Source: Erysipelothrix larvae (lineage in GTDB: Bacteria; Bacillota_I; Bacilli_A; Erysipelotrichales; Erysipelotrichaceae). From it: DNA of 32,000 bases. Positions 1-32,000 of this stretch are shown here, piece by piece. The notes beneath the pieces were generated by a model. That model saw only the letters and a list, made by a program, of their open reading frames with translations, did not search any database and had not been told where the DNA came from. A program made the translations under genes and the position numbers. The DNA lies in contig NZ_CP013213.1 of the NCBI RefSeq assembly GCF_001545095.1, forward strand, positions 1,920,001-1,952,000. The letters are read 5' to 3'. Numbering within the stretch: the stretch's first letter is position 1; each line of letters opens with the position of its first letter.

Positions 1-337
1 TCGTTGTCGGGAATTCAATTAGGATATAGTCTGTATTTTCGATAACCAGTTCACTTAAATCCATCTCAATTAATTTTGATGAATAATATACTTCTGCACC
101 TTTTAGTATCCTAATCTGTCGACTAGTTTTCTTAATAGCATTATTTAGTTCTATATAATTTTCATCGCGTATCTTTAGAAATTCGTTGAGTTCTTGCGTC
201 AAAGGATTATAGTGAGGAGTTAGCACAACTGTGTGAACTCCCTGTTCAATTTGCAAATCAAGTAAAGCAAGTGACTCTTCAAGATCCTTTGCACCATCAT
301 CGATACCAAATAGTATATGTGTATGTAAATCAATCAT
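1..337 (-). CDS. cpsB: Protein-tyrosine phosphatase, PHP / CpsB-YwqE family (N-terminal 112 codons only; the rest lies left of the window)
   Basis: Manual reverse translation from the ATG at 337-335 gives MIDLHTHILFGIDDGAKDLEESLALLDLQIEQGVHTVVLTPHYNP..., the HxH...DDG N-terminus typical of CpsB/YwqE. There is an ATGA start/stop overlap with the upstream kinase gene at 334-337. The frame is open to the window edge. Confidence 0.8.
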   Translation of the reverse strand, partial: MIDLHTHILFGIDDGAKDLEESLALLDLQIEQGVHTVVLTPHYNPLTQELNEFLKIRDENYIELNNAIKKTSRQIRILKGAEVYYSSKLIEMDLSELVIENTDYILIEFPTT

Positions 338-1107
338 TGTTCAGAGTCATCTCCAGCTCCGTGTCCATAACCATAGCCATAACCGTAACCGTAACCATAA
401 CGGTATTCATAGCTGCGATAACGTGATAGATTCTTTGAGATACTATAGTCATTCATAACTACTCCCAAGATCTTTGATTCAGTACCACTGAATGCTTTGA
501 GTGTGCCTTTTACGACTTCTTTCTCAGCATAGTTCTGCTTAACCACAAAGAGCACACCATCAACATAGTTTGACAATACAACGGCATCGGTTACGATTCC
601 TGCTGGTGGTGTATCCACAATAACCATGTCATATTTTCCGCGAAGTTCATCGAGAACTTTTTTAGTGTGTTCATGAGATAGCAATTCCGAAGCATTGGGT
701 GGAATCGGACCTGAGAGCATGACATCAATTTCAAGTGCAGGAAACGAATAAATTGCTTCGTTGACTGTGGTTCTACCTGCGATAACAGATGAGAATCCTT
801 CTTTGACTTTGCTTCTAATTTTTAAGTATTTATGAATCGAAGGAGAACGCATATCACCATCGATGAGTAACACTTTCTTACCGGACATAGACATAATACG
901 TGCTAAGTTAATAGATACTGAGCTTTTCCCATCACCCATCAGTGCACTCGTCACTAGTATTGTTTTTACTTCACCATTAAATGTGGTAAAGCCTAAGTTT
1001 GTTCTTAAGGAACGATACCCTTCAATAAATTGAAACGGTGATTTTGGATCGATGATATCCGTTTGTGTAGGATGTACTCGTGAAGACTTTCTTTTTTTCT
1101 TACTCAT
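334..1107 (-). CDS. cpsD: Bacterial tyrosine (BY) autokinase, CpsD/Wze/YwqD type
   Basis: Walker A is MGDGKSS, Walker A' is VLLIDGDMRSP, Walker B is YDMVIVDTPP. The C-terminal tyrosine cluster is YEYRYGYGYGYGYGYGHG. The gene is translationally coupled to both flanking genes. Confidence 0.9.
   Translation of the reverse strand: MSKKKRKSSRVHPTQTDIIDPKSPFQFIEGYRSLRTNLGFTTFNGEVKTILVTSALMGDGKSSVSINLARIMSMSGKKVLLIDGDMRSPSIHKYLKIRSKVKEGFSSVIAGRTTVNEAIYSFPALEIDVMLSGPIPPNASELLSHEHTKKVLDELRGKYDMVIVDTPPAGIVTDAVVLSNYVDGVLFVVKQNYAEKEVVKGTLKAFSGTESKILGVVMNDYSISKNLSRYRSYEYRYGYGYGYGYGYGHGAGDDSEQ
365..400 (-). repeat. Six tandem 6-bp units (CCATAA/CCATAG/CCGTAA) encoding the (Gly-Tyr)n tail of the BY-kinase
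   Basis: Direct reading of ccataa ccatag ccataa ccgtaa ccgtaa ccataa. The period is in frame. Confidence 0.9.
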
Positions 1108-1829
1108 TATTTTCCACCTCTACTAACTTCTTGAATATTTGGAATGATTCCAATAACAGGAACACCTAAGTATCGCTCAATATCATCTGGGGATCTAAAT
1201 GTACGATCCATTAAATGTCTAACTAAAACAATTCCTGCAGACAACATAATTCCAAGTATGCCCGCAATCATTGCATTCATGAGTGTATTTGGGGAAACTG
1301 GTGATGTTGGAACTTGTGGAAGTGAAACAACCCGCACAGACCCTGCTTCAACCATGTCTATAATAATATCCGGTGCTACTTTCACAATTTCATTAACAAA
1401 TTTCTGTGCTAATAGTGGGTCTTCATCTTTGACTGAGACACGAATTACTTGTGTGCTATCTACTGCTGATACGGAAACATTTTTTGCCAGTTGAGATGTA
1501 GTAATTCCTGTATTAGTATTCTCAACCACTGGCCCCATTACCGCATCACTTTTGATAATGATACTGTATACAGTTGCAAGGTTTTTCGCAGACGTGATTT
1601 CATCATTGGTGATGGAATCATCACTTGTATCTCTTCGATTATTTACAATAAGCGTAGCTGTGCTTTGATACATTGGTGCAATTAGAAACTTTGTCCCTAA
1701 GTAGCCGACCATTGAAAACACAATCCCTACTGCCACAATCATTAATAAGTAAGGTTTGAATATTTCATAGAGTTCACGGATGCTTATTTCATCCTCTTGT
1801 ATAAATTCAACGTTGTTATTTTGGTTCAC
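1107..1829 (-). CDS. cpsC: Polysaccharide co-polymerase / kinase transmembrane modulator (CpsC/Wzd/YwqC, Wzz-like)
   Basis: An N-terminal TM (LLMIVAVGIVFSMVGYLG) and a C-terminal TM (MNAMIAGILGIMLSAGIVLV) flank an external domain of about 140 aa. The stop overlaps the kinase start. Order is modulator-kinase-phosphatase, as in ywqCDE. Confidence 0.8.
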   Translation of the reverse strand: MNQNNNVEFIQEDEISIRELYEIFKPYLLMIVAVGIVFSMVGYLGTKFLIAPMYQSTATLIVNNRRDTSDDSITNDEITSAKNLATVYSIIIKSDAVMGPVVENTNTGITTSQLAKNVSVSAVDSTQVIRVSVKDEDPLLAQKFVNEIVKVAPDIIIDMVEAGSVRVVSLPQVPTSPVSPNTLMNAMIAGILGIMLSAGIVLVRHLMDRTFRSPDDIERYLGVPVIGIIPNIQEVSRGGK

Positions 1830-2212
1830 TTTATCCCTCCGATTCCTGATAAAACATATCGATACTTAATGAGCTTAAAATCCCTAAATGTACTAAAAAT
1901 GGCGCAATAAACTTGAGATGCACCACTACAAACATTCTTTAAATCAGTGTCTTTTAGTATGTATTTTAAACTCATTAAATACTTATGTTATCAGTATTGT
2001 TTATACCAACACGTTAACTTTACCAAATCTTTTTACCTTGTAACGACGGCAATCTTTCGCATATGCGAAAAGATTTTAATGATACGCTTACATTCCACTA
2101 TTTAGTGTAGATTTGGGCTGTTTTCTTAAAATAATTTTCTTCATAATGAAAATTATTTCACTGTGAAACCCTTCTTTCATTCTGTTTGAGCAAAAATAAA
2201 AAAGGGGCGAAC

Positions 2213-2220
2213 CATTAAGA
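2213..2220. repeat. Target-site duplication CATTAAGA, left of IS copy A
   Basis: The identical 8-mer directly abuts both ends of the 2221-4745 element. Confidence 0.9.
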
Positions 2221-2352
2221 GGATATTAAACTTTACTTGGGGTTTTCACTCGCAACACTATTTCTTGGGGTGAGGTAATCTTGCTCTAGCCTCTGTCTTT
2301 AAAGAAGTTTGGGGATTTCTGTTGTAAACTGATTATCTTAGACCAGCAGAAT

Positions 2353-2407
2353 AAAAAATCACTTTACTTTATGCACAATTAAGTGCTGTATTAAAGTGAT
2401 TTTTTTT
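2353..2407. terminator. IS-internal terminator-like hairpin near the left end (14-bp stem AAAAAATCACTTTA / TAAAGTGATTTTTT followed by a T-run)
   Basis: Perfect 14-bp inverted repeat with a 25-nt loop containing a GCAC...GTGC sub-stem. It has an A-run before and a T-run after, so it could act in both directions. It lies upstream of the IS ORFs. Confidence 0.55.
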
Positions 2408-2505
2408 GTATTATTAGTTTAACGAGGTTAATAAAATGGTAGAAACCCCAAGTTTCCAGACCTAAGTTTCTACCAATCCAATACCTCCTATAAAGGAGTA
2501 AGAAT

Positions 2506-2976
2506 ATGATAACAGTTTTCTCAAACACATTCAATAATAAACAGTTTTCTCAAAAGGAATATTACAAATTTCTCAATTCAATTAATCCAAAAACAATACC
2601 TTGTCCGTGCTGTTCAAAAACAGATACACTGATTCGTTATGGATACTATCCGAAAACCATAATTACTGGGCGATTAACCATTGTCGTAGAAATCGCACGT
2701 TTCTTTTGTAATCAATGTAAGAGAACTCATGCAATAATACCAAGTAACTTACTTCCCTATTTTCAACTGTCTGTACCCACAATTGAAATAATATTAACCC
2801 ATGAACTTGATAGCACGCTTTTAACTGATATTGATGAATCAACATATATTCGGATAAAAATACGTTTTAACGATTATGAATCGGTGAGACATTTAAGTTA
2901 TTTGGAACGATTGAATTACTTCATATTATCCACAAAACGGAATATCTATCATTCCGCCATTACTTCACCAACATGA
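2506..2976 (+). CDS. IS-encoded accessory protein with Cys4 zinc-ribbon (CPCC...CNQC); function unknown
   Basis: 156-aa ORF with SD AAAGGAG 8 nt upstream. Motif is IPCPCCSKTDTLIRYGYYPK...ARFFCNQCKRTHAIIPSNLLPYF. Conserved in both IS copies apart from one residue. Confidence 0.65.
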   Translation: MITVFSNTFNNKQFSQKEYYKFLNSINPKTIPCPCCSKTDTLIRYGYYPKTIITGRLTIVVEIARFFCNQCKRTHAIIPSNLLPYFQLSVPTIEIILTHELDSTLLTDIDESTYIRIKIRFNDYESVRHLSYLERLNYFILSTKRNIYHSAITSPT

Positions 2977-3109
2977 GAAAAATAGTTTTAACTCCTCAGA
3001 TTGAATATAATGAAGATGGTTATTTAAATAACAGACAATCATTTTTATATTTAGGAGCAAGATACATAATGAAACCTTATCAAAATAGTCAAAGAGAGGC
3101 AGGGTTTCT

Positions 3110-4585
3110 ATGAACGCTAATGCCACTCTTTTAAGTAACGAAAAAATTCTTGAATTATTTAACTTAGAACACCATCAAGTCCAGAAGATTGATATCAAAG
3201 GTCAAAGTGACGCATTGAATGTGTACATTACGCTTCAGGTAGAGGAACAAACATGCCCAATTTGTGAAAGCAAAACATCCACAATCAAAGATTATTCTGA
3301 AAAGAAGCTTCTCCACTCACTGGTAACACATATACCCTGTTACATTCGTTACCGTGCACGACGTTATAAATGCACAACGTGTAATAAATGCTTTTTTGAA
3401 CACAATCCATTTGCGTATCGAAATATGAAGATTACTCAGCTGACCGTATATAATGTCCTGAATGATCTTAAATCGCCACATGAAACGTTTACCACAGTTG
3501 CCAATAGATATCGGTTATCTCCCACTACAGTATCATCTATTTTCGATTCCCACGTTTCTGTCTCCAGACAAAAACTACCCGCTTATCTGCTTATTGATGA
3601 ATGTTATGCGTACCACAGTGATCGCAGTGATTATGTATGCGTTCTTATTGATGCAATGACAAAGAATATCGTAGATATATTACCGTCCCGTAAGAAACAA
3701 GACTTAGTCGCGTATTTTAGCCAAATCCCCCTTGAAGAACGCAAAGGAGTCTTAGGTATTGGAATCGACATGTGGTATAGCTATAGAGTCGTCGCAAAAC
3801 AATTCCTTCCAAACGCGTTTATCAGTGTTGATCGTTTTCATGTTTATAGTGATTTAATGAAACGTATCGACTCTATTAGGGTAGACACTATGAAGAAACT
3901 AAAACCTCCTAAGAACTGGAAGCAAACAGAAGATAAAGTCAAAAGACAAGAATATTATAAGCGTGACCAGCAATACTATCTGCTTAAAAAGTTCAACTGG
4001 TTACTCTATAAAAACCCCAAAGCAACAACCACAGTTAAAGATAAGAAATACAATATATTTGATCCAAATGTACCGAAACAACGCAATAAGAAATTGGGAA
4101 AGTTTCTAAACCTTTACGACATAATAGACCTAATTCTTCAAACGAGCAATGGCCTTGAAGATGCATATAACATGAAGTTCTTACTCGATCAATTCTTCAA
4201 TGAATCAAAAGCTGAGAATGCACACGAGAATCTGAACACACTCATCAGAGTGATGGCTCAGAGTAGAGTTGCATCAATCGTTGATTTTAGCCGAACTTTA
4301 GGAAAGTGGAAAAATGAAATTGTCGCAACTTTCAATAAAGTAGAAAAATGCACAAAGGTCACAAATAAGAAAACAGGAGAAACCCATTATGAAGTTTCCA
4401 TAACACACATAAACAGTGCGTTGATTGAGAATCGAAATCGCATAATCAAGCAAATAAAAAACAATGCAAGTGGCTATCGTAATTGGGAGCGGTTTAGGAA
4501 TCGTGTGTTGTATGTGCTTAATGAAGACGCAACATATCGAATTAACCCAATAATTAAAACAACCTATGACAAAGGACTCTCTTAA
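3110..4585 (+). CDS. ISL3-family DDE transposase
   Basis: N-terminal zinc finger CPICES...CTTCNKC. Candidate catalytic motifs are LLIDECYAY and GIGIDMWYSY. C-terminal ALIENRNRIIKQIKNNASGYRNWERFRNRV is the classic ISL3 E-containing signature. The element makes 8-bp TSDs as expected for ISL3. Confidence 0.92.
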   Translation: MNANATLLSNEKILELFNLEHHQVQKIDIKGQSDALNVYITLQVEEQTCPICESKTSTIKDYSEKKLLHSLVTHIPCYIRYRARRYKCTTCNKCFFEHNPFAYRNMKITQLTVYNVLNDLKSPHETFTTVANRYRLSPTTVSSIFDSHVSVSRQKLPAYLLIDECYAYHSDRSDYVCVLIDAMTKNIVDILPSRKKQDLVAYFSQIPLEERKGVLGIGIDMWYSYRVVAKQFLPNAFISVDRFHVYSDLMKRIDSIRVDTMKKLKPPKNWKQTEDKVKRQEYYKRDQQYYLLKKFNWLLYKNPKATTTVKDKKYNIFDPNVPKQRNKKLGKFLNLYDIIDLILQTSNGLEDAYNMKFLLDQFFNESKAENAHENLNTLIRVMAQSRVASIVDFSRTLGKWKNEIVATFNKVEKCTKVTNKKTGETHYEVSITHINSALIENRNRIIKQIKNNASGYRNWERFRNRVLYVLNEDATYRINPIIKTTYDKGLS

Positions 4586-4620
4586 GAAATGACTCATTAT
4601 TGATATACTATAACAAAAAG

Positions 4621-4655
4621 AGGGAAGCTATAGTCATGTGCGACTACGCTTCCCT
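4621..4655. terminator. IS-internal bidirectional terminator-like hairpin after the transposase gene (AGGGAAGC ... GCTTCCCT)
   Basis: 8-bp GC-rich stem preceded by CAAAAAG and followed by TTGGTCTTT. It lies 36 nt after the transposase stop. Confidence 0.55.
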
Positions 4656-4745
4656 TTGGTCTTTAACAAACTTGTTTGGGGTAACTTACTCCCCAAGTTA
4701 TTTTATATCATTTTCTGAATTATCCCCAAGTTATTTCAGACCGCC

Positions 4746-4753
4746 CATTAAGA
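4746..4753. repeat. Target-site duplication CATTAAGA, right of IS copy A
   Basis: Same 8-mer as 2213-2220. Confidence 0.9.
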
Positions 4754-4793
4754 CTACATCACGTCTTGGTTTGCCCCTTGTGTTTTGATAGAT

Positions 4794-5687
4794 TCATGAC
4801 TCAACAATCGATGTATTGTCAACTTTATCTACTTTCTTATATTTTGATTTGATTTCTTTAATGAGTGTCTCTCTACCTTTTTCAGAGAGCCATGCAATCA
4901 GTACACCACTAATGATTAACAGGATTCCTACTATAATGAATGCATGGAGTAGCGCATTGATTTGATACACAATAAAGTGGTTTATATAGTCTGGTTGTAG
5001 CGCAATTCGCGCATAACCGCCCCATACTTTAATAATTAAAGGAATTATGGTGATCATAAGACCTGTTGCGACACATGAATATGCTTGATATCTATAGAAG
5101 CGATGTTTCCATTTGTTGATTTGAAAATTCATATATGCACAAAATGCAATAATGACTAAGCATGCAGGTACGATATAATTCAATAACTGTCGATAGATTC
5201 CAATATAGTCTGCGATAGTTGATAAGAATGGAAGTTTCGCAATACTTATATAGCTTTCAAGTATTGCTTCAATTACTTCATCGATGACACTTTGTTCAAC
5301 ATAACCATATAAGCCTTCAGATTCCAAGAATGCGTTGATATTGCGCGTTAAGCCATCACGTATTTCTGTTGTTTCAAACTCGAAAACTGTTCCATTTAAT
5401 GTACTCTCGATATATCCATTAACATTAAATGTATAGGTTTCAAGTGTAAAAACATCGTCAGTAATACTATTTGGTAATCCTGTTGGAATCAGAATGTCAT
5501 AAATCCGTTCCAACGTATATTCCTTTATGTCTTCGTAATAATTGATACTGTTTAGGTTTCTTATAATTGAGCCATAGGATAAGAAAGAAGTATAGAGTAG
5601 CACTGTCATAATCATTAAAACCATACTCAGTGTTTGAACAAATGCAAAAATACTGCAGATGATTCGTGTATCTTTTTTCTTATTCAT
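4794..5687 (-). CDS. Polytopic membrane protein of unknown function, translationally coupled to the sortase gene
   Basis: 297 aa. An N-terminal TM (FAFVQTLSMVLMIMTVLLY) is followed by an acidic extracytoplasmic segment of about 120 aa, at least 3 C-terminal TMs and a Lys-rich tail. The start overlaps the sortase stop by 8 nt. Confidence 0.7.
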   Translation of the reverse strand: MNKKKDTRIICSIFAFVQTLSMVLMIMTVLLYTSFLSYGSIIRNLNSINYYEDIKEYTLERIYDILIPTGLPNSITDDVFTLETYTFNVNGYIESTLNGTVFEFETTEIRDGLTRNINAFLESEGLYGYVEQSVIDEVIEAILESYISIAKLPFLSTIADYIGIYRQLLNYIVPACLVIIAFCAYMNFQINKWKHRFYRYQAYSCVATGLMITIIPLIIKVWGGYARIALQPDYINHFIVYQINALLHAFIIVGILLIISGVLIAWLSEKGRETLIKEIKSKYKKVDKVDNTSIVES

Positions 5688-6354
5688 TCACGCCTCCATC
5701 TATAATCGTTGGACCTTTTACTTTCTCTGCATACACAAACAAACGTTGTTTCGCCAGTCCAACAAGCCCATCAAATGGATAACATGTATACATAACAATG
5801 ATATCCTTCTTAGTCTGTGACAGGTCTAGGTATAATGCATATTCACTTTCATGAACCAACTGTATATCGTATATTTTGTACTCGTAATTTCCATAACTTG
5901 TTTGTAGATTTACAATATCGCCCACTTCTGCATTTCGAATTGGCCTAAGTCCTCGTGTATTATGTCCAGCAATAAGCGTTGTCCCTTTAAACCCAGGGAA
6001 TACACTTCCAATATATTGACCTGCGCCTTTTCTTAAAAGTGCATAGTCATCACCATAGTATAAAGGTGTTTCAAGTTCAATGCGATCAATAACCAGTTGT
6101 GCATAGTGTTCACCATAGTTCGGTAAAGTAAGATCTTTGAGCTCAATAAACCCATCATGTATATCGGTGAGATTTAAAACAGAATCAGTTTGATCTCCAT
6201 AATTTACATTTTGATTTATCGCAACCATTCCAGCAACAGATGTGACAATTTCAAAGAATGGTGAAAGGAGTACGCCAAGTACTAGGTAGCTCAAAAAAGT
6301 GAAAGTTATTGGCACATAGATATATGCCAATAACTTCTTGTGTTTTTTATTCAT
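5680..6354 (-). CDS. Sortase-family transpeptidase (TCYPF type, class D/E-like)
   Basis: N-terminal membrane anchor. Catalytic His in TLIAGHNTRG, Cys in IIVMYTCYPF, Arg in AKQRLFVYAEK. Confidence 0.85.
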   Translation of the reverse strand: MNKKHKKLLAYIYVPITFTFLSYLVLGVLLSPFFEIVTSVAGMVAINQNVNYGDQTDSVLNLTDIHDGFIELKDLTLPNYGEHYAQLVIDRIELETPLYYGDDYALLRKGAGQYIGSVFPGFKGTTLIAGHNTRGLRPIRNAEVGDIVNLQTSYGNYEYKIYDIQLVHESEYALYLDLSQTKKDIIVMYTCYPFDGLVGLAKQRLFVYAEKVKGPTIIDGGVNE

Positions 6355-6360
6355 GATGAA

Positions 6361-6906
6361 TTAAAAGAGTTCTTTCTTTTTCGCTACGAATGTCGTCGCA
6401 CCTAAGAGTGTCACAATACCTGCTGCAACAACAAGTGATCCTGTGAAATCACTTCCTGTGTTCTTAATAATGTCATCTACGGCATTTGTACCATTGATTA
6501 AACTATTTACAGGAATACCACTTATCGTTGATAATAGGTGATTCTCCAAGTTTACTACCACGACTAAATCAGCAGCTCTACCTGCTTCAACAACAAGTGA
6601 AACAAAACGGCTTGCGTCTGGTGAACTTGACAAGAATTGTTGAATTGACTGATTCCCTAATATAAGACTCGCTTCTTCTATATTCTTAACGATAATATTC
6701 ACTGCTGCTTCATCAAGATTGACACTTGAACTCGCGAGATGTTGTTTTGTTAGTGTGATATATTTTTCTGTAATTCTAGTTTGTTGTAGTGCAGTAATAA
6801 TTCGTTGCTCAGTGCTTGTTACTTCTGCTGATACTGTAAGTGTTGTTGCAAAGAATGCAAGCATCACTGCAAAACACACAACACCTATCTGTTTAATTTT
6901 ATTCAT
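6361..6906 (-). CDS. Secreted, C-terminally anchored protein (candidate sortase substrate; no LPXTG)
   Basis: Signal peptide is MNKIKQIGVVCFAVMLAFFATTLTVSAE, with strong SD GGAGAGGAG. The C-terminus is IKNTGSDFTG, a hydrophobic stretch, then KKKELF. Confidence 0.75.
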   Translation of the reverse strand: MNKIKQIGVVCFAVMLAFFATTLTVSAEVTSTEQRIITALQQTRITEKYITLTKQHLASSSVNLDEAAVNIIVKNIEEASLILGNQSIQQFLSSSPDASRFVSLVVEAGRAADLVVVVNLENHLLSTISGIPVNSLINGTNAVDDIIKNTGSDFTGSLVVAAGIVTLLGATTFVAKKKELF

Positions 6907-7017
6907 GAATATACTCCTCTCCGAATCTTGATATTCATATATAGAGTTAGTGTATCATTAATAAGGCGGTGTTAGGTTGAGGGTTCTTTCTTGTAAAGGA
7001 AAGGAATTTTCTGCTTT

Positions 7018-7063
7018 AAAAAGAACCATGAGGGGTTCATGATTGGTTCCCTCGATGGTTCTT
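7018..7063 (-). terminator. Rho-independent terminator after the 658-aa surface protein gene
   Basis: Minus-strand stem AAGAACCATCGAGGG / CCCTCATGGTTCTT with one bulge, followed by TTTTAAAG. It begins 5 nt after the stop at 7068. Confidence 0.6.
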
Positions 7064-7067
7064 AAAT

Positions 7068-9044
7068 TCATACACTTTTTGATTTCTTTTTTCTTAGATA
7101 AACATACGTGGCGATACCCGTGCCAGTTAGTAAAACTCCGGTAAGTATCCATGGATTTATGGTGTTCTTTGTGTTTATTGGTGCAACAACAACTGGAACA
7201 TCACCAATTGGTGTTTCTTCAACAACCTCTTTTTCTTTCACTTCAATGATATCTTCTGGTTTAACAACATCATTATTAATGGTTTCATTGATTGCACTGG
7301 CATCTTTGATCACCGCATTTGCTTTCTTTGATGAGATGATATAAGTGCTGTTATGTGTGATATAGAACTCATAGTATCCTGCTGAGGAAATGTTGATCTT
7401 GTTTGCTACGGCTTCAAGCCCATTATCTTCTTGATTATAATAATAAACATAAAGATCAGTGTCACCCATATAGTTTCTTAAGGTATAATCTGCTTTTATT
7501 TTGACTAACGCTTTCCCGGGTAATAATCCATTGGCTGGAAATTCTATAATGATTCCATTTCCTCCTTGTATATAGCTTTCAATATTCACTATATCCCCAC
7601 CATTCACAAAGGTGCTGATTGTGATTTTGGAGTCAATATCTTTACTTGCATTTACAATATCTTTCCCGTTAAACACCCACTCAATCCCACTGTTATTGAT
7701 GATAATGGTTTTGCTCGTGTTTCGAATGGATTCAAATACACTTGCTTTCACAATACTATTCTTTGTGGAGTCAATTGAAATGATTGAATCTTCGTTGGAA
7801 TCCTTTATGACGGATTCATAATCATCAGTCATCGTTCCAGTGCTTACATTGGAAACATCATTGCGTTTCAAACTAAAGGTTTTTTCCGGAATCTTATAGT
7901 TTGGATCACTTGCATTGATCGCGTAAATACTTGAGTTTCCTGCATAATCAATGAGTTCGATTGATTCAATAAGATACGTTGATTCACCTTCAAATTGGTC
8001 AAAAATTAATTCACCACTGTATTTATTCCCATTCTTAGAAGAATCATACAGATTTGCGATATAACCAAGACTATAATTGCCCACACTTTCGACTTTCACA
8101 ATGGATATATTTGCACGCTCAAACCCTGATATATCATCTGTAACTTCGATTGTTGGTCGATACACGCCTGGAACACCCACAACACTGTGTTCTTTTTTAT
8201 AATTGATGAGTGTTGGTGCGGTGGTATCAGCGGTTGTAATACCACTTATTTTCACAAGATATTCTTTGGGTAAGGGTCTTCTTTCAAAGTCTGAACCACC
8301 ATTACTCATATCATGAGTATACGTAACTGAATTCCCTTGTTCATCTGTGAGTGTAATTTGTTCAATTTTAATTTTCTTGTATTTATCTTCTGCGGTAATA
8401 TTGAAGGTTGTTGAATAGGTATTTCCTGATTTCTTGGTGAGATCTGTACCCGTATTGATACCACCCATATAAACTGAAACATGTAAGTTTTGGGAAACAT
8501 TATCGGTGGCTTTTACTGTGACTGTAAACGATCCAGGTGCTTTTACTTCTTGTGGACTAATGGAAACACTTTGTAATACAGGAAAAGTCAGATCAACTGC
8601 TGGGTCTTCGATGAGTGTAAAATCAAGACCACTGAAGTTAATGGTGACACTCTCATCGGTTGTGTTTCGATAATACGTGTTAAGATTCCCGGCAGTGTCC
8701 CATACTTGAACGACTTCAAATTGCCATTCTCCAGGTTTTAGTGTCGTTGGTATCGTGTATGACTGTGAAAAGTTATTTGTGTTTGAGTTATTGTAAATTT
8801 GGATAGAAATTCGTTTTGAAGGATCACTTTTTAATGTGTACTCCATCATATATGTATCAATACCCGATAAATCATCGGTTCCACTGAAGCTAAATACAAC
8901 ACTTTCGCCGCCTTTAAATTCTCTTTTGTCCATTGTAATATTACTGATTTGAGGTGGTGTTGTATCCTCTGCTGCAAAGATTGGTGTAAAGCACGCTAAA
9001 AATAGCGCACTCATCATCACTGTAAATCCGATTCGTTTCTTCAT
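7068..9044 (-). CDS. Large cell-surface protein with three tandem beta-sandwich-like repeats of about 120 aa and a C-terminal membrane anchor
   Basis: Signal peptide is MKKRIGFTVMMSALFLACFTPIFAAED. Repeats start at D27 (DTTPPQI), D151 (DLTFPVL) and D273 (DTTAPTL), and each ends in D-x-(A/Q)-GN. The C-terminus is PINTKNTINPW, then ILTGVLLTGTGIATYVYL, then RKKKSKSV. Confidence 0.85.
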   Translation of the reverse strand: MKKRIGFTVMMSALFLACFTPIFAAEDTTPPQISNITMDKREFKGGESVVFSFSGTDDLSGIDTYMMEYTLKSDPSKRISIQIYNNSNTNNFSQSYTIPTTLKPGEWQFEVVQVWDTAGNLNTYYRNTTDESVTINFSGLDFTLIEDPAVDLTFPVLQSVSISPQEVKAPGSFTVTVKATDNVSQNLHVSVYMGGINTGTDLTKKSGNTYSTTFNITAEDKYKKIKIEQITLTDEQGNSVTYTHDMSNGGSDFERRPLPKEYLVKISGITTADTTAPTLINYKKEHSVVGVPGVYRPTIEVTDDISGFERANISIVKVESVGNYSLGYIANLYDSSKNGNKYSGELIFDQFEGESTYLIESIELIDYAGNSSIYAINASDPNYKIPEKTFSLKRNDVSNVSTGTMTDDYESVIKDSNEDSIISIDSTKNSIVKASVFESIRNTSKTIIINNSGIEWVFNGKDIVNASKDIDSKITISTFVNGGDIVNIESYIQGGNGIIIEFPANGLLPGKALVKIKADYTLRNYMGDTDLYVYYYNQEDNGLEAVANKINISSAGYYEFYITHNSTYIISSKKANAVIKDASAINETINNDVVKPEDIIEVKEKEVVEETPIGDVPVVVAPINTKNTINPWILTGVLLTGTGIATYVYLRKKKSKSV

Positions 9045-9194
9045 AATTATACTAAGATGATCAAAATCATCCGTCCCCTTTATTGTTATTCACTTCCTAT
9101 TTTTTATGATTCTTTAAAGCGTGTTCACGTACTGCCCTCATTATAATAATTGTGAACCAACCCTTACCATAAAAAAGTGATGTGTTATAACTAT

Positions 9195-9223
9195 ATTATA
9201 AACTATTTTTATAAGGTTTGCTA
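9195..9223 (-). promoter_or_regulatory. Candidate sigma-A promoter of the surface protein gene (-10 TATAAT, weak -35 TAGCAA, 17-nt spacer)
   Basis: The TATAAT box (plus-strand attata 9195-9200) is conserved in the paralogous upstream region at 12203-12208. The -35 is weak. Confidence 0.3.
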
Positions 9224-9229
9224 TGTGGA

Positions 9230-9237
9230 TTTTTTAT
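9230..9237. repeat. Target-site duplication TTTTTTAT, left of IS copy B
   Basis: The identical 8-mer abuts both ends of 9238-11762. Confidence 0.9.
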
Positions 9238-9369
9238 GGATATTAAACTTTACTTGGGGTTTTCACTCGCAACACTATTTCTTGGGGTGAGGTAATCTTG
9301 CTCTAGCCTCTGTCTTTAAAGAAGTTTGGGGATTTCTGTTGTAAACTGATTATCTTAGACCAGCAGAAT

Positions 9370-9424
9370 AAAAAATCACTTTACTTTATGCACAATTAAG
9401 TGCTGTATTAAAGTGATTTTTTTT
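9370..9424. terminator. IS-internal terminator-like hairpin (copy B equivalent of 2353-2407)
   Basis: Identical sequence at offset 7017. Confidence 0.55.
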
Positions 9425-9522
9425 GTATTATTAGTTTAACGAGGTTAATAAAATGGTAGAAACCCCAAGTTTCCAGACCTAAGTTTCTACCAATCCAATA
9501 CCTCCTATAAAGGAGTAAGAAT

Positions 9523-9993
9523 ATGATAACAGTTTTCTCAAACACATTCAATAATAAACAGTTTTCTCAAAAGGAATATTACAAATTTATCAATTCAATT
9601 AATCCAAAAACAATACCTTGTCCGTGCTGTTCAAAAACAGATACACTGATTCGTTATGGATACTATCCGAAAACCATAATTACTGGGCGATTAACCATTG
9701 TCGTAGAAATCGCACGTTTCTTTTGTAATCAATGTAAGAGAACTCATGCAATAATACCAAGTAACTTACTTCCCTATTTTCAACTGTCTGTACCCACAAT
9801 TGAAATAATATTAACCCATGAACTTGATAGCACGCTTTTAACTGATATTGATGAATCAACATATATTCGGATAAAAATACGTTTTAACGATTATGAATCG
9901 GTGAGACATTTAAGTTATTTGGAACGATTGAATTACTTCATATTATCCACAAAACGGAATATCTATCATTCCGCCATTACTTCACCAACATGA
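9523..9993 (+). CDS. IS-encoded Cys4 zinc-ribbon accessory protein (copy B, Ile23 variant)
   Basis: Identical to the 2506-2976 product except L23I. Confidence 0.65.
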   Translation: MITVFSNTFNNKQFSQKEYYKFINSINPKTIPCPCCSKTDTLIRYGYYPKTIITGRLTIVVEIARFFCNQCKRTHAIIPSNLLPYFQLSVPTIEIILTHELDSTLLTDIDESTYIRIKIRFNDYESVRHLSYLERLNYFILSTKRNIYHSAITSPT

Positions 9994-10126
9994 GAAAAAT
10001 AGTTTTAACTCCTCAGATTGAATATAATGAAGATGGTTATTTAAATAACAGACAATCATTTTTATATTTAGGAGCAAGATACATAATGAAACCTTATCAA
10101 AATAGTCAAAGAGAGGCAGGGTTTCT

Positions 10127-11602
10127 ATGAACGCTAATGCCACTCTTTTAAGTAACGAAAAAATTCTTGAATTATTTAACTTAGAACACCATCAAGTCCA
10201 GAAGATTGATATCAAAGGTCAAAGTGACGCATTGAATGTGTACATTACGCTTCAGGTAGAGGAACAAACATGCCCAATTTGTGAAAGCAAAACATCCACA
10301 ATCAAAGATTATTCTGAAAAGAAGCTTCTCCACTCACTGGTAACACATATACCCTGTTACATTCGTTACCGTGCACGACGTTATAAATGCACAACGTGTA
10401 ATAAATGCTTTTTTGAACACAATCCATTTGCGTATCGAAATATGAAGATTACTCAGCTGACCGTATATAATGTCCTGAATGATCTTAAATCGCCACATGA
10501 AACGTTTACCACAGTTGCCAATAGATATCGGTTATCTCCCACTACAGTATCATCTATTTTCGATTCCCACGTTTCTGTCTCCAGACAAAAACTACCCGCT
10601 TATCTGCTTATTGATGAATGTTATGCGTACCACAGTGATCGCAGTGATTATGTATGCGTTCTTATTGATGCAATGACAAAGAATATCGTAGATATATTAC
10701 CGTCCCGTAAGAAACAAGACTTAGTCGCGTATTTTAGCCAAATCCCCCTTGAAGAACGCAAAGGAGTCTTAGGTATTGGAATCGACATGTGGTATAGCTA
10801 TAGAGTCGTCGCAAAACAATTCCTTCCAAACGCGTTTATCAGTGTTGATCGTTTTCATGTTTATAGTGATTTAATGAAACGTATCGACTCTATTAGGGTA
10901 GACACTATGAAGAAACTAAAACCTCCTAAGAACTGGAAGCAAACAGAAGATAAAGTCAAAAGACAAGAATATTATAAGCGTGACCAGCAATACTATCTGC
11001 TTAAAAAGTTCAACTGGTTACTCTATAAAAACCCCAAAGCAACAACCACAGTTAAAGATAAGAAATACAATATATTTGATCCAAATGTACCGAAACAACG
11101 CAATAAGAAATTGGGAAAGTTTCTAAACCTTTACGACATAATAGACCTAATTCTTCAAACGAGCAATGGCCTTGAAGATGCATATAACATGAAGTTCTTA
11201 CTCGATCAATTCTTCAATGAATCAAAAGCTGAGAATGCACACGAGAATCTGAACACACTCATCAGAGTGATGGCTCAGAGTAGAGTTGCATCAATCGTTG
11301 ATTTTAGCCGAACTTTAGGAAAGTGGAAAAATGAAATTGTCGCAACTTTCAATAAAGTAGAAAAATGCACAAAGGTCACAAATAAGAAAACAGGAGAAAC
11401 CCATTATGAAGTTTCCATAACACACATAAACAGTGCGTTGATTGAGAATCGAAATCGCATAATCAAGCAAATAAAAAACAATGCAAGTGGCTATCGTAAT
11501 TGGGAGCGGTTTAGGAATCGTGTGTTGTATGTGCTTAATGAAGACGCAACATATCGAATTAACCCAATAATTAAAACAACCTATGACAAAGGACTCTCTT
11601 AA
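10127..11602 (+). CDS. ISL3-family DDE transposase (copy B)
   Basis: 491 aa, identical to the 3110-4585 product. Confidence 0.92.
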   Translation: MNANATLLSNEKILELFNLEHHQVQKIDIKGQSDALNVYITLQVEEQTCPICESKTSTIKDYSEKKLLHSLVTHIPCYIRYRARRYKCTTCNKCFFEHNPFAYRNMKITQLTVYNVLNDLKSPHETFTTVANRYRLSPTTVSSIFDSHVSVSRQKLPAYLLIDECYAYHSDRSDYVCVLIDAMTKNIVDILPSRKKQDLVAYFSQIPLEERKGVLGIGIDMWYSYRVVAKQFLPNAFISVDRFHVYSDLMKRIDSIRVDTMKKLKPPKNWKQTEDKVKRQEYYKRDQQYYLLKKFNWLLYKNPKATTTVKDKKYNIFDPNVPKQRNKKLGKFLNLYDIIDLILQTSNGLEDAYNMKFLLDQFFNESKAENAHENLNTLIRVMAQSRVASIVDFSRTLGKWKNEIVATFNKVEKCTKVTNKKTGETHYEVSITHINSALIENRNRIIKQIKNNASGYRNWERFRNRVLYVLNEDATYRINPIIKTTYDKGLS

Positions 11603-11637
11603 GAAATGACTCATTATTGATATACTATAACAAAAAG

Positions 11638-11672
11638 AGGGAAGCTATAGTCATGTGCGACTACGCTTCCCT
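11638..11672. terminator. IS-internal bidirectional hairpin (copy B equivalent of 4621-4655)
   Basis: Identical sequence at offset 7017. Confidence 0.55.
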
Positions 11673-11762
11673 TTGGTCTTTAACAAACTTGTTTGGGGTA
11701 ACTTACTCCCCAAGTTATTTTATATCATTTTCTGAATTATCCCCAAGTTATTTCAGACCGCC

Positions 11763-11770
11763 TTTTTTAT
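11763..11770. repeat. Target-site duplication TTTTTTAT, right of IS copy B
   Basis: Same 8-mer as 9230-9237. Confidence 0.9.
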
Positions 11771-11783
11771 TATCGTTTCACTT

Positions 11784-11819
11784 AAAAGCACTATAGGTAT
11801 ATATCCCCATAGTGCTTTT
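11784..11819 (-). terminator. Terminator hairpin after the 72-aa gene
   Basis: Stem AAAAGCACTAT(GG) / (CC)ATAGTGCTTTT with a 9-nt loop, 10 nt downstream of the stop at 11830. A short U-run follows on the minus strand. Confidence 0.5.
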
Positions 11820-11829
11820 GGTTTGAAGA

Positions 11830-12048
11830 CTAATCCTCGTCGTATTTCTTTTGATACATTCCCACAATACTTCCTGTTAGAACAAGAATACCCAGTATAT
11901 ATAAATAGTGACTTGAGTGCTCTTGGTTCATGGTTGTTCCAACAGATACATCGCTAGAATCCACCAATGTGTCTATAGCACTTATTGGTGTAGAAGATGC
12001 GATGAATAGAACTAGTGCGACGAATACTGATCGTAAAAGTTTCTTCAT
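11830..12048 (-). CDS. Small signal-peptide plus C-terminal-anchor protein (stub paralog of the 658-aa surface protein)
   Basis: 72 aa. Signal peptide is MKKLLRSVFVALVLFIASSTPISAID, followed by 25 aa and then YILGILVLTGSIVGMYQKKYDED. The 5' leader, signal peptide and anchor are homologous to those of 7068-9044. Confidence 0.55.
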   Translation of the reverse strand: MKKLLRSVFVALVLFIASSTPISAIDTLVDSSDVSVGTTMNQEHSSHYLYILGILVLTGSIVGMYQKKYDED

Positions 12049-12255
12049 AATGATATTGAGATGATTAAAACCTCACCGTTCCCCTTTCTAATATACTACT
12101 TTTTGTAATTGATTGATGAACCACGCCCCTTTAGGTTTATTATCGCGGGGTTTGTTTATGTGATCACCTCTATCAATGACTGTTTTGTATGTATTTACCT
12201 ATATTATAACTGATTTTTATAATGATTAATACCGTTTAAGGGGAATTCTTTGGGT

Positions 12256-13599
12256 TTATCCGACCAGGATACTACCTTCTGGATACTTCACTTTCACTTC
12301 TTGTGAACGTGATGAAGATGACCAGAAGAAGGTTACAAGACCCACACGACCAATAAACATAAGAACAATAAGCACACATTTACCAATCGTTGTAATGCGT
12401 CCAGTTAATCCTAAGGAGAGTCCTGCTGTTGAGAAACTGGAGACGACTTCCATTAAGATGTATTCAAGGCCAAAGCCATTTGGAATGGTCTCGGTTCCCA
12501 ATAGAATCAAGGTTGCACCTAACACCAATAACAGTCCAAAGAGAATAATAAACAATGATCGACGAATTAAGTTATCGGATAATGAACGGTGTTTGTAGGT
12601 CGGTTGTTTGTTTCTGAAGCTTGAGACTAAGTAAATCATCACGACACCGATTGTGGTGACTTTAACTCCCCCAGCAGTAGAACCCGGTGCTCCACCAATA
12701 AACATCAATATAATCGTTGCGAAGATGCCAAACATTGAAATGTGATTATAGTCCACATTGGAAAAACCAGCGGTTGTTGGTGAGATTGCAAGAAACATAT
12801 AATGAACCCATCTAAACCGTGGATCAATATTGTCAAAGGCACCCCGACTGCTTTCACTTAACCACAATGTGATGACACTGATTGACATAAGGATAAACAA
12901 TGATGTTAGGACAAAACGTGTGTGTAAAAGGAGTTTCTTGGTCTTGTGATAGGTAAGTAAATCACGCCATACAATAAACCCCAAACCCCCACAGATAATC
13001 AATGAAGTCAGGGTGAGCATTACCAGTGGGTTGTTTTGAAACCGAAGGATGTTACCTCCAAATAAGTCAAATCCCCCACTACAAAAGGCGGAGACACTGT
13101 GAAAGATCGAATAATAGATACCATCGGCTAATCCAAATTGAGGAATGAAGTCAATGGATAAAATAAGTGCTCCGATTACTTGAACAATTAACGAGAAATA
13201 CAACACATATCGGACCACTTCCCCTGTTTGTGATAGATCAGAAATATTCAGGGTTTCTTGCATGAGGCGTTGTTGGCGTATATTCATCTTTTTCCCTAAG
13301 AAAAAGAAAAAGAAGATTAGGATGGTCATCACCCCTAATCCCCCGATTTCCACAAGGATGAGAATGATTGTTTGACCAAATCGTGTCCAGTGTGTTGCGG
13401 TATTGACCACAATACTTCCGGTGACACTCAGTGCTGAAGTGGCAGTAAATAAGGCGTCAATAAAAGACGTATGTATGTGATTGCGTGATGAAAACGGTAG
13501 GTACAATAGAATTGCACCGATCACATTAATAATCACAAAGCCTAAGATAACGGCTTGAAAGATTGTGAGTTTCTTATACCACATGTTGAGACGTGACAT
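12256..13599 (-). CDS. TrkH/KtrB-family potassium uptake membrane subunit (KtrB/KtrD-like)
   Basis: 447 aa, polytopic. Four pore-loop-like glycine motifs are present (SALSVTGS, FCSGGFD, TTAGFSN, STAGLSLG). The size matches KtrB/KtrD. Confidence 0.85.
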   Translation of the reverse strand: MSRLNMWYKKLTIFQAVILGFVIINVIGAILLYLPFSSRNHIHTSFIDALFTATSALSVTGSIVVNTATHWTRFGQTIILILVEIGGLGVMTILIFFFFFLGKKMNIRQQRLMQETLNISDLSQTGEVVRYVLYFSLIVQVIGALILSIDFIPQFGLADGIYYSIFHSVSAFCSGGFDLFGGNILRFQNNPLVMLTLTSLIICGGLGFIVWRDLLTYHKTKKLLLHTRFVLTSLFILMSISVITLWLSESSRGAFDNIDPRFRWVHYMFLAISPTTAGFSNVDYNHISMFGIFATIILMFIGGAPGSTAGGVKVTTIGVVMIYLVSSFRNKQPTYKHRSLSDNLIRRSLFIILFGLLLVLGATLILLGTETIPNGFGLEYILMEVVSSFSTAGLSLGLTGRITTIGKCVLIVLMFIGRVGLVTFFWSSSSRSQEVKVKYPEGSILVG

Positions 13600-13615
13600 A
13601 ATGGGCCTCCTTGAC

Positions 13616-14776
13616 CTAAGGTTTATCTACAAAGATACCAATGATATTATCCCCTGCGACATTTGCAGCGGTCCCAAATGAATCTTGGGTAATATAGAGT
13701 GTAATCATAAGCTGTGCGATGAGGCTTGATGGTTCGATCCCTACCATTGTGAGATAAGGAAGTGCCGTCATGACCGCACCACCAGGTGCACCTGGTATTA
13801 CTACCATTATAAACGAAAAAGCGATTAAAAAGGGAATTATTACGTTCATTTCTGGCATCATGTCAAAGATAATGAACGAAGAGATTAAACACAGCGTTAG
13901 TGTAATGGTACTGCCTAAGGCAAGGGTTGTGGCTGTCAATGGTACTGTAAACTCACGTGTTTCCCTGGAAATATTCATCTTTTGAGCCGCTTCCAAGTTT
14001 GCAGGGATAGATGCAGCTGAAGACTGCGTACCAAATCCTACAAGATATGCTGGGGTTACATGTCGGATCAATTCAATAAATGAGCGTTTCTTCACAATTG
14101 AAACCACCAAATATCCCAAACCTAATACAGTGAAATGAAGGGCAAAGATGACACCATAAACCTTCCAGTATTGACCAATAATCACAAACACTTGATTGGT
14201 ATAACTTAAGATTGCGAAGTTCGCAAAGATATAAAATGGAATGCAGGGTACTACAAATGATTTTAAGATGACAAGGACGACTTCATAGAAATCACCAAAG
14301 AACTTGCGCATGGTGATGCCTTTATTGTGTTTTGAGAGTGATGCAAGGGCTAATCCAATCATTAGCGCAAGTACGGTTGCTTCAAACACTTTAAAAAGTG
14401 GAATCAGTGAAAACTCCATCAGTGCACTTACACTTGCAGTGTCATTGTTTAATACAACATCCGTTGTACTCAGTATGTGTGGAAAAAGATTAAACCCAAC
14501 AAGTGATGCGATTGTGACTGCACATGCAGTTAAGATCCAACACAAGAGTAATGACTTAATCAATATCTTATGTGCCATGGATGCAAGTTGTGTAATACTG
14601 TGAACAATTAACCCTAACACAAGGATTGGAATAAAAAACGATAAGAAGGCTCCAAAGAACCCTGTAAATGTCGCAAATCCCTGAAATATCACTTCAGGAA
14701 GAATTTTAATTTGACCAAATCCCAGCGCAAGAATCATTGCGATAAAGACTTGTGTTGCTAAAGAAAACTTTTTCAT
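13616..14776 (-). CDS. Dicarboxylate/amino acid:cation symporter (DAACS) family transporter
   Basis: 386 aa, polytopic. The motif GTQSSAASIPANLEAA resembles the SSSATLP signature. N-terminal KKFSLATQVFIAMILALGFGQ is typical of the family. Confidence 0.75.
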   Translation of the reverse strand: MKKFSLATQVFIAMILALGFGQIKILPEVIFQGFATFTGFFGAFLSFFIPILVLGLIVHSITQLASMAHKILIKSLLLCWILTACAVTIASLVGFNLFPHILSTTDVVLNNDTASVSALMEFSLIPLFKVFEATVLALMIGLALASLSKHNKGITMRKFFGDFYEVVLVILKSFVVPCIPFYIFANFAILSYTNQVFVIIGQYWKVYGVIFALHFTVLGLGYLVVSIVKKRSFIELIRHVTPAYLVGFGTQSSAASIPANLEAAQKMNISRETREFTVPLTATTLALGSTITLTLCLISSFIIFDMMPEMNVIIPFLIAFSFIMVVIPGAPGGAVMTALPYLTMVGIEPSSLIAQLMITLYITQDSFGTAANVAGDNIIGIFVDKP

Positions 14777-14803
14777 GGTAGACGCCCCCTAATATATTGT
14801 TGA

Positions 14804-14833
14804 ATTATACCATATCAACCAAGTTATTGTGAA
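14804..14833 (-). promoter_or_regulatory. Candidate promoter for the DAACS and K+ transporter genes (extended -10 TGgTATAAT, -35 TTCACA, 18-nt spacer)
   Basis: Read on the minus strand. The SD AGGGGG precedes the ATG at 14776. Confidence 0.4.
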
Positions 14834-14846
14834 CTGGACTCACAAT
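14826..14846. promoter_or_regulatory. Palindrome ATTGTGA-N7-TCACAAT overlapping the -35 of the candidate promoter
   Basis: Perfect 7-bp arms. The core ACTGG is shared with the palindrome at 18311-18326. Confidence 0.35.
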
Positions 14847-14887
14847 CTTTAGAGAATTTTTCAATTGCAAACATGAGGGTCAATAAG

Positions 14888-14896
14888 TGGTATAAT
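14888..14896 (+). promoter_or_regulatory. Extended -10 element TGgTATAAT upstream of the CarD-like gene
   Basis: Lies 20 nt upstream of the ATG at 14916, with SD GGAAAGGAG in between. The best -35 (TTGCAA 14865-14870) has a 20-nt spacer, which is not ideal. Confidence 0.4.
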
Positions 14897-14915
14897 ATAG
14901 GAAAGGAGTGATTTA

Positions 14916-15431
14916 ATGATTCGTAATGATTATTTATTTCATGTCGGTTATGGACTTTGTAGAGTCATCGGAGAAGTTACAAAGAATGTAAACGGCAAGA
15001 TTAAACAGTATTTAAAACTCCAAGACGTTCAAAATGAGGATACATATATTTATGTTCCCATTGACCAGATTGATGATCGCACACGACCTTTCGCTAAACC
15101 AGAGGTGATGAAAGAACACCTCGACGCAATTATATCAACACCGTATCGACAAGAAGCAAAATACCATGAACGTTGGAAAAAGATATCCAACATGGTAGCC
15201 TTAACAGACCTAGAAGAGCGCTTTGACTTATTAATTTACTTACATGATGGTAAAGTGCGAAACGAGAAAGAAGAACGATCAATGCCAAAGCGAGAACGTG
15301 TCCTTTATGAAAAGGCAATTCACCAACTCGCGATTGAAGCAGCACTTGCACTTCACTTAGATTTAAGTGATGCAACAAAGTACCTCAACGGACAGTTAAA
15401 AAAACGCAGCACGCGATTGCTTAATACATAA
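14916..15431 (+). CDS. CarD/CdnL-family (CarD_TRCF RNAP-interacting domain) transcription factor-like protein
   Basis: 171 aa. An N-terminal Tudor-like segment (FHVGYGLCRVIGE...YLKLQ...YVPIDQID...RPF) is followed by a C-terminal helical part with WKKISNM... and PKRERVLYEKAIHQLAIEAALA. This matches the CarD layout. Confidence 0.65.
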   Translation: MIRNDYLFHVGYGLCRVIGEVTKNVNGKIKQYLKLQDVQNEDTYIYVPIDQIDDRTRPFAKPEVMKEHLDAIISTPYRQEAKYHERWKKISNMVALTDLEERFDLLIYLHDGKVRNEKEERSMPKRERVLYEKAIHQLAIEAALALHLDLSDATKYLNGQLKKRSTRLLNT

Positions 15432-15467
15432 AAACCTCTTACATTACTGCAAGAGGTTTTGTTTTTG
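15432..15467. terminator. Bidirectional terminator between convergent genes (AACCTCTT ... AAGAGGTT then TTTGTTTTTG)
   Basis: 8-bp stem and 10-nt loop, flanked by an A-run and a T-run. Confidence 0.65.
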
Positions 15468-15471
15468 ATGG

Positions 15472-15870
15472 TTAATGAATAAAGTCTTTTGCTTTTTGTT
15501 GAATATACACCAGCATCAATATAGGAACAATCAATATAAACGAGAATACATACCCCGCATACATGAAGGTCAATAGATTCATGATTGAGATTGCGATAAT
15601 GATCAACATCAACCGTCTCATGAGTTTAAAGTTCCCTTTATTGAGGTTAATATAAGCATACAACAATAATGCATAAATAATAATATAGGTAACCAATGAC
15701 CAATTGAGTATCAACTGAGTTGTTTCTGTATTGGTATTGTTATTATGTGCAGCAGTTATTTGTAACATGACCGTAATCAAATCAATCGCAAACACACCTG
15801 CTATCATTAATATATTGGACACAGTCCCTTTTTTAAATTCTCTGAGTTTATCTCTATATTTTACTTTCAT
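15472..15870 (-). CDS. Small membrane protein, about 4 TM, unknown function
   Basis: 132 aa, hydrophobic throughout. No recognisable motif. Confidence 0.55.
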   Translation of the reverse strand: MKVKYRDKLREFKKGTVSNILMIAGVFAIDLITVMLQITAAHNNNTNTETTQLILNWSLVTYIIIYALLLYAYINLNKGNFKLMRRLMLIIIAISIMNLLTFMYAGYVFSFILIVPILMLVYIQQKAKDFIH

Positions 15871-15899
15871 AATTTAACAACCATTCTATGCATCCGCAA

Positions 15900-16346
15900 T
15901 TACTTGTTAGAAACAATCAGTTCACACTGAGTGTTTAAGTAATCACGCATTTCCTTAAACTTCTTATTTTGTTTTAACTTATACAACCACGATACAAGCA
16001 TATGATTTAATGAATCCGATTTCTTATCCGTTTCAAGTTCATAACGATAGTCTAAACGCGTTTTATCATCAGACTCTTTGATGAGGTTATATGTTACAAG
16101 GTATTTCTCCATCTTTTCACGATGTATCGTATATGATATTGACTCATTTGGTTTAACGTCCACAACCTTAGAATAATTCATAAAAGGCCCCATCGTGGTC
16201 TCAATTTTAAACTTATAATCGATCTTGTGAACCGTATCCAGTGTATACTTATTATCATTATATGCATTTGCATTATCAACAATCAGTTGTGCAATTGCTT
16301 GATATACGACTTCGATTGGATAGTTAAATACAGCTTTGTTCTTCAT
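15900..16346 (-). CDS. DUF3284-like / SRPBCC-fold protein commonly linked to cellobiose-type PTS genes
   Basis: 148 aa. The C-terminal ...LNHMLVSWLYKLKQNKKFKEMRDYL resembles the DUF3284 tail as I recall it. It lies immediately downstream of an EIIC gene, with SD GAGGTG. Confidence 0.55.
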   Translation of the reverse strand: MKNKAVFNYPIEVVYQAIAQLIVDNANAYNDNKYTLDTVHKIDYKFKIETTMGPFMNYSKVVDVKPNESISYTIHREKMEKYLVTYNLIKESDDKTRLDYRYELETDKKSDSLNHMLVSWLYKLKQNKKFKEMRDYLNTQCELIVSNK

Positions 16347-16357
16347 AATTCACCTCG

Positions 16358-16390
16358 AGTAAGAAAAGAAAGAGTGGAAACCCACTCTTT
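16358..16390 (-). terminator. Hairpin plus T-rich tract between the EIIC and DUF3284 genes (partial terminator or processing site)
   Basis: Stem AAAGAGTGG / CCACTCTTT (16369-16390) followed on the minus strand by CTTTTCTT. Confidence 0.45.
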
Positions 16391-16403
16391 ACATTATATA
16401 TTA

Positions 16404-17759
16404 TTAAGCTTGTTCTGCAAGTTGTTTTTCAAATTCTTTATTTGATAACAATACGAATGGTACGTAGATTACTACAGAAACTGCTAAACAGATAATTGAA
16501 GTAATGATTGCTCCTATGTTGAAGTTAGTAGCCATCGCAGCACCTAAGATTGGAGGTGTTGTCCAAGGAATACTATTTACAACGCGTCCAGCAAATCCAA
16601 CCCAAGTTAAGATAAATCCGATTGCAGTCAACAATGGTGTTGATATTACAAATGGAATTAAGTATGTAGGGTTAAGAACGATAGGAATACCGAAGATAAT
16701 TGGTTCGTTGATTTCGAAGATACCAGGAGCCAATGAGATATTAGCGATTTCCTTAGCATCTGGACGTTTGTTGAAGAATTTAAGTGCGATGATAAGTCCT
16801 AGAGTTGCCCCTGAACCACCAAGGTCAGCATAGATTACCCAGCTTGTTCCTGTCCAAGGATATAGAACAGCGTCTTTACCGTATTGAGCAAATGCTTGTA
16901 CGTTAAGTGTATCAAATGTTCCCCAGATTGGAGATTGTACAGGAGCTGTCAAGTTAGGTCCGTGTAGACCAGCAAACCATAGAATTGTTTGTGACATCTT
17001 GAAGAATACAGCACCCAATAGACCAGGTAAGAATGCATCAGTAGATTGACCACCGAAGATTCTCATTAATCCAGCTTGCATTGTTTCTTCAAATAATGCG
17101 AAGATATTTGATGCTGAACCTTCCGCTAAGAAGCCAGTTGAAGCACCAATTGAGAATAGGTATGGTACTAAAGCAAATGCAGATAATGTAATGAAACCTG
17201 GAATGATCGCAGCAAACGCGCGTCCAACTGCAGGTGGCACCATATCAGGCATTTTAATAATCCAACCTTTTTTAACAATCTTAATGAAGATAAGTGGAGC
17301 AATTAAACCAGTTAGCATACCAACCAAGATACCCATAGCTCCATAGTAGTCAGCGATGTATGATGCTACTTCACTAACACGTGTTTTAGGACCTAAGATG
17401 AAGAATGCACCAGCAGTAATTAATACTGTTGAAAGTGGATCTACATCTTCGTCTTTAGCTCTAATGTAAGCAATACCTAAAGCTACAGCGAATGCAGTTA
17501 ATGACAGTGTACCTGGATCGATAGCACTGAAGAATGGAGCGACCCATTGACCTGCCCATATAAAGAATGGGTGTTCAGCAGGGTTTTCCCCACCAATAAT
17601 ACCAGCTAATAGTGACCAAGAAACAAAGAATACGTTGTTAATCATCGTAGCGACTGCACCAGCCATTAATAATGGCATTGTAGATGCAAAACCGTCACGA
17701 ATAGCAATCATATACTTATTCGAGCCAACTTTAGCAGCAATTTCCATAAATTTGTCCAT
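16404..17759 (-). CDS. PTS lactose/cellobiose-family EIIC permease
   Basis: 451 aa. N-terminal ...KYMIAIRDGFASTMPLLMAG and ...GIFEINEPIIFGIPIVLNP are hallmark EIIC (Lac family) motifs. SD is GGAGG. Confidence 0.9.
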   Translation of the reverse strand: MDKFMEIAAKVGSNKYMIAIRDGFASTMPLLMAGAVATMINNVFFVSWSLLAGIIGGENPAEHPFFIWAGQWVAPFFSAIDPGTLSLTAFAVALGIAYIRAKDEDVDPLSTVLITAGAFFILGPKTRVSEVASYIADYYGAMGILVGMLTGLIAPLIFIKIVKKGWIIKMPDMVPPAVGRAFAAIIPGFITLSAFALVPYLFSIGASTGFLAEGSASNIFALFEETMQAGLMRIFGGQSTDAFLPGLLGAVFFKMSQTILWFAGLHGPNLTAPVQSPIWGTFDTLNVQAFAQYGKDAVLYPWTGTSWVIYADLGGSGATLGLIIALKFFNKRPDAKEIANISLAPGIFEINEPIIFGIPIVLNPTYLIPFVISTPLLTAIGFILTWVGFAGRVVNSIPWTTPPILGAAMATNFNIGAIITSIICLAVSVVIYVPFVLLSNKEFEKQLAEQA

Positions 17760-17815
17760 GTTTACCTCCTAGACCAAATTTTGTGGTAAAGCGCCTAAGC
17801 AACTTTGACATTGAA

Positions 17816-17844
17816 ATAATATCACACTGTGTTAGCGTTTTCAA
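17816..17844 (-). promoter_or_regulatory. Sigma-A promoter for the EIIC gene (-35 TTGAAA, 17-nt spacer, -10 TATTAT)
   Basis: Read on the minus strand as TTGAAAacgctaacacagtgtgaTATTAT, about 55 nt upstream of the ATG. Confidence 0.55.
17830..17843. promoter_or_regulatory. Catabolite-responsive element (cre) candidate TGTTAGCGTTTTCA
   Basis: Fits TGWNANCGNTNWCA at every constrained position. It overlaps the -35 and spacer of the candidate promoter. Confidence 0.55.
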
Positions 17845-18310
17845 GCGATAAATCACACATTATCACAAAAAATGTGGTGGTTTCACATAATTTATTGATA
17901 TATAGAAATTTTATTTCAATAGATACCCCTATTATCTACTATTTACATGGTTTATCGTCATTATACATTTTTATAAAAGGACCTATGTTTCAAAAATTTT
18001 TTTTGTCTCTATCTTAACTTTTATTACATTTTACCGTCATTTCACACTCTATCCACTTAAAATGGTCGTTTTTTACTCAAAACACTTTATTTATCACAAA
18101 TGAAATTAGCATTAATATGTGAATTCTCGGTCATAAATTCGATGTTTCTACATGTTATGAATCTGATTTTAGTGTTTATATCATCCATAACAAGAACAAA
18201 AGGTTCAACATAATCTTGAAATAAAATTGTGAAACTTTGAAATAAAAGTTCAAAAAAACAAACAAATGCGCCTATTTCTCCCTTTAATGAGCTGAAAACA
18301 CCTTTAATTA

Positions 18311-18326
18311 TGTGACACTGGTCACA
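18311..18326. promoter_or_regulatory. Perfect palindrome TGTGA-N6-TCACA (TGTGAcactggTCACA)
   Basis: Direct reading. It is embedded in a cluster of GTGACAC/GTGTCAC/CTGACAC repeats at 18311-18360. Confidence 0.35.
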
Positions 18327-18421
18327 CAATCTCATGTGTCACTAAACAATCTGACACTTTAAACACTTAAATAAATGTTTTACCTCGAAATTATGTGGAA
18401 TAAATGAGTGAAAAAAAGAGG

Positions 18422-19201
18422 TTACTGATAAACCTCTTTGTAATGGTTAGGGGTCATCCCCATGTATTTTTTAAAGACAACACTGAAGTATCGTTGATCC
18501 CGATATCCAACACACTTCGCAACTTCATATATCATCAGGTTAGGATCTAGAAGCAGTTCACACGCAATCTTTATCCGGTAGATGGTCAGATACTCATGGA
18601 AACTAAAGCTTGTTTCAGACCGAAACAAACGACTCAATGAACTCTCCGATACATCCAAAATATCACAGCAATTCGATATGGATACTTCTTTAGCGTAATG
18701 TTCATGTATATAATCCAATGCTGCGATAATCTTCAAATGTTGACTGCGTTTACTTTTAGATAAGTACCGATCCATGGTATTCAACATATCATTTCGTGTT
18801 ACAGTTTGTTGTCGCTTCAGAGTTTGGAGTGCTTTTACATTATCCACTGCTTTGACTAAAGCATCATTCAACTGTTCATCACTAAAGGGTTTAATGAGAT
18901 AATCAACAGCACCATATTGCAAAGCTTTTTTGGCATATTCAAACTCACTAAATGCACTCATTACAATAAAGATTGACTCACCAGTTTGCGAGAGTGCTTC
19001 AATCATGTCCAGTCCATCCATAATTGGCATACGAATATCAGTCATGATAATATCTGGATTTAGTTTGTTTGCTAATGCAAGTCCTTCTTTACCATTGGAT
19101 GCTTCCGCAATGACTTCTAATCCCCATCGTTCCCAAGGTGTAGTGATAATCAAACCTTTCCGTGCAATCTTTTCATCTTCCACTACCAGTACACGAATCA
19201 T
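18422..19201 (-). CDS. Response regulator, REC plus AraC-type HTH (YesN-like)
   Basis: MIRVLVVEDE...DIIMTDIRMPIMDGL...YLIKPF forms the receiver. The C-terminal AraC HTH includes YEVAKCVGYRDQRYFSVVFKKYMGMTP. SD is GGGAGGAAG. Confidence 0.9.
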   Translation of the reverse strand: MIRVLVVEDEKIARKGLIITTPWERWGLEVIAEASNGKEGLALANKLNPDIIMTDIRMPIMDGLDMIEALSQTGESIFIVMSAFSEFEYAKKALQYGAVDYLIKPFSDEQLNDALVKAVDNVKALQTLKRQQTVTRNDMLNTMDRYLSKSKRSQHLKIIAALDYIHEHYAKEVSISNCCDILDVSESSLSRLFRSETSFSFHEYLTIYRIKIACELLLDPNLMIYEVAKCVGYRDQRYFSVVFKKYMGMTPNHYKEVYQ

Positions 19202-20903
19202 ATGCTTCCTCCCTACTTATTGGAATCTTGATATATACAACGGTTCCAATGTCCTTTTTGCTTTCCCACCACAAACCATACTGGTTTCCATAATGTAGTT
19301 TAATGCGGTGATTTACGTTTTGAAGACCAATCCCAGAATGTGAAATGTCTTCAAAACAGGCATCCGTTCCAACACCATTGTCTGCAACCGTTAAATACAA
19401 ATAATCATGGGTATCATCAACCCAACCACTCACTTCCACAATGCCTTTTCGATCCATCGGTTCAATGCCATGGATAATAGAGTTTTCAATGATAGGTTGT
19501 AAGATAAGTCGCGGTATTTGGATGCAATACGCTTCAGACTGAATTCCAAGCATGAAATTTAAACGGTCTTCATAGCGTATCTGTTGGATACTGATGTAAC
19601 TGGATACCATTTCGATTTCTTCTTCAAGGGTACAAAACTGATCTCGATTATTCATTGCACTCAATAATAAGACACTTAACTTTGTCACCATTTCTTGAAT
19701 GTCATCATATTCTTTAAGTTTTGCTTTCCACTTAATCGAATCCAAGGTGTTATTAATAAAGTGCGGGTTAATTTGCGACATCAAAGACTTAATCTCTGCT
19801 TGTCGCATCAAATCTTGTTTCTCCAAATTCAGTTTGTGATACTTTTCAATGCGATCAATTAACAAATCAAACTGATTGGATAGTCGTGAAATCTCATCCT
19901 TTTGATCCAAGATTTCCAGTGTGCTGTCATAATTTTTATAAGCGTTCATCTTGTTCACAAGACTATTGATGGGGGTCACAATGGATTGTGTGAGTCCGTT
20001 TCCAATATAGAACGATAAAATAATGGTTGTAATGATGAGTAAGACAATGAGTGATGCCAGCATCTTTCCTTGATCATATACCAATCGATTGTGAATCAAA
20101 CCATATATCTGATATCCATACGCTGCATTCTCAATGGTTTTCAACGTGTTCTCTTTTAATGATGATACCCCTGTGTTGGTACCATCTTGAGCCAATACAT
20201 TCTTTATAAGCCCAATGTTGTTGTAGAAGTAGGAATCATTATAGATTACCGTGTCATACTTTGAAGCCAAAATAAACTGAACATAACCATAGGATGTTCC
20301 CTTTACACTACTAAATAAAGATTGAATATATTCTGTTGACACATCAAGTATCAAATACCCGGTGTGTACATCGTCTTGTATCACACTGTATACAATGGAG
20401 TATGCATTATAAAATGAATCATTTACCTTATAAGCATTGGCATAAAAATGTGTGTCCTCATTTTGCGCGAAGCGATACACACCCCAATTCTTATTCGTCG
20501 GATATGAATACAGTTCAGGCAGTCGATCTGTGCCAACATGCTGACCACTTATACTGACATAATATAAATTCATCGCTCCTAAATCCCGATTTAATGTATG
20601 AAAAAACGCTGTCTCAATGCCTTTTTGTTGATCTGGAGTTATGGTTTCTTTCCCTATAAGGTCATGTTCCAATAGCGAATTTTTTAAGTTCTTTATGGTG
20701 AACTGTTGTGATTCAATGGTTGAACTTAAAATGTCATCTGCTGTTAAGAGTACTTCATCAAGGCGTTGAGTTAAACTCGTATTTGTTGTGCGCGTGATAA
20801 AGAACACCGAAAAAAAACCAAGTAGCAGTAAAGGAAGTATTGATGATAAAATAATCATCCACAATAATTTCCTTTTAATACTTTTCTTGGTTTTAATTTT
20901 CAT
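19173..20903 (-). CDS. Sensor histidine kinase, YesM/LytS-type (two TMs, large extracytoplasmic domain, HAMP, His_kinase, HATPase)
   Basis: H-box is QINPHFINNTLDSIKW. ATPase motifs are IIENSIIHG and DNGVG...GIGLQNV. The stop overlaps the regulator start by 29 nt. Confidence 0.9.
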   Translation of the reverse strand: MKIKTKKSIKRKLLWMIILSSILPLLLLGFFSVFFITRTTNTSLTQRLDEVLLTADDILSSTIESQQFTIKNLKNSLLEHDLIGKETITPDQQKGIETAFFHTLNRDLGAMNLYYVSISGQHVGTDRLPELYSYPTNKNWGVYRFAQNEDTHFYANAYKVNDSFYNAYSIVYSVIQDDVHTGYLILDVSTEYIQSLFSSVKGTSYGYVQFILASKYDTVIYNDSYFYNNIGLIKNVLAQDGTNTGVSSLKENTLKTIENAAYGYQIYGLIHNRLVYDQGKMLASLIVLLIITTIILSFYIGNGLTQSIVTPINSLVNKMNAYKNYDSTLEILDQKDEISRLSNQFDLLIDRIEKYHKLNLEKQDLMRQAEIKSLMSQINPHFINNTLDSIKWKAKLKEYDDIQEMVTKLSVLLLSAMNNRDQFCTLEEEIEMVSSYISIQQIRYEDRLNFMLGIQSEAYCIQIPRLILQPIIENSIIHGIEPMDRKGIVEVSGWVDDTHDYLYLTVADNGVGTDACFEDISHSGIGLQNVNHRIKLHYGNQYGLWWESKKDIGTVVYIKIPISREEAYDSCTGSGR

Positions 20904-20912
20904 AATACTCCC

Positions 20913-22568
20913 CTAAACAACTGATACCTTACCCTTACTTATTATACTAAATAACACAAAGGATAGTAAAGTAGCAAGTGTTAGGATACTAGCAAGCGCT
21001 GCAGCGGTACCAAAACTAGCTCGTACAACCTCAGTATAGATTGCGACTGAAATTGTAGCAGTTTTCCCAGTATATAGCATAATACTTGAACTCAGTTCAT
21101 TAATGGTACTAATCCAACTTAAGATTGCACCTGACACAATACCAGGTAGCATCAACCGTGCAGTAATTAAGAAGAATGATTTCATTGGGGACACCCCTAA
21201 ATTAATCGAAGCTTCTTCCACACTTTGATCCACTTGTTGAAGAATTGCACTGGATGACCGTACGGTAAAGGGCATTTTTCGAATGACATAGGCAATAATC
21301 ATAATGTAAGGAGTTCCTGCAAGTACGATTGGTCCTTTTTTAAATGCAAGTAGAAGACCAATTCCAAGGACTGCACCTGGAATAACATAAGGGAACATCA
21401 CCAATATATCAAGAATATCTGAACTCTTACTGCGACGTTTTGTGATAAGATACGCAATAATGATGCCTAAACCAATAATCAAGACAATCGCTACGGTTGA
21501 ATAGGTGAAGGTATTGCGAATGTTCATACCCAGTTTATAGAATATTGTTTGATAACTGTCTAAACTAAAGCCTTTCACAAATACCGGTCCATTAGTTTTT
21601 AAAAACGACGTATAGACCACAACAACCTGTGGTAAGAATGTAATGGATGTCACAATAAATACACCCAGAGTTAACAGAACTCTTGGGATGATTTTTAGTT
21701 GTTCAATCTTAGGAGGTCGAAGTGTACTCATCGTATATTGTTTTTTCGCAACAACTCGTTTTTGATATAAAAGTACTGAGAGTGAACAGCATACTACAAT
21801 AATACTGAGTGCAGATGCAAGTCCTGGGTTCCCCCCCATTTCACTCATAAACTCTTCATACACCAATACAGGCAATACTTTATATCCTTCACCAATTAGC
21901 ATTGGTGTTCCAAAGTCAGCAAGACTAGACATAAAGACCATGACAGCACCTGCCGCAATTGTTGGAAGGATTACTGGAAAGGTGACAGTCATCATGCGTT
22001 TCCACTTACTCATCCCTAAATTCTCAGCAGCTTCTTCCAATGAACTATCAATGCTATCCAAAGCTCCAGATACATACAAATACACATATGGGTATAGTTT
22101 CAGTGTAAAAACAAGAATGATTCCCCAAAACCCATAAATAGATGGGAAGTGGATTCCAAGCGTATCAAGAAAACGTGTAATGGTTCCATTTCTTCCAAGC
22201 AGTAAAATCCATGAATAAGCACCAATAAACGGTGGTGACAGTAACGACATAATAATCATCACATTCACAATTCGTTTACCCCATATATTATAGCGTGATG
22301 TGATATAGGCTAAAGGTACCCCAATAATCACTGCCCCTATGGTTGCACTTGCTGATACTTTCAAGGACCGAAATAAAGTCTCGTAGTAATACTTATATGT
22401 AAAAAATGTCTTGAAATTATCTAACGTAAACTCCCCTTCATAGGATAAGAAGCTTCTTCCAAACAGTGAAAAGAACGGATACATCAGAAAAATAGCAAAG
22501 ATTAGAAAAATCCCTATTTTCGCAAAGAACCAAAAATCAAGATTTCTTCGATTCAAAGTTTTACCCAT
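20913..22568 (-). CDS. ABC transporter permease, fused double-domain (FbpB/AfuB/ThiP type, about 12 TM)
   Basis: 551 aa with two BPD-type permease halves (…SLEEAAENLGMSKW… and …SVEEASINLGVSPM… EAA loops). Confidence 0.88.
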   Translation of the reverse strand: MGKTLNRRNLDFWFFAKIGIFLIFAIFLMYPFFSLFGRSFLSYEGEFTLDNFKTFFTYKYYYETLFRSLKVSASATIGAVIIGVPLAYITSRYNIWGKRIVNVMIIMSLLSPPFIGAYSWILLLGRNGTITRFLDTLGIHFPSIYGFWGIILVFTLKLYPYVYLYVSGALDSIDSSLEEAAENLGMSKWKRMMTVTFPVILPTIAAGAVMVFMSSLADFGTPMLIGEGYKVLPVLVYEEFMSEMGGNPGLASALSIIVVCCSLSVLLYQKRVVAKKQYTMSTLRPPKIEQLKIIPRVLLTLGVFIVTSITFLPQVVVVYTSFLKTNGPVFVKGFSLDSYQTIFYKLGMNIRNTFTYSTVAIVLIIGLGIIIAYLITKRRSKSSDILDILVMFPYVIPGAVLGIGLLLAFKKGPIVLAGTPYIMIIAYVIRKMPFTVRSSSAILQQVDQSVEEASINLGVSPMKSFFLITARLMLPGIVSGAILSWISTINELSSSIMLYTGKTATISVAIYTEVVRASFGTAAALASILTLATLLSFVLFSIISKGKVSVV

Positions 22569-23625
22569 TTAAGTTCACCTTACCTTCAGCGTCATAGATG
22601 TTGATCATTGCTTCATCAAGCTGTAGATAAACGTTGGTTTCTTTTCGTATTCCCATCCCATTTTGGGTGTACTCATTCACTTCAACAACATCTCCATTAT
22701 CCAGCTTAATTTCATAGTTCACAAAATCACCTAAGAAAGTCGCAAGAATAATGGTTCCTCTTAGTCCTACATTATTGGACGCAAATCTGAATTGCTCTGG
22801 ACGTACTGAAACTAAGATTTGATCCCCTTGGTTTCCTTTATTGGGTTTAGTTACTGTGTAATCGCCAATCACAAGTGTTTTAGAGTCTTTTACGACACCA
22901 TTTAAGAAATTAGAGGTACCAATAAAATTGGATACAAACTTGTTTTGTGGACTTTGATACAGCCGATCAGGCGCATCAATCTGTTCCACTTTACCCTTAT
23001 TCATTACCGCAATACGATCTGAAATCGCCAATGCTTCTTCTTGATCATGGGTAACATAGATGGTTGTGATATTGAGTTGTTTTTGAAGTTTACGAATGAT
23101 TGTTCTCATTTGAATCCGTAACTTTGCATCCAAATTACTCAATGGCTCATCCATCAGTAATATCTTAGGTTCAATAACGATGGCACGTGCAAGTGCAACC
23201 CGTTGTTGTTGTCCACCTGATAAGGCAGACGGCATACGATCTTTTAAATCAGAGATCTGAACAATGTCCAGAGCCTTCATAATGCGCTCATGGGCTTTAT
23301 CTTTTGGTACTTTTCGTGCTTTGAGTCCATATCCTACATTGTCATAGATTGAAAGATGTGGGAACACTGCATAGTTTTGAAACACCATACCGATGTCACG
23401 CTTATGCGCTGGCATATCGTTGATTTTCTTATCCCCAAAATAGATGCCCCCTTGTTCAATACTGTTGAACCCTGCAATCATACGCAGTAGTGTAGTTTTA
23501 CCACATCCACTGGGACCCAGCAAGGTAAAAAACTCACCTTCTTCAATTGTGATAGACACATCATCGATGGCTTTGAATGTTCCATAATATTTCACTGTAT
23601 TTTTAATTGCTACATCTACACTCAT
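22561..23625 (-). CDS. ABC transporter ATP-binding protein (FbpC/PotA/AfuC type with C-terminal TOBE-like domain)
   Basis: Walker A is GPSGCGKTT, the signature is LSGGQQQRVALARA, Walker B is ILLMDEPLS. Overlaps the permease gene by 8 nt. Confidence 0.92.
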   Translation of the reverse strand: MSVDVAIKNTVKYYGTFKAIDDVSITIEEGEFFTLLGPSGCGKTTLLRMIAGFNSIEQGGIYFGDKKINDMPAHKRDIGMVFQNYAVFPHLSIYDNVGYGLKARKVPKDKAHERIMKALDIVQISDLKDRMPSALSGGQQQRVALARAIVIEPKILLMDEPLSNLDAKLRIQMRTIIRKLQKQLNITTIYVTHDQEEALAISDRIAVMNKGKVEQIDAPDRLYQSPQNKFVSNFIGTSNFLNGVVKDSKTLVIGDYTVTKPNKGNQGDQILVSVRPEQFRFASNNVGLRGTIILATFLGDFVNYEIKLDNGDVVEVNEYTQNGMGIRKETNVYLQLDEAMINIYDAEGKVNLNG

Positions 23626-23650
23626 AATTCATATTCCTTCCCTAATACAA

Positions 23651-23669
23651 AAAGAGGAACTCCCTCTTT
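23651..23669 (-). terminator. Intra-operon hairpin after the binding-protein gene (AAAGAGG / CCTCTTT then TTG)
   Basis: 7-bp stem and 5-nt loop in the 51-nt gap between the binding-protein stop and the ATPase start. Confidence 0.35.
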
Positions 23670-23676
23670 TCGTTAA

Positions 23677-24693
23677 CTATTCACCTACAACAATATCTTT
23701 CCATTGTTTAAGGATTGCGTCTTTATCCATTGCAGCCCAGTCAAAGTCATAATCAACCAACTTAATATCTGCTAATGGTATTAATCCTTCAGGCGCTTTC
23801 GCATCTTTACGAATTGAACGGCGACTTAATTCTGATGACATAATTTCTTGTGTTTCTGTACTGAGTACAAAATCCACAAATTTCTTCGCATTGTCTAGGT
23901 TTTTCGCGTCTTTAATAATCGCAACACCATCTGGAATTGCTGAAGTGCCTTCCTCTGGGTAAACTATTTTCACAGGAGCACCACTTGCAACATATTTAAC
24001 TGCTTCTTTTTCAAGTGTTAATCCCAATGCATATTCCCCATCTGCAACACCTTTGTAGACACCTGATGAACTGGTAAGAATCTTGCCATCAAGGTTTGCA
24101 TAAAATTGTTTCATAAAGTCCCAACCTTTACCATCATCTTTACCAAAGGCTTGGATCATGGTTGCCATAATCGTATATGCTGAACCGCTTTTCGCAGGAT
24201 CTGCCATCGCGATTTGACCTTTAAATGCTGGATTTAAGACATCATTCCATGATGTCGGTGCATCACTTTCAGATACCAAGTTTGTATTATACATTAATAC
24301 CATTGGTAATGGACTTTCCCCAATCCATTTGAATGCTGGATCATAATAGATACTATCAATATTCTTAAGTTCTGGTGATTCATAAGCTTCAAAGTAGTCT
24401 GTATAGGCAGCTAATGATTCAGCGCCTCCACCCCACAATACATCACCTAAAGGTTGCCCGTCTTCTGATTCAACACGTTTTAGAAGTTCGCCAGTTCCTG
24501 CTGCAACTACATCCACCTGAATCCCTGTTTTCTCTTGGAATTCCTTAACAATTAAGTTAATGGTTTCTGCAGGGTGTGGTGAATAAAGTGTGAGCGTATT
24601 GCTTTCTTTATCCCCTGTACCTGATGATGATCCACAGGCACTCAATAATGATAAACACAACACCAATGTGAACGCTTTAATAATTCGTTTCAT
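23677..24693 (-). CDS. ABC substrate-binding lipoprotein, AfuA/FbpA/TbpA-like (solute-binding family 1)
   Basis: Lipobox is LLSACGSS. At 338 aa it matches the size and composition of the Fe3+/thiamine/sugar-phosphate SBP cluster. It is partnered with a double permease. Confidence 0.8.
   Translation of the reverse strand: MKRIIKAFTLVLCLSLLSACGSSSGTGDKESNTLTLYSPHPAETINLIVKEFQEKTGIQVDVVAAGTGELLKRVESEDGQPLGDVLWGGGAESLAAYTDYFEAYESPELKNIDSIYYDPAFKWIGESPLPMVLMYNTNLVSESDAPTSWNDVLNPAFKGQIAMADPAKSGSAYTIMATMIQAFGKDDGKGWDFMKQFYANLDGKILTSSSGVYKGVADGEYALGLTLEKEAVKYVASGAPVKIVYPEEGTSAIPDGVAIIKDAKNLDNAKKFVDFVLSTETQEIMSSELSRRSIRKDAKAPEGLIPLADIKLVDYDFDWAAMDKDAILKQWKDIVVGE
24667..24680. promoter_or_regulatory. 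cre-like site TGTGAACGCTTTAA inside the first codons of the binding-protein gene (13 of 14 constrained and free positions compatible; one mismatch)
   Basis: Fits TGWNANCGNTNWCA except at position 13 (A instead of C). Confidence 0.25.
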
Positions 24694-24853
24694 AGTTCCT
24701 CCCTCGCAAACGCTTTCAGTTTACACAACTAGAATAACACATACAAAAACACTTGAGAACGCGACAATCCAGTCAATATGTTCAAATTTCGAGCAGGTCA
24801 TTGCGTAAGTTTTCATGTCCGTGTAAAAATAAGCATTAAAGAGGAGGAGCATT

Positions 24854-26248
24854 ATGATTCAATTTGGAACTGGAGGCTGGCGTGCAATCATTGGCGATGG
24901 CTTTACAAAAGAAAATGTACAAAAACTCGCACAATCCGTTATCCCTGAACTCAACAATAAGAAAGCTGTGGTAATTGGCTATGATCGGCGTTTCTTATCA
25001 GACATCGCTTCAAAGTGGCTTGCGGAAGTATTTATCGGTAATCATGTTAAGGTATACTTTATGAACGCAGCAGCGCCTACACCCTTAGTCATGTTTGCTG
25101 CCATGAAATACGATGTAGACTATAGCTTTTCGATAACCGCAAGTCATAATCCAGCCGTATATAACGGGATAAAAATCTTTACAAAAGGGGGCCGTGATGC
25201 GACGGAAAAAGTGACACAAAAGCTCTCACAAAATTTAGAACACTTGGCACCTGTACAGTCAATGGATTTTGATAAAGGATTAAAAGAAGGTCGTGTGGAA
25301 ATCATTCAACCTAAGAATGAATACATTGATCATATCTTGAACTTTATTGATGGGGATACAATTCGCAAACGAAATCTGCGCATTCTTGTGGATACAATGC
25401 ATGGGGTATCCAAGACAACACTTTCAATTATCTTAAATACAGTACGCTGTGATGTGGATATTATTAACGATCGACATGACACACTATTTGGAGGCAAACT
25501 ACCAGCTCCTACCTCGCAAACACTCAATAAACTCAGTGATATGGTCAAAGAGAATCATTATGACTTAGGGATTGCTACCGATGGTGATGCAGACCGTATT
25601 GGGATTGTGGATGAGTATGGAAATTACATTCATCCCAATCTACTCATCTCATTGATTTATCAGTATCTATTGGAGGAAAAAGGATGGAAAGGGCCTGTGG
25701 TACGAAACCTTTCTACGACACATCTACTTGATCGTATTGCGAAAGAACACGGTGAAAAATGCATTGAAACACCCGTTGGGTTTAAACACATTTCTTCTGC
25801 TATGCAACAACACCAAGCCATTATTGGTGGTGAATCCAGTGGTGGACTCACAATACGTGGTCATATCAATGGGAAAGATGGAATCTTAGCTGCAAGTATC
25901 TTGGTTGAAATGATTGCAGTTACTAACAAAACGATTCATGAATTGGTTAAAGACCTCTATGCACGGTATGGTTCATGTTATAATGAAGAAAGAGACTACA
26001 GCTTCTCAAACGAAAAGAAAAACGCGTTAATTCATACATTATTTGAACTTAAAGAAATTCCAACGATGCCCTTACCAATTAAAACGGTAAGCTATCTTGA
26101 TGGTTTAAAGATTGTGTTTGAAGATGACTCATGGGTAAGCGCACGCTTTTCAGGCACTGAACCACTCTTGCGCATCTTTGCAGAAGCAGGTTCTAAAGAG
26201 ACTGTAGATTCCTTAGTTAAAACAATGGAAGGATTCTTACAACTATGA
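24854..26248 (+). CDS. Alpha-D-phosphohexomutase family enzyme (phosphoglucomutase/phosphomannomutase-like)
   Basis: Catalytic Ser loop is TASHNPAVYNG, metal loop is DGDADR, sugar loop is GGESSGG, phosphate loop is RFSGTEPLLR. SD is GAGGAGGAG. Confidence 0.9.
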   Translation: MIQFGTGGWRAIIGDGFTKENVQKLAQSVIPELNNKKAVVIGYDRRFLSDIASKWLAEVFIGNHVKVYFMNAAAPTPLVMFAAMKYDVDYSFSITASHNPAVYNGIKIFTKGGRDATEKVTQKLSQNLEHLAPVQSMDFDKGLKEGRVEIIQPKNEYIDHILNFIDGDTIRKRNLRILVDTMHGVSKTTLSIILNTVRCDVDIINDRHDTLFGGKLPAPTSQTLNKLSDMVKENHYDLGIATDGDADRIGIVDEYGNYIHPNLLISLIYQYLLEEKGWKGPVVRNLSTTHLLDRIAKEHGEKCIETPVGFKHISSAMQQHQAIIGGESSGGLTIRGHINGKDGILAASILVEMIAVTNKTIHELVKDLYARYGSCYNEERDYSFSNEKKNALIHTLFELKEIPTMPLPIKTVSYLDGLKIVFEDDSWVSARFSGTEPLLRIFAEAGSKETVDSLVKTMEGFLQL

Positions 26249-26853
26249 TTAAAAACATGATCTTTGATATGGGAAATGTGCTCATGTCATTTTCACCCGA
26301 ATACATCTTAAGTCACTTTACACAAGACCTTGACACGATCAAAGTCCTTAAGGAATCCATCTTCTATTCAGGGTTATGGGCAAGCTTGGATAATGGTGAT
26401 GTCAGCTTTGATGACGCATGTGAGGTTGCATTGAAACGCTGCCCTATGATAGACCCTGCCATCATCAAAGAGCTCTTCTCGACATGGTATCACTATAAAA
26501 TAGAAGATAAGTCAATGACTGAACTTGTGAAAAAACTTAAAGAACACGGGTATAAGATCTATCTTTGTTCAAACGCAGCACCCCTGTTTCATACCTATAA
26601 AGATACCTATGATGTCTTTCAATACTTTGATGGCTTACTCATATCTGGCGATATTAACATATCAAAACCAGATAAAGCAATCTATGAATATCTTTTGAAC
26701 CATTTTGATATCATAGGCCAAGAGTCTTTGTTTATTGATGATTCACTGGCAAACATTCAGGCTGCTTCATCCCTTGGTATTCATACATTTCACTATACAG
26801 GAAGTCTTGAGGCTTTTAAAAAAACCCTTCACAACTTAAACTTACTGCCATAA
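26245..26853 (+). CDS. HAD-superfamily phosphatase, subfamily IA, YihX-like (candidate sugar-1-phosphate phosphatase)
   Basis: Motif I is FDMGNV (D-x-G as in E. coli YihX FDLGNV), motif II is CSNA, motif III is KPD, motif IV is FIDDSLANI. ATGA overlap with the mutase gene. Confidence 0.75.
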   Translation: MIKNMIFDMGNVLMSFSPEYILSHFTQDLDTIKVLKESIFYSGLWASLDNGDVSFDDACEVALKRCPMIDPAIIKELFSTWYHYKIEDKSMTELVKKLKEHGYKIYLCSNAAPLFHTYKDTYDVFQYFDGLLISGDINISKPDKAIYEYLLNHFDIIGQESLFIDDSLANIQAASSLGIHTFHYTGSLEAFKKTLHNLNLLP

Positions 26854-26856
26854 AAC

Positions 26857-26900
26857 AACACCCGCTCGATAACCTTAAGCGGGTGTTTTCATTCATTTTT
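26857..26900 (+). terminator. Rho-independent terminator after the HAD gene
   Basis: Perfect 10-bp stem AACACCCGCT / AGCGGGTGTT with an 11-nt loop, followed by TTTCATTCATTTTTTT. Confidence 0.8.
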
Positions 26901-27154
26901 TTATGTACCCAACGTGCTCTAGATTCTTATGATTTTAGCTGTTGGTGTCATGACTTCATGAGTGTTATGGGCTGGTTTACATTCCCCCATTACCTGTTAT
27001 TGCCCCCAATAAAAAAATACACGCTCAGTAGCTGTGTATCTTGTGTTTCACTTTAATAGGTGATTTTTATTTTTTTAATTACAACGTGATAAAATCTGTT
27101 TTAAAACCGTGTTCATCTTTATTTTTTTAAAATGAGATAAACCATGGGGGTTTA

Positions 27155-27946
27155 TCATATCGATAAAGACAGGTATGCGAAGAATAACGTATAAAAGCGT
27201 GATGAATTATAATGGGAATCTAAGACTGTGAGTTCTTCACCAAGAACAATAGGAATCAATGTATCAGACTCATCTTGGGTGTGAAGAATTGTGGACGAAC
27301 CCACTACATAGATCTGATTATCTTGGTGCTTCAGTACATCAATAAGGTCTCTATTTTCTTCAATCCATTCTCCTGTTGTGGAAATCACAATCACCACATT
27401 GCATGATTTAGTCAGTTTTATGATGAAATCATGATCTGATTTACGGGCTATTTTGAAACAATCTATGCCTTCACAATTACAAGTCTTAATGAATATGACC
27501 GCAGCACTTGAGGCATAATCTGGTGATATAATACAGACACTTTTGGTTTCAATGATGTCTTGTGATAGTTTTTGAGCATTTAAATTCTTGCCAATATTAT
27601 TAAGAATTAGGGTTGTGAGTTGTGAGTCATAAATCAAAAAAGCATCCATGTATTGCTCACGTGGATAGGATTCACGAATATGAGCAATTTTGGAGTCATT
27701 AAAGGGAATGTCAGGAAGACAGGCTTTGAGGTCATTATATCCTTCAAACCCTAATTTCTTACAGAATTTACTGACAGTGCTTGGCGTTACGTTTGCATTG
27801 TGTGCAATCTCTTCAATTTTCATCTGTGAAATTTCTTCAAATCGATTAACAAGTTCTAAAGCAATCGCATACTCTGCAGAATTTTTAGTATTATTCTGCA
27901 TAAAGTACATGAGTTCATTCCACAAATAACGAGAAATGTTTTTCAT
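27155..27946 (-). CDS. RpiR/MurR-family transcriptional regulator (HTH_6 plus SIS domain)
   Basis: The HTH is IEEIAHNANVTPSTVSKFCKKLGFEGYNDLK, followed by a C-terminal SIS-like domain. Confidence 0.85.
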   Translation of the reverse strand: MKNISRYLWNELMYFMQNNTKNSAEYAIALELVNRFEEISQMKIEEIAHNANVTPSTVSKFCKKLGFEGYNDLKACLPDIPFNDSKIAHIRESYPREQYMDAFLIYDSQLTTLILNNIGKNLNAQKLSQDIIETKSVCIISPDYASSAAVIFIKTCNCEGIDCFKIARKSDHDFIIKLTKSCNVVIVISTTGEWIEENRDLIDVLKHQDNQIYVVGSSTILHTQDESDTLIPIVLGEELTVLDSHYNSSRFYTLFFAYLSLSI

Positions 27947-28115
27947 TGTACCCCTCCCTTAGGTGCTTGTATCTATTAATCGTACCATAATACGTCCAAT
28001 AATTATAGTCCTTGGGGTTTAAAAACCGTGTCGAGTTTTGGACATTAAACCTTTTAAAAAGTTGTGTCATAGTGTGGTAAAGTTTAAGTGTAAACCAATT
28101 GGTAAAAACCATCAT

Positions 28116-28144
28116 CCATTGATAAGTACGCGTGATATCAATGG
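28116..28144. promoter_or_regulatory. Inverted repeat CCATTGATA-N11-TATCAATGG in the RpiR / EIIC divergent region (candidate operator)
   Basis: Perfect 9-bp arms. A 10-bp perfect palindrome ACCAATTGGT lies nearby at 28094-28103. Confidence 0.35.
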
Positions 28145-28287
28145 ATTGATTCCTTACACTTAATGTTTGTAAGATGCATGACGATAATTTAAATGTAACA
28201 CCTTCTCCTTTTCTTTTGGAGATGATTTATCCCACCCTTGCGTGTGTACTTTCACGTATTTGGTGATGTACGACCATTTTTCATACG

Positions 28288-31033
<2,746 letters not shown>

Positions 31034-31048
31034 AAATAGTATAGGTGA

Positions 31049-32000
<952 letters not shown>

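Follow-up and report, generated by a model that had tools for sequence, protein, structure and literature searches.

The seven genes at positions 18422–26853 of a 32,000 nt window of the Erysipelothrix larvae genome (contig NZ_CP013213.1, assembly GCF_001545095.1), the window being the whole stretch of DNA that was analysed, form a module that, on balance, probably serves the catabolite-repressed, substrate-induced uptake and processing of an extracellular sugar phosphate, with the binding protein of its ABC transporter probably signalling to the neighbouring sensor kinase. The most likely class of cargo is a hexose phosphate, either of the glucose 6-phosphate (G6P), Gal6P or Man6P type or a hexose 1-phosphate. 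The gene arrangement is far beyond chance, being shared by dozens of genomes that belong to several orders.

Gene organization, conservation and control elements

Five of the genes lie on the minus strand. These encode, in order of transcription, a lipoprotein substrate-binding protein (23677–24693; 338 aa; SBP_bac_6/8/11, cluster D; lipobox LLSAC with Cys20), an ABC ATPase (22561–23625; 354 aa; ABC_tran and a C-terminal TOBE_2 domain), a fused double permease (20913–22568; 551 aa; two BPD_transp_1 halves in a PhnU2/ThiP-like architecture), a sensor histidine kinase (19173–20903; 576 aa; TM1, dCache, TM2, HAMP, His_kinase PF06580 and HATPase) and a response regulator (18422–19201; 259 aa; REC and AraC-type HTH in a short YesN/HptR-like form). 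The binding-protein and ATPase genes are separated by 51 nt, the ATPase and permease genes overlap by 8 nt, the permease and kinase genes are 9 nt apart and the kinase and regulator genes overlap by 29 nt. On the plus strand, the divergent genes for an α-D-phosphohexomutase (24854–26248; 464 aa; PGM_PMM I–IV) and a HAD-IA phosphatase (26245–26853; 202 aa; YihX-like motifs) overlap by 4 nt, and translation of the phosphatase is coupled to that of the mutase. The initial annotation was right about the positions of all seven ORFs and their junctions, of the hairpin and lipobox, of the mutase loops and of the YihX-type HAD motif, and its domain calls for all seven proteins were borne out by domain profiles. 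A GGGGAG ribosome-binding site precedes the kinase start at 20903 by 4 nt; the database gene call starts 15 codons later, with a weaker ribosome-binding site. No other PF06580 kinase is encoded in the genome.

Synteny was compared across 61 informative related loci from Erysipelotrichales, Clostridia, Spirochaetes and Bacilli. Genes for the binding protein, ATPase, permease, kinase and regulator occurred together in nearly all of them, and outside the Bacilli the mutase was present in 34 of 42 loci and the HAD phosphatase in 32 of 42. The view that the transporter, the YesMN-type two-component system, the mutase and the HAD phosphatase form a linked unit therefore extends to related loci, where they constitute a conserved module. 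In 12 loci the mutase gene had the same strand as the operon and lay 3′ of the binding-protein gene. Its placements in those loci were between the permease and kinase genes, after the regulator gene or directly after the binding-protein gene. Genes for a nucleotidyltransferase were present at 14 loci, and five to six had a bona fide GalE gene; in E. larvae itself a nucleotidyltransferase homologue lies 133 kb away beside Fe-ADH, an uninformative context.

A terminator-like hairpin with a T-run (18415–18439, minus strand; a 9-pair stem followed by TTTTTCAC) overlaps the stop codon of the regulator gene and is likely to mark the end of the five-gene operon. The hairpin noted earlier in the 51 nt gap proved to be real (23647–23673, minus strand; 11-pair stem, −13.8 kcal/mol, z = −2.4), and a stem–loop of differing sequence occupied the same junction between the binding-protein and ATPase genes in most related loci; it is probably a partial terminator or an mRNA stabilizer through which the binding protein is made in excess. 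A cre-like (CcpA) site (24705–24718, minus strand; TGAAAGCGTTTGCG) closely precedes the ribosome-binding site of the binding-protein gene. In ~18 related loci, against ~1 expected, such a site lies no more than ~120 nt ahead of the same gene, and this conservation marks the module as one of carbon catabolism. A generic promoter scan did no better than shuffled sequence (40 found versus 34.7 expected), and promoter elements were taken from cross-species alignment instead. This alignment suggested a candidate extended −10 element of the operon promoter (24731–24741, minus strand; TGnTATTCT) that appears to be kept among the Erysipelotrichales loci, and a putative conserved upstream box (24772–24790, minus strand; consensus approximately ATATTAAACAnnTTGAC), which may bind the regulator, serve as the −10 element of the mutase promoter on the other strand, or do both.

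The binding protein and the two enzymes

In phmmer searches of the PDB the binding protein was closest to VcA0625 and AfuA, with E-values of the order of 1e-39 (3e-39 for AfuA), followed by P5PA (1e-35) and HptA (6LKG/6LKI; of the order of 1e-28, 4e-28 being the value obtained), and iron binders gave 1e-21 or weaker. Foldseek searches with its structure model (pLDDT 88.5) returned AfuA or VcA0625 at ranks 1–6 (TM 0.76–0.84) and HptA at rank 8; AfuA, VcA0625 (‘G6P binding protein’), P5PA and HptA were all ranked above every FbpA, HitA or FutA entry. The protein belongs to the AfuA/VcA0625/P5PA/HptA clade. The initial annotation had argued against iron transport and had proposed modelling the protein for comparison with AfuA and FbpA. 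That comparison placed the model nearer the AfuA-type sugar-phosphate binders than FbpA, HitA or FutA, and the argument is upheld by the fact that the closest solved relatives bind phosphorylated organic ligands, namely hexose 6-phosphates for AfuA, VcA0625 and HptA and PLP for P5PA, with iron binders scoring lower.

The phosphate-contacting residues Ser37 and Thr150 of AfuA align with T67 and S171, neither of which varies in the alignment of the family. The triad H205/D206/E229, the sugar-coordinating motif that defines AfuA homologues (Sit et al. 2015, PMC4546632), aligns with K229/E230/I253, in which only the acidic position is conservatively kept. The description ‘AfuABC-like’ thus holds for the fold and the operon type but not for the sugar motif, and because the triad is not kept the AfuA ligand set, including G6P and F6P binding, cannot simply be transferred. 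Residues T67, S171, E126, E228-K229-E230 and D255 make up the putative pocket. E228, an acidic residue at position 230, D255 and an RSIRKD motif are shared with HptA, the ligand residues of which were derived from alignment motifs only; RSIRKD is absent from the transport-only AfuA, and the sugar-side region around the AfuA triad appears, from its sequence, to resemble HptA more. Position 230 is Ala in P5PA (VHA) and acidic here (E230), as in AfuA and HptA. The pocket positions co-varied with the mutase among related loci, E126/K229 types having a mutase and F126/E229 types lacking one.

The mutase possesses the domains PF02878/79/80 and PF00408 and four intact catalytic loops (TASHNP, DGDADR, GGESSGG and RFSGTEPLLR), in agreement with its annotation as a complete phosphohexomutase, and its best PDB matches were phospho-sugar mutases (E 4e-63). 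It is one of three paralogues in the genome, the third, dedicated one, and the sugar loop GGESSGG was invariant in its orthologous group. Motif I of the HAD phosphatase, IFDMGNV, aligns with IFDLGNV of YihX, and motifs I–IV all align. Both enzymes scored far below the NCBIfam equivalog cut-offs (62.8 versus 295 bits for YihX, NF006991; 324 versus 439 bits for archaeal GlmM), so that their substrate specificities are not fixed by homology.

Proposed route and alternative readings

In the mechanism that we propose, the lipoprotein would capture a phosphorylated sugar by means of phosphate-binding hydroxyls as in AfuA and a sugar-side set of its own, partly HptA-like, and would pass it on for import by the fused permease and ATPase. 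By analogy with the docking of HptA on HptS, the loaded binding protein probably also docks on the dCache domain of the adjacent kinase, which would phosphorylate the AraC-type regulator. The regulator would then switch on the back-to-back promoters predicted in 24694–24853, and with them both the transporter/sensor operon and the divergent mutase–phosphatase pair, whilst in the presence of preferred sugars CcpA would repress the module via the cre site. Inside the cell the dedicated mutase would interconvert 6-phosphate and 1-phosphate, with hexose 1-phosphate as the hub, and the YihX-like phosphatase could hydrolyse hexose 1-phosphate, either to serve as a safety valve or to liberate free sugar. 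The nucleotidyltransferase and GalE of related genomes would turn hexose 1-phosphate into NDP-sugar.

The initial annotation had put forward a route from 6-phosphate via 1-phosphate to free sugar plus Pi. This is one possibility only, as the sugar-1-phosphate nucleotidyltransferase and GalE genes of related loci point to a hexose-1-phosphate hub feeding NDP-sugars, and the cargo may itself be an imported hexose 1-phosphate. To our knowledge, catabolism of G6P, F6P, M6P or GlcN6P needs no mutase, so that the real cargo may be a less obvious one. A more specific version of the proposal is offered tentatively, as a possibility: a single binding protein would both feed the importer and trigger the dCache kinase, in a ‘complete’ relative, possibly an ancestor, of HptASR, and the E126/K229 pocket may take a hexose phosphate that is routed through hexose 1-phosphate (e.g. 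galactose-6-P or hexose-1-P).

A credible, if rather unlikely, alternative to signalling by the binding protein is that the kinase itself senses the ligand, in a pocket of its dCache domain, the sole task of the binding protein being transport and the two-component genes being co-located for co-regulation, as for many YesMN systems next to sugar ABC importers. As a rule, dCache domains bind small ligands themselves, in the membrane-distal module. The extracytoplasmic dCache domain of the kinase (residues ~37–282) matched the fold of tandem Cache domains (Z 18.6), and Foldseek and VIA-align searches with the sensor-domain model gave generic dCache matches, the top ones being ligand-binding chemoreceptor or kinase sensors. 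Its near-invariant residues P129, Y132, W140, G141, Y183 and D187 (full-length numbering) could line a pocket, which, together with the binding habit of such domains, would allow direct sensing. The HptS sensor domain was not matched by the kinase sequence at E ≤ 1 in phmmer searches of the PDB, in which the cytoplasmic His_kinase fragment 6SWJ was the only match, and was absent from the best 50 Foldseek or VIA-align matches of the sensor model; for these reasons specific orthology with HptS is not claimed. Direct sensing sits less well with the homology of the binding protein to HptA, which is the G6P sensor of a kinase of the same architecture (PMC8050422, PMC8774646), with the RSIRKD motif that the two have in common and with one related locus (L031) in which a binding protein of the same clade (63 % identity) directly precedes the kinase and regulator genes without ABC genes of its own, an arrangement like that of HptASR.

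We consider it improbable that the cargo is a non-sugar phosphorylated or phosphonate compound (2-aminoethylphosphonate, pyridoxal-5-phosphate, thiamine phosphate or glycerophospho-compounds) to which the mutase and HAD phosphatase are loosely related. The top NCBIfam models of the three ABC parts were those of the putative 2-aminoethylphosphonate system PhnS2/PhnT2/PhnU2 (TIGR03261/03265/03262), but all three scores were below the cut-offs (180.7 versus 392.75, 392.6 versus 457.7 and 196.7 versus 593.25 bits, respectively) and a profile search of the genome found neither PhnX nor PhnW over cut-off, and the phosphonate reading was set aside on these grounds. The PLP binder P5PA is almost as near a relative as AfuA, and the lack of the AfuA sugar triad would also suit such a cargo, whereas E230 sides with AfuA and HptA. 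Moreover, the phosphohexomutase with its invariant loops is tightly kept with the transporter, inside the operon at some loci, the nucleotidyltransferase and GalE genes adjoin some loci and cre control is typical of carbon sources. The ferric-iron FbpABC-type transporter of the automatic annotation is scarcely credible. Homologues are labelled ‘iron(III) transport system substrate-binding protein’ and the fold is common to FbpA, HitA and FutA, but iron binders were clearly more distant than organophosphate binders, and the context comprises cre, mutase, HAD phosphatase and YesMN-type system, no Fur-type context having been seen at the locus. In addition, the segment aligned with H205/D206 of AfuA reads LEKE and contains no Tyr–Tyr pair; we take this segment, by rough position and not by residue-level alignment with FbpA, to be equivalent to Tyr195/Tyr196 of FbpA.

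With uptake of a sugar phosphate and signalling by the binding protein as the preferred reading, the module points to a coherent family for phosphate-ester uptake and sensing in Bacillota and Spirochaetes, thousands of homologues of which are still labelled ‘iron(III) transport’. Loci that possess or lack ABC genes, or differ in pocket type, offer natural intermediates for how binding proteins become dedicated sensors, and the presence of a dedicated mutase, a phosphatase, a nucleotidyltransferase and GalE suggests that imported sugar phosphates may meet a fate as yet unexplored. [quoted passage not shown] In practical terms, the locus supplies a candidate pair of inducible promoter and sensor, as well as a new binding scaffold for sugar-phosphate biosensors.

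Comparison with known systems

AfuABC is a hexose/heptose-phosphate ABC importer of Actinobacillus pleuropneumoniae and Citrobacter rodentium (PDB 4R72–4R75) that binds and transports G6P, F6P and S7P (PMC4546632). Together with Vibrio cholerae VcA0625 (8X1A), it provided the best match in both sequence and structure (cluster D binding protein, ~30 % identity, TM ~0.8). As in AfuABC, the operon encodes a binding protein, a single ATPase and a fused double permease; the phosphate contacts are kept and both systems are commonly misannotated as iron transport. The E. larvae system differs in its replaced sugar-coordinating triad, in that its binding protein is a Gram-positive lipoprotein, and in that its operon also carries the kinase and regulator and is tied to a dedicated mutase and HAD phosphatase. 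The YesMN systems beside carbohydrate ABC importers of Bacillota likewise have a PF06580 kinase and a REC–AraC regulator adjoining a sugar-uptake ABC operon; here, however, the transporter is of the FbpA/AfuA/ThiB type with a fused permease and not of the CUT1 type, the regulator is the short 259 aa form and the cargo is predicted to be phosphorylated. The phosphatase shares HAD motifs I–IV, with the unusual DxGNV motif I, with the α-D-glucose-1-phosphate phosphatase YihX of E. coli (PDB 8PNO), and the mutase shares the four catalytic loops with archaeal-type PGM/PMM mutases (PDB 1WQA, 9DU5 and 1TUO); the equivalog scores of the two enzymes, for YihX and archaeal GlmM, are low.

The closest functional analogue of the module is the three-component G6P sensor HptASR of Staphylococcus aureus (PDB 6LKG–6LKL), which the initial annotation had not mentioned. 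In that system an AfuA-like binding protein senses the ligand for HptS, a dCache kinase that works with an AraC-type regulator (PMC8050422, PMC8774646), and hptRS is reported to be under CcpA control (PMC6291074), as the cre site suggests for E. larvae. The HptA-homologous binding protein, with the E-x-D/E, xDG and RSIRKD motifs in common, is encoded with the kinase and regulator in both systems and in the same order, the kinase consisting of a dCache sensor, HAMP and a LytS/YesM-type His_kinase and the regulator being of the short AraC type. In contrast to HptASR, E. larvae has a full ABC permease and ATPase between the binding-protein and kinase genes, so that its binding protein is not a dedicated sensor, and phmmer detected no match between its kinase and the sensor domain of HptS at E ≤ 1. 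The divergent partner also differs, being the mutase–phosphatase pair and not uhpT, the antiporter gene targeted by HptASR; no transporter of the UhpT/GlpT family was found over cut-off in the E. larvae genome. A limited literature search found no paper linking AfuABC-type transporters with HptRS/YesMN systems, which is no proof of novelty. The module looks like a hybrid of an AfuABC transporter and an HptASR sensor, and joins transport and sensing systems that have so far been studied apart.

Gene layout and genome setting

The five minus-strand genes encode a response regulator (18422–19201), a kinase (19173–20903), a fused permease (20913–22568), an ATPase (22561–23625) and a binding protein (23677–24693). 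Regulator and kinase overlap by 29 nt and permease and ATPase by 8 nt; 9 nt separate kinase and permease, and 51 nt the ATPase and binding-protein genes. On the plus strand, divergent from this operon, the genes for a phosphohexomutase (24854–26248) and a HAD hydrolase (26245–26853) overlap by 4 nt. The ORF map matched the coordinates and junctions of the initial annotation exactly, and its domain assignments were all borne out by Pfam and NCBIfam. All four of the mutase catalytic loops it described were found, and the HAD motif I that it had likened to YihX (IFDMGNV) aligned with IFDLGNV of that enzyme. The hairpin noted in the 51-nt gap was recovered as an 11-pair stem (23647–23673, −13.8 kcal/mol, z −2.4), and a stem-loop of different sequence was present at the same junction in most related loci. 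A further hairpin, terminator-like in form, overlaps the stop codon of the regulator gene, a GGGGAG ribosome-binding site precedes the kinase start at 20903 and the binding protein has a lipobox ending at Cys20.

The nearest homologues were found among the Erysipelotrichaceae, Erysipelothrix included; the binding protein shares 78 % identity with its E. tonsillarum counterpart. Within the 2.51 Mb assembly the module kinase is the sole PF06580 (LytS/YesM-type) kinase, and the mutase is the third paralogue, the other two being of 449 and 558 aa. No UhpT/GlpT-family antiporter scored above the cut-off in this genome. Elsewhere in the window, two ORF pairs of matching lengths (156 and 491 aa; 2506–4585 and 9523–11602) lie 7017 bp apart, each with a 99-aa antisense ORF, and look like a duplicated mobile element.

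Conservation across related loci

A family-alignment scan of species-representative genomes yielded 80 loci, onto which the window proteins were mapped by tblastn and in which all neighbouring ORFs were clustered; gene content was counted in the 61 loci with enough flank. The ATPase, permease, kinase and regulator accompanied the binding protein in 11/11 loci of the Erysipelotrichales, in 26–28 of the 29 from Clostridia and other Bacillota and in both of the Spirochaete loci. Among the 19 Bacilli loci, in which the kinase and regulator lie upstream, the ATPase, permease and regulator were present in 18–19 and the kinase in 16.

Outside the Bacilli, the mutase was found in 34 and the HAD in 32 of 42 loci. 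The mutase gene was divergent and upstream in 21 loci; in 12 others it was on the operon strand, 3′ of the binding-protein gene, where it separated permease from kinase, came behind the regulator or, at locus L053, immediately followed the binding-protein gene itself. A gene that shifts position in this way behaves as a functional partner would, not as a chance neighbour. The mutases fall into a single orthologous group (TASHNP in 43/44, GGESSGG in 42/44), and FDxGNV is kept in the HADs of the related loci. A divergent sugar-1-phosphate nucleotidyltransferase related to PDB 3PNN was present in 14 loci, and GalE exceeded the NCBIfam cut-off in five or six. The nucleotidyltransferase lies in or beside the module (L004:16380–18312, L018, L020, L021 and L049–L057), often adjoining a bona fide GalE; in the genome of the window, a 42 %-identical copy adjoins an Fe-alcohol dehydrogenase 133 kb away (L085).

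The binding-protein pocket and predicted cargo

The best solved sequence relatives of the binding protein were VcA0625 of V. cholerae and AfuA of A. pleuropneumoniae (E about 1e-39), followed by the pyridoxal-5-phosphate binder P5PA (1e-35) and S. aureus HptA (1e-28). A Foldseek search with the AlphaFold model (pLDDT 88.5) gave AfuA, VcA0625 (‘G6P binding protein’), P5PA and HptA, the same order as the sequence ranking. In AfuA, Ser37 and Thr150 are phosphate ligands, and H205, D206 and E229 are essential sugar ligands (Sit et al., PMC4546632). HMMER alignments matched the phosphate ligands to T67 and S171, which are invariant across the family alignment, and the sugar triad to K229, E230 and I253. 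Together, the ranking of relatives and the ligand alignments place the binding protein, as judged from sequence and model, in the organophosphate-binding clade of cluster D. The published AfuA sugar motif, however, is absent. HptA reads E-Q-D in the sugar-triad region where the binding protein reads E-K-E, and the two share D255 (xDG) and an RSIRKD motif, both of which AfuA lacks; the sugar side of the pocket therefore appears distinct and partly HptA-like.

Residues at the putative pocket positions vary together with gene content. Where the binding protein has E126 and K229, a mutase is almost always encoded nearby; with the Bacillus/Paenibacillus type (F126, E/D229, A230) it never is, and the locus has an additional binding protein plus a PP2C phosphatase in its place. 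In this variant (L060–L080; Bacillus, Paenibacillus and related genera), which has neither mutase nor HAD, the kinase lies upstream together with a long regulator (about 530 aa), and the additional binding protein, which is unrelated to the first (SBP_bac_1/8, about 407 aa), follows the permease with the PP2C-type phosphatase, about 4–6 kb downstream of the binding-protein start. The different pocket signature suggests that the Bacilli variant has another ligand.

The accessory enzymes of the family (mutase, YihX-like phosphatase, nucleotidyltransferase, then GalE) all act on or produce hexose-1-phosphate, which is thus the likely metabolic hub. Catabolism of G6P, F6P, M6P or GlcN6P does not need a mutase, which points to a cargo that is less obvious. 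The cargo could be a 6-phosphate dependent on the mutase, for instance Gal6P, also a ligand of HptA (PMC8050422), or could equally be a 1-phosphate; the route from 6-phosphate via 1-phosphate to free sugar and Pi proposed in the initial annotation is one option among several.

A well-supported functional prediction is that extracellular sugar phosphate would be imported by the ABC system and that the same binding protein probably reports it to the dCache kinase, whereupon the module would induce itself and the divergent mutase–phosphatase pair, with CcpA overriding induction. The main alternative, which we regard as possible but doubtful, is that the dCache domain senses the ligand directly and the binding protein serves transport only. 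At locus L031 the genes for a dCache kinase and a regulator come immediately after that for a 63 %-identical binding protein, without cognate ABC genes, as in HptASR. A non-sugar organophosphate or phosphonate as cargo is unlikely given the module context; neither PhnX nor PhnW scored above the cut-off in the genome. Iron transport is very unlikely: ferric-iron binders matched the binding protein at 1e-21 or weaker, HitA, FbpA and FutA followed only after HptA in the Foldseek search, and there is no Tyr-Tyr pair in the segment aligned with the AfuA sugar-triad region, estimated by rough position to correspond to FbpA Tyr195/Tyr196.

Sensing, regulation and comparison with HptASR

The kinase comprises TM1, an extracytoplasmic domain of about 245 residues, TM2, HAMP, His_kinase and HATPase. 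The sensor-domain model has a tandem Cache fold (pLDDT 88, Z 18.6 to PscC), and PF02743 is present in kinase homologues. Divergence is much faster in the kinase than in the binding protein: their nearest homologues are 45 % and 78–82 % identical, respectively, and those in Clostridia 26–28 % and 55–65 %. At two loci, methyl-accepting chemotaxis proteins, one with a dCache sensor and one of PilJ type, directly follow the regulator (L031:13561–15720, minus strand; L053:18000–19676, plus strand), which hints at a possible further role of this ligand or binding protein in chemotaxis.

Alignment of the DNA that separates the binding-protein gene from the mutase gene in Erysipelotrichales revealed four conserved elements: an upstream box (about ATATTAAACAnnTTGAC, 24772–24790), a TTGT-type −35, an extended −10 (TGnTATTCT, 24731–24741) and, directly before the ribosome-binding site, a cre-like element (TGAAAGCGTTTGCG, 24705–24718). 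Matches to the relaxed cre pattern number only three in the whole 32-kb window, yet about 18 of the 80 loci by our own tally, against an expectation of about one, have a match upstream of the binding-protein gene at a distance of up to about 120 nt. This excess points to CcpA control of the module, which fits a carbon source. A second cre-like match (TGAAAACGCTAAC, 17831–17843, minus strand) lies in the promoter region of an orphan EIIC gene of cellobiose type that is located downstream of the operon, so the neighbouring sugar genes also look CcpA-controlled.

All parts of the module are from known families and its logic has precedents. No paper joining AfuABC-type transporters to HptRS/YesMN sensing was found in the literature searched. 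In S. aureus, the AfuA-like HptA, once it has bound G6P, links two dCache-like HptS sensor domains to each other and activates the AraC-type regulator HptR, which turns on uhpT (PMC8050422, PMC8774646). No specific similarity between the kinase and HptS sensor domains could be shown by phmmer (E ≤ 1) or among the top 50 structural matches, and the likeness is therefore one of architecture. The three components of HptASR recur in the window operon in unchanged order, but here a complete ABC permease–ATPase set separates the binding-protein gene from that of the kinase. The predicted CcpA control parallels the reported repression of hptRS/uhpT by CcpA in S. aureus (PMC6291074).
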